Source of the DNA: Candidatus Magasanikiibacteriota bacterium
GTDB lineage: Bacteria; Patescibacteriota; Patescibacteriia; Magasanikbacterales; GWA2-37-8
DNA length: 57,422 bases
Direction: 5' to 3'
Assembly (NCBI GenBank): GCA_016189025.1
Contig: JACPGS010000004.1
Coordinates: 1-57,422, forward strand
Shown here: piece after piece, positions 1 to 57,422 of the stretch
How the letters are laid out: each line of letters starts with the position of its first letter
How positions within the stretch are numbered: the first letter of the stretch is position 1
Made by a program: the position numbers and the translations under genes
Notes under the pieces: generated by a model
The model's input: only the letters and a program-made list of their open reading frames with translations
Told to the model about the DNA's origin: nothing
The model's database searches: none

Positions 1-138
1 CTACAAAGATAAATTCTTTGCAGTTGCCACTGCAGCAGGTTTGTAATCTTTCAAAGAACAAGAAACAATTAAATATCGGCGTATCCGACCGGATAATTGT
101 GTGTAGTTTAGTGATTTATTTGACAGGTTTTATGGGTA
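1..138. mobile_element. End of a repeated mobile element (IS-like); inverted copy at 57282..57419
   Basis: 1..138 is the exact reverse complement of 57282..57419. AT-rich, with a TTGACA at 120-125 facing into the flank and a possible ORF tail YKDKFFAVATAAGL* at 2..46. Family not assignable. Confidence 0.7.
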
Positions 139-2406
139 TTTTTCTGCATTCGAAAGGTACCATGCGCCGAGAAGCGGTTGGATTATGCCGCCGACCAGCT
201 TTTTGTCTTTCTTATTTTGCGCTTTGATGTAGAGGGCTAAGGCTTCGGCTTTTGGCTTTGCATCTTTGGCGGTAAATCCGGATTTAGTATCGTAAATGCC
301 GATTGTGCCATCTCTGAAGCCGACAATGTAATCTGGGTAGAAGGCAGACTCAAAGCCAGTATCCGGATCGGCGTAGGCAACAGCAAAATACCGCTCAAGC
401 GATTTGCCGTTTTTATACCACCAAACAACGGACTTTGATTTTTTGTTTTCGAGCAAAGCCTCAAAATCTTTCTCCGGATGGGTGCGCTTGGTGTAGAGCA
501 GGACTTTATCAGCATCTTTTGCCGACACCATAATCGCCTTATCAGCATCTACCAATTCGTAACTCTCATTGAAATACTCGACCTCCGGTACGTTCCAAAC
601 GTACTCCTTGCGTCGTTGTTTTGCCTCTTTTTCCTTTTTGTCTACCTCCTTAAATCGCTCTTTTGCGCGATCAATGATGTGCTTAAAAATCTTTTGATTT
701 TCTTCCGAGCAGACAACAATGCGCTGGATTACCAACCGGCTCTCTGGCTCATAACCGAGGAATTTATCGAACCACGCGTAAATAGCCATTTGAATTTTGG
801 TATGCGACCGCACCGGCGCAAATGGCAAAGAAGTAAGCTTGGCAAAGGCTTCATATGCCCGTTTGATCTCGGACGGATGCACGGCAAATACCGCTTTGTC
901 TCGCCCGATCACTTCTTTCTGTGCTTGTTCGTCTAGGTTTTCAATTACAGCGTCGGAGATGATGATCCTCGTTAATTCTTCAGGCAGGAGATCGAGCTTC
1001 ACATCTGCTTTTTTCTTTGCCTGCGCCGGGCTATCTTTTTCGGTGATACCGAAATACTTATTGGCCTCGTCATAAAACAATTTACGGAACGCAAGTGTGA
1101 GATCGCCATAATCAATACGGCTTAGGTAGATGGATTGCAAATTTACCGGCTTGTACGAGTCTTTGCGTACGGCGCGGTGGATTTTGAAATAACCCTCACT
1201 GTCACCATCATGCGCGACGGTCACGCGGGGAAGATTGGTATAAACGTACGCCTGATTGAGTGTTTCTTGCTCGTAGTGTTTGGCCTGTGGCATGCGCATA
1301 ATCCGGCCGACAGTTTGGATCTCAAACCGCTCAACTTTGATATCGCGGAACATGAGAAGAATTTGCGCACGCGGACAATCCCAGCCAAGCGCGATAGCCT
1401 GCTTGAAAATGAGCACTTCAATAGGCGAGTCATTATGGGAAATTTCGTCAAAAATCTCTGCGGGGTCGTGCCGATCGGAAAGCCACACACCGAGTTTTTC
1501 ATTGTTGACGGTAATGCCTTTTTCTCTCAAGTAATCCTCAATCTGCATGAGCTTGCTTGCATCAAGCGCACTCATGGTTTTTGACTCGCTAGGCAGTTGG
1601 ATAAGCAAAAGCGGATTTACATTGATGCCTTTTTTGCGGTAAAGCTCGGCGAGCTGTTCACGCTTTGCGAGCGCTGCGTCGAGAATTACCTTATCTTCCG
1701 TGTTTTTGAAATCACTGTACTTGGCGATAGCTTCGTTAATAACAGTCGCGGTCTTGATCATGCCTTCCTTCACCACATCTTCAAACCGGACGGAAACGTA
1801 TCCGGCATCGCCGGCTTCGATCTCTTCTACCGACGGCACAACGGCCGGCGTTGCGGAGATTTCCAAAATGAGTTTAGGTCCAATCACACCCTGCACCAGC
1901 TCCTGAGATTTCTTTGACCAGTAGTGATAATGGCTTTCGTCAACAATCAGTACAATTTCCAGCCCGTCTTTTTTGGTATTAGCGACGACATTCGGGAGAT
2001 TGCGATCAAATTCACTCTCGCGCATGAACAAATTGGTAAACTCACCTGTTGTGCGGTCTTGTTTGATGAGACTTTCCCAATTCACAAAAACAATCTGATT
2101 TTGACTGAAGCGGTTATCAGATAGCTCGTCGAGCAACGCGAACGAATAGCGCGAGTCGGCCAAGTAATCCTGAAGCTTCTTCTTGCTCTGAACATGTAGG
2201 TTGTTGCTCGAAATCCACACAAAAGCGTATCGGCCGGGCATTTCGGCATTAGAGAGTTGGCGCAGAAATTCAGCAGCCATGATGGTCTTGCCCGATCCGG
2301 TCGGTGCTTTGAGTACGCAAATGCGCGTTCCATTCTTACTTAAAAGTGTACGCGCTTTAGCGAGGAGTTTCGAAACTGCGTTTTGTTGATAGGTTTTGAG
2401 TGTCAT
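130..2406 (-). CDS. res: Type III restriction endonuclease Res subunit (SF2 helicase + PD-(D/E)xK nuclease)
   Basis: APTGSGKT Walker A, DESH, GWDCPRA, QTVGRIMR helicase motifs, C-terminal FYPDYIV...YDTK; downstream of mod. Stop codon lies inside the terminal repeat. Confidence 0.9.
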   Translation of the reverse strand: MTLKTYQQNAVSKLLAKARTLLSKNGTRICVLKAPTGSGKTIMAAEFLRQLSNAEMPGRYAFVWISSNNLHVQSKKKLQDYLADSRYSFALLDELSDNRFSQNQIVFVNWESLIKQDRTTGEFTNLFMRESEFDRNLPNVVANTKKDGLEIVLIVDESHYHYWSKKSQELVQGVIGPKLILEISATPAVVPSVEEIEAGDAGYVSVRFEDVVKEGMIKTATVINEAIAKYSDFKNTEDKVILDAALAKREQLAELYRKKGINVNPLLLIQLPSESKTMSALDASKLMQIEDYLREKGITVNNEKLGVWLSDRHDPAEIFDEISHNDSPIEVLIFKQAIALGWDCPRAQILLMFRDIKVERFEIQTVGRIMRMPQAKHYEQETLNQAYVYTNLPRVTVAHDGDSEGYFKIHRAVRKDSYKPVNLQSIYLSRIDYGDLTLAFRKLFYDEANKYFGITEKDSPAQAKKKADVKLDLLPEELTRIIISDAVIENLDEQAQKEVIGRDKAVFAVHPSEIKRAYEAFAKLTSLPFAPVRSHTKIQMAIYAWFDKFLGYEPESRLVIQRIVVCSEENQKIFKHIIDRAKERFKEVDKKEKEAKQRRKEYVWNVPEVEYFNESYELVDADKAIMVSAKDADKVLLYTKRTHPEKDFEALLENKKSKSVVWWYKNGKSLERYFAVAYADPDTGFESAFYPDYIVGFRDGTIGIYDTKSGFTAKDAKPKAEALALYIKAQNKKDKKLVGGIIQPLLGAWYLSNAEKYP

Positions 2407-2412
2407 AGACGT

Positions 2413-3165
2413 TTACTTGTAATTGACCTGAACAGCAAAGAATTTAACTTGTGTTGGGTCTAATCCAGTGGTTTGTTTTTGCGCCACAATTTTACCTCCC
2501 TGAGTCATATCCAAAGCGTGGTTAACCGCAGTCCATTCTACTTTGATCGCTTTTGGCATTCGTTCAGTCTTAATCTCATAATCTTTATGCGCTCGAGCAA
2601 GTTCACCATCCAGTGCTTTGATCTTTTTCCGCACCTGCCCAACCAAGCTTCGCAGACTTTCTACGGAGCCATATTCAACGTCATTGATAGAAAAGTTTGC
2701 ATCATAACGACGGTGCGTATGGTGCTTATATCCACGAACTCTATCAAGCGCTTTCAGAAAAGGTACATCTGTTTTATCTTCAAGTTTTATATTTGCGAGA
2801 TTGCTATATGCCTTAACTGACTCAGATATGCTGTTCATCCTGTACTTCAGCTTGTCATTAACCGCAATGAGTTTCAGGCGGTTTTCCAAATATACGAGTG
2901 TTTCTGCGATGAGATCGTCAAGGATGGAATTAAACGTACTTTGAAATTCCTCTGAGGGTAAATCCACTTGATTTAATCTATTTAGAGTATTTGTAATTCC
3001 ATAGTTAAACGCCCAGATCGGTGGACAGATTAGCGCACTGCTTTGCTTTCCGTCTTTGCTAAAATAGCCTGCGCCCAGCACTACTCCATCAAAAATTTCA
3101 AAACCACCAACTTCTTTTTTTGGTCGTTCTTCTTTCCGAAACAAATTTTTGAGCCAATTAAACAT
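2413..3165 (-). CDS. Hypothetical protein (AT-rich) between mod and res
   Basis: 250-aa ORF with 6-nt gaps on both sides; no family recognised; contains an Rx4H-like string (RGYKHH). Confidence 0.7.
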   Translation of the reverse strand: MFNWLKNLFRKEERPKKEVGGFEIFDGVVLGAGYFSKDGKQSSALICPPIWAFNYGITNTLNRLNQVDLPSEEFQSTFNSILDDLIAETLVYLENRLKLIAVNDKLKYRMNSISESVKAYSNLANIKLEDKTDVPFLKALDRVRGYKHHTHRRYDANFSINDVEYGSVESLRSLVGQVRKKIKALDGELARAHKDYEIKTERMPKAIKVEWTAVNHALDMTQGGKIVAQKQTTGLDPTQVKFFAVQVNYK

Positions 3166-3171
3166 AATTTC

Positions 3172-4887
3172 TCATTCGTCTTTATCCTTATCTCCGAACA
3201 ATCGGCGGTACACTTCAAGAATTGACTCTGGTATCGGACAAAGCGTGTGATCTACTTCAAGATTTTCAAAATCCTCGGCGTGGTCATCGTTTGAAAGAGA
3301 GAAGACGTAAATGTGCGCTGGCAGTTTGAGCACGTCCAGCTTTTTTCTGAAATCGGCAACGCTTTCCAAATCAAATAAAATGCCGGTATTGGTTTTACCA
3401 TCGGTGTAAACTTTAAATTCCTTTATGTCGTACTTTTTGGTAAAAGTATTCTCGCGTACACAGATCATCTCTGTAGATCGCTTCACGAGCTCACGGCGTG
3501 CGTTGTCGGATACTTCATCGCGAGGTACAAATGCAGTTTTGAAGTAGCGAACGTTAGCAGGAATACCGGTGATATCCGGTAATTCCTTCACGCCGTCGAT
3601 CACCTTTTTAATGCGAGGATACGTTACTTCTTCCGCGATATTGTTTTCGTTGTTTGTGCAGAGGATAAACTGGCGTTTTCCGCCATCCTCTTTATTTAGA
3701 GCTAAAACTGCGTGGCCGGTGGTTCCAGAGCCAGCAAAGAAGTCCAAAACTATGCCATTTTTACGGTGGTTGACGGCAGCGATACACTCACGAACGAGGT
3801 AAAGGGATTTCGGAAACGAAAATTTTGTTTTGATAATTTTCGTTAGCAATTGAGTCCCAAAAAGATTTGCATTAAAAAGTTTGTCGTCCCATACGGTCTT
3901 GTAATTGAAACGGGTCTTCTTTCTTATCACGTCCCAAATTTTTCGCTGCTTGTTGTATTCAACGGACAACTCATCTTTTATCTTTTCGACAGACTGTCGC
4001 GCAAAGACCCATTTCCGCTCATTACCTTGAGGATCGATGGGATAGATTTCCATCACCCCGTCTTTGCGCATGATATTTGCTGATTTTGGATGGAATGAGT
4101 CGGGCGAGACATTACCAAAGCCAGTGATTTTGCCGGCCTCCACGTAGATAGGATAGAAACAATTTTTTGCATCTGTTCTTAAATGATTACCCGTAGAAAC
4201 ATCGCGTAGCGGCCTAATGTCCGGTCTATCTTCGCGGTTTTGGAGTTCGATATACTTTTTACCGGCAGGAAATATAAAATAGGCATATTCGTGGTTATAT
4301 GAGAAGTTTTTTCCTTGTACTCCGCCGGGGTTATGGATGACGGTTATACAGTGTCTTTCATGTGCAGGGAAAAGCTCCTCAATCAAAACGCCTAGGTGTG
4401 CTTGCTCATTATCGTCGATTGCGCAAATTAACACACCATCTTCCTTTAACAAAGATTTCGCTAACCTCAAGCGTTTCCCCATCATTGAAAGCCATTTGCT
4501 GTGACGGAAAGTATCGTTACTATCAACGTAGTTATTGTTGTATTTCCAATCTTGCGCGCCGGTATTGTAGGGAGGATCAATGTAAATCACGTCGATCTTA
4601 CCAGCATGCGTGTAATTCAAAACCGAGAGTGCATGATAATTGTCACCCTCGATAATGAGATTGGTCGGCTCATCAGGAGTCTTCTCAATGGCTCGACTCG
4701 TGACTTGCTCAAGCACCGGTAACTCTGCCTCGCATTGAACTGCGACGTCTTCAGGCTTATCCTCCCAAACAAGGCCGAATTTTTTCTTTCTTCTTAATTT
4801 TCTAACCAAATCAAGAAGTTCCTCTCGTGTATATTCCTCGAGCGGTTTTCCGTTGCCATTGCCATTTTTGTGATTTCCATTCGCCAT
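3172..4887 (-). CDS. mod: Type III R-M Mod subunit, adenine DNA methyltransferase
   Basis: KKFGLVWE N-terminus, IYIDPPYNTG catalytic motif, LDFFAGSGTT SAM-binding motif (beta-class order). Confidence 0.93.
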   Translation of the reverse strand: MANGNHKNGNGNGKPLEEYTREELLDLVRKLRRKKKFGLVWEDKPEDVAVQCEAELPVLEQVTSRAIEKTPDEPTNLIIEGDNYHALSVLNYTHAGKIDVIYIDPPYNTGAQDWKYNNNYVDSNDTFRHSKWLSMMGKRLRLAKSLLKEDGVLICAIDDNEQAHLGVLIEELFPAHERHCITVIHNPGGVQGKNFSYNHEYAYFIFPAGKKYIELQNREDRPDIRPLRDVSTGNHLRTDAKNCFYPIYVEAGKITGFGNVSPDSFHPKSANIMRKDGVMEIYPIDPQGNERKWVFARQSVEKIKDELSVEYNKQRKIWDVIRKKTRFNYKTVWDDKLFNANLFGTQLLTKIIKTKFSFPKSLYLVRECIAAVNHRKNGIVLDFFAGSGTTGHAVLALNKEDGGKRQFILCTNNENNIAEEVTYPRIKKVIDGVKELPDITGIPANVRYFKTAFVPRDEVSDNARRELVKRSTEMICVRENTFTKKYDIKEFKVYTDGKTNTGILFDLESVADFRKKLDVLKLPAHIYVFSLSNDDHAEDFENLEVDHTLCPIPESILEVYRRLFGDKDKDE

Positions 4888-4889
4888 AG

Positions 4890-5087
4890 TTATTTTTTCT
4901 TTTTCGGTTTTACGTTGCTCGTCTGCTCCAAAAATGCATCCAAATCGGATTGCTTAATGCGCCATACGCCGATCTTGGATGCTTTAAGTCGGCCGGACTC
5001 AATGTAGCGATTGACCGAGCGCGTGCTAACGCGAAGGATTTCCGCCACTTCCTCAATGGTCAAAAGTTTTTCTGTTGGTTCGCTCAT
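4890..5087 (-). CDS. Excisionase-type helix-turn-helix DNA-binding protein
   Basis: LLTIEEVAEILRVSTRSVNRYIESGRLKASKIGVWRI matches the HTH_17/Xis pattern; first gene of the mod-res operon. Confidence 0.88.
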   Translation of the reverse strand: MSEPTEKLLTIEEVAEILRVSTRSVNRYIESGRLKASKIGVWRIKQSDLDAFLEQTSNVKPKKKK

Positions 5088-5111
5088 AATGTCGCAAATA
5101 CCTTATGCTTC

Positions 5112-5140
5112 ATTTTACTCTCATCAATGAGTGATGTCAA
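5112..5140 (-). promoter_or_regulatory. Sigma70-type promoter of the HTH-mod-orf-res operon
   Basis: TTGACA-17 nt-TAAAAT on the minus strand, overlapped by TGTC direct repeats. Confidence 0.7.
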
Positions 5141-5403
5141 AAGTGTCATCAAATGTCGGAGGGCTTGCCCACAGTTATTGAATAAAACCGGATACTGATT
5201 TGATTACAAACTTTGATGTGTATAAATGCTGGTTGTGCAAACTTGCTGCACTCTGCTATCATAAAATCAAGAACGGTTACTCTTGTAGGCCAAGAGAGCC
5301 GAGAAGTCCCCACTAAACACCAATGCGTGTTTTTGTGTGAATTTCTCGGCTCTTTTTCGTTTGCGCCCAGAAGTTCCACTAAAATACACGAAAAGCCACT
5401 CAT

Positions 5404-5943
5404 ATGGCTGAAGTCAATTCAAAACAACAGCGAGCGATCGAGCTCAAGTACGAAGGCGAAAACTACCAGGCAATTGCCAAAACGCTGCACGTCAGCGTAG
5501 ACACCATCAAAAACTGGTTTGCTTCCGACGGCGTCCTGTTTGAGAAATACCACGCCTACGCCAAAAGCATGAACCGCATGCGCGTACTTGAAGCGTCTAT
5601 CACCATCGCCCAACAGGTACATCTCGCTTCGCGCATGCTCATATCGCTCATGGGCAGTAAGCGGGACGAAGTTAAACTCAAAGCGGCGCGGGAAATTTTG
5701 AGCTATGCGTTCAAAGATGCCGGCATTGGCTCTCCTGATGCTGATGACGACTTGGACGTAGACAAAATGCGTTACGAAGAACGGCTCAACCTCTTTGAAA
5801 AACTCAAGAAGGAAGACAACCGCGTAACCGACAAATATCTTGAAGCGCTCGAAGAGGCCATACGAGCGGCACTGCCAAACTATGCTCACAATCAAAGCTT
5901 GCAGGAAGCTCTTGGGAACGTCCGGAAACGGGCTCTCCGATGA
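5404..5943 (+). CDS. HTH protein resembling phage small-terminase-like HTH proteins
   Basis: KQQRAIEL...YQAIAKTLHVSVDTIKNW HTH followed by a DEVKLKAAREIL helix. Confidence 0.55.
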   Translation: MAEVNSKQQRAIELKYEGENYQAIAKTLHVSVDTIKNWFASDGVLFEKYHAYAKSMNRMRVLEASITIAQQVHLASRMLISLMGSKRDEVKLKAAREILSYAFKDAGIGSPDADDDLDVDKMRYEERLNLFEKLKKEDNRVTDKYLEALEEAIRAALPNYAHNQSLQEALGNVRKRALR

Positions 5944-6091
5944 AGAAATCGAGCGCAAGCGCGATCAGTATTACGAGGTCGCGTACATGCTGTTTGACCT
6001 CTGGCGCGATACACAGCGCAGGAAGCCGAGATTGATCACGGTTTCCTTTGAAATGCGCTATTCTGTCAGCTTCGCCCCTGTGGGGCAGTGA
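5882..6091 (+). CDS. Small hypothetical protein immediately upstream of the recombinase
   Basis: ATG at 5882 (MLTIKACRKLLG...LSDEEIERKRDQYY); position suggests an element accessory factor. Confidence 0.55.
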   Translation: MLTIKACRKLLGTSGNGLSDEEIERKRDQYYEVAYMLFDLWRDTQRRKPRLITVSFEMRYSVSFAPVGQ

Positions 6092-6148
6092 GCTCGACTT
6101 GTCCACACGGTTAGCGCATTGTGTTGTTGACCCCTATTGAACCCCGCT

Positions 6149-7801
6149 ATGATCACTTCTGCAGAAAAATCACACGAAAAATTACGGGCAATCATTTACG
6201 CTCGCGTGTCCACCGAGGAACAGGCGAAGCATAATTTTAGTTTGGAGAACCAGGTCGAGGTATGCACGCGGTGGGTTAACGACCGCGGCTATGAGCTTGC
6301 GACTGCGCCATTTATAGACGCAGGACAATCGGCCAAAACAATGAACCGGCCGGCATTGCAGAAGTTGCTGGAATACTGCCGAAAACACAAAGATAGAGTG
6401 GACGCTGTGGTTATTTACAAAATTGATCGCGTCGCCAGAAATCTTGTCGATCACACAGCCATCAAGCTCATCCTCAGCCAAAATGGCATTTCTCTTTATT
6501 CGGCTACGGAAGCCATAGACAACACCACAACCGGCAAGCTGGTGGAGAACATTATGGCCACCATTGCCCAATTTGATAACGACACGAAAAGCGACCGCAC
6601 CAAAGACGGCATCAGAAAGCGAGTCGGCAAAGGTCAAATTTCGTGGGTCGCCTCACGTGGATACCGGCACGTGCTCACAACCGAGGGCAGAAAAACGATT
6701 GAACCCGATCCGGAGATTGCACCATTTATCAAACGTCTTTTTGAGGAGTACGCCAAAGGAATTTACAAAGTGAGTGAGCTAACGCGCATGGCACACTCGT
6801 GGGGTATGCGCGCAAAGAGAAGCAATAAGCCGATCCGCCAGCAGGCAATCCACAAAATCCTCCGCTCCAAACTCTATACCGGACGCTTTGATTATAAGGA
6901 CGAAGAAATAGAAGGCGGTTTTGAGCCGATCATCTCGGTCGAACTTTTCAATAAAGTCCAGTTTTACTTGGGAACGAATACCAACAACACCAGCCATCCC
7001 AAGCGGATGCTCAATCCTGATTTTCCGCTCCGCGTTACGGCACGATGCGCCAAGTGTAGCGGTAAATTTACCGGCAGCTGGTCGCGCGGCAATGGCGGAA
7101 AATATGCCTATTACCATTGCGCGAAATGCCATGCTCCCAACATTGCCAAAGCCGTCTTTGAGACACAGTTCATAGAGTTTCTGCAAAAGCTATCCCCTAA
7201 AGCAGGTGATGCACGACTTTTCAAATCAGTTGTTACAGACGCATGGCAGAAAAAGCAAAACGAGATCGGTCAGGATATTGCGCTGTTCGACAAACAAATC
7301 CAAAAAGCCGAGGATGAAAAGCAAAAAGTCATCGATCTTGCCAAGCGCGGCGTGTTAGACGACGAAACGGCAAAAGATGAGCTTGCTAAAGCAAAAGAAA
7401 AAATCGCTCTGTTACGAATAGAGCGCAATGAGTACCAGATTGACGAGTTTGATCTTGAGGCCGGCCTTAACTTCTGCTTGTTTTTCATGGAGAACGTTCA
7501 CCGGCTCTGGCATGAGGCCACGTTAGCCCAAAAGATAAAGTTCCAAGAGATGGTCTTCCCGAAAGGCGTGACGTACGACTATGAAAGATTTGGAACCACG
7601 GAAATTGCCAGTATTTACGAGCTAAAACAGGCAATTTCCGAGAAAAAATCTACGATGGTGCCGCCGGAGGGACTCGAACCCACAAGACCTTACGGTCATA
7701 GCATTTTGAGTGCTACGCGTATACCAATTTCGCCACGGCGGCTAAAACATCTACATTTTACCGCTCCTTTTGCCCTGCTGTCAACGGATGTGCTATACTA
7801 A
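6149..7801 (+). CDS. Large serine recombinase (resolvase + recombinase + Zn-ribbon/coiled-coil)
   Basis: YARVSTEEQ catalytic Ser motif, KIDRVARN, CxxC...YYHCxxC zinc ribbon; the C-terminal ~48 codons run antisense through tRNA-Leu and its upstream region. Confidence 0.93.
   Translation: MITSAEKSHEKLRAIIYARVSTEEQAKHNFSLENQVEVCTRWVNDRGYELATAPFIDAGQSAKTMNRPALQKLLEYCRKHKDRVDAVVIYKIDRVARNLVDHTAIKLILSQNGISLYSATEAIDNTTTGKLVENIMATIAQFDNDTKSDRTKDGIRKRVGKGQISWVASRGYRHVLTTEGRKTIEPDPEIAPFIKRLFEEYAKGIYKVSELTRMAHSWGMRAKRSNKPIRQQAIHKILRSKLYTGRFDYKDEEIEGGFEPIISVELFNKVQFYLGTNTNNTSHPKRMLNPDFPLRVTARCAKCSGKFTGSWSRGNGGKYAYYHCAKCHAPNIAKAVFETQFIEFLQKLSPKAGDARLFKSVVTDAWQKKQNEIGQDIALFDKQIQKAEDEKQKVIDLAKRGVLDDETAKDELAKAKEKIALLRIERNEYQIDEFDLEAGLNFCLFFMENVHRLWHEATLAQKIKFQEMVFPKGVTYDYERFGTTEIASIYELKQAISEKKSTMVPPEGLEPTRPYGHSILSATRIPISPRRLKHLHFTAPFALLSTDVLY
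7656..7742 (-). tRNA. tRNA-Leu(CAA)
   Basis: GCCGCCG/CGGCGGC acceptor stem, TAGCA-CTCAAAA-TGCTA anticodon arm, long variable arm, GGTTCGAGTCC, encoded CCA. Confidence 0.96.
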
Positions 7802-7806
7802 ACCGG

Positions 7807-8580
7807 ATGCCTATTATTATCTCCATCGTCAACCAAAAGGGGGGCGTCGGTAAAACCACTACCGCGGTTAATCTCGCGGCGGCGCTCGCTGAAGCGGGTA
7901 AATTCGTATTATTGGTAGATGCCGACCCCCAGGGCAACGCCACCTCGGGCCTCGGCATCCCCTATCGCGAATTGGAGCGCGGCCTGTACGAAACGCTCAT
8001 CGGCGCCACGCGGCTCTCCGAGGTGGTGCGCAACACCCCCCACGAAGGGTTGCGCCTGGCGCCGGCCACGCCAGACCTGGCGGGCGCCAATGTAGAACTG
8101 GTAACCGTGGAGGGGCGCGAAGGGAAGCTCTCGGAGGCGCTGCAGGAAGTGAGCCATGCTTATGATTTTATTCTGGTAGACTGCCCGCCCTCGCTCGGCC
8201 TACTGACCGTGAACGGGCTGGTGGCGGCAGACCAGGTGCTGATTCCGGTACAAGCCGAGTACTATGCGCTGGAGGGGCTGGGGAGCCTGCTCCAAACCCT
8301 TAATCTGGTGCGGGAACATCTTAAACCGTCGCTGCAGGTGCTTGGCGCCGTGCTGACGATGTTTGATGGCCGCAACAAACTGTCGGGAGAAGTGCTCCAG
8401 GAACTTTACCGCTATTTCCCGGACAACATTTTTCGCTCCGTGATTCCGCGCACCGTGCGCCTGGCCGAAGCGCCGAGCTTCGGCAAAAGCATTTTCCACT
8501 ACGAACCAGGCGGCAAAGGCGCCCGGGCCTACGAACGCCTGGCGCGGGAGCTCCTAGACCGCTTTCAACAACAATCATGA
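7807..8580 (+). CDS. parA: Chromosome partitioning ATPase ParA/Soj
   Basis: NQKGGVGKTTT deviant Walker A, DADPQGNAT, DCPPSLG, LAEAPSFG. Confidence 0.96.
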   Translation: MPIIISIVNQKGGVGKTTTAVNLAAALAEAGKFVLLVDADPQGNATSGLGIPYRELERGLYETLIGATRLSEVVRNTPHEGLRLAPATPDLAGANVELVTVEGREGKLSEALQEVSHAYDFILVDCPPSLGLLTVNGLVAADQVLIPVQAEYYALEGLGSLLQTLNLVREHLKPSLQVLGAVLTMFDGRNKLSGEVLQELYRYFPDNIFRSVIPRTVRLAEAPSFGKSIFHYEPGGKGARAYERLARELLDRFQQQS

Positions 8581-8685
8581 AACTACGGAATCATTACCTG
8601 GTCTGCCGCGACCAACCAAGTAAATTCCAGTAATAGCGATAGCGCCCAGGCGGATAACAATGTCGTAATCGTTCTTCATTCAGCC
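8578..8685. repeat. Degenerate copy of MITE family A between parA and parB
   Basis: GTCTGCCGCGACCAACC...AATAGCGATAGCGCCCAGGCGGATAAC matches the interior of the copy at 35925..36102. Confidence 0.6.
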
Positions 8686-8720
8686 GTCTTTTTTTGCTTA
8701 ATTTGCTTACTAACTCAAAT

Positions 8721-9599
8721 ATGTCTCTCGGCCGCGGCCTCTCGGCCCTTCTCTCTGCTACTGCTCCCCGCAAAAAACTGACGCTAGAAACCAGCGGTAC
8801 GCCGACGTCTATATCGGTGCCCGCACCGTCCCCCTGGCAAGTGCCGGTTTCGGCCATCGCGCCGAGCCCCCGCCAGCCCCGCCGGCGCTTTGCCGAAGCC
8901 GAACTGGCGGAGCTGGCCGAATCGCTGCGCCAGCACGGCGTGCTGCAGCCGCTCCTCGTTACCGAACTCCCGGGCGGCAAATTTGAGCTGGTTGCCGGCG
9001 AGCGCCGGCTGCGGGCCGCGGAGCAGGCGGGACTCCCCACGGTGCCGGTGATGATTAAAAAATTCGCGGCGGATCGCGACAAACTGGCGGCCAGCCTGGT
9101 GGAAAATCTGCAGCGCGAGGACTTGAACCCGATTGAAGAAGCGTTCGCCTACCAGCGCTTGACTAATGAATTCGGTCTAACGCAAGCGCAAGTAGCCGAC
9201 ACGGTAGGAAAAAGCCGCCCGGCCGTAGCCAATACCCTGCGCCTGTTGACCTTGCCCAAAGAAGCGCAGGAAGCTCTGATTGAGAAAACCATCAGCGCCG
9301 GCCAGGCCCGCGCTTTGCTTTCCCTGGAGCGCCCGGCCGAACAGCTCCAGCTCCTCGCCGAACTGCTCGCCTCCCCCCGCCCGGTGCGCGCCCTGGAAGC
9401 CGAGGTGGTGGCGCGCCGCGGAACCCCCAAGCGCCGCGACCCTAATTTAGCCTATTTAGAAAATCAGCTCCGCACCGCGCTCGGCACTAAAGTGCGTATC
9501 AGCCGGCGCGGCGGGCGCGGCACCATTGTGCTCTACTACTTTTCGGAAGAGGAACTGAAACAACTGCTCTCCCGCCTCACTCCCCGCCGCGATCGCTAA
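8721..9599 (+). CDS. parB: Chromosome partitioning protein ParB/Spo0J
   Basis: LGRGLSAL, QPRRRF, AGERRLRA, ENLQREDLNPIEEA, HTH. Confidence 0.96.
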   Translation: MSLGRGLSALLSATAPRKKLTLETSGTPTSISVPAPSPWQVPVSAIAPSPRQPRRRFAEAELAELAESLRQHGVLQPLLVTELPGGKFELVAGERRLRAAEQAGLPTVPVMIKKFAADRDKLAASLVENLQREDLNPIEEAFAYQRLTNEFGLTQAQVADTVGKSRPAVANTLRLLTLPKEAQEALIEKTISAGQARALLSLERPAEQLQLLAELLASPRPVRALEAEVVARRGTPKRRDPNLAYLENQLRTALGTKVRISRRGGRGTIVLYYFSEEELKQLLSRLTPRRDR

Positions 9600-11101
9600 A
9601 CGCGCTTGCGTTTGGGTAAAATCAGCTTAATCCACCCATCCAGGGGGGAACGCTTCAGCCCCGATTTAATGTGCGACCGGGCCACGTGGGTTTTGGCAAT
9701 CTTCAGCCAATCGGGGCTGGGGCCGCGGCGGTTTTTGTCGGTAATAATTTCTACTACGTCGCCGCTTTTCAGGAGCGTGTCCAACCCCACTAATTGATCA
9801 TTCACCCGCGTACCCGTGCAGGTATTGCCGACTTCGGAATGAATATGGTAGGCAAAATCTACCGGCGTGGCGTCTTCCGGCAGGTCAATTACGTCCCCGG
9901 CCGGGGTAAATACAAAAATACGGCTACGGAAAAAATCCACTTTTAATTCTTCCAGGGCCGAAGCGCTCACCAACACCTCCTGCTGAATGCGGGCGAGCTC
10001 TTTGGCCCAACCGATGTCGCGGCTCGGCAGCCGCCGCCCGCCTTCATCATAGTGCCAGTGCGCCGCCACCCCGTATTCCGCTTCCTGATGCATCGCCAGG
10101 GTGCGGATTTGAAACTCCACCACCTGGCCGTTGGCGCAAAATACCGTAGTATGGAGCGACTGGTAGCCGTTGGGTTTGGGCTGGGCAATATAGTCTTTAA
10201 TCCGCCCCTTTAGGGGCCGCCACAGTTTATGCAATACGCCGAGCGCCGCATAGCAATCGCTCACATCCGGCACAATTATCCGCAACGCAATAATATCATA
10301 AATTTTTTCGGTCTCGCCCTCTTTTTTTAACAGCTTCTGATAAAAACTGTACAACTGCTTCTTGCGGCCGTGAATGTCTAGATAACGGATGCCGGAAGCG
10401 GTTAATTCTTCGCGCAGCCGGTTTAGCACGCTCTCAATTACCGCCTCCGAGCCGCTAAGCAGCTCATCGCGCAGACGCTTCACCCGTTCGTATTCCTTGG
10501 GGTATACCCAGGGGAACGACAAGTCTTCCAACAGCCCCTTGAATTCTCCCATGCCTAGACGATTAGCGATGGGAGCAAAAATTTCCAGGCTCTCCAGGGC
10601 TACCCGGTAACGTTTTTCTTCTTCCAACGCCTCCAAGGTCAGCAAATTATGAACCCGGTCGGCAAACTTAATAATCATCACCCGCACGTCTTCGGCCATC
10701 GCCACAAACATCTTGCGCAAATTTTCAATGTAGCGCTCCACTCCGCGGTATTTAAGTTTCCCCAATTTAGTAATGCCGCGGATCATGCTGGCAACATCCG
10801 CCCCAAAATTTTTTTCAATTTCTTCCAGGGTTACCGCCGTATCCTCGGGCACGTCGTGGAGTAGCGCCGCTATCACAATCGGCAAATCAATCCGCAGACT
10901 AGCCAAAATATACGCCACCGCCAAGGGATGGGTAATGTAAGGCTCGCCGGATTTGCGCGTCTGCCCCCGGTGGGCGCTCTCGGCCACCTCGTACGCCAAC
11001 CAAACCAGATCCAGGTCTTTGCTCCGGAAATATTGCTTAATCTTTCCGACCAAATCTTCCGCGGTAATCACTGCTGGCAGGGGTAATAATGGCGCCGGCA
11101 T
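9596..11101 (-). CDS. rel: RelA/SpoT (p)ppGpp hydrolase/synthetase, short form ending after TGS
   Basis: RKSGEPYITHP, HDVPED hydrolase motif, KPNGYQSLHT, EFQIRT synthetase motifs, TGS domain. Confidence 0.93.
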   Translation of the reverse strand: MPAPLLPLPAVITAEDLVGKIKQYFRSKDLDLVWLAYEVAESAHRGQTRKSGEPYITHPLAVAYILASLRIDLPIVIAALLHDVPEDTAVTLEEIEKNFGADVASMIRGITKLGKLKYRGVERYIENLRKMFVAMAEDVRVMIIKFADRVHNLLTLEALEEEKRYRVALESLEIFAPIANRLGMGEFKGLLEDLSFPWVYPKEYERVKRLRDELLSGSEAVIESVLNRLREELTASGIRYLDIHGRKKQLYSFYQKLLKKEGETEKIYDIIALRIIVPDVSDCYAALGVLHKLWRPLKGRIKDYIAQPKPNGYQSLHTTVFCANGQVVEFQIRTLAMHQEAEYGVAAHWHYDEGGRRLPSRDIGWAKELARIQQEVLVSASALEELKVDFFRSRIFVFTPAGDVIDLPEDATPVDFAYHIHSEVGNTCTGTRVNDQLVGLDTLLKSGDVVEIITDKNRRGPSPDWLKIAKTHVARSHIKSGLKRSPLDGWIKLILPKRKRV

Positions 11102-11199
11102 ACGCCACCATAGTATACCAAGAGCCGGCTCTTGACAATGGCGGTAAATTATGTTAAAATAGCCCTCGTGATGCTACAGGTGAAAGCCTTAACGCCAAC

Positions 11200-11236
11200 A
11201 CCCCGCCCTTCCTTTTGGAAGGGCGGGGTCGTTTTT
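11200..11236 (+). terminator. Intrinsic terminator-like hairpin
   Basis: ACCCCGCCCTTCC-TTTT-GGAAGGGCGGGGT followed by CGTTTTT. Confidence 0.7.
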
Positions 11237-11391
11237 AGCTAACAATAGCGTCTAAAATCTCGACTGTAGACTGGCTCGCTCTTGCTTTTTCGCTCCTGAT
11301 CTGTTAACATAGCCCGCGTAGGTGGTGAGCGAGCCTGAGCATCACCATTGGCATCAAGGCCTGCGCTCACCCCTACATAAAAAATCTCCGA

Positions 11392-13629
11392 CTAAGTCGG
11401 GGATTTTTTATAGCTGCACTCTTTTTTGCTGCACTTAATGATGCCGCGGGCGCCGTACACCAGCAGGTCGCCCGAGTCCGGGCAGGTTTCGCCGGTGGGC
11501 TTATCCCACAGGGCAAAGTCGCACTCCGGATAGCGATTACAACCGTAGAAAATTCTGCCGCGCTTGCTCCGCCGCTGCACGATATCTCCCTCCCGGCATT
11601 GCGGGCATTTGACGTCTGTTTTTATTTCAATCCTTTTGATATTCCGGCATTCAGGGTACCGGGAACACCCCAGAAAAGACCCGAAACGCCCGCGCTTAAC
11701 CTGCATCGGAGCGCCGCACTTGGCGCACTTCTCATTGCTCTCCTCCGCCCGGGCGGCCGCTTCTTTTTCTTCTTGGCCGAATGGTTTGGTATTTTTGCAG
11801 CCCGGGTACCCGCGGCACGCCAAAAATTTCCCGAATCGCCCCAGTTTAATCACCATCGGCTGGCCGCATTTCTCGCAAACCTCTTCGGTAGGTTCCTCAG
11901 TCAGCGCCTTTTTATTAAGGGTGGCATCTTTCTGGTCCAGATTTTCCTTAAACGGATGATAAAAAGTGGCGATAATCGGCTGCCAGTCTTTGGTACCGGC
12001 GGCAATGGCATCCAGATTCTCTTCCATTTGCGCGGTAAACTGATAATCCACCACCTGGGGAAAATGCTCCGTCAGCAAATCGTTCACCACCAGGGCAATG
12101 TCTTTGGGTTTCAGCTTTTTCTTGTCATCGCGCTCCACGTAGCCGCGCTCCTCAATGGTGGCGAGGGTCGGCGCATAGGTGGACGGCCGGCCGATGCCGT
12201 ATTCCTCCAGCGCTTTTACCAGAGTAGCATCGGAATAGCGCGCCGGCGGCTCGGTAAAGTGCTGTTCGGGCTTAAGCTCGCGGCAATTCACCGGTTGCCC
12301 CGAAGTTACCCGCGGCAAAATATTTTCTTTGGCCCGGTCGGGATACAGCTTTAGGAAGCCGTCAAACATTATAGTCTGCCCGGTGGCGCGGAAACCGTAA
12401 TCATTATGGCTGACAATGTCAATCGTGGTGGCATTGAGTTCCGCCGCCGCCATTTGCGTGGCCACGGCCCGGCGCCAGATTAAATCATATAATCTGAACT
12501 GGGGGCGATCCAGGTAAGGCTGCACGGCTTCCGGGATATGCTGCACTTCGGCGGGGCGGATTGCTTCGTGCGCTTCCTGGGCTGTTTTATTTTTATTCTT
12601 AAACCGGCGGGGCGCGGTTAATTGATAGGACGACCCAAATTGAGAACCGATCAGATTGTGCGCTTCCGTTAAAAACTTTTCTGACAAATTCACCGCATCA
12701 GTGCGCATATAAGTAATCAGGCCAACCGAGCCTTCGGTCCCCAACTCCACCCCTTCGTACAGTTGCTGGGCCAGGCGCATGGTTTGTTTGGCGGAAAATC
12801 CTAATTGATTGTTAGCTTCTTGCTGTAAACTGGAGGTGGTAAACGGCGCCGGGGGCAGACGACTGACTTTTTTCTCGGTAACGTCCGCGATAGTATAAGC
12901 AGCGCCACGCAGTGCCGGTACAATCTCCTCCACCTGGGCTTTAGTTTTCAGGTCAAATTTCTCCAGTCTTTTACCAGCAATTGAATACAATTTTGCGATA
13001 AACTCTTGATCTTTGATCTTTGATCCCTGATCTTCACTCACAAACTTACCCTCAATCGTCCAGTATTCCTCCGGCTTAAAATTCTGAATCTCCCGCTCCC
13101 GCTCCACCACCAGGCGCACGGCCACCGATTGCACCCGGCCGGCCGAGAGCCCCCGAGCCACCTTGCGCCACAAAAACGGCGACAAGTTATAGCCCACCAG
13201 CCGGTCCAGCACCCGCCGCGCCTGCTGGGCATCTACCAAGCGCAAATCCAGGGCGCGCGGGCTTTTCAGCGCTTCCTCAATCGCCGATTTAGTAATTTCA
13301 TGAAAAACAATCCGCTGCGCTGCGGCCGGTTCAATTCCCAATAAATGAGCCAGGTGATAGGAAATCGCCTCGCCTTCGCGGTCTTCATCGGTGGCGAACA
13401 GCACTGCTTTGGCTTTGCCGGCCGCCGTCTTCAGCTCTTTGACCACCGCGCTCTTGTCGCGGCTGACCACATATTGCGGAGTAAAGCCGTGCTCAATATC
13501 CACGCCCAATTTTGATTTAGGCAGATCGCGCACATGGCCAAACGAAGACTTGACGGTAAAACCGCGCCCTAAAAATTTGCTGATCGTTTTGGCTTTGGTG
13601 GGAGATTCAACAATGACGAGCTGGGACAT
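11392..13629 (-). CDS. topA: DNA topoisomerase I
   Basis: IVESPTKAKTI, DEDREGEAI TOPRIM, SAGRVQS, ITYMRTD catalytic Tyr, C-terminal Zn ribbons. Confidence 0.97.
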   Translation of the reverse strand: MSQLVIVESPTKAKTISKFLGRGFTVKSSFGHVRDLPKSKLGVDIEHGFTPQYVVSRDKSAVVKELKTAAGKAKAVLFATDEDREGEAISYHLAHLLGIEPAAAQRIVFHEITKSAIEEALKSPRALDLRLVDAQQARRVLDRLVGYNLSPFLWRKVARGLSAGRVQSVAVRLVVEREREIQNFKPEEYWTIEGKFVSEDQGSKIKDQEFIAKLYSIAGKRLEKFDLKTKAQVEEIVPALRGAAYTIADVTEKKVSRLPPAPFTTSSLQQEANNQLGFSAKQTMRLAQQLYEGVELGTEGSVGLITYMRTDAVNLSEKFLTEAHNLIGSQFGSSYQLTAPRRFKNKNKTAQEAHEAIRPAEVQHIPEAVQPYLDRPQFRLYDLIWRRAVATQMAAAELNATTIDIVSHNDYGFRATGQTIMFDGFLKLYPDRAKENILPRVTSGQPVNCRELKPEQHFTEPPARYSDATLVKALEEYGIGRPSTYAPTLATIEERGYVERDDKKKLKPKDIALVVNDLLTEHFPQVVDYQFTAQMEENLDAIAAGTKDWQPIIATFYHPFKENLDQKDATLNKKALTEEPTEEVCEKCGQPMVIKLGRFGKFLACRGYPGCKNTKPFGQEEKEAAARAEESNEKCAKCGAPMQVKRGRFGSFLGCSRYPECRNIKRIEIKTDVKCPQCREGDIVQRRSKRGRIFYGCNRYPECDFALWDKPTGETCPDSGDLLVYGARGIIKCSKKECSYKKSPT

Positions 13630-13673
13630 AATTTGCTAACAAGCGCCCAGTATACCGGGGAGCTTCTCGCTTG

Positions 13674-15014
13674 TCAATTCTTTTTAAATTTTTTACGCAA
13701 CTGTCCACTTAAAAATATGGAACCAGTTACCAGCAATAAATCGTTGTGCTTCTGCTGTCGCTGGCTCCAGGACAGCGCCGCAGTTGGCTCCAAAAACAGC
13801 TCGATTTTAGTCCGCGGAAACAGTAGCCGGCATTGCCGCGCCAGCATTGCTGGGCTGGCGGCTTTGCGCAAAATGTTATTAGTAAAACGAGTGCAGGCAA
13901 CCGTGGCCGGCCGGAGCGCCGCCAGCTGCTTTAGCATCGCTCTAATATCCTTATTCGCCGCAAACCCAAGTACTAAATGCACCCTTCTGACTACTGAATC
14001 TGCTGGATACTGAATCTGCTGAATCTGCTCAATCGCCTCCACCGTCGTCCTCATTTTATCCGGATTATGCGCCCCGTCTAAAATTATGAGCGGCCGGCGC
14101 GATACTACTTCGCAGCACACCGGCAGCCGCACCCGCGCCAGCCCCTGTTTAACCGCCGCTTCCGGCACGCCTAAATCAAGCGCCGCGCGCCGCGCCAGCA
14201 GCGCGTTGCCCACCTGGTGCGCGCCGATTACCGATAATCGGTAACACTCCTTCCCGGCCAAAAACCTACTGCCTGATAGATCGCTCTCAATGACTTCGCC
14301 CTCGCTCGCGCGCACCCGTATTAAAGCAGCGCTGGTACGCCGGCACTCCCGGGCGATTACCGCGAGCACGCGGGGGTTGGTTTCCGCGGTGAACACGCGC
14401 ACCCCGCGTTTAATAATGCCGGCCTTTTCGTAAGCAATTTTGGGTTTAGTATTACCAAGAATCTCCGTATGGTCCAGTCCGACGTTGGTGATAATCGCCG
14501 CCTCTTTATGGGGAATGATATTAGTAGCGTCATAGCGCCCGCCGCAGCCCGCCTCTAGCACTACCCACTCCGCCCGCGCCTGCGCAAAATGACAAAGCGC
14601 CAGAATGGTCGTAAGCTCGCTAAAAGAAGGAACGTCGTAAGGCGAACGGCGGATGTATTGTTCTAATTTATTTTTTAGCTGTGCTACCCACCCGGCGAAC
14701 GCCGGCCGGTCCATCGGTCGGCCGTCTACTTCCCACCGCTCGCCAATGGCCGAAGGATGCGGCGAGGTAAGGAGCCCGACCCGCGCGCCGGACGCCCGCC
14801 AAATTGACGCCAACATCCGCGCCACCGACCCTTTGCCGCTGGTGCCGGTAACGTGCAAATAATGGGGAATCCGGCGTTCCGGGTGGCCGAATAAGGCGAG
14901 TAGCGCCACCATCCGCTTCAGGTACACGCCGCAATGCCGCGGGTCGGAGAGATACTCGCGCCGCGGCAGATTATTAAGCGACAGCAAATACTCGTAAGCC
15001 GCGCGATAAGTCAT
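13674..15014 (-). CDS. folC: Folylpolyglutamate synthase/dihydrofolate synthase
   Basis: HVTGTSGKGS, EAGCGGRYDATN, ITNVGLDHTEILG, DGAHN, TGSIFL. Confidence 0.92.
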   Translation of the reverse strand: MTYRAAYEYLLSLNNLPRREYLSDPRHCGVYLKRMVALLALFGHPERRIPHYLHVTGTSGKGSVARMLASIWRASGARVGLLTSPHPSAIGERWEVDGRPMDRPAFAGWVAQLKNKLEQYIRRSPYDVPSFSELTTILALCHFAQARAEWVVLEAGCGGRYDATNIIPHKEAAIITNVGLDHTEILGNTKPKIAYEKAGIIKRGVRVFTAETNPRVLAVIARECRRTSAALIRVRASEGEVIESDLSGSRFLAGKECYRLSVIGAHQVGNALLARRAALDLGVPEAAVKQGLARVRLPVCCEVVSRRPLIILDGAHNPDKMRTTVEAIEQIQQIQYPADSVVRRVHLVLGFAANKDIRAMLKQLAALRPATVACTRFTNNILRKAASPAMLARQCRLLFPRTKIELFLEPTAALSWSQRQQKHNDLLLVTGSIFLSGQLRKKFKKN

Positions 15015-15062
15015 AAAGATAAAAGCAGAGCCCCTCCAGCGGGGAGGGGCAGCGGTGGATCT

Positions 15063-15728
15063 TTAGGGAATTGACGGCGGTGCCGCGGCCGCTTTAAGGG
15101 AGAGCCACCCCCGCGCCGTGAGCGCCGCCCGCACATAGCGCAATAACAAAAATGCCAGGGTGATGCCGAGCGCCATCAGACCGCGCTCTTTCCAGACCAC
15201 CGGAAAAATCCCCCCCAGCCAGACTGCGGCTTTGGTATTAAAAGTCCAAATCCACAAGGCGCCGCCCACCGCGTGCGCCGCAAAAGTAGTGCCGAGCGCC
15301 CGGGCGAAAATAAATTTATCGTGGAAGAAATACGCGGCGATCGGAATCAGCCAATAAACCGGAAAATACCAGGCCAGCCGGCCCTCGGGATGCGCCCAAA
15401 AAGCAATCATCGCGGCCGCCGGCACCAACAATGTCCACTTTGATTTTTTGGCGAAGTATACTACGGCAAACAGCATCGGGAAAAAACGGATAATAGTAGC
15501 GGCATCGGTAGCAAACCCGTGCCACCCCCAGTTAATCAGTTGCATCAGCAATACCGTCAGCAGGCCCGGAATTGAGCCTAGGAAGCTGCCGATGATGGGG
15601 CCGTAAAAATCAAACATGGTAAACCGCGCCTTGGCGCCTACCAAAGCGGTAAAGGGAATTTGCATCAATACTAACCCCAGCGCCACGAATACCAGAAAGA
15701 GGATAATTTTTTGAGTTTTGGGGGACAT
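15063..15728 (-). CDS. Multi-pass membrane protein, possible ECF S-component
   Basis: 221 aa, about six hydrophobic segments, GPIIGSFLGSIPG pattern; directly upstream of folC. Confidence 0.5.
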   Translation of the reverse strand: MSPKTQKIILFLVFVALGLVLMQIPFTALVGAKARFTMFDFYGPIIGSFLGSIPGLLTVLLMQLINWGWHGFATDAATIIRFFPMLFAVVYFAKKSKWTLLVPAAAMIAFWAHPEGRLAWYFPVYWLIPIAAYFFHDKFIFARALGTTFAAHAVGGALWIWTFNTKAAVWLGGIFPVVWKERGLMALGITLAFLLLRYVRAALTARGWLSLKAAAAPPSIP

Positions 15729-15817
15729 AGAAAATGAATAATGGATCGTGAATAGTAAGATTACTTGGACCCAAGTAAGTTAGATTCTGAAATCAAACTT
15801 ACTAAAAACTCACCAAT

Positions 15818-15900
15818 TGTCATCCCCGTGCAAACGGGGATCCAGCTAATTAAGATTTATCAAGGACGCTACCTGGATTCCCGCTAGAGCGGGAATGACA
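15818..15900. repeat. REP-like inverted doublet (TGTCATCCCCG...CGGGAATGACA)
   Basis: Two hairpin units in inverted orientation; the same unit occurs at 43464-43490 and 53093-53195. Confidence 0.75.
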
Positions 15901-15988
15901 AAAAACGATTCTGGAGACGACTTCATTACAACATAGTAGCGGAAAATTTATGCCTTCAATAATATATTGATTTAAGGAAGATGTCAAT

Positions 15989-17083
15989 TTAAGAATGGCG
16001 CAAATGTACCAGACCGCCCTGCGCGCGCACCTGGCCTTTTAGCTCCAGCATCACCAACGCGCTGCTGACTGCCGCGGCCGACAGGCCGCTTTGCTCCACC
16101 AAAACATCAATCGCTACCGGGGTCCGCGACAGGAGCGGCAATAATTTGGCTTCCTCCGGCGTGGCGGGCGGCGCTGTCCTACTGGCGATATCGGTTAGCA
16201 GATGCGACAACCGTAATTCTTCCAAAACATCAGCGGCGGCAGTAACTAATTTTGCTCCCATTTTAATTAAATTATTGCTGCCTACCCCGGTGGCCGCCGT
16301 AATCGGGTGGGGCACGGCAAACACCTCGCGGTTGTAATCCAGGGCGCACTTCGCCGTAATCAACGCCCCGGATTCCGCCGGCGCTTCGGTCACTAATACG
16401 CCAAGCGACAACCCGGCGATAATCCGATTACGCTCCGGAAAAGAATAGGCGGTGGGTTTGAATCCAGGCGGGTACTCCGATACCAACGCGCCGCCCTGGG
16501 CTAATATCTCTTCGGCCAACGGCTGATGAGCGGCGGGATGCACTGTTGCCTGGTCCACGCCCGAACCCAGCACCGCAATCGTTTTCCCACCGGCACGCAC
16601 CGCGGCGTGGTGCGCGTAACTGTCAATCCCGAACGCCAAACCACTCACCACTGCCACTCCGTATGTCACCAGCTCGCGCGTTAACTCTTCCGTGATCTGG
16701 ATGCCATACGGGCTACAGGTGCGGGTACCCACTACCGCTACGGCAGGCGCTGCGTCGCCCGGAAGGGCGCCGCGCACAAACAGCGTGTGCGGCGGGTCAG
16801 CAATTTCCGCAAGCAACCGGGGATACCTCGGCTCGCCTAGCGATACCGTGCTGATACCCTCGCGGGCGAGCTGTTCGGTAATCGCGGCTACCGAACAATC
16901 CCGGCGCCAGGCCACGAACTCCTCGGCCACTTCGCGCTCTAAACCAGCACGCCGGAGTTCAGCCAGATTTGCCTGCCACAGCGCCGCGACATCGCCAAAA
17001 TACTCGCGCCACCGGCGGTAGCGCGCCGGAGTGATTTTGCGGAAACCCGCCAGAGCAGCGTGATAATTATTTTCTGTCGACAT
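15989..17083 (-). CDS. dprA: DNA-processing protein DprA
   Basis: YPRLLAEIADPP, AVVGTR, VSGLAFGIDS, FPERNRIIAGLS, C-terminal wHTH; start taken at MSTENN. Confidence 0.95.
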   Translation of the reverse strand: MSTENNYHAALAGFRKITPARYRRWREYFGDVAALWQANLAELRRAGLEREVAEEFVAWRRDCSVAAITEQLAREGISTVSLGEPRYPRLLAEIADPPHTLFVRGALPGDAAPAVAVVGTRTCSPYGIQITEELTRELVTYGVAVVSGLAFGIDSYAHHAAVRAGGKTIAVLGSGVDQATVHPAAHQPLAEEILAQGGALVSEYPPGFKPTAYSFPERNRIIAGLSLGVLVTEAPAESGALITAKCALDYNREVFAVPHPITAATGVGSNNLIKMGAKLVTAAADVLEELRLSHLLTDIASRTAPPATPEEAKLLPLLSRTPVAIDVLVEQSGLSAAAVSSALVMLELKGQVRAQGGLVHLRHS

Positions 17084-17114
17084 AATGAAGCGTATCAACT
17101 GAAGCGTAAACCTT

Positions 17115-17277
17115 AGACCGTTGCCAAACTCGCCCAACAGTGTCATTGCGAGGAGCGAGGAACGAGCGACGCCTGCCCGCCTCTGGCGGGAAGCAATCCG
17201 CTTTTCCACTAAAACAGCGGATCGCCACGTCGGCCTATGGCCTCCTCGCGATGACACAACGAATTTTTTAATGGTCC
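17115..17277. repeat. MITE-like element family B with nested GTCATT-type REP pair
   Basis: Ends AGACCGTTG..AAACTC / TTTTTAATGGTC; related to 27558..27761 and 53059..53214. Confidence 0.65.
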
Positions 17278-17290
17278 ATAAATCTACCCC

Positions 17291-17349
17291 TTGACAAAAA
17301 CTAAACTTTGGATTATAATTATAATCAAATATGTATTAACTATGTATTA
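17291..17349 (+). promoter_or_regulatory. Promoter and likely operator of the RHH/PIN TA operon
   Basis: TTGACA-17-TATAAT; palindrome GATTATAATTATAATC (17311-17326) over the -10 box; two TATGTATTA direct repeats. Confidence 0.75.
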
Positions 17350-17354
17350 GCTTT

Positions 17355-17591
17355 ATGCTCACTTCCTCACAAATGCTCACCATCACCATGCCCAGACCGG
17401 TATATCGCCGCCTTAAGAACCAGGCCCGGCAGCGCCAAACCACGATCTCGGGTCTATTGCGCCAGTCATTTGAGTACTTTACGAAGCGGGCAGACGAGGT
17501 GTACTCCGACGCCGAACTGCAACAGCTGCTCCGCCGCGACCAATTAAGCCCCCTGCTGAAGAAAGACTTAGATCGCTTGCTCCGCCGCTAA
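17355..17591 (+). CDS. CopG/ribbon-helix-helix antitoxin
   Basis: LTITMPRPVYRRLK...TISGLLRQ RHH pattern upstream of a PIN gene. Confidence 0.8.
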   Translation: MLTSSQMLTITMPRPVYRRLKNQARQRQTTISGLLRQSFEYFTKRADEVYSDAELQQLLRRDQLSPLLKKDLDRLLRR

Positions 17592-17595
17592 GATT

Positions 17596-18033
17596 GTGAA
17601 AATTTTTCTTGACGCTAACGTTTTTGTTGCCGCCAGCGGCAATGAGAGCGGCGGTTCGCATTACCTCTTTCGGGTTGCCCGCCATGATTCCTCCTGGCAG
17701 CTACTCACCAGCGCCTACGCCCTGGAAGAGGCGCGGCTCAATATCCTCAAAAAACTCCCGCTCGCTGGTGAAATTTTTAGCGCTTTGATTACGGCGCCGG
17801 AATTAACTATTGTACATCCGCCCTCGCCTCTATTCGCGGCACAGGTACGCGGGATAGTACCACTAAAAGACGAAGCGATTCTGGCGGCTGCCCTATTTGC
17901 CCAGGCGGATTTTTTGTGCACGCTTGACCAGCGTGATTTCCACACTACCCAGGCGAAACACTTCTGCCAGCGCTATGGTCTCAAAATAGTTAAACCGCAA
18001 GACTTGCTGCGCCAGTGGCGTCAGTGGCAGTAG
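17596..18033 (+). CDS. PIN-domain (VapC-like) toxin
   Basis: IFLDANVF, KDEAILAAA, LCTLDQRDF acidic PIN motifs. Confidence 0.88.
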   Translation: MKIFLDANVFVAASGNESGGSHYLFRVARHDSSWQLLTSAYALEEARLNILKKLPLAGEIFSALITAPELTIVHPPSPLFAAQVRGIVPLKDEAILAAALFAQADFLCTLDQRDFHTTQAKHFCQRYGLKIVKPQDLLRQWRQWQ

Positions 18034-18098
18034 TAATCAGCCTCCAAATTGTAAAGGTCGTTGACGAAAGTGTCAAATGTGTGATAAGGTAAAGGCGT

Positions 18099-18539
18099 AT
18101 GGACCTCAAGTTTGACGCCAAAAAATTATCACGGGTGGCTCGCCAAAACGACCTTAAATTTGTAATACTCCACGGCTCGTATGCCGCAGGTAAAACGCGG
18201 CCGGATAGCGATGTAGATATTGCCGTGTTAGCTCACCAGAAGCTGCCATTTGATAAATATATGAGTCTCCAGGGGAAATTAGGAGAAATTTTTGAAGATT
18301 ATCAAAATCATCCGGAGCGCGATCTGGATTTAAAGGATGCCTATGGGGTTGATCCGTTTTTTCGCTACGAGATAGTCCGGGGAGGTAAACTGCTCTACGG
18401 CAATCCGGCGGCCTATGAAGAATTTAAAGCCGGTGCGCTCCGCGCCTACGAGGATGCCGCGCCACTATTTGCCTTAGAGCATGCCCTAATTGGCAAATAT
18501 CAAAAACATCTAAACCAACTTGCCCTCCAGTATGCTTAA
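18099..18539 (+). CDS. Minimal nucleotidyltransferase (MntA-type antitoxin)
   Basis: HGSYAAGKTRPDSDVD = GSx10DxD motif. Confidence 0.88.
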   Translation: MDLKFDAKKLSRVARQNDLKFVILHGSYAAGKTRPDSDVDIAVLAHQKLPFDKYMSLQGKLGEIFEDYQNHPERDLDLKDAYGVDPFFRYEIVRGGKLLYGNPAAYEEFKAGALRAYEDAAPLFALEHALIGKYQKHLNQLALQYA

Positions 18540-18963
18540 TCACGAATTCATCCAGCGCAAAATTAAACTAATCCAAGAGGACTTAAGCCATCTGGAGCCG
18601 CTCAGCAAATATTCATTTACCGAATTGGCCCAAGACTCAATTAAATATGACGCTACGGAACGCATTTTAGAACGGATCATCACCCGTGCCATTGACCTAA
18701 ACCGGCATTGTCTTGCCGAACTGGGCAAAGGCAATGAGATAGTGCGAACGCATCAGGATACTTTTCTTCGCCTTGCCGACCTGGGTGTATATCCAGCTGA
18801 ATTTGCCGCCGAGATCGCGCCCTCCGCTGGCTTGCGTAATGTGCTGGTGCACGAATACGATCAGGTTGATCCGCGACAGGTATGGGAATCACTGGGCAAA
18901 GCGCTGGCGCAGTATGCCAAGTATTGCGAGTATCTGATTAAATTTTTGGAGAAGCATAACTGA
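18532..18963 (+). CDS. HEPN RNase toxin (HepT/DUF86)
   Basis: RNVLVHEY = Rx4HxY motif; overlaps the MNT stop. Confidence 0.9.
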   Translation: MLNHEFIQRKIKLIQEDLSHLEPLSKYSFTELAQDSIKYDATERILERIITRAIDLNRHCLAELGKGNEIVRTHQDTFLRLADLGVYPAEFAAEIAPSAGLRNVLVHEYDQVDPRQVWESLGKALAQYAKYCEYLIKFLEKHN

Positions 18964-18985
18964 TTAACTATTAATAACGGGCCAT

Positions 18986-19369
18986 ATGAACGAGCGTGAA
19001 AAGAAAGACCCCCAACCAATGTTTACGAATGACGAGCAGCGAAAGAAATTAATTGCTGCACACTATGACGAGCTAATGCTGGCGAAACTAGCGGAGAAAG
19101 TCGAGCGGCACAATTGGACTCAGGTTGTTCACCCGCCATCACAGGAAATAACGAAGGCCGTTAATGACCCGCGGCTTAGGGAGCTATTGGATGAAGAAAC
19201 AGCTTTACGACAAGGTGAAAGAGAAGACTTTATACAATTAGAGCAGATAAAAACCCAAGCTAGGGCGTTACTACAAACGGCTCAAATGATAGGCAAAAAC
19301 CCGGAAGCACGCCGGGTATTACTGGAACTGCTCGATCATATTAAAACGGCTGCCGAATCAGAGGAATAA
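18986..19369 (+). CDS. Hypothetical protein
   Basis: 127-aa charged helical ORF, no family recognised. Confidence 0.55.
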   Translation: MNEREKKDPQPMFTNDEQRKKLIAAHYDELMLAKLAEKVERHNWTQVVHPPSQEITKAVNDPRLRELLDEETALRQGEREDFIQLEQIKTQARALLQTAQMIGKNPEARRVLLELLDHIKTAAESEE

Positions 19370-20422
19370 TTTTTTATCAATTTGAGTAAGCTGATGTGGA
19401 CCGTTTTTGTTACAGACGAACACTTCCTCTAACCGCGCCCCACCCCAACCGGGAAGGTAAATCCCCGGCTCAATGGTAAATACCATTCCGGCTGCTAAAA
19501 TATCCTTGCTCGTCGGCGAGAGCACCGGCCGCTCGTGCACTTCTAAACCAACGCCGTGCCCCAGGGCGTGGCCGAAATATTTGCCATAGCCCTGCTTGGC
19601 GATATAATCGCGCGCGGCCTTATCAATGTCGGAGCATTTGACGCCTGGCCTTACCTTTTCCATCGCGTACAACTGCGCATCGTAGACGATCTGCCAGATC
19701 ATTTTTTGTTTTGGGGTAAGTTTGCCGACGCCGATTGTTACTGTCTCATCCGCGTGATAGCCCTGATACACCCCGCCGAAGTCAATGGTCACCAATTCGC
19801 CGGCGCGAATTTTTTTATCTGACGCCTTGCCGTGCGGCAAGGCCCCCCGCCATCCCGAGGCAACGATCGTGTCAAATCCAATCCGCTCGGCGCCGTGTTT
19901 AAGCAAAGCGCACTCCAGCTTCCGGGCAATATCAATTTCTTTGGCGCCAGGTTTGATCTGCGGCCGAATTTCCGCCCAGGCAAGTTTGTTTATCGCCAAA
20001 GCTTTGGCAACCTTCTCAATTTCAATCTTCGTCTTAATTATCCGCCACTCGGCTGGATCCTCGGTCATCGGCACCAACGTTACCCCCGGCAAACCTTTCT
20101 GCAGACGAAGATATTGCGCATAAGCGGTGGCTCCGGCTGCAAATCCCAGCCGCCGCAATTTTTTCGGCGGCAAAATTTTGAGAATGGTGTTAAAAAGATC
20201 GCGGTCCGAACGCACCAGGGCAAAACCTTTTACCTCCTGTTTCGCCTGCTCGGTATAGCGCGAATCAGTAAAGAAAAATTTCTGTTTTTTAGTAATCAAA
20301 ATTAACCCGTTGGTGCCGGTAAAACCGGAAAGATAACGAACATTGAGAAGATCGGCAATCAGAATGGCGTTGAGGCGGTAGCGGGAGAAGCGGGGAAAGA
20401 AAGTTTGAATAAAAAAGCGCAT
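19358..20422 (-). CDS. Xaa-Pro aminopeptidase (M24B)
   Basis: RYLSGFTG, FTDSRY creatinase N-domain, HGVGLEVHE, TIEPGIY. Confidence 0.92.
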   Translation of the reverse strand: MRFFIQTFFPRFSRYRLNAILIADLLNVRYLSGFTGTNGLILITKKQKFFFTDSRYTEQAKQEVKGFALVRSDRDLFNTILKILPPKKLRRLGFAAGATAYAQYLRLQKGLPGVTLVPMTEDPAEWRIIKTKIEIEKVAKALAINKLAWAEIRPQIKPGAKEIDIARKLECALLKHGAERIGFDTIVASGWRGALPHGKASDKKIRAGELVTIDFGGVYQGYHADETVTIGVGKLTPKQKMIWQIVYDAQLYAMEKVRPGVKCSDIDKAARDYIAKQGYGKYFGHALGHGVGLEVHERPVLSPTSKDILAAGMVFTIEPGIYLPGWGGARLEEVFVCNKNGPHQLTQIDKKLFL

Positions 20423-20426
20423 ATTG

Positions 20427-20954
20427 TCATGATGACAATATTCGTTTTATCTCTTCCCCGGCCCGTTCAATTGCCTGAAGCAAAATGCCTTGTTCCTCCT
20501 TGGTAAATTTAGCCAGCACAAATTCCGCCGTGTCCCCCCTCACGCCCGCTGCCGGGGCAATGCCCACCCGCACCCGCCAAAAATCCTTGGTGCCTAGGCG
20601 CTCAATAATGGACAACACGCCGTGATGCCCGGCCGCGCCCCGCCCCGGCTGCGCCCGAATCTCGCCGAGCGGAATGTCCTTGTCATCGTGCACGACGATA
20701 ATATCAGCGGACTTAAGGCCGTGCTTTTTGGCAACATAAGCTACCGCCACTCCCGATTCATTCATGTAGGTAGTAGGCTTCAATAATTCTACGGCCATGC
20801 CGTTTAAATCAATTTTTGTGTATAACGCCCGCGCCCGGGCGCTCTCTTGCCAGCGCATCTCACCCGCTAACCAATCTACCGCCAGGAACCCGACATTATG
20901 CCGTGTCCGCTCGTATTTTTTCCCGGGATTACCCAGGCCGACAATCAATTTCAT
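20427..20954 (-). CDS. pth: Peptidyl-tRNA hydrolase
   Basis: LIVGLGNPG, TRHNVGF, KPTTYMNESG. Confidence 0.96.
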   Translation of the reverse strand: MKLIVGLGNPGKKYERTRHNVGFLAVDWLAGEMRWQESARARALYTKIDLNGMAVELLKPTTYMNESGVAVAYVAKKHGLKSADIIVVHDDKDIPLGEIRAQPGRGAAGHHGVLSIIERLGTKDFWRVRVGIAPAAGVRGDTAEFVLAKFTKEEQGILLQAIERAGEEIKRILSS

Positions 20955-20955
20955 A

Positions 20956-22326
20956 CTATCTCTTCATCTTACTTAACTTAATAATAATCGGCGTGGCGAA
21001 AAAATCCCTTTCTTCGCGCAGGCGATTGGCCAAAAAATGCACGTAGGAAATGTGCAGCGAGGTTTTGGCTTTAATGCGGATATCAAACATCGGCGGGTCG
21101 GCGCGCAGCTGGGTCATCCCCAAAATTTTAGGGTGGCGTACCCCCTTGCCGCGGGTGGGCCGGTGTTTTTTGGTAACGCGAGCCAGCCAATCGCCGAGCT
21201 GCTGGTCGGTGAGTTCAGTGTGCCGCGCCGCGGCCGCCCGCTGGATTAAAGGAAAAATCTGCGCCACGCGATAGCCGGTTTTGGCGCTCACAAATACCAC
21301 CGGCGCAAAACTTAAATGCGGAAAAGCTCCGTAGACCATTTTTTTCACCTCATTGCGGAAGCGGTCGCTGTTATCGACGGCGGTATCCCATTTATTAAGG
21401 ACAATAATCGCGCTTTTGGTCTGTTCGCGCAATAAGCCGCCGAGCTGTTGATCCTGGTCAGTAATCGGCTCGCTGGCGTCTAACAGCAGAAGCACGACCA
21501 GAGAGCGCTTAATTGCTTCTAGGCTCTTCTGAATGCCCAGGCGCTCCAGCTCGCCCCCCACCTTGGCCTTGCGCCTAATGCCAGCGGTATCAATAAACAG
21601 AATCGGCTCGCCCTCCACCTCTACCAGGGTGTCGTGCGGCTCGCGCGTGGTGTGGGGCAGGGCGCTGACGATTACCCGCTCTTCGCCGATCAGCCGGTTA
21701 AATAAAGACGACTTGCCCACGTTCGGACGCCCCACAATGGCCACCGGCAAGGGTTTTACTTCCGGCGCTACCCGCGGCGGCGTCCCGCGCTTTTTTAATT
21801 GTTCGTAAATGACGTCCAGCAAATCACCCACCTGCCGGCCGGTGACCGCCGAAATGGCGCGGGGCGCCCCCAGCCCCAGCGAGCGCCATTCCCTCTCCGC
21901 CGCCCGCGTCGCCAGCGCCGCGCTATCGGCTTTATTAGCCACTAAAATTACGGGCAAACGAGCTGCCAACCGGCGCAATTGCTTCGCCAGCTGCTTCTCT
22001 TGCGGCAAAATCCCCTCGCGGATATCGGTAACAAAAATAATCAAGTCCGCTTCGCGCACCGCGATCTCGGTCTGTTTAATCACTTCTTCCTCCAGGGGAA
22101 TCCGGCGGTCAAAGGTCAGGCCGCCGGTATCAATCAGCCGGAATTGCCTGCCTCGCCAGGTGGCCAAAGCGATATTGCGGGTGCGGGTAGTGCCGGGAAC
22201 CTCGGAAACAATTGCCAGCGGCGCTTCGATAATCCGATTAAACAAAGTGGATTTGCCCACATTAACCCGGCCGACTAAGGCAACGGTAGGAACAGTCGGG
22301 GTAATGATGATAGCGGGAGTAGACAT
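20956..22326 (-). CDS. der: Ribosome biogenesis GTPase Der/EngA
   Basis: Two tandem G-domains (GRVNVGKS, GRPNVGKS; DTGG/DTAG; NKxD). Confidence 0.96.
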   Translation of the reverse strand: MSTPAIIITPTVPTVALVGRVNVGKSTLFNRIIEAPLAIVSEVPGTTRTRNIALATWRGRQFRLIDTGGLTFDRRIPLEEEVIKQTEIAVREADLIIFVTDIREGILPQEKQLAKQLRRLAARLPVILVANKADSAALATRAAEREWRSLGLGAPRAISAVTGRQVGDLLDVIYEQLKKRGTPPRVAPEVKPLPVAIVGRPNVGKSSLFNRLIGEERVIVSALPHTTREPHDTLVEVEGEPILFIDTAGIRRKAKVGGELERLGIQKSLEAIKRSLVVLLLLDASEPITDQDQQLGGLLREQTKSAIIVLNKWDTAVDNSDRFRNEVKKMVYGAFPHLSFAPVVFVSAKTGYRVAQIFPLIQRAAAARHTELTDQQLGDWLARVTKKHRPTRGKGVRHPKILGMTQLRADPPMFDIRIKAKTSLHISYVHFLANRLREERDFFATPIIIKLSKMKR

Positions 22327-22375
22327 AATTTAGCAGGCAGAGTAAGCAAGAGGAAAGTAGATTGCTGCTTGTTTT

Positions 22376-22500
22376 AGGATGATTTACGCGTTTGGATGCA
22401 GTTCAAGGCGGCAGCGAGCAGCGGAGTGAGCCGTAGCTAGAGCCTACGGCGAGCGAGCAGCGCAGCGACAACGCCGAAATGCGCCAAACGCGTAAATCCT
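22376..22500. repeat. Palindromic element family C
   Basis: CGCGTTTGG...CAGTTCAAGGCGG...CAACGCCGAAATGCGCCAAACGCG; second copy at 52930..53053. Confidence 0.8.
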
Positions 22501-22501
22501 G

Positions 22502-23971
22502 TTATTCCTTGAAATCTTCGCCTAACACTACTACTATGCCGGGGGCAGAGCCCGTTGCCGTGACCGCTTCAGTGGTCAGCCAGTTCGGCAAACTGGTAGA
22601 AAGCGGCGCGCGCAGGCGTTTACTTAACGCTTCCAGGGTGGCCACCGCCGTGGCGGTATCACGCACATATATAGTGGTAGAGGCCAGGGGACGCTGGGCA
22701 GTGTTGTCTACCGCCGTCACGCTGAACCCCTCCCGCCGCAATTCTGCGGATAGCCGTGCCGCGAGCCCCAAGCGCCAGGTGCCGTTCAAAACTGCCAGTC
22801 CCGCCGTGGTAGTGGCTGTGTTTACTGCCGACCGACTCAGCGGGCCGGTAACACCCGCGGCGGCCGGCTCGGCCGCGGCAAAAATATCGGCAATCGCCCG
22901 ATTAATCTCATTAAAATTACCGCTCTTAGGCGCCAGAATAAAAGCGCCGTTCTCGCCCGTGGTGTCCACTAGATAACCAGTCGGGCTGGTATCTAATACC
23001 AATAGCCGGGGCGACTGGGGCACTTCCCGCGCTAAACTTCCCAGGTACATCAGTTCGCTGAAGGTAAGATTAGTAGTTAAATGCTCGGCCACCGCCGCAT
23101 ACAGGGCTTGCACCCTGACCGGGTTAAGGTAAGTCCCCCAGGAGAGCAATTTATCGCGCAGCGCCAAAAGCACCAGTTGCTGGCGCCGCGCCCGGGCGAA
23201 ATCCGATCCCTCGCCGCTGTCGCCGTGCCGAGAGCGCACGTACTGCAGCACCCGTTCTCCGGTCATTATTTCGCGCCCGGCCGCAAAACGGACGGTTTGA
23301 TAAGATTCATTAGGGCCCGGGTACTGGGTGTCGGTAAAAGCGCGCGGCACGTCCAGCGGGAGCCCGCCTAAAGCATCCACCAATTTTTCCACCGCCCGGA
23401 AATCTACCCGTAGATAATAAGGAACGCTGAGATTAAAGGTGGCGGAAAAAACCTGCCGCGCCAGCTCGCCCCCGCTGTCCTTTTGTTGCGCTTCGCCAAT
23501 GGCATTGGCATTGTTGACCCGGCGCCAGCCGTGCCCGGTGATTGCTACCCCTAAATCGCGCGGCACCGAAATCAGCGCCGCTTCTTTGCGGGAGGGTTTA
23601 AGGCTGACGATAATATTGGTGTCGGTAAGATACGGGCCTTCGTGCCCGGCGCCGCCCATCCCCAGCAGCAAAATGTTAATCCGATCTTCGGTATTGCCGG
23701 CGAGCGACGTTTCCGGACGCCAAAAAAAATGCTTTACCACCTGGAGCAGGTTAATCCGTTGCCGGCCGATGGTTACTTGGCGATGCGTCCCGGACTGTCT
23801 TGATAAATTAATATCCAAAAAATAAGCGCCGCTATACCCCACCAGAAGAAGCAGCGCAACATAAACTAAACGCTTTGCCCAAAAGCGGCGCGGCGCGCCC
23901 GGGGCGGGAAGCTTGGGAGATAACAAATTAGGCGGCTGGCCGTCGGAATTGGGAATCGCTTGATCTGCCAT
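22502..23971 (-). CDS. LCP (LytR-CpsA-Psr) family protein with LytR C-terminal domain
   Basis: N-terminal TM, RINILLLG, TDT, SVPRD, RSRH, SDFARARRQ, C-terminal VLNGT...GLAA. Confidence 0.9.
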   Translation of the reverse strand: MADQAIPNSDGQPPNLLSPKLPAPGAPRRFWAKRLVYVALLLLVGYSGAYFLDINLSRQSGTHRQVTIGRQRINLLQVVKHFFWRPETSLAGNTEDRINILLLGMGGAGHEGPYLTDTNIIVSLKPSRKEAALISVPRDLGVAITGHGWRRVNNANAIGEAQQKDSGGELARQVFSATFNLSVPYYLRVDFRAVEKLVDALGGLPLDVPRAFTDTQYPGPNESYQTVRFAAGREIMTGERVLQYVRSRHGDSGEGSDFARARRQQLVLLALRDKLLSWGTYLNPVRVQALYAAVAEHLTTNLTFSELMYLGSLAREVPQSPRLLVLDTSPTGYLVDTTGENGAFILAPKSGNFNEINRAIADIFAAAEPAAAGVTGPLSRSAVNTATTTAGLAVLNGTWRLGLAARLSAELRREGFSVTAVDNTAQRPLASTTIYVRDTATAVATLEALSKRLRAPLSTSLPNWLTTEAVTATGSAPGIVVVLGEDFKE

Positions 23972-24052
23972 AGCGTGCGGGATTATAGCACGGCGCACGC
24001 TCTTCCTCAAGGCCGGGGCCGCTTGCTTTAGGCTAATCCTTTATGCTATAGT

Positions 24053-24231
24053 GAGACTGTAGAAGAATGCCGACCATAATCGTTATCCGCCTAGTCGCCA
24101 TCGCTATTGCTAAAACCAGCCTGGTTGGTCGCGGCAGACACTCTTTGGGTGCTCATTCCATTGCGCGCCCAAAGACACTCGTCTGCCGCTCCCTGATGCT
24201 AATTGGTATTTTTCAATTCTTCTACAGTCTC
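24053..24231. mobile_element. MITE family A copy
   Basis: TIR GAGACTGTAGAAGAAT/ATTCTTCTACAGTCTC flanked by the direct repeat ATAGT. Confidence 0.8.
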
Positions 24232-24253
24232 ATAGTAAAAATGACCCTGCTAG

Positions 24254-24327
24254 GGTCGTGTAGCTCAGCTGGTTAGAGCGCTGCGTTCACATCGCAGAGG
24301 TCTCTGGTTCAAGGCCAGACACGACCA
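24254..24327 (+). tRNA. tRNA-Val(CAC)
   Basis: GGTCGTG/CACGACC acceptor stem, CTGCG-TTCACAT-CGCAG anticodon arm; CCA not fully encoded. Confidence 0.94.
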
Positions 24328-24357
24328 CCTAAATCAACTAAGGCTAATTGCTGAAAT

Positions 24358-24864
24358 ATGCCCGTTAATCTCAACCGCCAGGAAGCTAACCTCGGCAATA
24401 TCATTTTTCAGTGGACCGTGCCGGAATACGAACGCCACCAGCGCAGCCGGCGCTGGTTTATGGTGATGATCACCCTCGGCGCCCTGCTGGTGGTCTACGG
24501 CCTGTTGGCCCGCAATTATCTGTTCGCCCTGATTATTGTGCTCTTCGGCGTTATTCTTTACCTGCACCAGGTGCAAGAGCCGCTGCAGGTGCCCTTTGCC
24601 ATTACCGAAACCGGCATTGTCATCGGCCGCAAATTTTACCGCTACTCCGAACTCAAAAGTTTCTGGGTAATTTATAATCCGCCCCAGGTGAAAAATCTTT
24701 ACTTCGCGCCGGGCAATTTTATCCGCCACCGCTTACAGATTCCGCTGTTGGACTACGACCCGCGCCCGGTGCGCGAATATCTGTCCCAATTCCTGGCGGA
24801 AAATCTGGATGAAGAAGAAGAGCCGGTGAGCGACCGCCTGGGCCGGGTCTTGAAACTCCATTGA
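24358..24864 (+). CDS. Hypothetical membrane protein (two N-terminal TM helices)
   Basis: WTVPEYERHQR...WF followed by two hydrophobic helices. Confidence 0.75.
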   Translation: MPVNLNRQEANLGNIIFQWTVPEYERHQRSRRWFMVMITLGALLVVYGLLARNYLFALIIVLFGVILYLHQVQEPLQVPFAITETGIVIGRKFYRYSELKSFWVIYNPPQVKNLYFAPGNFIRHRLQIPLLDYDPRPVREYLSQFLAENLDEEEEPVSDRLGRVLKLH

Positions 24865-24892
24865 AGCGGTGGTATAATGCTCTTCTAGAATT

Positions 24893-24967
24893 GCCCTCGT
24901 CGTTCAATGGATAGGACACAAGATTGCGGATCTTGTAATTGAGGTTCAACTCCTCACGAGGGCACCA
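24893..24967 (+). tRNA. tRNA-Arg(GCG)
   Basis: GCCCTCG/CGAGGGC acceptor, CAAGA-TTGCGGA-TCTTG anticodon arm, encoded CCA; TGGTATAAT -10 upstream. Confidence 0.94.
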
Positions 24968-25017
24968 GAATTAGGCCGTTTCCACCCCGCTAAATTTTTT
25001 ACCCTAACTATCTAATT

Positions 25018-26514
25018 ATGGCTTTCTTTAACCGCCTTGCTACCGCGGGGCAACGCTGGGGAAATAGCCGCGCCTTTACCCTGCGCCTTCTGGTAATCGG
25101 TTTTTTGCTGCTGATTTTCTTCTTCCCCACTTATCTGGTGCAGAATTTAATCCGCGAGCGCGCCGGGCGCCAAACCGAAGCAGTGCGCGAGGTAAGCAGC
25201 AAGTGGGGCGAATCACAGGTAGTGGCCGGGCCCATTTTAGTGGTCCCCTATCACCCTTACGGCCCCATTCCCATTCCCCAAAACCCCAAAAGCGCCGGCT
25301 ACCTGGACCCCGGCCAACTGCGCCAGGCGTATTTTGTGCCTGATCAGCTGAAAATTTCCGGCCTGGTAAAAACGCAGCTGCGCTCCCGCGGCATCTACCG
25401 CGTGCCGTTATACGAAGGAGACCTCCAGCTGGCCGGCTCCTTTACCATGCCCGAACTTGCCCCGCTTAATTTGGGTCCGGAACGGATGTATTGGAACAAG
25501 GCGTACGTGGTAATGGGGGGCCTGGATTTAAGCGGCCTGCGCGGGCCGATTAACCTCAACTGGCAGTCCGGGGCCAGCCAGTTTGCCAGCGGCAATAAAA
25601 GCAAAATTTTTACTTCCGAGGTAGCAGCGCCGGTAGCTTTCACCCCGGAGCCTAATAAAAAATACTCCTTTACCATTAGCGTGCCCCTGCGCGGTAGCGG
25701 CAATCTGTTCTTTGTGCCGGTGGGCAAACAAACCGAAGTCGCTCTGCAGTCAAACTGGACCGCGCCGAGTTTTGACGGCACCTTTTTGCCTACTTCCCAC
25801 CAAATGGATGACAAAGGGTTTTCCGCCCAGTGGCAGGTATTTGATTTGAATCGCACCCTGCCCCCGAGTTGGACCGACACCCAACAAATTTCCCTGGCCT
25901 CCGCGGTGCAAAATGCCAGCTACCAGGCCACGGCGCTTACGCGCTACTACGACAACCGGTATAACCGGTACTCTAACAGCGCCAATAAATATTCCCTGGG
26001 CGAATTCGGCGTGCGCTTTTACCTGCCGGTGGATATTTACCAAAAAACCACCCGCTCGGCTAAATACGCTATGGCGGTAATCGGCCTGGTCTTCCTGATT
26101 TATTTTTTGGTAGAAGCGGCGGCGCGGCGGCGCGTCAACCCCTTACAATATATTCTGGTCGGGCTGGCCTTATGCATCTTCTACACCCTGCTGCTGTCCA
26201 TTTCCGAATACCTCTCTTTTGGCTATGCCTATTTAATCGCCAGCACGGCGATTGTGGGGATGATTGGCCTCTTCACCAAAAGCATCCTTAAAAGCGGGCG
26301 GCTGGGGCTGGTGCAGGGGGGCATCCTGGCCTTTCTCTACGGCTTTATTTTCATCCTGCTGCAATCCCAGGATTACACTTTACTCATCGGCAGCATCGGC
26401 TTATTCCTTATCCTCGGGGTGCTAATGTACTTCTCGCGCTTTGTTAACTGGTACGACGAAGACCGGGTAGAGCATCATTCCGCCGCCCCGCCGGCAGACA
26501 CCCCTCACTTCTAA
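25018..26514 (+). CDS. creD: Inner membrane protein CreD
   Basis: LIRER...W, GPILVVPY, RGIYRVP, WTAPSF, YQKTTRSAKYA, QYILVGLAL, LLLSISE. Confidence 0.9.
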   Translation: MAFFNRLATAGQRWGNSRAFTLRLLVIGFLLLIFFFPTYLVQNLIRERAGRQTEAVREVSSKWGESQVVAGPILVVPYHPYGPIPIPQNPKSAGYLDPGQLRQAYFVPDQLKISGLVKTQLRSRGIYRVPLYEGDLQLAGSFTMPELAPLNLGPERMYWNKAYVVMGGLDLSGLRGPINLNWQSGASQFASGNKSKIFTSEVAAPVAFTPEPNKKYSFTISVPLRGSGNLFFVPVGKQTEVALQSNWTAPSFDGTFLPTSHQMDDKGFSAQWQVFDLNRTLPPSWTDTQQISLASAVQNASYQATALTRYYDNRYNRYSNSANKYSLGEFGVRFYLPVDIYQKTTRSAKYAMAVIGLVFLIYFLVEAAARRRVNPLQYILVGLALCIFYTLLLSISEYLSFGYAYLIASTAIVGMIGLFTKSILKSGRLGLVQGGILAFLYGFIFILLQSQDYTLLIGSIGLFLILGVLMYFSRFVNWYDEDRVEHHSAAPPADTPHF

Positions 26515-26516
26515 AT

Positions 26517-26819
26517 ATGCCTCAACCCTGGACTGCCACGGCGCCAGTATTGTCCCCTGACGAAATTGCTCCAGAGGAAGAACCAGAGGAGACACTCCCA
26601 GAATCTGAGTCGCCCCCAATTAAAGAACTAACAGCGGAATGGCAAAGACGGCGCGCCCAAATCCGGGAATTAAACCGCCGTCCTAATCTATCAACTACCG
26701 AAAGAAATGAACTTCAGGCCGCTCAAAAACGCAAAGCGGAAATTGACCAAGAGCTTATTAGGCTACGACAGCCGCGGGAAAGCGCTGCTCAACCCCTCGG
26801 CCGGCCTGCCCACGGGTAA
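26517..26819 (+). CDS. Hypothetical protein
   Basis: 100-aa ORF, acidic N-terminus and coiled-coil, follows creD. Confidence 0.5.
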   Translation: MPQPWTATAPVLSPDEIAPEEEPEETLPESESPPIKELTAEWQRRRAQIRELNRRPNLSTTERNELQAAQKRKAEIDQELIRLRQPRESAAQPLGRPAHG

Positions 26820-26835
26820 ACCGCCGCTGAAACCC

Positions 26836-27249
26836 ATGTTTACAAAAACTGACCTCTACCAAATTTTCCGCTATCCGGTAGCCCTGTTTGGCATTAACTT
26901 GTTCCTTTATACTCTGTTCCCCCGGTGGTCCGAGTATTGGCACGCGGATATTCCCCTGCACTTTTTGGGGGGCTTAAGCATTGCCTGCGGAGCACGCCGC
27001 GTGTGGGAAGTGTTGCGGCGGGAAAGAGTATTAACTTCATCTAGCAAACTGGCTCTCGGATACGTGATGGTAGCTACCGTCGCCCTGGTCGCCGTACTCT
27101 GGGAAGGGTATGAATTTTTTTGGGACTTGACCTTTGGCACCTACTACCAAAAAAGTAACTTTGACACTTCTAAAGATTTACTGCTGGGCCTTGCTGGCGG
27201 CCTGGTTTATACTCTAGCGAAACTTAAAAATCGCTTTCCCAAAACGTAA
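26836..27249 (+). CDS. Hypothetical membrane protein
   Basis: D-x-x-x-HFLGG, WExxEF, DTxxD motifs and four hydrophobic segments. Confidence 0.7.
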   Translation: MFTKTDLYQIFRYPVALFGINLFLYTLFPRWSEYWHADIPLHFLGGLSIACGARRVWEVLRRERVLTSSSKLALGYVMVATVALVAVLWEGYEFFWDLTFGTYYQKSNFDTSKDLLLGLAGGLVYTLAKLKNRFPKT

Positions 27250-27557
27250 CTCATGCTCTTATGACAAGCCCGACGCAGTAGCGTCGGGCTATTCCCCATC
27301 AGGGGATTGCTGGCCTTTGCTTGGCCGCCCCCTCCTCCCGGCGGGGCTATGTCCGGTTCTGTTCTTGGCCGGCTGGCTGCGCCACCGCCCTCCTTCACCT
27401 CCACCTCCGGTCAAAATCCCTGAACCGGGCTGCCATTTACGGCTGGCAGCAGCCATGGTCCGACTGCCCGGGCACCTGTTTCATGCAGATCCTCCTCGGT
27501 TTGCAGGTTAGTCTTAAGTATACTGCCAAAAACTTTTTTTTACAATGAGGCTGTAGA

Positions 27558-27761
27558 AGATCGTTGAAAAACTCGCCCACTTGTCATTCCGAGCCCATTC
27601 GACTCGCAACGCTCGCTCAGGGTAAACTCCGCCGAGAGCCTGCCCTGAGCCTGCCGAAGGGAATCCCTTGTCGCTATGTTAAGCGATTCCTCCACTCCCT
27701 CCCCCGACTTAGTCGGGGTCGGTCGGTCGGAATGACAATTAACGAAGTTTTTCAACGGTCT
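27558..27761. repeat. MITE-like family B copy with nested REP-like units
   Basis: AGATCGTTGAAAAACTC...GTTTTTCAACGGTCT ends; internal GTCATTCCG/CGGAATGAC and CCTGAGCCTGCCGAAGG units; CTGTAGA on both flanks. Confidence 0.75.
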
Positions 27762-27797
27762 ACTGTAGAAGAATGGACCGCCGCGCGCGCGGCCCAG

Positions 27798-29093
27798 CTA
27801 GGGCCGCAGGCGTCCGATGGTGCGCGGAAAAGGAATACACTCGCGGATGTGTTCCGCCCCGGCAATCCAGCGCACCACCCGCTCCAGCCCCAGGCCAAAA
27901 CCAGAGTGAGGAACAGAACCGAAACGGCGGGTATCCAGGTACCATTCGTAATCAGCCTGGTTTAATCCTTCGGATTTCATCCGCTCAATCAGCACATCAA
28001 CCCGCTCCTCGCGCTGGCTGCCGCCGACAATTTCTCCCCCGCCTTCGGTGGCGATTAAATCAGCGTTAAAAACAACATCGGGATTGTTCGGATCGCGTTT
28101 CATGTAAAATGGCTTAATCTCTTTGGGCCATTTTTCTATAAACACCGGCACCGCGCTGTTTTTAGTCAACCGCCCTTCATCATCGTTGCCCAGATCTTCG
28201 CCGTATTTGATGTCAGAACCCAGCTCATTTAGTTTTTTGATTGCCTGCTTGTAGGTATACCGCGTAAACGGCGCGTCGGCTTGGCGCAAATTATCAAGGT
28301 TGCGCTCCCGGATGGCTAATTCTTCCTGGCAATGCTCCAGGCAATAACGAATAATATGGCGCACCAGCCCTTCCTGAATTTTTAAATTCTCATCGTGCTC
28401 CACAAAGGCCGCTTCCGCATCCATCATCCAGAATTCGGTTAAATGCCGCTTGGTTTTGCTTTTTTCGGCGCGGAATACCGGGCCAAAATCATAACAGCGC
28501 CCCACGCTGGCGATCGCCGCCTCCAGGTAAAGCTGGCCGGATTGCGCCAGGTAGGCCGTGCCGAGGTCAAAGTATTCTACCGGAAAAAGCGTAGTAGTGC
28601 CCTCGCAGGCGTTGGGCGTAAAAATAGGCGTATCCAGCCGGATAAAATTCTGCTGGTGCAGATATTCGTTGACCGCCGTGGTTACGGCGTCGCGCAGGCG
28701 CAAAATCGCCCATTGCTGGCGGCTGCGCAGCCACAAGTGGCGGTGGTCCATTAGAAACTCCGGCCCGTGCTCTTTTTTAGTAATCGGGTAATCGTGAGCA
28801 AGCTGGAGAATTTGAAAATCAGTAACCTGGAGTTCGTACACTCCCTCGCGTTTGGGATGTTGGGCAACTTTCCCGGTAACACTCACCGACGATTCCTGGG
28901 TAGCTGCTTCTACCGACCGCCAAACTTCCGCCGTTACCGCCTCTTTATTAACCACCGCCGGCGTCCAGCCTGACCCGTCGCGGATTTCCAAAAACGCAAT
29001 CGGCCCAGAGGAGCGTTTATTGTACAGCCAACCTAATATGGTAACGGTGGCATTGATATGCCGCCCTAGATTACGAGCAAGCATCTGGGGCAT
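27798..29093 (-). CDS. asnS: Asparagine--tRNA ligase
   Basis: [49 protein letters not shown]. Confidence 0.96.
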
Positions 29094-29097
29094 ATTA

Positions 29098-29463
29098 TTA
29101 ACACTTGATAATTGTCAACTCGGCAACTTTGTTTAATTTTTGATCGCGGGTTACTAGGGGTGCGGAAAAGAAAAACGCGGTAGCTGCCACTACCGCATCC
29201 GGAGTCTTCAACCCGTAAACACGCCGCAAATGCGCCGCCTGACGAGCTAAAGATGAATCGAGAGGAACAGCCTGTAATTCTCCTAACCAACGAACAATCT
29301 CCAGCGTTTGTGCGCTCGTTAAGCTGGGAAAGCTAAATAATTCTACCTCGGTAATAGTCGAAATTGCTATCTGATGACGAGCTCGCAGCTTGTCGATTAC
29401 CCGAACACAACGTCGATCGTTTTGTAGATAGTAAATAACTGCATTAGTATCAAGTATGATCAT
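29098..29463 (-). CDS. PIN-domain (VapC-like) toxin
   Basis: [34 protein letters not shown]. Confidence 0.9.
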
Positions 29464-29654
29464 ACCCACTCTTTGCGCAGTCGCTGTTGCACCGTAAGAC
29501 CGCTAGGCCGTTTGGGCAGGACGCCTCTTATGCGACGCCAAATATCTTGCTTTTTAGGCAACGCTAAAACAGCAGTAACATCAAGGTCTAACCGCTGCAG
29601 CTTTTTAATTAACTGTTGATAAGGAGTAACAGTTTTAGTAATGGTAGGATACAT
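29460..29654 (-). CDS. Probable antitoxin for the adjacent PIN toxin
   Basis: 64 aa, ATGA overlap with the PIN gene, ends QRLRKEW; own TTTACA..TATAAT promoter. Confidence 0.7.
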   Translation of the reverse strand: MYPTITKTVTPYQQLIKKLQRLDLDVTAVLALPKKQDIWRRIRGVLPKRPSGLTVQQRLRKEWV

Positions 29655-29721
29655 AAAAATGGCTAATTTTATCAGTGCTTTTATTATACTACATATTGTT
29701 AAAATGTAAAGGGTCTGACCA

Positions 29722-29898
29722 AACAAAAACCCCGCCGTTTCCGGAAAGGGTTTTGTTTACCCCGCACCGTGGCCGCACGCCATAACGGGCGGACACTGGT
29801 GCGGGGCCTCGTTGGTGCCCCTCGACTGCGCTCGGGACAGGCGCCAAGTGAGATACCGGATTGGGAAAGTGTCCGGCGCACTCCGCGATCTATTGGCA
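29722..29898 (-). repeat. Structured direct repeat R1
   Basis: Shares CAAGTGAGATRCCGG..GGGAAA.TGTCCGGCGCAC and a GAAA-loop terminator-like hairpin with R2 and R3. Confidence 0.85.
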
Positions 29899-30110
29899 GC
29901 CGATCGGGAGGCTGGTGTCTTTTTACTCCAAGTAGGAGAGGAGAGCCTTGTGGGCCGCCGCGTCCCCTGCGCTCTTTTCGCCACTGGGGGTGAAGCACGA
30001 GATGATGAAGTTGTTCCATATCTCGGGGCCGGCGCAAGAAGGGGGCGAAGGGTGCAAAAAGATGGCGATGATCACTCCCTTTCTATGGAAGTGAGTTGGA
30101 AGCGCGTAGG

Positions 30111-30380
30111 CTAGCCACCAGGCCAGCCCCATCCCTCACCCTGGCTGGGCGCGGGGCGCCGCCAGCCGTCTTCCGACAGCCGCCTATCATCAACCTCGCA
30201 CGGGTCGATCTTCTCCAAGTAAACCGTCGCCACTTTCCCGCCCGCTATCGTACCCTTCACCTCGCAGAGAATGTGGCGGCTGTCCTCCCCGATCGGAAAG
30301 CACATGGTCTCCCCGACCTCCGGGAGTTTCCGCCTCTCAACACCCTTCACGTACCCCATCAGATCCAATTCTATTTTCAT
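30111..30380 (-). CDS. Hypothetical protein
   Basis: 89 aa, AAGGAGAG SD-like motif; lies downstream of the leader/attenuator. Confidence 0.6.
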   Translation of the reverse strand: MKIELDLMGYVKGVERRKLPEVGETMCFPIGEDSRHILCEVKGTIAGGKVATVYLEKIDPCEVDDRRLSEDGWRRPAPSQGEGWGWPGG

Positions 30381-30437
30381 CTCTCTCTCCTTGGAATACA
30401 GTTAAGTTTTTCCGGCTTCAGCACTATTGCCTTGGCC

Positions 30438-30610
30438 AAAAATAAAACCCCGTCTCTTTCGAGACGGGGGTAAGTTGAAAGATTTTAAAAAAATTCAACG
30501 CAACCCGCTCCCGAAAGAGAGTGAGTTGGTGTCCCAAGCCTGATTATGCTGGTTGAATAAGTTCATATACTAACAAGCAATACACTACCATTTTATGATT
30601 CTTTTGTCAA
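30438..30610 (-). promoter_or_regulatory. Promoter + 23-aa leader peptide + terminator (putative attenuator)
   Basis: TTGACA-17-TAGTGT; ORF 30566..30495 MNLFNQHNQAWDTNSLSFGSGLR*; terminator CCCCGTCTC-GAAA-GAGACGGGG-TTTTATTTTT; leader segment complementary to the terminator. Confidence 0.65.
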
Positions 30611-30626
30611 TGGAGGCATCTGTGGA

Positions 30627-30986
30627 TTACTTTTTTGCCTTGTTTTTCTGTAAGTCCCGTTCAATTTTTAAAATCTGCTTTTTTAGCCTGGGCAAATCGC
30701 GCTTAACGATTCCCCAGGTCAAAGCCATATCTACGCCAAAGTATTCGTGGATAAATTTATCGCGCGTACCGGCAATCTGCCGCCAGGGCGTCTCCGGATA
30801 ACTTTGGCGCAATGTCTCGGGAAGATGACGGACGGCTTCGCCTACAATTTCCAAACGGCGGATTACTTTATCTTGCAAAGGAACCGAGCGGACAAAATCC
30901 GCTTCGCTCTTGCCTTTGGTATAACTTTCAATTAAACGGACGCTTGCCAAAATATGCGCCAGAAAAATTTTAGGATCCTTGTCCAT
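30627..30986 (-). CDS. HEPN RNase toxin (HepT/DUF86)
   Basis: LEIVGEA, PWRQIAGTRDKFIHEYFGVD (Rx4HxY). Confidence 0.92.
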   Translation of the reverse strand: MDKDPKIFLAHILASVRLIESYTKGKSEADFVRSVPLQDKVIRRLEIVGEAVRHLPETLRQSYPETPWRQIAGTRDKFIHEYFGVDMALTWGIVKRDLPRLKKQILKIERDLQKNKAKK

Positions 30987-31269
30987 AAATAATACGTTGT
31001 TCTTTGAGAATGCGGTCGCGTAATAAAGGATGAAGCGAATTGTAAGTTACCATGTCAACCTTTCGGCCATATTGTTCCGCCAAATCTAACTCAAGCGCTA
31101 CTAAATCCAGCAGGCTTTTTTTATCCTTAAATTCGATGAGCATATCAACATCACTCGCCCTCGTCGCCTTCCCCCGAGCCATTGACCCAAACACTGCTGC
31201 CCGTTTAACACCATAGCTTTTGAAAAACGGCGAGGCAGTCTTTTTAATTTTTTGTAGGCTAGGATTCAT
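30970..31269 (-). CDS. Minimal nucleotidyltransferase antitoxin
   Basis: FGSMARGKATRASDVD, GRKVD; overlaps the HEPN gene. Confidence 0.9.
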   Translation of the reverse strand: MNPSLQKIKKTASPFFKSYGVKRAAVFGSMARGKATRASDVDMLIEFKDKKSLLDLVALELDLAEQYGRKVDMVTYNSLHPLLRDRILKEQRIIYGQGS

Positions 31270-31314
31270 ACGAGTTAAGGATACCTGTTTTAACGAAAAA
31301 AAGCAAGTCGCCGA

Positions 31315-31418
31315 TGAACAAAAACCCAACCGTTTCCGAAAGAGTTTTTTGCCTTGTTTGCGCGCAAGTTGAGATGCCGGATGGGAAAATGTCCGGCGCA
31401 CTCCGCGATCTATTGGCA
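31315..31418 (-). repeat. Structured direct repeat R2
   Basis: Homologous to R1 and R3. Confidence 0.85.
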
Positions 31419-31520
31419 AGCATTCTATCCACACCCCCCAAGTCCGTGAGATTGACTTTTTTTATAAACTATGATAATATAAGATTATCATTTAATTTAT
31501 CCTGTAATTTTAAATCAACT

Positions 31521-32663
31521 ATGTATAAAAGGTTGCAAAAATTCAAAGGTTTAGGCCAAGAAAGCTGTTTTTTGTGGGGACCTCGCCAAAGCGGCAAAAG
31601 TACTTTGCTTAAGGCATTGTTTCCCGATTCCCCTTATTATGATCTGCTTTTATCGGATGAGTTTGAACGGCTTAATCGCCGTCCGGCGCTATTGCGCGAA
31701 GAGCGGTTGGTCCGCCCCCACCGCGCCCCGGTCATTATTGACGAGGTGCAAAAAATTCCTCAACTGCTCGACGAAATCCAGTGGCTGATGGTCAATCAGA
31801 ATATCCAGTTTATCTTGTGCGGTTCCAGCGCCCGCAAGCTCAAACGCGGCGGCGGCAATCTGCTCGGCGGACGGGCCTTGCGCTACGACCTGTTTCCGCT
31901 GGTGTCGTCAGAAATCCCCAATTTTGATCTAACGAGGGCCTTGAATAATGGCCTATTGCCCCGGCACTATCAAACCGATCAACCGGCGCTGCGGCACCGA
32001 TCATATATCGGGGATTACCTGAAAGAAGAAATTGCGGCCGAAGCGCTTACCCGAAACCTGCCGGCTTTTGCCAAATTTCTGGAGGCAGCCGCTTTTAGCA
32101 ATGGCGCCGTAGTGAATTTTACCAATATCGCGCGGGAATGCGGCGTCAGCGTGCCTACCGCCAAAGAATATTTTCAAATTTTAGTTGATACGCTGGTGGC
32201 GCGTTTTGTTCCTTCGTTCCAAAAAAAGGCAAAGCGGCGGGTCATTCAAGCGCCCAAATTTTATCTGTTTGATATCGGCATCGCCAACGCTCTGCTCAAG
32301 AGAGGGGCCATTGTTCCGGGAAACGAAATGTTCGGGCGTGCTTTTGAACAATTTATTTGGCAAGAGATCGTTGCGCATAGCCATTATTCGGGCTTGGAGT
32401 ATCCGATTGCTTACTGGCGGACCGCGTCTGGATTGGAAGTAGATTTTATTCTCGGCGATCGAGAGGTCGCTCTGGAAGTAAAAGGCGTGACCGAGGTGCA
32501 TTCGCATCAGGTGCGCGGCGTCCATGCCTTTCGCGCGGAGCACCAGCCCAGAAAAACGATCGTTGTTTCGCTGGACGCCAGGCCCAGAAATATGAACGGC
32601 ATTAGCATTATGCCCTGGGATATCTTTCTTAGGGATTTATGGTCAGGCTCGGTAATTACTTGA
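31521..32663 (+). CDS. AAA ATPase with C-terminal DUF4143-type domain
   Basis: GPRQSGKST, IIDEVQK, CGSSARKL, KFYLFDIG, YWRT..GLEVDFI, LEVK. Confidence 0.88.
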   Translation: MYKRLQKFKGLGQESCFLWGPRQSGKSTLLKALFPDSPYYDLLLSDEFERLNRRPALLREERLVRPHRAPVIIDEVQKIPQLLDEIQWLMVNQNIQFILCGSSARKLKRGGGNLLGGRALRYDLFPLVSSEIPNFDLTRALNNGLLPRHYQTDQPALRHRSYIGDYLKEEIAAEALTRNLPAFAKFLEAAAFSNGAVVNFTNIARECGVSVPTAKEYFQILVDTLVARFVPSFQKKAKRRVIQAPKFYLFDIGIANALLKRGAIVPGNEMFGRAFEQFIWQEIVAHSHYSGLEYPIAYWRTASGLEVDFILGDREVALEVKGVTEVHSHQVRGVHAFRAEHQPRKTIVVSLDARPRNMNGISIMPWDIFLRDLWSGSVIT

Positions 32664-32684
32664 ATTAAATTTTGATTTGTACGG

Positions 32685-32796
32685 TGAACAAAAAACCCCG
32701 CCGTTTCCGGAAAGGTTTTTTGCCTGGTTGGTGCCCCTCGACTGCGCTCGGGACAGGCACCAAGTGAGATGCCGGTTGGGAAAGTGTCCGGCGCAC
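32685..32796 (-). repeat. Structured direct repeat R3
   Basis: Homologous to R1 and R2; begins a few nt after the recO stop. Confidence 0.85.
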
Positions 32797-32803
32797 CTCT
32801 GTT

Positions 32804-33550
32804 TTATTTGTTCTCGCCCAACATTTTATCCGCATCCTGCCAGGCGGGAAAGACAACGCCGGTGTGATATGCCGCGTAGGCGTAAGTGAGATTATTAAGG
32901 GTCGTAAAATCTTTTTTGGCTAACGATAGCTGAAAAATTACACTCCAAGAACCGGCTAAAAATAATTTGAGGACAGCGACTAAATGACCGGTGAGAGAAA
33001 AAATTTGATCTCCCTCCGGAATATCCGGAACAGCGGAAACGCCGGCGCTAACTATGCCGCCCTGGGAAACGCTAAAAATAGTAGCCGTGGTTTTACTGGC
33101 AGCAGCGCCGGTCAAATCGGGCCGAAAACCCAGCTGGTCAAGCAGCCGCCAAACCAAAGCAAGGATTCCGGTTGCCTCTGGTTTGCTTGCCCGCTCCAGC
33201 GCGATTAACCACTCCTCAAGCAATTTAAATAAAGCGGGCTGTTTTTCTCCCACGTGCGTCAGCCGATCAATCAAATGTATTGCCCGCTGCGCCTGCCAGC
33301 TTTTAATTAAATCCGAACGCAAACCAGGGAATAACGCCAGGGGCTGGGCCGTAGCCAGGTAATCAATCTCACGCCCGGGCACAATTTCCACTGCCGAGAG
33401 CGACGCCGGTTCCAGCGCGCCGGCATTTTTGGCAATAATTTTTTTTATTCCCCGCGCCAGCACTTCACGCTTGCCCGACTCTGCCGTGTAGAGTGAAACT
33501 ACTTGATCGTATTCACGAAAGTTGCGGCGAGAGAGAACGATAGCGAGCAT
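32804..33550 (-). CDS. recO: DNA repair protein RecO
   Basis: AIVLSRRNFREYDQVVSLYT..GK..LARG N-terminal OB fold, LGFRP. Confidence 0.88.
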   Translation of the reverse strand: MLAIVLSRRNFREYDQVVSLYTAESGKREVLARGIKKIIAKNAGALEPASLSAVEIVPGREIDYLATAQPLALFPGLRSDLIKSWQAQRAIHLIDRLTHVGEKQPALFKLLEEWLIALERASKPEATGILALVWRLLDQLGFRPDLTGAAASKTTATIFSVSQGGIVSAGVSAVPDIPEGDQIFSLTGHLVAVLKLFLAGSWSVIFQLSLAKKDFTTLNNLTYAYAAYHTGVVFPAWQDADKMLGENK

Positions 33551-33559
33551 AGGTGACAC

Positions 33560-33946
33560 TCACTTATTTCTCTCTAAATACCCTTCTAAAATCGCCGTGG
33601 CCGCCAGCTCATCGCGGCTGACGTCCGATCGCGCCAGGCGATCGGCTAATTGCGAAGTAAAACGCTCGTCAAATAATTCTACCGGGATGTTAAGCGCTTT
33701 CTGCAAAGTAAAAGCAAATTGTTTTACCCGGTCGGTGTTGCGGTTTTCCTGGCCATCGAGACCCAGCGGAAACCCGACTATCACCTTCCCAATGCTTTCG
33801 TTGACAATCAGCTCCTGGATTTCTTTGAGCGGCGCGGCGGCCGTCTGTTTGGCAATTACCCCGAACGGCAGCACGGCCGAGAGAGTAGTATCGGCCCAGG
33901 CCAGCCCGATTCGTTTGGTGCCGTAATCAATCCCCAGCAATTTCAT
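33560..33946 (-). CDS. ruvX: YqgF/RuvX pre-16S rRNA nuclease
   Basis: LGIDYGTKRIGLA, VGFP, DERFTS, AATAILE. Confidence 0.93.
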   Translation of the reverse strand: MKLLGIDYGTKRIGLAWADTTLSAVLPFGVIAKQTAAAPLKEIQELIVNESIGKVIVGFPLGLDGQENRNTDRVKQFAFTLQKALNIPVELFDERFTSQLADRLARSDVSRDELAATAILEGYLERNK

Positions 33947-34797
33947 AATTTGGATTCATCCGGTCTCCGGGTCGCTACGACATTCCCCTGCTCGGTAATT
34001 ATCACCGTGTGCTCAAAATGCGCGCACAACGAATGATCGGCGGTCTTAATCGTCCACCCGTCGGGGAGCGTGGCTACCGCCAAGCCGCCTAGGGAAATCA
34101 TCGGCTCAATGGCAATTACCATCCCCGGCTTGAGGATAATACCTTCCAGGGCGCGATCATAATAATTGGGGATATAGGGTTCTTCGTGTACCGCGTGCCC
34201 TACTCCGTGACCCACCAAATCGCGAATAATGCCGTAATTGCCCTGCGCTTTAACATAGGTTTCCACCGCTTTACCGATCGCCGCCACACTATTCCCGGGT
34301 TGCGCTGCCTTAATACCCTCTGCCAGCGCTGCCCGCGTTACCGCCATCAGTTTGCTGACTGCCGGCTTCGCTTTCCCGACGCTTACGGTAATTGCCGTAT
34401 CGGTAAACACTCCTCCATCGCTTTTCCCTTTTCCCCCTTCGGCCTTGCTCAGGGCAAGCTTTCTCCTTTTTCCTTGATACGGCCACTCCATCCCGATATC
34501 CAAGCTCACCAGGTCGCCGCTTTTAAGCACGCGGCTATGGCGGGGAATGCCGTGCACCAGTTCCTCATTGAGGGAAACGCACAGCGTGGCAGGAAAAGGA
34601 TAGGAAGCGTGAACCGTTTCGTATCCTTTGAAAGCGGGGCGCCCGCCGGCCTCCCGCACCAAGGTTTCTGCCAGCTGATCCAGCTCCCAGGTAGAAACGC
34701 CCGGGGTGCAGCGCTTGACCAGAGTGGCAAGAATTTGACCAAGCAGAGCGCCGCTCCGTTTGATATTTTTAAGATCGCGAGGGGATTTAATTAACAC
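33943..34797 (-). CDS. map: Methionine aminopeptidase type I
   Basis: CVSLNEELVHGIP, GHGVG..HEEP, AIEPM, AHFEHT; short in-frame insertion. Confidence 0.95.
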   Translation of the reverse strand: MLIKSPRDLKNIKRSGALLGQILATLVKRCTPGVSTWELDQLAETLVREAGGRPAFKGYETVHASYPFPATLCVSLNEELVHGIPRHSRVLKSGDLVSLDIGMEWPYQGKRRKLALSKAEGGKGKSDGGVFTDTAITVSVGKAKPAVSKLMAVTRAALAEGIKAAQPGNSVAAIGKAVETYVKAQGNYGIIRDLVGHGVGHAVHEEPYIPNYYDRALEGIILKPGMVIAIEPMISLGGLAVATLPDGWTIKTADHSLCAHFEHTVIITEQGNVVATRRPDESKL

Positions 34798-34845
34798 AGA
34801 TTACACGGATTTAACTGGGATTACCCTGATTTTAACCTGAATAAT

Positions 34846-35532
34846 CTATGATGAGGTTGCATTATCCTGGCTAATCGCTGCCTCAATCTCCTTGGCTACG
34901 TCCTCAATGCTCTGCTGACCATCTACCGAGCGCAGCACGCCTCGCTCCCGATAATATTCCCGAATCGGGGAGAGCGCTTGGTTGCCTTGGAGCCTCAAGC
35001 GGCGTTGCACCACTTCCCCTTGATCATCAGGCCGACTGGTCAATTCACCGCCGCAGGGCGGGCAACGGTTGTCCGCGGGGCGCGCGGACGCCGGATCAAC
35101 AATCGCAATTGCCCCACAACGGCGACAAACGCGCCGGCTGGTAATCCGCCGCACTGCTTCCGCATCAGGAATAGCCACTTCAATCACCAAAAGTTCCGAC
35201 TCCAGACCTTCAGCGCTAAACCACTTTTGGAATTCTTCCGCCTGGGGCAGGGAACGGACGGCGCCATCCAATACTAGGCCGGGATGGCTGGCCAACAACC
35301 GTTTCATTGCCGCAAACACCAAGCGATACAATAACTCATCGGGGATAAGCTCACCGCGCTGTAAATGCTCGGCGATGATCTGTTCCTCGCCGGACTGGGC
35401 TGGCTGCTGCGTTACGGCACGCAGCAAATCGCCGGTGGACAGATGCGCGTAACCGTAGCGCTCGGCCAATCGTTTGGCCTGGGTGCCTTTGCCGGAGCCC
35501 GGCGGCCCCAGCAGTAAAATAATTTTATGCAC
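34846..35532 (-). CDS. adk: Adenylate kinase
   Basis: GPPGSGKGTQ, STGDLLR, Zn lid CxxC...CxxC; start codon uncertain (GTG at 35532 chosen). Confidence 0.92.
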   Translation of the reverse strand: MHKIILLLGPPGSGKGTQAKRLAERYGYAHLSTGDLLRAVTQQPAQSGEEQIIAEHLQRGELIPDELLYRLVFAAMKRLLASHPGLVLDGAVRSLPQAEEFQKWFSAEGLESELLVIEVAIPDAEAVRRITSRRVCRRCGAIAIVDPASARPADNRCPPCGGELTSRPDDQGEVVQRRLRLQGNQALSPIREYYRERGVLRSVDGQQSIEDVAKEIEAAISQDNATSS

Positions 35533-35536
35533 ACTG

Positions 35537-35830
35537 CTACTCGCCAAATTTTTCTTTAAAATATGCTTCAAAAGCTGCCATTAGCACTTTGCGGTCGGTT
35601 TCGCTTAATTTATGTTCGTTCTTCAGACGGGTGAGCAGGCGCCAAATCTGCTGCAGGCTGATTTTGCCGTCGCCGTGCCGGCCTTCCGCCACCAGGCACT
35701 CTACTATTTCCTCTTCCGTTTTACTGACACTGCTGGAGTGCGCGTTTACCTGCCGAACAATTTTCCGGATGTCCTCTTTAGCAAAATAATGCTGGTGCGT
35801 GGAGTATTTGATGGTATCAAACCAGCCCAT
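35537..35830 (-). CDS. Hypothetical protein between secY and adk
   Basis: 97-aa ORF with its own TGTTATACT -10 upstream. Confidence 0.65.
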   Translation of the reverse strand: MGWFDTIKYSTHQHYFAKEDIRKIVRQVNAHSSSVSKTEEEIVECLVAEGRHGDGKISLQQIWRLLTRLKNEHKLSETDRKVLMAAFEAYFKEKFGE

Positions 35831-35924
35831 AGGGAAAAATTAAGAATTAAACTACCGAGTTTTCCCTAGTATAACAATAAATAACCAACCTGGCAACGGG
35901 GTGCAGCTATCATCCGTGCACTAT

Positions 35925-36102
35925 GAGACTGGAGAAGAATTAAAAGTACCAGTTAGCATTAGGGAGCGGCAGACGAGTACTCTTTTGGCGCGCAATGGAA
36001 TGAGCACCAAAAGAGTGTCTGTCGCTACCAACCAGGCAGCCCCAGCAATAGCGATAGCGACCAGGCGGATAACGATTATCGTCAACATTCTTCTACAGTC
36101 TC
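35925..36102. mobile_element. MITE family A copy (inverted relative to 24053..24231)
   Basis: Same TIR and interior; flanked by the ACTAT direct repeat (reverse complement of ATAGT). Confidence 0.8.
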
Positions 36103-36339
36103 ACTATATAAAAAGAATGCCTGTTTAGCATTCTTACCGCCAGCGGTACCCCGGCGCTATTATTAGAAGTCCGCGAATACCCTGCGGCTCTGCCGCAGGG
36201 TAAGCGGACAAGTAAAGATAGATCCGTCGGCGGAGCCGACTCCGCTACTAAAAAACCCGCCCCGATACCCTGCAGCTCTGCTGCCGGGTCGGGTTTATTA
36301 ATCCGTAAACCTGCGCTCGCTAAATCCTGGTAATCCATT

Positions 36340-37614
36340 CTACACCGCATCGTACTGATGCATGGTGAGCTGCGCTTCAATCTGCTTAGCAGTTTCAATC
36401 GCCACTGCCACCACGATCAAAAGCGAGGTGCCGCCAATGGCGAGCGACTGGGTGCCCATCAGCCCCTGCACCAAAAGCGGCAGAATGGCAATCATCCCCA
36501 AAAACAGCGACCCTACTAAATTCAGACGATTCATGGTGCGCCCCAGATACCTTTCGGTTTCCGGACCGGGGCGAGTGCCGGGAATAAAGCCGCCTTGCTT
36601 TTGCAGATTCTCGGCAATTTTTTGAGGATGAAAAATTACCGCTGTGTAAAAATAGGTGAAAGCCACCACCAGCGAAAAATAGGCGGCGCCGTAAAAAATC
36701 TGATTCTGAAACAGGCGAATGGTGCTGGTGGCTAGATTCACCATCCAACCCGCCTTGGCGCTGACAAAAAACTGGGCGATCATCGGCGGAAACAGAATCA
36801 GGGAAATGGCAAAGATGATGGGAATGACGCCAGCCATGTTCACGCGCAAGGGCAAATGAGAGGAAGCGCCGCCAAACAGGCGGTTGCCGCGCACCTGGCG
36901 GGCGTAAGTTACCGGAATATTGCGCTGGCCTTCGCTGACAAATACCACGCCGACTACCGTGGCAACGGCCGCCGCGGCAAACAAGAGATAAGTAGACAAG
37001 TCCGACGGCGTGTAATTAACATAAGCCGTACGCAACGCGGTAGGCAGCCCGGCGATAATGCCGGCAAAAATCAAAAGCGAGATGCCGTTGCCCACTTTTT
37101 GCTCGGAAATCAGCTCCCCCACCCATACCAAAAACATCGTGCCGGCGGTAACCGTGAGCATAATGGTGAGCATCCGCCCCAGGGTAAGGCTGGTAAGGAT
37201 ATTGTTACCCGATTGCCCCAGCAGCCGGATCATGCCATAGGATTGCAAAAAGGCCAGCGGCACCGTAAGCCAGCGCGTATACAGATTAATGCGCTGCTGG
37301 CCGCTTTCGCCTTCTTTAGAAATCTCTTCCAGCTTGGGCACGATCATGGTTAAAAGCTGCAGAATAATGGAAGCGGTGATGTAAGGGCCGACGCCAAGCA
37401 ACACCACAGAAAAATTCTCCAGGGTGCCGCCGGAAAACAGATTAAGCAAGCCCAGAATCTGGTTGCCGGCTAAATAATTGCGTAGTGCCGTAAGATCCAC
37501 GCCCGGGAGGGGAATATGTGCCACTATCCGGAATACTACCAGCAAGCCGATGACAATCAGCAATTTGCGGCGCAGGTCAGGCGTGTACCAAATTTGTTGC
37601 AGTTTATTCCACAT
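36340..37614 (-). CDS. secY: Preprotein translocase subunit SecY
   Basis: HIPLPG, LGVGPYITASII, GNGISLLIFAGI, AGVIPIIFA, GGFIPGTRPG, GGTSLLI. Confidence 0.97.
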   Translation of the reverse strand: MWNKLQQIWYTPDLRRKLLIVIGLLVVFRIVAHIPLPGVDLTALRNYLAGNQILGLLNLFSGGTLENFSVVLLGVGPYITASIILQLLTMIVPKLEEISKEGESGQQRINLYTRWLTVPLAFLQSYGMIRLLGQSGNNILTSLTLGRMLTIMLTVTAGTMFLVWVGELISEQKVGNGISLLIFAGIIAGLPTALRTAYVNYTPSDLSTYLLFAAAAVATVVGVVFVSEGQRNIPVTYARQVRGNRLFGGASSHLPLRVNMAGVIPIIFAISLILFPPMIAQFFVSAKAGWMVNLATSTIRLFQNQIFYGAAYFSLVVAFTYFYTAVIFHPQKIAENLQKQGGFIPGTRPGPETERYLGRTMNRLNLVGSLFLGMIAILPLLVQGLMGTQSLAIGGTSLLIVVAVAIETAKQIEAQLTMHQYDAV

Positions 37615-37619
37615 AAATT

Positions 37620-37811
37620 TAGGACGGTAGGATAGTAGGCTGGTAGGCTGGTAGGCTGGTAGGCTGGTAGGCTGGTAGGCTGGTAGGCTGGTAGGCTGGT
37701 AGGATAGTAGGCTGGTAGGCTGGTAGGCTGGTAGGCTGGTAGGCTGGTAGGCTGGTAGGCTGGTAGGCTGGTAGGATAGTAGGCTGGTAGGATAGTAGGA
37801 CGGTAGGAGAG
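37620..37811. repeat. 8-bp tandem repeat (TAGGCTGG/TAGGATAG), 24 units
   Basis: Counted directly; fills the rplO-secY spacer. Confidence 0.95.
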
Positions 37812-37822
37812 GAGGTTTGGGA

Positions 37823-38266
37823 TTAGCTACTCACGGTGCCGCCGGCGGCGCGAATCTGCTCGGCCGCCCCCCGGCTACAGGGAATCCCCGCCACGGTGAG
37901 CGCTTTAGTTAAAATGCCAGTGTTAATAATTTTAACCAAACTAACGCCGGCCGGAATAATCTGCCGCTCCCGTAGCGTCTGACGGCTGACGGTATCGCCG
38001 GCGTTGAATTTTAATTCCAGGATGCGCAGGGTTAATTGCCGGGACGGCGCCTGCTGGCTGCGAAAACCCCGCAGTTGCGGCGTCTGCAATAACAACGGTC
38101 GGAAGCCCAGGCGCCGCAAGCCCCGGCTGCCGCCGGAACGCGCAGTCTGGCCTTTGCCGCCGCGGGTGGAATAAGTGCCGTGGCCCGAGGCATTGCCCCG
38201 GCCCACCCGCTTGGGACGATGGCGCGCCCCGCGGTTCGGCGCCAAAGTATGAGGTTGCAGAATCAT
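37823..38266 (-). CDS. rplO: 50S ribosomal protein uL15
   Basis: RVGRGNASGHGTYSTRGGKGQTARSG. Confidence 0.95.
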   Translation of the reverse strand: MILQPHTLAPNRGARHRPKRVGRGNASGHGTYSTRGGKGQTARSGGSRGLRRLGFRPLLLQTPQLRGFRSQQAPSRQLTLRILELKFNAGDTVSRQTLRERQIIPAGVSLVKIINTGILTKALTVAGIPCSRGAAEQIRAAGGTVSS

Positions 38267-38272
38267 AAAAAT

Positions 38273-38791
38273 TTAGGCTGACGCGATTGCTGCCGAGGAC
38301 TTGGCAGCCGCCCCGGCCGCCCGCTTAAAACTCTTTAAAGCGGCAAAGGTCGCCTTGACAATGGCAATTTTATTTTTGGTGCGGCCGATGATTTTCGCCG
38401 AAACATTGGGCACGCCGGCTAATTCCAGCGCTGCCCGCACCGCGCCGCCGGCAATCAGCCCCGCGCCTTCCGGCGCCGGCTTGAGCATTACCTTGGCCGC
38501 TTTATACTTTTTAATCACCGCATGGGGAATAGTGCCTTTTACTAGCGGCAGAGAAATAATCTGTTTTTTGGCCTGGTGCAGGGCTTTTTCCACGGCTAAT
38601 TGCACGTCAGCGCCCTTGGCCACGCCGTATCCCACCCGCCCCTTGCGGTCGCCGATTAACAAACAAACCCGAAAATTCATCTGCTTGCCGCCCTCGGTAA
38701 CGCGGGTAACGCGGGCTAAATCTAAAATATACTGCTCATACGGCGATTTTTCTTCGCCGCGTCTTTCTCCTCGAAAAAATTGTCGGGGCAT
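38273..38791 (-). CDS. rpsE: 30S ribosomal protein uS5
   Basis: RVTRVTEGG, LKPAPEGAGLIAGG. Confidence 0.96.
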   Translation of the reverse strand: MPRQFFRGERRGEEKSPYEQYILDLARVTRVTEGGKQMNFRVCLLIGDRKGRVGYGVAKGADVQLAVEKALHQAKKQIISLPLVKGTIPHAVIKKYKAAKVMLKPAPEGAGLIAGGAVRAALELAGVPNVSAKIIGRTKNKIAIVKATFAALKSFKRAAGAAAKSSAAIASA

Positions 38792-38808
38792 AAATTTTAT
38801 GCTGTCAA

Positions 38809-39183
38809 TTAGAATTGAAGTCCGCCGGCGCGCGCGCCTTCGGCCACCGCCGCTACCCGGCCGTGATAAAGATAGCCGCCGCGGTCAAACACTACCCGGC
38901 GAATTCCCTGGCGTTCCGCTGCCTCGGCCAGCCGCTGACCGACCAGATAAGCGGCTGCCACTTTGGCGGTTTTCCCTGCCACCGGTGCGGCCGCGATCTG
39001 GATACTGCTGGCCGCCGCCAAAGTCCGCCCGGTCGTGTCGTCAATCAGCTGGGCCACGGTGTGGCGCAACCCCCGGAATACCGACAGGCGCGGCTGCACG
39101 GCCGTGCCACGCTGCCTGGCGCGGCCCCGGGCATGTCTAATCGCCCGTCGTTCGCGTTTGGTATTATGATACAATCGCTTCAT
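38809..39183 (-). CDS. rplR: 50S ribosomal protein uL18
   Basis: [19 protein letters not shown]. Confidence 0.96.
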
Positions 39184-39212
39184 AGAATCAAAGAAGAGCT
39201 AACCGGCCTTGG

Positions 39213-39764
39213 CTAAGCGGCCGCGGTTTTTGCCGCGGTCTTGCCGGCTTTGCGCCGGATTACTTCTTCCCCATACTTAATGCCTTTGCCTTTATAAGGC
39301 TCGGGTTTTTTTGTTGCCCGGATTTCCGCTGCCAGCTGCCCTACCGCCTGTTTATCCGGCCCGGCAACGGTAATAATATTCTTTTCTACCTTAAAACTCA
39401 CTCCGGCGCGGGGAGGAATTACTATCGGGTGCGACAAGCCGATTTCCAGGGCCAATTCGCTGCCGCGCAAGGTTGCCTTATACCCCACCCCGCTAATCTC
39501 CAGCTGGCGGCTGAATCCAGCCGTCACGCCGGTAATCATATTGCCGATTAAACTGGAAATAGTGCCCCACAACGCCCGCTGCCGGGTATTGTCGGTTTCT
39601 TTAATCTCTACGGCGAGCGTGCGGTCGCGCTGAATCACCTTCACTCCGGCGGGCAAAGCTAACGACAGCTCCCCTTTCGGGCCTTTAATCAGAAGCTCGG
39701 TATCTTTAATCTCGGCGGAAACGCCCGGCGGTAAGGGATGAATTTTTTTGCCGATTCTGGACAT
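39213..39764 (-). CDS. rplF: 50S ribosomal protein uL6
   Basis: MSRIGK, PEPYKGKGIKY. Confidence 0.97.
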   Translation of the reverse strand: MSRIGKKIHPLPPGVSAEIKDTELLIKGPKGELSLALPAGVKVIQRDRTLAVEIKETDNTRQRALWGTISSLIGNMITGVTAGFSRQLEISGVGYKATLRGSELALEIGLSHPIVIPPRAGVSFKVEKNIITVAGPDKQAVGQLAAEIRATKKPEPYKGKGIKYGEEVIRRKAGKTAAKTAAA

Positions 39765-39767
39765 AAT

Positions 39768-40157
39768 TCAATAAATTTCACACAATACTTCACCGCCCAC
39801 TCCCAGTTCCCGCGCTTCCCGGTCGGTCAATAGCCCGCGCGGCGTAGAAATAATAGCGAGTCCCCGCCCCTGCAACACCGGCCGCAGGGCGGCGCGTTTA
39901 ACATAACGACGGCTACCGGGCTTGCTCACCCGCGCCAGGTGCGTCGCCGCCGGCGCTCCCTCTTCGTACTTAAGCGTCAGCATCAATTCCGGCCGCGGCG
40001 CCCGGGATTCTTCGGCCGCCGCCAAATATCCGGTCCGCACCAGAATATCCGCCAGTCTTTTTTTCAGCCGGGAAAACGGCACCGTCACCTGGTGTTTACG
40101 CGCCCGCTGTCCGTTGCGGATGCGGGTTAAAAAATCAGCAATAGGGTCGGTCATCAT
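39768..40157 (-). CDS. rpsH: 30S ribosomal protein uS8
   Basis: DPIADFLTRIRN, SKPGSRRY, GGEVLC. Confidence 0.97.
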   Translation of the reverse strand: MMTDPIADFLTRIRNGQRARKHQVTVPFSRLKKRLADILVRTGYLAAAEESRAPRPELMLTLKYEEGAPAATHLARVSKPGSRRYVKRAALRPVLQGRGLAIISTPRGLLTDREARELGVGGEVLCEIY

Positions 40158-40197
40158 AATAATAATTTCGTCAAACGATTGGCGATAAACTTAAATT

Positions 40198-40383
40198 TTA
40201 CCAGCTGCTCTTGCGCACTCCCGGAATCAATCCCTGATTAGCCAATTCCCGGAAACAAATGCGGCAAAGCCGGAATCGCCGTAAAAATCCGCGGCGCCGC
40301 CCGCAGCGGAAACACCGCCGCACTACCCGGGTGGTAAATTTGGGGCGACGCTTGGATTTGGCAATTTGCGCAGTAGTGGCCAT
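40198..40383 (-). CDS. rpsN: 30S ribosomal protein uS14 (zinc-binding type)
   Basis: RCFRCGR...[16 protein letters not shown]. Confidence 0.96.
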
Positions 40384-40390
40384 AAATAAA

Positions 40391-40948
40391 TTACTTACTG
40401 GTCAAGCTCTTGGCAAGCGGAAAACCTAAAGCCGCCAGCAGGGCGCGCCCCGCTTCCGGGTCCCGGGCGGTAGTGTGGACAATTACCTGCACGCCGTGTA
40501 ACTTGTCAACATCTTCCATCGTTACTTCCGGGAACGCCGTATGTTCCTTAAACCCTAAAGTATAATTCCCTTGGCCGTCAAAACTGCGGGGCGAGAGTCC
40601 GCGAAAATCGCGCACCCGCGGCAAAGTTACCCGCAGGAGTTTCTCTAAAAAATCATACATCCGGCTCCCCCGCAAGGTGACCATTACCCCGATTTCCTGC
40701 CCTTCCCTAATCTTAAAATTAGAGATGGATTTTTTGGCCCGGGTGCGCACCGCTTTTTGCCCGGTAATTTTCGTCAAAGTTTTTTCCACCTGCTCCAAAA
40801 ACCCAGGTACCTTAATAGTTTTGCCGACGCCGGCGTTCACTACCACCTTCACCACCCGCGGCACCTGCCACCGGTTGCGCAACCGCAGCGTCTGCTGCAG
40901 CGCCGGCACCAGTTCGGTCTGAAATTTTTTACGCAAATTGTTAGGCAT
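40391..40948 (-). CDS. rplE: 50S ribosomal protein uL5
   Basis: [20 protein letters not shown]. Confidence 0.97.
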
Positions 40949-40951
40949 AAA

Positions 40952-41257
40952 TTAGATAGTCTCTTGGCATTTGCGGCACGCCCGCAATTTAACTCCGCCT
41001 TCCCGCCGGTAACCTACCCGGGTGGCTTTGCTGCATTTAGGGCACACCAGCGCCACATTAGCCACCGGCACCGGGGCAAATAATTCCAATACCTGGCCTT
41101 TCTCCGAGCGGCTTTTGGCGCGCAGATGGCGTTTTATTTTATTGGTTCCTTCCACCACCACCCGCCGCTCGGTCGCCAATACCTGAATCACTTTGCCGCT
41201 TTTGCCGCGGTCTTTGCCGGTAGTTATTTTTACCGTATCGCCGGTTTTAATTCGCAT
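40952..41257 (-). CDS. rplX: 50S ribosomal protein uL24
   Basis: [17 protein letters not shown] motif. Confidence 0.96.
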
Positions 41258-41278
41258 ATGCTTGGAATTTGATTGATT

Positions 41279-41330
41279 TAGAACTTTCGCGTTTGAGCGC
41301 AGTTCTAGGCGCTCAAACGCGAAAGTTCTA
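41279..41330. repeat. Perfect 22-bp-stem palindrome in the rplN-rplX spacer
   Basis: TAGAACTTTCGCGTTTGAGCGC / GCGCTCAAACGCGAAAGTTCTA; the CGCGTTTG core resembles family C ends. Confidence 0.8.
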
Positions 41331-41333
41331 TGA

Positions 41334-41705
41334 TCATACTACCTCCGGAGCCAGGGAGATAATCGGCTGGAACCCCCGCGCCCGCAGTTCCCGGGCTACC
41401 GGCCCAAAAATGCGCGTGCCCCGGGGTTCCCGGGTTTTCCGGTCCACAATCACCGCCGCATTATCGTCAAAGCGCAGGTAAGTGCCGTCGGGGCGGCGCG
41501 TTTCTTTGTGGGTGCGCACAATTACCGCGTGCACTACTTCGCTTTTCTTTACCAGGCCGCGCGGCGCCGCTTCTTTTACTACCGCCGTCACCATGTCGCC
41601 CAACCGGGCATAGCGCTTGCGATAGCCGTCCAGCACGCGAATACACTGGAGTTTTTTGGCTCCGGTGTTATCGGCTACTACTAACATGGTGCGGTGTTGA
41701 ATCAT
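41334..41705 (-). CDS. rplN: 50S ribosomal protein uL14
   Basis: [23 protein letters not shown]. Confidence 0.97.
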
Positions 41706-41737
41706 ATCCTAAAGTATTAAGCGCGCGGGGCAGGGCG

Positions 41738-42010
41738 TTAGGCAAGAGGCGTTAAAACTTTCACTAACCGCCAGCGTTTAGTTTTGGAGAGCGGACGACA
41801 CTCGGCAAAAGTAACTAGCTGGCCCGCTTTGGCTTCGCCGCGCTCGTCGTGCACCTGGTACTTGCGGCTCACCCGGTATTTTTTATGATATTTAGGATGC
41901 AGACGAAAACGGTCCACCCGCACGGTAATCGTTTTGGGGGCCTTAGCGCTGATTACGGCGCCCTGGAAAGTACGATGAGGCGCCAAAGAAGCGGCGGCGG
42001 TATTAGTCAT
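41738..42010 (-). CDS. rpsQ: 30S ribosomal protein uS17
   Basis: HPKY, ECRPLSKTKRW. Confidence 0.96.
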   Translation of the reverse strand: MTNTAAASLAPHRTFQGAVISAKAPKTITVRVDRFRLHPKYHKKYRVSRKYQVHDERGEAKAGQLVTFAECRPLSKTKRWRLVKVLTPLA

Positions 42011-42026
42011 ACTGTTTTGCTAATGT

Positions 42027-42224
42027 CTAACCAGTAGTTGACTGGCGCTCTTTAAGAATAGTTAAACTGCGGGCAATGTCTTTACGCAATTGGCGTAGCC
42101 GGTGCGCCTGCTTAAAAGCTCCCGTGCGCGAGCGCAGGCGCAGCTGATGCAGTTCCTGCCGCGCCGCCGTTAACGCCTGATTAAGCTCGGCAGTGCTCTG
42201 ATTGCGCAATTCCTTAATTGACAT
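42027..42224 (-). CDS. rpmC: 50S ribosomal protein uL29
   Basis: KELR, LRKDIAR; position. Confidence 0.93.
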   Translation of the reverse strand: MSIKELRNQSTAELNQALTAARQELHQLRLRSRTGAFKQAHRLRQLRKDIARSLTILKERQSTTG

Positions 42225-42247
42225 AAATCGTTGATAATAAAGGGGCG

Positions 42248-42664
42248 TTAGGCGGCAGATTCCACTAAACGCGTCGGTACGCCGAATTTATGCCCGGCTA
42301 ATAATAGCGCCTCCCGCGCCTGGGGGCCGGCCACGCCTACCATCTCCAATAAAACTGTCCCGGGCTTTACCACCGCTACATAATGATCCGGCGCTCCTTT
42401 GCCGCCCCCCATGGGAATTTCGTTGCCTTTTTTGGTAACCGGTTTATCGGGGAACACCCGAATCCAGATTTTGCCGCCGCGCCGGACATAGCGGGTAAGC
42501 ACGCGGCGCGCCGCTTCCAGCTGGCGGCTGGTTACCCAGGCGTGGCCCAGCGCCTTCAGGCCATGATTACCGAAAGCCAGACGCCCGGCGCGGCTGGCAA
42601 TCCCCTTCCCGCGCCGCCGCCCTTTGTGCCATTTGCGGTGTTGTACTTTTTTCGGTAATAACAT
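42248..42664 (-). CDS. rplP: 50S ribosomal protein uL16
   Basis: [28 protein letters not shown]. Confidence 0.97.
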
Positions 42665-42667
42665 ATT

Positions 42668-42750
42668 GAGACTAGAGAAGAACGCCGTCTTTATTTCCCG
42701 CTCTGCCGCGCCCTAATGCTAACTTGCTATTCCTATTCTTCTTTAGTCTC
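42668..42750. mobile_element. Internally deleted MITE family A copy between rpsC and rplP
   Basis: GAGACTAGAGAAGAA/TTCTTCTTTAGTCTC ends with an ATATT direct repeat. Confidence 0.75.
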
Positions 42751-42756
42751 ATATTG

Positions 42757-43452
42757 TTAATTCGCCCGCCGGCGGCGGCTGGGAGCCGCGGCCCGGGCCT
42801 CAAACCGGTCGGAGCGCGCAAACGATTCGCCCCGATAAACCCAGACTTTAATGCCGATTTTGCCGTATACGGTGTGCGCTTCGGCAAAAGCATAATCTAC
42901 GTTGCTGCGCATGGTAATGAGCGACATTTTGCCGGCCGCGAGCTTCTCCCGCCGGGCAATTTCCACGCCGTTCAGCCGCCCGGACATTTTTATCTTCACC
43001 CCCAGGGCGCCGCCGGACATCACCCGTTCAATCGTATGCTTCATCACGCGGCGGAACGGCATCCGTTTCTCAATATCCAAGGCAGCCTGGGCCGCGACAA
43101 TCGCCGCCGACAGCTGGGGATGCTCCACTGCCTGGATATTCAGGGACACCCGCTGCTTAAAACGCATCATTTTGCGCTCAATCGATTTGCGCAGCAATTC
43201 TATCCCCTGCCCGCCGCGGCCGATTACTACTCCGGGCTTGCCTACCAACAAGGTGAGCTTCACTTCTTTGGGGGAGCGCTCAATGCTGATGCCGTCTAAT
43301 CCGGCGTCTTTTAATTTGGCGGTTAGCCAATCGCGAATCGCTACCTCCTGCTCCAACAGAGCGGCCAGTTGATCTTTGCGCGCAAACCAGCGCGAATCCC
43401 ACAGGTGGAGCGCGGGGGTGCGGTAAATGACCGGATGAACTTTGTGTCCCAT
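42757..43452 (-). CDS. rpsC: 30S ribosomal protein uS3
   Basis: MGHKVHP, KPGVVIGRGG, SGRLNGVEIAR. Confidence 0.97.
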   Translation of the reverse strand: MGHKVHPVIYRTPALHLWDSRWFARKDQLAALLEQEVAIRDWLTAKLKDAGLDGISIERSPKEVKLTLLVGKPGVVIGRGGQGIELLRKSIERKMMRFKQRVSLNIQAVEHPQLSAAIVAAQAALDIEKRMPFRRVMKHTIERVMSGGALGVKIKMSGRLNGVEIARREKLAAGKMSLITMRSNVDYAFAEAHTVYGKIGIKVWVYRGESFARSDRFEARAAAPSRRRRAN

Positions 43453-43490
43453 AAAGATGAAATTGTCATTCCCGTGTAAACGGGAATCCA

Positions 43491-43850
43491 CTATGATTGC
43501 GGCGCGGCCGTTCTGCGGCGCGGCGCCAAAACCAGCTTGACGTGGCTGGTGCGCTCGCGGATCGGAGTCGCCCGGCCGTGCGCCCGCGGGGTCCAGCGCT
43601 TTAATACCGGCCCCCCGTCTACGGTAATGGCGCGCACTACCAGGGTATCCGGATCCAGCTTAAAATTGTGCTGCGCATTGGCGACCGCCGAATTTAACAG
43701 CTTCAACAGGGGACGCGCCGCCCGTTTATTCAGGTGGGTCAAGGCCGCGATGGCCCGCGCCACGGTTTTGCCGCGGATTAAATCGGCCACCAGCCGCACC
43801 TTGCGGGGGCTTTGCCGGTAATAGCGCAACTGAGCGTCAACTAAAGTCAT
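43491..43850 (-). CDS. rplV: 50S ribosomal protein uL22
   Basis: SPRKVRLVADLIRG, PRAHGRA. Confidence 0.96.
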   Translation of the reverse strand: MTLVDAQLRYYRQSPRKVRLVADLIRGKTVARAIAALTHLNKRAARPLLKLLNSAVANAQHNFKLDPDTLVVRAITVDGGPVLKRWTPRAHGRATPIRERTSHVKLVLAPRRRTAAPQS

Positions 43851-43863
43851 AATACCAACTAAC

Positions 43864-44196
43864 TTACTTCTTGGAGCCGGCCGCCGGAGCCGGGGTGGCA
43901 GCCGCGGCGGCGGCTTTGGCCTCCTGTTCTTTCTGCATCTTGCCGCCGTGGCGGATAAATTTGCGGGTAGGCGAAAATTCACCCAGCCGGTGGCCTACCA
44001 TATTTTCTTCCACCAAAACGTCAATAAAATTCTTGCCGTTATGCACCGCAAAAGTTATTCCCACCATTTCCGGGGTAATGGTGCAGGCGCGCGACCAGGT
44101 TTTAATCGGCGCGCGCTTGCCGGTTGCTTTCTGCGCCCGCACTTTTTTCAGCACGCGCTCGTCTAGGTAAGGGCCTTTTTTAAGACTGCGAGACAT
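43864..44196 (-). CDS. rpsS: 30S ribosomal protein uS19 (Ala-rich C-terminal tail)
   Basis: [22 protein letters not shown]. Confidence 0.97.
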
Positions 44197-44206
44197 ATCG
44201 GCTTAA

Positions 44207-45043
44207 TTAACCTTTTCTAGGTTTAATGATGAATTTATTGCTCCACTTGTTGCGCCGGCGCCCCAATACCCCGCGCGCCTTTTTGCCGTAAACCGTCATC
44301 GGGCCGCGCCGCTGGCCGATGGGGCTGTGCCCCTCGCCGCCGCCGTGCGGATGGTCAACCGGATTCATATTTTTCCCCTTCACGGTGGGGCGGATGCCGC
44401 GATGACGCACCCGCCCGGCCTTGCCCCAGCGAATCAAGCGGTGGTCCGGATTGCTTAAAGTTCCCAAAGAAGCGGCGCAGGCTTTGGCGACCTGGCGAAT
44501 TTCGCCGGAAGGGAGTTTCAGCTGGGCATATTCGCCCTCTACTCCCAATAATTCCGCGGCCAGCCCAGCCCCGCGCGCCAACACTCCGCCGCCGCCGGGA
44601 GTAAGTTCAATATTATGCAGGGGAATCCCGGGGGGAATAAATTCCAGAGGCATCCGATTGCCGATTTTCGCTTCGGTTGCCCCCCGCGCTGAACTTACCG
44701 TGGCGCCGGGCGCCAGACTATCCGGGGCAAGAATATACGACTTAACGCCGTCGGCATATTGAATCAGGGCAATGCGGGCGCTGCGGTAAGGGTCGTATTC
44801 AATCGCCTGGACTGTCGCCGGTACATCATAACGCTGTTGCTTAAAATCTACCAGCCGATACAAGCGTTTGGCGCCGCCGCCGCGGTGCCGCACCGTAATG
44901 CGGCCCTGGTTATTGCGGCCGGAGCGCGGTTGCAGACGCACTATCAGCGATTTCTCCGGCTCCTGCTTGGTAATGTCAAGCCGGGCGTCGGCGCTGGCTA
45001 GCCGTCGGCCGCTGGTGGTGGGGCGGTATTGCTTCAAAGGCAT
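44207..45043 (-). CDS. rplB: 50S ribosomal protein uL2
   Basis: GRNNQGRITVRHRGGG, MNPVDHPHGGGEG. Confidence 0.98.
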   Translation of the reverse strand: MPLKQYRPTTSGRRLASADARLDITKQEPEKSLIVRLQPRSGRNNQGRITVRHRGGGAKRLYRLVDFKQQRYDVPATVQAIEYDPYRSARIALIQYADGVKSYILAPDSLAPGATVSSARGATEAKIGNRMPLEFIPPGIPLHNIELTPGGGGVLARGAGLAAELLGVEGEYAQLKLPSGEIRQVAKACAASLGTLSNPDHRLIRWGKAGRVRHRGIRPTVKGKNMNPVDHPHGGGEGHSPIGQRRGPMTVYGKKARGVLGRRRNKWSNKFIIKPRKG

Positions 45044-45044
45044 A

Positions 45045-45503
45045 TTATACTCCTTCGTGCAGGGCAAGCGTGACGCCGGAGGGCAAAATAACAATGGCTT
45101 TTTTGGTATCGCGCCGGGTGCCGGCCATCCGGCCGAACCGGACTGCCTTCCCTAACTGATGCATTACCCGCACTGCCCGGGGACGCACGCCATACAGCTC
45201 TTCCACAGCGCGGGTAATTTCACTCTTGGTGGCACTCCGGCTGACCAAAAAAGTATACTGGCCGCGACTCTCGCCCCGGGCCGATTTTTCGGTTACCAGG
45301 GGTCGCACTATTACTTCCGTGGTGCGCCGGCTGACGGCACGGGGGGCAGCCGCGGCTTGATGCTCCGCCGGAGGCAGTGCGGGCGCCGACGGCGCGGGCG
45401 CTGCTTGCCGCGGCGCCTGCTCTTTTTTGCCGGACGCCGGCGCTGCCTGGCTCTGCAGCTGGGTTCGGGCTTTCTTTTTAAACCACCGATCAAGTAATCC
45501 CAT
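45045..45503 (-). CDS. rplW: 50S ribosomal protein uL23 with N-terminal extension
   Basis: RPLVTEKS, YTFLV, KKAIV core preceded by about 60 extra residues. Confidence 0.94.
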   Translation of the reverse strand: MGLLDRWFKKKARTQLQSQAAPASGKKEQAPRQAAPAPSAPALPPAEHQAAAAPRAVSRRTTEVIVRPLVTEKSARGESRGQYTFLVSRSATKSEITRAVEELYGVRPRAVRVMHQLGKAVRFGRMAGTRRDTKKAIVILPSGVTLALHEGV

Positions 45504-45544
45504 ACTTCTTGCTGATTACTGAATCTGCTGATTGCTTATGATAA

Positions 45545-46177
45545 TTACTTCTTCTTCAACAACGTCTCTAACTTCCTAATTCCTTCCACCGTAGTGATCA
45601 CTGCCTGCCGGTTCACAATATCCTTTACCGACACATCTTCGGCCCGTTGTACGCTAACCTGGCGCAAATTCCGCCCCATCCGCATTACGCCCAGGTGCCG
45701 GCCCGGGGTAAGAATTAACCATGTCCGCGGCGCCTGCGGCAGGGCCCCGAGCAAGCTGACCAATAATTTGGTCTTGGGTTCGGCAAAAGAAAACTGCTGC
45801 AGCACGTACAAGGCTTTTTCTTTAACGCGGGCCGACAGCGCCATGCGGGTCGCCAGGCGCCGCTCCGTACGGTTAATCTTCAAGTGATAATGGCGCACGT
45901 TGCGCGGGCCAAAAGTGACGCCGCCGCCTTTCCAGATCGGGGAACGGATGGAACCGTGCCGGGCGCGTCCGGTGCCTTTTTGGCGCCAGGGTTTGCGTCC
46001 GCCGCCCCGCACCTCGCCGCGCGTTTTGGTGTGCGCCCAGGGCTCGCGCTCGCGCGCCTGCTGGGCTACCAGCACCGAATGCAGCACCGCCGGCTTTACC
46101 CGGACCTTAAAAATCTCATCGGCCGCTTCCATTTCTTCTACCGGCTGACCGGTTAAATTATACACGGGTAACTTCAT
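45545..46177 (-). CDS. rplD: 50S ribosomal protein uL4
   Basis: GGGRKPWRQKGTGRARHGS. Confidence 0.97.
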   Translation of the reverse strand: MKLPVYNLTGQPVEEMEAADEIFKVRVKPAVLHSVLVAQQAREREPWAHTKTRGEVRGGGRKPWRQKGTGRARHGSIRSPIWKGGGVTFGPRNVRHYHLKINRTERRLATRMALSARVKEKALYVLQQFSFAEPKTKLLVSLLGALPQAPRTWLILTPGRHLGVMRMGRNLRQVSVQRAEDVSVKDIVNRQAVITTVEGIRKLETLLKKK

Positions 46178-46944
46178 ACGGTTGATACGGGAGCGGCTTC
46201 GGCCGGGGCCGGAGACTCGGCGGGCGCGGAGGACTTAACTTCTACTCCGCCCGACTCGGTAACCGGCGCCGCTGCCGCGGAAACTGATTCAGAGGCGGCC
46301 GCGGCGGGAATGGCGGATTGTGTTTTCAGCTCTCCGGCGGCATAAATTTCCAACAGCCCCTCGCGCGCGCCCGGCAAGGCCCCTTTGATAGATAATTCAT
46401 TGATTTCCGGGTGAATTTCCACAATTTCTAAATTTTTAACGGTTACCTGGTCGCCGCCCAGCCGGCCGGCCATGCGGCGGCCTTTAAACACCCGCTGCAC
46501 CCCGCCGGCGCCGATGCTCCCCGGCGCGCGCAAATTGTCTTTGTGCCCGTGGCTGGCCGGGCCGCCGGCAAAATGATGGCGCTTAACCACACCGGCAAAA
46601 CCTTTGCCCTTGGATACGCCGGTAACCGTTACCCGGTCGCCAACGGCAAACGTTTCCACGGTGATAAAATCGCCGCGCTTAATTGCTACCCCTGATTCCA
46701 GGGGGAAATCGCGCAAATGGCGCACTGCCGGTAATCCCTTAAGATGCCCGGCCTGGGGTTTAGCGAGGCGGAAGGCGGGAATGGCTCCCCAGCCGATCTG
46801 CACCGCCGCCGCGCTCTTTTGGCCGGCGGCTTTTACCTGCACCACCGGGCACGGCCCTGCCTGCACCCGCGTTACCGGCACCACTTCGCTAAGGCCCCGG
46901 AATACCTGCGTCATCCCTAATTTTTTGCCCAGAATAAACTTCAT
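46174..46944 (-). CDS. rplC: 50S ribosomal protein uL3 (Ala/Pro-rich C-terminal tail)
   Basis: GKKLGMTQ, SKGKGFAGVVKR, RAPGSIG. Confidence 0.97.
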   Translation of the reverse strand: MKFILGKKLGMTQVFRGLSEVVPVTRVQAGPCPVVQVKAAGQKSAAAVQIGWGAIPAFRLAKPQAGHLKGLPAVRHLRDFPLESGVAIKRGDFITVETFAVGDRVTVTGVSKGKGFAGVVKRHHFAGGPASHGHKDNLRAPGSIGAGGVQRVFKGRRMAGRLGGDQVTVKNLEIVEIHPEINELSIKGALPGAREGLLEIYAAGELKTQSAIPAAAASESVSAAAAPVTESGGVEVKSSAPAESPAPAEAAPVSTV

Positions 46945-46957
46945 ACCCAGTGTTAAC

Positions 46958-47050
46958 AAAAAACTAGAAGCGCTTACCGGGGTTAACTCACCCCCGCAAA
47001 CGCTTCTAGCCTTTATTCCCGATAAAACGGGATGGACCTCGCGCCAACGG
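46958..47050 (-). promoter_or_regulatory. Structured leader with terminator hairpin directly upstream of rplC
   Basis: CTAGAAGCG...CGCTTCTAG-TTTTTT ending about 13 nt before the rplC ATG. Confidence 0.6.
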
Positions 47051-47176
47051 CGAGATAATTAAAGGCTTGAGTTGATAGACAATAATTTTTCAATTCTTTC
47101 GGCTATCGCTTTTCGCCTCAATGGTTTCCTAGGGACCTTATTGAGAAAAAGCAATTAGCGGCAGAAATTTTTGACT

Positions 47177-47611
47177 CTATTGCAAATCTTTTACTAATTC
47201 CGCAATCGCCTGATAATCTGGTAAATTACTAACCTCCGGCTTATTCCACTTGTCTGGGTCAATCACCTCCTGTAGCGCCTGCTGCAAACGTTCCCGATGC
47301 ATTTTTACTTCCTGATCGGAAACCCAGGGCACATCAACTTCCTTGCCACCTCTGCTTTCTGTTCTCTCCGTTTCTAGCCACCTCCGTATCTCGACAACGG
47401 CCTGACTAACAGTGATGGCATTATACTCGGCTAAAGTTTTAGTATCATTAGGGGGCGGCATACCGCCAAATACCTCCCGCCAATTTATCGGGACCCTCGG
47501 ATTGGCCATGAAGCCAAGTTTGGCAATTAACAAATTCACCAGCGTGGAAAAATTCAATGCGGTTTCTTTCCCTGCTGCCTCTCTGCCTTCCTGGCGTGTT
47601 TCTCGTATCAT
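47177..47611 (-). CDS. Hypothetical protein between rpsJ and rplC
   Basis: 144-aa ORF, no family recognised. Confidence 0.6.
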   Translation of the reverse strand: MIRETRQEGREAAGKETALNFSTLVNLLIAKLGFMANPRVPINWREVFGGMPPPNDTKTLAEYNAITVSQAVVEIRRWLETERTESRGGKEVDVPWVSDQEVKMHRERLQQALQEVIDPDKWNKPEVSNLPDYQAIAELVKDLQ

Positions 47612-47736
47612 ATTTTTTACGTAATCTGTTTCCGCCTCTATTCAAGAACCGCTTCCGCGTTTATCCGCGTTGCTGCCCGCCTCGACTCGCTGAACGAGTT
47701 TCGGCAAGGCAGATCCGCGTTTATCCGCTTCTACAT

Positions 47737-48228
47737 TTACATCTTCACCTCCACATCCACCCCGGCCGGCAGCTGCAGGCTCATCAGGGCGTCCAGGCAC
47801 TTGGGGCTGGCGTTGATAATGTCCACCAGCCGCTTGTGCACCCGCATTTCAAACTGTTCGCGCGCATTTTTGTGGACAAAGGTGGAGCGGTTGACGGTAA
47901 TTTTTACCTTTTCCGTGGGCAGCGGCACCGGCCCCACCACCCGCGCTTCGTAGCGCTCGGCGGTTTCCACTATGGTGCGCGTGGCCTGGTCAATAATGCG
48001 GTGGTCGTAGGCGCGGATTTTTACCCGAATCCGGCTTACCGGCTCCTCGCGCTTTTCCGGCTTAACCGGCGCTTTAGCGGACTTGAGATCGGCCGGCGCT
48101 GCCGATACTTCTGATACTCCTGATTTTTTCACCCCGGCTTTTTTCGGAGCTGGCTTAGACCGAGCCGCTTTAGCTGGTTTAGCCGCGGCCGGACGCGCCG
48201 CTTTGGTGGTGCTGGTAGCAGGGGTCAT
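47737..48228 (-). CDS. rpsJ: 30S ribosomal protein uS10 with Ala/Lys/Pro-rich N-terminal extension
   Basis: [29 protein letters not shown]. Confidence 0.96.
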
Positions 48229-48285
48229 GTTGATAAAGAACAATTTAAGGGCGGTTCAGTATTATTTCATCAGTATTGAATCAGT

Positions 48286-49479
48286 CTACTTAATAATTTT
48301 GGTTACCACGCCCGCGCCTACCGTATGCCCGCCTTCGCGGATGGCAAAATTCATTTTGTCTTCCATTGCTACCGGCACCAGCAGCTTGACTTTAATGCTT
48401 ACCGTGTCGCCCGGCATTACCATTTCCGTACCGCCCGGCAGCTCGGTCACCTCGCCGGTTACGTCCGTAGTGCGGACGTAAAACTGCGGCTTGTAACCCT
48501 TAAAGAACGGCTTGTGGCGGCCGCCTTCTTCCTTGGTCAGCACGTATACTTCGCCTTCAAATTCCGTATGCGGGGTGATGGAGCCGGGTTTAGCCAGCAC
48601 CATGCCGCGCTCTACTTCTTCTTTTTTGGTGCCGCGCAGCAAAATCCCGGCGTTGTCGCCGGCCTGGCCTTCTTTCAGAGTTTTATTGAACATTTCAATG
48701 CCGGTTACCACGGTCTTCATCGGCTCCTCGCGCAGGCCGACAATGGCAATTTCATCGTTTAAGTGCACCATGCCGCGCTCAATACGTCCGGTTACCACGG
48801 TACCGCGGCCTTCAATGGAAAAGACATCTTCCACCGGCATCAGAAATGGCTTGTCTACGGCGCGCACCGGCTCGGGGATATACTCATCTACCGCTTTCAT
48901 CAAATCCAGCACCGGCTTGGCTGCGGCTTCGTCGGTCGGGTTCTGCAGAGCCTGCAGGGCGCTGCCGCGGATAATCGGCGTAGTGTCGCCGGGGAACCGA
49001 TACTTCTTCAACAGGTCGCGCACTTCGGCTTCCACCAAATCAATCAGCTCCGGGTCGGACACCTGGTCTACTTTGTTCAGAAATACAACGATGTAAGGGA
49101 CGCCCACCTGGCGCGCGAGCAAAATGTGTTCGCGGGTCTGGGGCATGGGGCCGTCGGCGGCGGATACCACCAAAATCGCGCCGTCCATTTGGGCGGCGCC
49201 AGTAATCATATTTTTGATATAATCGGCATGCCCCGGGCAATCCACGTGGGCATAGTGGCACTTCTCGCTTTCGTATTCTACGTGAGCGGTAGAAATAGTA
49301 ATACCGCGCGCCTTGGATTCCGGCGCCTTGTCCAAATCATCCACGCCTTTCTTTTGGGCGGTAAACCCGCGGGCGCCCAGCACTTTGAGGATCGCGGCCG
49401 TCAGGGTAGTTTTACCATGGTCAACGTGGCCGATCGTGCCGATGTTGACGTGCGGTTTGGTGCGGACAAATTCCGCCAT
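48286..49479 (-). CDS. tuf: Elongation factor Tu
   Basis: [27 protein letters not shown]. Confidence 0.98.
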
Positions 49480-49622
49480 ATAATTAAAGCTTTCCGCGGC
49501 ACTGCCCCGAGTGGTCAGGGCATGTTTTGTAATCCAGCCGCCTTGAACTTGAATAACTTGAATTTTTGCCTAAAATAACAAAAAATTATTCCCTGGTTTA
49601 GCTCTTAAAACAAGGCTCCGCC

Positions 49623-49651
49623 ATTATACCAGGGCGCCGGAAAACTGGCAA
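49623..49651 (-). promoter_or_regulatory. Promoter upstream of tuf
   Basis: TTGCCA-17-TATAAT with extended TG. Confidence 0.75.
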
Positions 49652-49749
49652 GGGGATAGCGTGTGGACAAGATCAGCAGAGTCAGTTAACCAGCAAAGTC
49701 AGCAGATTCAGTAAATGTGACAAAATGCTGATTCGGCTGAACTAGCCAA

Positions 49750-50124
49750 TTATTCTACGGGCTCCAGATAAAATTTCTCTTCTTCGGCTTCGTGGGGGAT
49801 GTCGGAAAGATCTTCAGATTCAGGAGGCAGAGAAGCGGCGGCGGAAGCAGCCGGGGCGGCGGGAGAAGCAGGCACCGCCGGCAAGGGATAAGGTTCGTTA
49901 GAAACAGGCGCCTCCCCTTCTGTTGCTTCGTCAAAATCATCAAGCAAAGACGACGAATTGCCGGCCGATAATGCTTGGTCTGCTCGGCCGCCGGCGAGCA
50001 AGGCCTCGTAGCGGTCTAAAGGCACCAGGGCATAAAGCCCGTCGCTCCCCGCATCGCAAACAATACCGGTATCGCCGGTACGGCGGACAAAATTTAGCAG
50101 ACGCTGGAGCTGAATCGGGGTCAT
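49750..50124 (-). CDS. Hypothetical protein
   Basis: Folded-looking N-terminus (VRRTGD), low-complexity linker, C-terminal EEEKFYLEPVE. Confidence 0.7.
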   Translation of the reverse strand: MTPIQLQRLLNFVRRTGDTGIVCDAGSDGLYALVPLDRYEALLAGGRADQALSAGNSSSLLDDFDEATEGEAPVSNEPYPLPAVPASPAAPAASAAASLPPESEDLSDIPHEAEEEKFYLEPVE

Positions 50125-50677
50125 AAGCATTACCGAGTATCGCACGAAAAAAGACAAAAGTCAATCAAAGCTTTAACACCGAGGAGGGGTGGGGGCGGCG
50201 GCAGGGGCTTGGACTTCGGTGTGTCACTCGCTTGAGCCTTGCCTGCCGCCACCTCCCGTTCCGCTTTGCCGTACCGACCCCAGGGAGACGGTGAACAGCG
50301 CACGGGGGAACTACCTCCCTAGGGGTCAGGCGTTACCCGATTAGATCTCTCGGGAAGGGGGGAGGATTGAAAAAATCGGGAACGCCTCTATATTTAGGTT
50401 GCCTCCTGTTCTGCCAGCGGGGAGAGTAATGGCGCGAGGTTGCGGTAGCGTCCTCGCTGTTGTCCGCCGGCCCCCGCACCTTACCACACTGTATACTACA
50501 TAGACAAGAGCTAGGGAGGTAACAAAAAAACGCCCCTGACCAAAGGCGAAAGTAACTGACTTATGGGAATTGGTCACCATTATCATCAGTACCGCCTACC
50601 TGATGATGGCGCCCGCCCTGTACCATCGCTCCCTCGGCAGTTTTGAGGAGGTGATGAGCGACAGAAGAGGAATGCAT

Positions 50678-50709
50678 AAAATCCCCCCGACCCAGTCGGG
50701 GGGATTTTG
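50678..50709. terminator. Bidirectional terminator-like hairpin
   Basis: AAAATCCCCCCGAC-CCA-GTCGGGGGATTTT. Confidence 0.7.
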
Positions 50710-50722
50710 ATTTGCGGGCTGG

Positions 50723-51340
50723 TTATATTTTATACTGCCGCACCGTTTTCTCCAAGAATTTTTGAATCGTTCCCCGCTCAACCTCGCCGCGCAAAAAATC
50801 TATTTTCTGCGTTGGCACGTCTGCCAACGAAACTAATTGGCCCAAAAATAAACGGTCACTAAAATCATGCTTAAACTTTTTCTTCGCCACCCGTATTACC
50901 TCGGCTAGCTGTACATGTTTCTCTTTCAGCATAAAGTACCAATCCACATAATCTTTATACGCCAACCGTTTACCGATAGCAAACGCTTTCATGGCGGCTA
51001 GTTCCCGTAGGCTGACCAGCGGCACCCGATGGTAATGTGATACTGCTTCTACTATCGGATACTCGAACCGAAAAAAAGTACACTTGACATTATCAATGAG
51101 CAAATTCAACTGTTCCGGGGCCCGATAAGTTACGGTGACGGAGGCTCTGGCAAATATCCGTTTTACTCGCCGCAGGAGCGTCGGCGGCAAGGCTTGAGCA
51201 GAAAATAAATCAAAATCAACTGAGATGCGGTGCCCGATATGCAAAGCCAGGGCGGTACCGCCGACTAAATAAAAATTTTTAAACCGAGCCAAACGAGGAA
51301 ACAGCGCCGCCGCCCGGGGCAGCAGAGCTTCAGCGTGCAT
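50723..51340 (-). CDS. AbiEii-type nucleotidyltransferase toxin (type IV TA)
   Basis: FYLVGGTALAL..GHRISVDFDLF, AAMKA, KDYVD. Confidence 0.88.
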   Translation of the reverse strand: MHAEALLPRAAALFPRLARFKNFYLVGGTALALHIGHRISVDFDLFSAQALPPTLLRRVKRIFARASVTVTYRAPEQLNLLIDNVKCTFFRFEYPIVEAVSHYHRVPLVSLRELAAMKAFAIGKRLAYKDYVDWYFMLKEKHVQLAEVIRVAKKKFKHDFSDRLFLGQLVSLADVPTQKIDFLRGEVERGTIQKFLEKTVRQYKI

Positions 51341-51611
51341 AGCGAAGCAGCGGGACGTTAAATATTACTTGAGCGAGCCGCAAAGATTCGGGATGGAATT
51401 CGGACGCCAGTCTCTTCTTCAAGATCCGCCGAATGGTATCATTACCATAAATATTCTGAATCCAATGCCAGTGCGCTAAAGTGCCTTCATTGATCGTATT
51501 GACAATAATATCAGCCTTATCAGTATCAATATCAACAGTTTCCCATCGCAAAGACCACAACAGGGGGCGAAACATCAACGGGACTTTTGTTTTATGAGGG
51601 CGATGTAACAT
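51330..51611 (-). CDS. Probable partner antitoxin (DUF6922-like)
   Basis: PLLWS..IDTDKADII...GTL..W...YG pattern; overlaps the AbiEii gene. Confidence 0.65.
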   Translation of the reverse strand: MLHRPHKTKVPLMFRPLLWSLRWETVDIDTDKADIIVNTINEGTLAHWHWIQNIYGNDTIRRILKKRLASEFHPESLRLAQVIFNVPLLRYAR

Positions 51612-51671
51612 AATGCGCGGCAATTCTGTAATTATTATAGCAAAAAAATCACTGTCTGTCAACCGGCAGAA

Positions 51672-52922
51672 TCACCGCAACTTACCGATAAACGTAATAA
51701 TAACGGCAAGGCTGATGCCCGCGGTGGCGAGCCGCACAAAAGCGCGCGAGAAGCGGCCGGGCAGGTGTTTGTCGCCGACCAATTCGCGGTCTTCGGAAAA
51801 TTTAATCAGGAAGTAGAAAATCACCGGCAGCATGGCGCCGTTTAAGTAATCGGCGTAAAGCGTCAGGTTAAAGAGGTTGATTTGGGGGAACAGCGCCATC
51901 ACCAGGCCCAGGGCAATCTGCAAAACAAAAAACACGTAAAACGGCTTGCCCTTTTTGAAGCTGGCGTTAAGGGTGCGCTCGTAACCGAACAGCTCGCTGA
52001 AAACATAGGAAGTGGCGAGCGGCACGATGGACAAACCCAACAGAGACGCTCCGAACAGGCCGGTGGCAAACAAGGCGCCCGCAGCGGGGCCGGCGAACGG
52101 CCGGATGGCGAGCGCCGCGGCGCCGGCATCGGCCACCGGAATCCGGTTAACGAAAAGAGTATAAGTAACCGCGAGCGCCATCAGCCACGATAATACGTTG
52201 GTAACGATAGCGCCAAAATAAATCTCCCAGCGCGCCTCGCGCAGCTGCCGCGTATGCAATCCCTTGTCTACGATGTAACTGCTGACGAAAAACTGCCCCC
52301 AGGCCGTGATGGTGGTGCCGAGCACCGCGATGAGGGAAAACCAATAACCGACATTAGCAATGTTTACCTGGCGGGGGAATACCAGGCTCTCGCGCAGCGC
52401 CTCGGCCCAGTTGGGGTTAGCGAGAAATGCGGAAACTACATAAGTAAGGTAAAACAAAATCATTACCAAAAAAATCTGCTGCAAGCGGCGATAACTTAAA
52501 CGGATTACCAAAAACGTCAGAGCGACGCAGGTGGCGATGAGCAGCGGCCGCCAGGGAAAAATTGTCAGTTGCAGGGCTGCTTTCAGACCGCTGACATTCT
52601 GCAGAATCACCCCCTGATTGACGATAAAATAGAGGCCGAATACCACGGCGGCCAGGCGCAAACCATAGCGCTCGCGGATCAGCGACCCCAAGCCTTTGCC
52701 GGTAATAATAGAAACCCGCGCCCCGAGCTCCTGGGACAGGGCCAGCAATACGGTAACCGGAATAATCAGGTACTGCGAAGCCATGCCGTAGAGCGACGCC
52801 GCCACCGTGTAGGTAGCCACGCCGCCGGCGTCATTGTCCGCCACGGCAGTAATAATGCCAGGGCCCACCACGGCCAAAAATAGCAACAGGCGGCGCTTAA
52901 AACCCGAACGCGGCAAAGTCAT
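51672..52922 (-). CDS. NRAMP-family divalent metal transporter
   Basis: GPGIITAVADNDAGG, QELGARV..TGKGL, LGTTITAW. Confidence 0.9.
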   Translation of the reverse strand: MTLPRSGFKRRLLLFLAVVGPGIITAVADNDAGGVATYTVAASLYGMASQYLIIPVTVLLALSQELGARVSIITGKGLGSLIRERYGLRLAAVVFGLYFIVNQGVILQNVSGLKAALQLTIFPWRPLLIATCVALTFLVIRLSYRRLQQIFLVMILFYLTYVVSAFLANPNWAEALRESLVFPRQVNIANVGYWFSLIAVLGTTITAWGQFFVSSYIVDKGLHTRQLREARWEIYFGAIVTNVLSWLMALAVTYTLFVNRIPVADAGAAALAIRPFAGPAAGALFATGLFGASLLGLSIVPLATSYVFSELFGYERTLNASFKKGKPFYVFFVLQIALGLVMALFPQINLFNLTLYADYLNGAMLPVIFYFLIKFSEDRELVGDKHLPGRFSRAFVRLATAGISLAVIITFIGKLR

Positions 52923-52929
52923 ATTTTAC

Positions 52930-53053
52930 TAGGACCGGCGCGTTTGGCTGCAGTTCAAGGCGGCGCCGAGCAACGAAACGAGACGTATTAATATATCCGG
53001 CGAGTGAGTAGCGGAGGCGCCAACGCCGAAATGCGCCAAACGCGCCAGTCCTA
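52930..53053. repeat. Palindromic element family C copy
   Basis: Homologous to 22376..22500. Confidence 0.8.
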
Positions 53054-53058
53054 TTTAT

Positions 53059-53214
53059 AGACCGTTGAAAAACTCTTTATGGGTGCCTTATTTGTCATCC
53101 CCGCGAAAGCGGGGATCCAGAAACTTGGCTAATTAAAAGGCTATTTATCCTGGATTCCCGCTTACGCGGGAATGACACGGGGACGGGAATGACAGACGAG
53201 TTTTTCAACGGTCT
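53059..53214. repeat. MITE-like family B copy with nested REP doublet
   Basis: Perfect TIR AGACCGTTGAAAAACTC/GAGTTTTTCAACGGTCT; TATTTA on both flanks. Confidence 0.8.
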
Positions 53215-53217
53215 TAT

Positions 53218-54438
53218 TTAAGCATGCGGCACCAGGCGCCGCATTACATCGTCAATGGAGAGCACGCCGGCCAGCCGCCCTTCGGTGTCCAGCACCGCCG
53301 CTGAATACAGATTGTAGCGGGTCATTACTTTAACAATCTCATCAATTTTTTGTTTTACCGACAACACCGAGTGGCGGGGTAATTTTTTGACAATATCTTT
53401 AAGCCGGGCGGTGGGCGCCGCCGTAAGCAGGCGGCGCAGTGATACGGCGCCGCGGAATTTACCCGATTCTTCGGTAATATACACGTACAACAGCGAGCGC
53501 AGATGCGGCGAAACCTGCCGGACTTCTTCCAGGGTTTTGGCCACGCTCCAGTCGGGGCGGGCGGAAACATATTCAATGGACATCATGCCGCCCGCCGTAT
53601 CGTTGGGATAGGGCAGAAGTTTTTCCAATTTTTTGGTCTTGCCCTGCTGCAGATAGGAAAGAAAAGCCGCGGCCTCGGCCCGGGGCAGGGTTTTTAACAA
53701 ATCCACCGCTTCGTCCAGCGACATCCGCTCCAAAATCCGCGCGCTACGCTCCGGCCCCAGGTAATGGATAATCATTTTTTTAATTTCCGGATTCATTTCC
53801 TCTACTGCATGAGCGGCCGCTTCGGTATCCAGCGACCCGATCAACCGGCCGCCCTGCTTGATGGTAAGGTCCTCAATGATATTAGCCAGGTCAGCCGGAT
53901 GGAGTTTGGTCAACTGGGCGGCCAGGGAATCCAGCTGCACCGCGCCGCCCGCCGTTTTCCGTTTTACCAAATGCGCCTTGCGCCAATCAATCAGATTAAC
54001 CTTGAATAAATTAAGAAAATCAAACCGGCCCAGGCCCAGCCGGCGCAACATTCCTTTTAAGCTCACGTCGATCCCGATTACCGACATCGCGTTGTCCACC
54101 GGCCCCAGTTTAAGATCATTGACGCGGACAATCCGCGCTCCTTCCACGTCCACAATCTGCTGGTCCAGCACGTCTTTGGCCAGCCGCACCCAATCGCCCG
54201 CCGGGTAATCGCCGGGGATGGTGCGCGAGAGGTGGGTGAGCGTAAGGTCGGCCCGGCTTAAGGTTGCGACGTATTCGTAAGGCAGGTAGCGCTCGGCGCC
54301 GCCGCGCCGCCGCACTACCAAAAATTTAAGCGGCGCATAAATGCCCGGGGTGCTGGGTACCAGAATATCGCGCAGCCGCCCCACCGACACCTCGGAGCTG
54401 TCGCGCACCGGCCGGCCTAACAGTTGGCTTAAATACAT
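53218..54438 (-). CDS. MgtE intracellular N-domain/CBS protein with PRC-barrel-like N-terminus (no TM domain)
   Basis: VLDQQIVD..G.RIVRVND, LHPADLA, YPNDTAGGMM, CBS pair. Confidence 0.85.
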   Translation of the reverse strand: MYLSQLLGRPVRDSSEVSVGRLRDILVPSTPGIYAPLKFLVVRRRGGAERYLPYEYVATLSRADLTLTHLSRTIPGDYPAGDWVRLAKDVLDQQIVDVEGARIVRVNDLKLGPVDNAMSVIGIDVSLKGMLRRLGLGRFDFLNLFKVNLIDWRKAHLVKRKTAGGAVQLDSLAAQLTKLHPADLANIIEDLTIKQGGRLIGSLDTEAAAHAVEEMNPEIKKMIIHYLGPERSARILERMSLDEAVDLLKTLPRAEAAAFLSYLQQGKTKKLEKLLPYPNDTAGGMMSIEYVSARPDWSVAKTLEEVRQVSPHLRSLLYVYITEESGKFRGAVSLRRLLTAAPTARLKDIVKKLPRHSVLSVKQKIDEIVKVMTRYNLYSAAVLDTEGRLAGVLSIDDVMRRLVPHA

Positions 54439-54620
54439 AGAGGACGCCACTAGTGTACGCCCCAGGGCAAGAAAAAGCAACCGAGGGGTAACCGTAATGT
54501 TGTGCACAGGGAGCTTGGGATTGGCAGGAAAATAGTGTATAATATCGGGAGCCGCCAAATTCAAATCTAAAGTTCAAAGTCACTTTGAACTTTGCCTTTT
54601 GAGTTTTAAATTTTCTCTCC

Positions 54621-57128
54621 ATGCCTCGTCGTCTTCGCCGGGTACAGCTGCGGCGCTGCCGCCGCTGTACTACCCCCGGGCACAACGCCGCCACCTGCCG
54701 GGCAATTCTCTCGGCGCCGCCGGTATCGTCCCCCCTGCCGGTGGCGGGCGCGTTTGACAACGCTCCCCGGCGGTATTATCAGGCGCCCGCCGCGCCGCCG
54801 CCCTCTGCTCCCACCGCCGCGGGAATCAGCGTACCGCTTAAATTTTTCATCCACCATGTTACCGCGCCGCCGGCGCCGTCGCCGTTTGAGCTGAACCTGA
54901 AACAGGATCACTACAATGTCTGGAGCTACCTCCCGGCTGCCAAGCCGGAGACGACTGCCGATAATGATTACCGGCTGGCCGCCACCCGCGCCGCCCGCTT
55001 TCTCGCTCCGGAAAGACTGCCGGCTTTAACCGGTGCCGTACCGGAAATCGCTAAACCACCACAATCACCTTACCGGCAGAAGCTGGTACAACATTATCGG
55101 CAAAAATTAGCTGATGCTGGCGCTGCCTTAGTTGAGGCAGTCCGCCAGCGGCTGCCCGCTGCTTCCCCGGGAAATTCTACCCTCTGGCGCCCCTTACGAC
55201 TGGCCGGCGTTACCGGCTTGCTGCTGTTATTGGTAATCGCTCCGGGGCAGCTGCTGTGGGCTAGGGGGCGGACGGTGCAAAATTATCTTGCCGAGCGCGG
55301 GCTGGCCGGGTTTGTTTCGCTGCAACACACCCTGGAGGCGCTGCGCGCCGCCCGCTTGTTTTCGGCCGAGGCGGCTTCGGCCAAGGCGCTGGATGAATTC
55401 AGTGCGGCGCTCGCGACCATCAGCGAACACCGTCAGCTGGAGCGGCTCTCCGGTCTGATCCCTGGATTAAATAACAAAGTAGAGAGCGGCCGCGCTCTGC
55501 TGGTGGCGGGTCAGGAAATTTCCCTCGGGCTGAATTATCTTTTACAGCAGTCACTGTCATCAGCGGCGGAGCCGCCCCGACCCGATAATATCACCGCGAT
55601 TTTTGCCAACCTGAACACGGCGCAGCCCTATTTTTCCCGGGCGCTCGCCCACCTGCAAATGGTGGAAGCAGCCACCCTGCCGCCTGACCAGCAGGAAAAC
55701 TTCCGGCGCTACCGGCAGACGCTCTCGGGTTTGACGCGCGACCTGGCCGCCCTCGGGGCGCTCCAAACTTTATGGCCGCAACTCTCCGGCGCTACGGCCC
55801 CGCAGCGCTATTTATTGGTATTTCAAAATCCCCACGAACTCCGGCCGACCGGCGGTTTTATGGGGTCCTACGCCATTGCCGAATTCTCGGGCGGGCGCCT
55901 GGCGCGCTTTACCCTGCCCCCGGGCGGCACTTATGATTTGCAGGGGCAGCTGGCAACGATTGTCAAACCGCCGGAACCTTTGCTCCTGGCCAATAAACGC
56001 TGGGAATTCCAGGATGCTAACTGGTTCCCGGATTTTCCCCAAAGCGCCGCCAAAATGCTGTGGTTTTACGGCCAGGGGCGGGGCGAGCAGCTGGACGGGG
56101 TGATTGCGATCAACGGTACGGTGCTCTCCCGTCTGCTCGCAGTGTTAGGGCCGGTTACCGACCCGGAACGCGGCGTAACTTTTACCGCCGATAATGCGCT
56201 CACCGAGCTGGAAACCATAATTAAAGACAGCCCTGACCGCGCCAGCCGCCGGCCCAAGCAAGTGCTCTCCGACCTGGCAGCAACGCTGCGCGAGCGCCTG
56301 ACCAAACTGGCGCCGGATCAGCTGTTACCCACCCTCGCGACCGTGGCCGCGGCGCTGGAAAATCAGGAAATTCAGGCTTACTTTACCCTCCCGGCGCCGG
56401 AAAATTTTGTCCGCCAGCAGGGCTGGGGCGGAGAAATTATCGCTACCGCTCCTAATCAGGATTATCTCCTGGTAGTAAATGCCAATATCCAGGGGAGCAA
56501 AACTGATGCTTTTATTAAACAAACCATTAATCTGGAAACTGCGCTCTCTCCGGACGGTACCTGGGAGAATACGCTGACGATTACCCGCCGCCACGAGGGC
56601 GACCCGGCCGACCCGGTCGCCGGCAAAACCAATCTCACCTATCTGCGCGTTTACGTGCCGCGCGGCGCCAGTTTGCGCGAAGCTCGCGGCTTCTCGGCTC
56701 CGCCCGAAGGATCGTTCCGCGCTCCGCTCCCCTCTGCCAAAGCCGACGATACGCTGGCTGCCGTAGAAAATAATATCGGCTATCACGAACAGTCCGGCAC
56801 GCGGGTCAGCGAAGAATTTGGTAAAACCGTATTCGGCAATTGGACGATTACCGAAGCCGGCGGCGTTTCCGTAATGCAGCTTACTTACCGGCTGCCTTTT
56901 CCCGGGCGGCTCCCCCCGGGGAATCGCGCCGCTTACCAGCTGGTGGCGCAGCGCCAGTCCGGCGCGCCGTCCGAATGGAGCAGCCGGGTGATTTTGCCGT
57001 CCGGCTGGGAGCCGGTCTGGAGCGAGGGCGAGGCAGCGCAGGCGGTCGGCAACGGACTGTTAGTGAAGCGCCAGAATCTGCAGAAAATTAATGTCTGGAG
57101 TCTGCTGGCGGAGAAAAAATATAAATAG
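54621..57128 (+). CDS. DUF4012-domain membrane-anchored protein with N-terminal CCHC knuckle
   Basis: YLLVFQNPHELRPTGGFMGSY, DANWFPDFP, YLRVYVPRG; one TM; N-terminal CxxCxxxxHxxxxC. Confidence 0.85.
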   Translation: MPRRLRRVQLRRCRRCTTPGHNAATCRAILSAPPVSSPLPVAGAFDNAPRRYYQAPAAPPPSAPTAAGISVPLKFFIHHVTAPPAPSPFELNLKQDHYNVWSYLPAAKPETTADNDYRLAATRAARFLAPERLPALTGAVPEIAKPPQSPYRQKLVQHYRQKLADAGAALVEAVRQRLPAASPGNSTLWRPLRLAGVTGLLLLLVIAPGQLLWARGRTVQNYLAERGLAGFVSLQHTLEALRAARLFSAEAASAKALDEFSAALATISEHRQLERLSGLIPGLNNKVESGRALLVAGQEISLGLNYLLQQSLSSAAEPPRPDNITAIFANLNTAQPYFSRALAHLQMVEAATLPPDQQENFRRYRQTLSGLTRDLAALGALQTLWPQLSGATAPQRYLLVFQNPHELRPTGGFMGSYAIAEFSGGRLARFTLPPGGTYDLQGQLATIVKPPEPLLLANKRWEFQDANWFPDFPQSAAKMLWFYGQGRGEQLDGVIAINGTVLSRLLAVLGPVTDPERGVTFTADNALTELETIIKDSPDRASRRPKQVLSDLAATLRERLTKLAPDQLLPTLATVAAALENQEIQAYFTLPAPENFVRQQGWGGEIIATAPNQDYLLVVNANIQGSKTDAFIKQTINLETALSPDGTWENTLTITRRHEGDPADPVAGKTNLTYLRVYVPRGASLREARGFSAPPEGSFRAPLPSAKADDTLAAVENNIGYHEQSGTRVSEEFGKTVFGNWTITEAGGVSVMQLTYRLPFPGRLPPGNRAAYQLVAQRQSGAPSEWSSRVILPSGWEPVWSEGEAAQAVGNGLLVKRQNLQKINVWSLLAEKKYK

Positions 57129-57281
57129 GATTGTAGGCGCGTAGGATAGTAGGATTGTAGGGCAACAAATTATTTTTCTCCAGACTAAATTTAATTTTCT
57201 CTACTGTCCTACCGGCCTACCATCCTACTAACCTATAGGTCAAAAAGTCAAAACTATTAGCAATTAATCTAACAATTAACT

Positions 57282-57422
57282 TACCCATAAAACCTGTCAA
57301 ATAAATCACTAAACTACACACAATTATCCGGTCGGATACGCCGATATTTAATTGTTTCTTGTTCTTTGAAAGATTACAAACCTGCTGCAGTGGCAACTGC
57401 AAAGAATTTATCTTTGTAGTTA
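57282..57422. mobile_element. End of the repeated mobile element (inverted copy of 1..138)
   Basis: Exact reverse-complement match to the window start. Confidence 0.7.

Follow-up and report, generated by a model that had tools for sequence, protein, structure and literature searches.

Tandem integrative elements at att sites and the Xer-dependent dif modules of Acinetobacter plasmids are site-bounded modules that often carry toxin-antitoxin genes. In integrons, the attC consensus places an R'' box (RYYYAAC) and an R' box (GTTRRRY) at the site's two ends. Phage 'morons' are promoter-ORF-terminator units between conserved genes, and small H-type pseudoknot RNAs such as the preQ1-I aptamer lie in 5' leaders together with a switching platform.

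The element described here, R, is present in three copies between recO and asnS in a 57,422-nt window (the whole stretch of DNA analyzed). As in integron cassette arrays, such as the Vibrio VCR arrays and attC clusters without an integrase, ~100-nt structured repeats separate small accessory units, toxin-antitoxin pairs among them, with no adjacent recombinase; in contrast with these arrays, R lacks R''/R' boxes, a single bulged hairpin, IntI, attI and a common promoter, carries a terminator T-run and occurs in only three copies at recO-asnS. As in att-site accretion and dif modules, the modules are bounded by a repeated site with mosaic copies, and any recombinase would be encoded elsewhere, but R shows no sign of the short inverted arms and 6-8 nt spacer that make up a recombinase core and has an RNA-like fold and a terminator instead. 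The units resemble morons in being self-contained, with their own promoter and terminator, between conserved neighbors, although the terminator belongs here to a single structured element conserved family-wide, where a moron has an arbitrary hairpin. With its GC-rich hairpin and T-run directly behind a co-oriented ORF, R is also like intrinsic (Rho-independent) terminators with structured 3' UTRs, and the A-run and T-run that flank its stem recall bidirectional terminators between convergent genes. Unlike intrinsic terminators and 3'-UTR-derived small RNAs, however, R has further conserved parts upstream of the terminator (pseudoknot, linker and second hairpin), and it differs further from intrinsic terminators in being kept behind unrelated genes in at least 26 genera and in coinciding with gene-content breakpoints. 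Its helices of 3-5 and 5-6 pairs, 1-nt first loop and A-rich third loop are reminiscent of the preQ1-I aptamer, whereas R has no Rfam match at E<=10, lies 3' of genes and shows no sign of a switching platform.

Copies of one element between recO and asnS

The conserved left and right flanks of the 3.7-kb block are recO (32804..33559, minus strand; Pfam RecO_N and RecO_C) and asnS (27798..29093, minus strand; Pfam tRNA-synt_2, located in relatives by tblastn), and the order map-ruvX-recO-asnS recurs in relatives. The initial annotation had described three co-oriented repeats in this block, and R1, R2 and R3 were confirmed, in place and orientation, as copies of one element. A 20-nt core pattern matched three times in the window, always on the minus strand, compared with 0.03 matches expected, and none of 100 shuffles gave three matches. 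R1 and R3 are 94.7% identical over 76 nt and 96.7% over 30 nt, R1 and R2 are 91.7% identical over 60 nt that include a 17-nt 5' extension lacking in R3, and R2 and R3 are 91.9% identical over 37 nt. R1 is accordingly a mosaic whose 5' part is like R2 and whose 3' part is like R3. The reading strand is the minus strand, on which the G-U pairs and T-run lie and on which the element folds better.

R3 (32682..32800, minus strand) is a full element (covariance model, 136.4 bits; fold -49.7 kcal/mol, z -2.66) that starts 7 nt past the recO stop codon, at the 3' end of a co-oriented gene. Its pseudoknot (~32771-32797) is followed by a linker, a P2 hairpin with an inserted hairpin repeat (~32727-32764) and, as located by a terminator scan, an A-run, a terminator stem (32696-32712) and a T-run. 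The shortest copy, R2 (31312..31418, minus strand; 90.2 bits), has a minimal P2 with no insert, and its fold is indistinguishable from that of shuffled sequence (z -0.30); it has the 17-nt extension in common with R1, no same-strand ORF upstream, and a position between the divergent ATPase promoter region and the MNT-HepT pair. The longest copy, R1 (29716..29902, minus strand; 114.7 bits; fold -88 kcal/mol, z -3.65), comprises the 17-nt extension, the pseudoknot, P2 with insert, an extra GC-rich hairpin (P3), a terminator stem (29730-29746; terminator scan) and a T-run, and the frames upstream of it are all broken. Thus, R1 and R2, the two copies that define the supposed array, are atypical as 3' UTRs. 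A repeat search found no terminal inverted repeats at the ends of R, and no target duplications were seen, the flanks of R1-R3 being unrelated.

An AAA_14/DUF4143 ATPase gene (31521..32663, plus strand; Pfam), which PADLOC matches to the candidate defence family PDC-S01 (7.2e-52), is convergent on R3. On the minus strand, the gene for an MNT nucleotidyltransferase, the antitoxin of the MNT-HepT pair (30970..31272; Pfam Polbeta and NTP_transf_2; PADLOC PDC-S09), is followed by that of the HepT (HEPN) ribonuclease toxin (30627..30986; Pfam HepT-like, 2.3e-25). An extra GAAA-loop terminator (30448..30469, minus strand; repeat search and terminator scan), which is 70% like the R terminators and has neither pseudoknot nor P2, separates HepT from orf89 (30111..30380, minus strand), a GC-rich orphan ORF (GC 0.60-0.65) with a strong Shine-Dalgarno sequence and no Pfam match; the 220 nt between orf89 and R1 hold broken frames only. 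No homologue of orf89 was found in the 99 other family genomes, and it was itself the only match among 5.8 billion proteins at near lengths, which argues against its being a piece of a known gene. Next to asnS, an antitoxin-sized ORF of 64 aa from its ATG (29460..29654, minus strand; from the ORF list, no Pfam match) overlaps the start of a PIN-domain toxin gene (29098..29469, minus strand; Pfam PIN, 1.1e-17), the stop of which lies 4 nt before the asnS start.

These modules are self-contained accessory units separated by terminator-ended copies of R, as had been suggested, but the accompanying suggestion that each has its own promoter holds for only two of them. The antitoxin-PIN unit has a strong promoter-like site (29683-29710; 11 of 12 consensus positions) and the ATPase has one with an extended TG (31452-31480; 9 of 12), whereas no promoter was found between R2 and the MNT-HepT operon, the sole candidate (9 of 12) being upstream of R2.

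Fold and placement of R in Candidatus Magasanikbacteria

R consists of an H-type pseudoknot, a conserved single-stranded linker, the insert-tolerant hairpin P2, an A-run, an intrinsic terminator and a T-run, and its five helices are the pseudoknot pair, P2 and a two-part terminator stem. Covariation across 36 copies, in an alignment that includes the six sequences used to build the model and was made to follow that model in four of the five helices, supports all five: pairing was found in 89.7% of cells compared with 43.7-52.9% when partners were slid, both sides had changed in 25 of 31 pairs, and none of 500 shuffles matched any measure. The pseudoknot helix absent from the model was nonetheless paired in 82.1% of cells, with compensatory changes in all four of its pairs. 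This covariation fits a folded RNA and a folded single-stranded DNA alike and cannot tell them apart; the G-U pairs and T-run of R are strand-specific. The 'bulged hairpin' of the initial annotation is thus present but better described, on covariation, as an H-type pseudoknot, and its 'variable middle' resolves into P2, the loop of which holds a dispersed hairpin repeat in R1, R3 and a copy on contig C10, with the third hairpin added in R1.

The GAAA-loop hairpin noted earlier as terminator-like does lie in a predicted terminator with a T-run at the end of R. Each of the 36 family copies has a variable stem and a T-run at its end, as intrinsic terminators do, and the terminator scan picks up R1 and R3. 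The A-run, hairpin and T-run are probably an intrinsic terminator, predicted to be bidirectional. The terminator stems vary freely among family copies, with no conserved complement in the aptamer-like part. Since a terminator needs neither the conserved pseudoknot nor the linker, R would have to do more than terminate.

The source genome (1.22 Mb) holds five strong copies (136 to 79 bits), after which the next match scores 22.6 bits, and one divergent copy (C10:12180-12292; covariance model). R is therefore not confined to recO-asnS, two of the strong copies being on contigs C10 and C28. R1, R2, R3 and the C28 copy belong to one subtype; concerted evolution of all copies within a genome was rejected as a general rule, as several genomes hold different subtypes. 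When source and related genomes were scanned with the covariance model (E<=1e-3), R emerged as a low-copy family present in 43 of 100 Candidatus Magasanikbacteria genomes and 26 of 41 genera, mostly at one to four copies per genome that are dispersed and not arrayed. An exact 33-position pattern occurs at eight places across all GTDB species representatives, six of them titled Magasanikbacteria. With five strong copies, the repeat is not scattered genome-wide, and it matched no known MITE or Rfam family, Rfam 15 giving no match to R at the gathering score or at E<=10. The only Rfam matches in the window are three tRNAs; a tRNA or tmRNA origin of R was rejected, none lying near the repeats. R is undescribed in the parts we consulted of the literature on Magasanikbacteria integrons, CPR attC cassettes, Patescibacteria TrmB and genomic islands, and CPR structured RNA and terminators.

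A co-oriented ORF ends within 150 nt upstream of R in 33 of the 36 copies and within 71 nt in 32. The gap from stop codon to pseudoknot ranges from -8 to 131 nt, which rules out translational coupling or read-through via a fixed stop-pseudoknot spacing. In 14 of the 36, a divergent TrmB-like regulator lies 481-1250 nt upstream of R and the ORF before R is a variable gene. The unit most often closed by R family-wide is a 'slot' of one variable gene with a divergent TrmB-like regulator beside it and R behind it.

An insertion hotspot and a breakpoint at the 5' edge of R

The recO-asnS interval is an insertion hotspot in the family: the two genes are close neighbors in 18 of 29 relatives and 1.8-9 kb apart in the others. 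This comparison bears out that the site is variable, but R lies within the interval in only one of the 29 relatives (G069). A metagenome scan with RecO returned only four loci, at most 50% identical, so there was no close relative for an indel test at recO-asnS.

Elsewhere in the family, a gene-content breakpoint of the kind expected of a gene-capture array, exactly at the edge of the repeat, was found in one related pair. In both of the congeneric genomes G050 and G074, the pseudoknot begins at position 1505, and it is from this base, the 5' edge of R, that their DNA is homologous (76% over 1587 nt). The gene before R encodes a radical SAM protein in one and an unknown 193-aa protein in the other, and the regulators before R are 23% identical. 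The two genomes have orthologous copies of R here, terminator stem included, and R is ~95% conserved compared with 76% for the flanking gene; an RNA stability element would account for this, but a site bound by a protein or ligand, or a recombination site, would do so equally well. A breakpoint exactly at the 5' edge would be expected of a site-specific site, whereas homologous recombination would more often break inside R. In G069 and G020, insertion sequences lie next to R, on its 5' side.

Four public DNA runs from one groundwater study contain the stretch, two of them being its possible source, whereas no RNA run is listed as containing it. The contigs of the four runs were compared with the stretch over 27500-34500. 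The contigs break at sequence common to R1 and R3 (29813-29840 and 32729-32756). No joins across a cassette at R boundaries and no cassette-less or circular forms were found among the contigs of the four runs, a result that counts neither for nor against polymorphism or circles; the few joints present have sides of 20-33 nt at a likeness below 95 and look like repeats of other organisms.

Origin and role of R

With moderate confidence, we propose that R serves Candidatus Magasanikbacteria as an RNA 3'-end module and also anchors the recombination by which toxin-antitoxin and defence-like units are stacked. R closes accessory gene units and would be transcribed on the same strand as the gene in front of it, and the recO-asnS block would have been built by stacking an ATPase unit, an MNT-HepT unit with a decayed orphan gene, and an antitoxin-PIN unit. 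We suggest that the position of R copies at the seams results from recombination of incoming DNA at R, the ~100 nt that it has in common with resident DNA. Such integration may be Campbell-type or homology-facilitated and followed by gene conversion, which would explain the mosaic of R1. Of the two roles first put forward for the repeat, that of a mobile 3'-UTR/terminator unit fits the data better than that of a recombination site.

It seems unlikely to us that R instead serves a dedicated, integron-like gene-capture system as its cis site, with a recombinase encoded elsewhere that recognises the folded element, whether as single-stranded DNA or in another form, and inserts or excises units at the 5' edge. 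The exact breakpoint in G050 and G074 and the insertion sequences beside R in G069 and G020 would suit such a site, as would three copies at module seams with no recombinase nearby, comparable to attC clusters without integrase, and the 17-nt left arms of R1 and R2, which are alike while the right parts differ, as in tandem att sites. The genome also encodes an IntI/XerA-like tyrosine recombinase on contig C31, which scores 241.9 bits on the TIGR02249 integron-integrase model (cut-off 265). However, PF00589 matches lie on C31, C33 and C27 only, with no tyrosine recombinase on the window's 57-kb contig, in keeping with the initial remark that no integrase is adjacent, and no recombinase lies beside other R copies. 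None of R1, R2 and R3, each taken with ~30 nt of flank, holds an R''/R' core-site pair on one strand, R is multi-helix with a pseudoknot rather than a single long imperfect hairpin of attC type, and no IntI, attI or common promoter of an integron array adjoins the repeats. A multi-helix pseudoknot with a canonical terminator and T-run is an RNA signature that a DNA site would not need, copies in most genomes are dispersed rather than arrayed, one unit is inverted, and the ATPase and antitoxin-PIN units have promoter-like sites of their own. Of the repeat-delimited gene-capture array first proposed, the data support a discrete, undescribed structured unit without an Rfam match that ends in a terminator, separates accessory modules at a variable site and in one genome pair coincides with a gene-content breakpoint; a dedicated integron-like recombination system is unsupported. 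Were folded R, as we doubt, the recognition site of an undescribed gene-exchange system of the ultra-small CPR bacteria, with units swapped or stacked at its 5' edge by a recombinase encoded elsewhere, each unit would comprise either a regulator and a gene or a toxin-antitoxin or defence module, insulated after capture by the terminator, and recO-asnS would represent a new type of cassette array, small and without an integrase.

Rather improbable, in our judgment, is that R is a regulatory RNA (a 3'-UTR-derived or stand-alone sRNA, or a ligand- or protein-binding pseudoknot) whose clustering at recO-asnS is a by-product of duplication. The pseudoknot loops and linker are more conserved than the helices, and small aptamer pseudoknots have a like geometry of 1-nt first loop and A-rich third loop. 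R2, with a promoter-like site ~65 nt upstream and no ORF before it, could be a free-standing transcript of ~165 nt, and the association with TrmB-like regulators could reflect a protein partner. In contrast, pseudoknot and terminator show no conserved alternative pairing, which together with the freely varying terminators would make a classical riboswitch platform unlikely, and the genes downstream of R are often convergent. We consider it highly improbable that R belongs to the selfish miniature mobile repeats (MITE-, REP- or RPE-like) and targets gene ends: although copies are dispersed in many genera, with some subtypes common to several, and the P2-loop insert of R1, R3 and the C10 copy is itself a truly dispersed hairpin repeat, the source genome holds only five to six copies of R, without terminal inverted repeats or target duplications, R is always oriented as the upstream gene, and the G050/G074 copy is orthologous.

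The genomes of CPR bacteria are tiny, and few mobile elements are recognisable in them, yet one survey ascribes up to 13% of genome length to horizontal transfer (PMC12455944). R at points of accessory-gene exchange would offer a concrete handle on how these bacteria acquire and insulate foreign genes. With 36 copies and covariation in five helices including the pseudoknot, R is a well-supported candidate for a new RNA motif and, even conservatively read, a useful annotation marker of accessory-gene boundaries in Magasanikbacteria.

Sequence and fold of the repeat

The window is one entire contig (C2) of a 1.22-Mb genome assembled in 34 contigs, which belongs to the Candidatus Magasanikbacteria, a CPR/Patescibacteria lineage. 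The repeat element, R, lies on the minus strand of the window at 29716..29902 (R1), 31312..31418 (R2) and 32682..32800 (R3), where the initial annotation had placed its three repeats. A 20-nt core pattern matched three times in the 57,422-nt window, always on the minus strand, compared with 0.03 matches expected, and three matches were reached in 0 of 100 shuffles. R1 and R3 are 94.7% identical over 76 nt and 96.7% over another 30 nt, while identity is 91.7% over 60 nt between R1 and R2 and 91.9% over 37 nt between R2 and R3. A 17-nt 5' extension is present in R1 and R2 but not in R3, and R2 is without the insert and the terminator stem found in both R1 and R3; the three copies are therefore mosaics of one another.

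Read on the minus strand, R begins with a helix of 3-5 pairs; bases in its loop serve as the 5' strand of a second helix (5-6 pairs), giving an H-type pseudoknot with a first loop of 1 nt and an A-rich third loop of ~8 nt. There follow a conserved linker, a hairpin (P2) that is minimal in R2 and carries a loop insert in R1 and R3, a short conserved purine-rich stretch running into an A-run, and a hairpin of variable sequence that ends in a T-run. R1 has an extra GC-rich hairpin between P2 and the purine-rich stretch. By minimum-energy folding, the minus strand was the better one for R3, at -49.7 kcal/mol (z -2.66) vs -46.6 (z -1.68), and also for R1, at -88 kcal/mol (z -3.65); the R2 fold was not better than that of shuffled sequence by this method (z -0.30).

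We assessed covariation in 36 copies of R (E<=2e-6), adding the pseudoknot helix by hand. Standard pairs occupied 89.7% of 954 cells, compared with 43.7-52.9% when the partners were slid by 1-3 columns, and both sides had changed in 25 of 31 pairs, with the caveat that helices 2-5 were fitted to the model and that six of the 36 rows were the model's own training sequences. By any of five measures the observed value was reached in 0 of 500 shuffles, a test that is inflated by the relatedness of the sequences. Because the pseudoknot helix was absent from the model that made the alignment, its pairing is unfitted; 82.1% of its cells pair, with compensatory changes in all four pairs. R is strand-specific owing to its T-run and to several G-U pairs, such as the nine U-G at a single position of P2. 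Covariation alone does not separate an RNA from a folded single-stranded DNA.

The P2 insert is a variant of a ~25-nt hairpin repeat with copies scattered through this genome and several relatives, some of them within ORFs; R1, R3 and the R copy on contig C10 each carry one inside the P2 loop. The hairpin repeat occurs at 29806-29867 and 32722-32783 in the window, at C28:19165-19188 and C22:49928-49960 on other contigs of this genome, and at loci L005, L007 and L008. Another copy is embedded in a ~350-nt intergenic stretch just after recO in the relative G053 (L047:300-700), which is structured-RNA-like and GC-rich, has many hairpins and a terminator at its end, and gave no Rfam match at gathering score.

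Copies of R and their placement behind genes

BLAST identified two further copies of R, one on contig C10 and one on C28. Using six copies we built a covariance model and scanned with it, as the initial annotation had proposed; it recovered five strong copies in this genome (136.4, 114.7, 92.6, 90.2 and 78.8 bits), with the next match at 22.6 bits. When inspected, a match at C10:12180-12292 (20.8 bits) proved to have the full R architecture, its pseudoknot helix differing in sequence but compensated. Among the family genomes, the model found R in 43 of 100, representing 26 of 41 genera, at E<=1e-3, and in ~20 of 100 below 1e-8, with 1-4 copies each. R had no match in Rfam 15 by covariance-model search. 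An exact 33-position R pattern occurs at eight places in all GTDB species representatives, six of them in records titled Magasanikbacteria. The other two (L095 and L099) belong to metagenome bins whose titles name Bdellovibrionales and Gammaproteobacteria, and could result from mis-binning or transfer.

In 33 of the 36 copies, a co-oriented ORF (50 aa or longer) ends no more than 150 nt upstream of R, and in 32 of these no more than 71 nt upstream; the exceptions are R2, a copy that lies at the edge of a contig, and a copy with a DDE transposase gene ahead of it. Since a divergent TrmB-like regulator gene lies 481-1250 nt upstream of R in 14 of 36 copies, the unit consists of the regulator, the variable gene(s) and R. 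The genes occupying this slot are mutually unrelated, including a radical SAM protein, DUF3865, an RNA-polymerase-alpha-CTD-like protein and many without a family. This genome has ~8 TrmB-like genes (250-310 aa); three have R or the divergent R behind the neighbouring gene, and none is at the recO-asnS locus. AbiEii-type toxin-antitoxin pairs directly adjoin R at L001:4145-5058 (contig C10) and L068:472-1354 (G091), so toxin-antitoxin modules beside R are recurrent.

R has both features of an intrinsic terminator, the stem with T-run and the position behind an ORF, and carries a conserved pseudoknot and linker in addition. Genes downstream of R are often convergent, and the design of A-run, stem and T-run would be predicted to terminate transcription both ways; R3 serves recO and the ATPase gene facing it as such a predicted two-way terminator.

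The recO-asnS interval and a breakpoint at R

Starting from its conserved right flank, asnS (27798-29093, minus strand), the interval contains, also on the minus strand, a PIN gene (29098-29469) whose stop lies 4 nt ahead of the asnS start, an antitoxin-sized ORF (29460-29654), orf89 (30111-30380), the toxin gene HepT (30627-30986) and the antitoxin gene MNT (30970-31272), and on the plus strand an AAA_14/DUF4143 ATPase gene (31521-32663), before reaching the conserved left flank, recO (32804-33559, minus). All have Pfam assignments except the antitoxin-sized ORF and orf89. The ATPase matched the PADLOC candidate defence family PDC-S01, and MNT matched PDC-S09. orf89 is an orphan: searches for homologues found none in the 99 other family genomes and only the protein itself among 5.8 billion proteins of near lengths. 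It lies in a GC-rich islet, at 0.60-0.65 vs 0.40-0.45 in the toxin-antitoxin modules. A second HepT/MNT allele, ~10% different, is present in short contigs of two public groundwater DNA runs, X2 and X4 (window 30643-31128), and derives from a different strain or organism living in the same aquifer. Just past the asnS 3' end is a 38-nt inverted repeat with 79% complementarity (27555-27592 / 27727-27764); public contigs have a 4-nt deletion relative to the window at 27695 and break at ~27630-27700.

The proposal that each module has its own promoter was supported for antitoxin-PIN, which is preceded by a promoter-like site matching 11/12 positions directly after R1, and for the ATPase gene (9/12 plus TG), but not for MNT-HepT, where the promoter scan found no site between R2 and MNT. 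Since a 9/12 site instead lies ~65 nt upstream of R2, on R2's own strand, R2 may be transcribed by itself or may form the leader of MNT-HepT.

We compared this interval across 29 relatives, as had been suggested, and found that map-ruvX-recO-asnS is conserved while the recO-asnS distance varies. In 18 of 29, asnS lies within a ~1.5 kb stretch after recO, with several gaps of ~35-150 nt (tblastn ends); wider gaps were observed in G069 (~7.6 kb), G053 (9.0 kb), G058 (3.4 kb), G063 (2.9 kb), G007 (2.8 kb) and G013 (1.8 kb). In G041, asnS was not found within 12 kb, and in two more genomes the contig or examined stretch ends before asnS. Among the cargo of G069 are two toxin-antitoxin pairs of RelE/ParE type, an insertion sequence (rve), a GIY-YIG gene and an ABC ATPase. 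The recO-asnS interval is thus a hotspot where R is not ancestral: the covariance model detected R inside it in only one of 29 relatives (G069, 75.5 bits), and G053 has a pseudoknot-only remnant behind an AstE/AspA-like gene. Therefore R3, beginning 7 nt past the stop of recO, arrived with the inserted block, which takes up the whole intergenic space save 7 nt to its left and 4 nt to its right. The recO-asnS intervals of G069 and G053 each contain a small GIY-YIG gene (94 aa) that stands alone, shortly after R in G069 (L045:2891-3175) and shortly after the remnant in G053 (L047:1961-2245).

G050 and G074, two genomes of one genus, have in common R together with its right-hand neighbour gene. 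DNA homology (75.9% over 1587 nt) begins at position 1505 in both loci, which is the first base of the R pseudoknot. To the left, the slot gene encodes a 335-aa radical SAM protein in G050 vs an uncharacterised 193-aa protein in G074, the TrmB-like proteins are only 23% identical, and the further 7-9 kb are not syntenic. The R copies are ~95% identical, including the otherwise variable terminator stem, indicating that R was already in place and that an exchange replaced the unit preceding it. Left of R, the variable island contains tRNA genes and several repeated tRNA 3'-end fragments (L088:5940-8000 in G050; L089:5740-8480 in G074), as are usually left behind by successive integrations at a tRNA gene.

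Probable origin of the array

If incoming DNA carried R, a single crossover with a chromosomal R would integrate a circle and leave R on both sides, and double crossovers with one anchor in R would replace the unit in front of it. Crossovers within R, the most likely origin of the array, would account for the copies at the seams, the left arm common to R1 and R2, the mosaic right parts and the lack of an adjacent recombinase. A site-specific enzyme acting in trans would give the same pattern. Three genes for tyrosine recombinases are present in this genome, none of them on the window's contig, in agreement with the earlier remark that no integrase is adjacent. One, a 277-aa protein (C31:2033-2866, L121), scored 241.9 bits in two stretches with an integron-integrase model (cut-off 265) and 235.8, above the cut-off of 220, with a XerA/integron-integrase model; on these scores it resembles integron/XerA-type enzymes.

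The initial annotation had not identified attC boxes in the repeats, and the core-site pair, which arose by chance in 10 of 2000 random 200-nt windows, is in none of R1-R3. Unlike an integron attC, R has a multi-part fold rather than a single hairpin and no IntI nearby, and we ruled out membership in that class on these three grounds. We likewise ruled out a MITE or REP, given no terminal inverted repeats, 5-6 copies and a fixed orientation. R behaves as a cassette boundary, yet it is not an attC site; it may be no more than a conserved RNA tail at which homologous exchange is anchored, or it may be a genuine site of recombination. The initial observation of the repeats is confirmed and extended, and the suggestion of a possibly undescribed gene-capture array is borne out in part. 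R itself is a structured motif, not described before and well supported, that includes a terminator and is tied to accessory-gene exchange in this CPR family.
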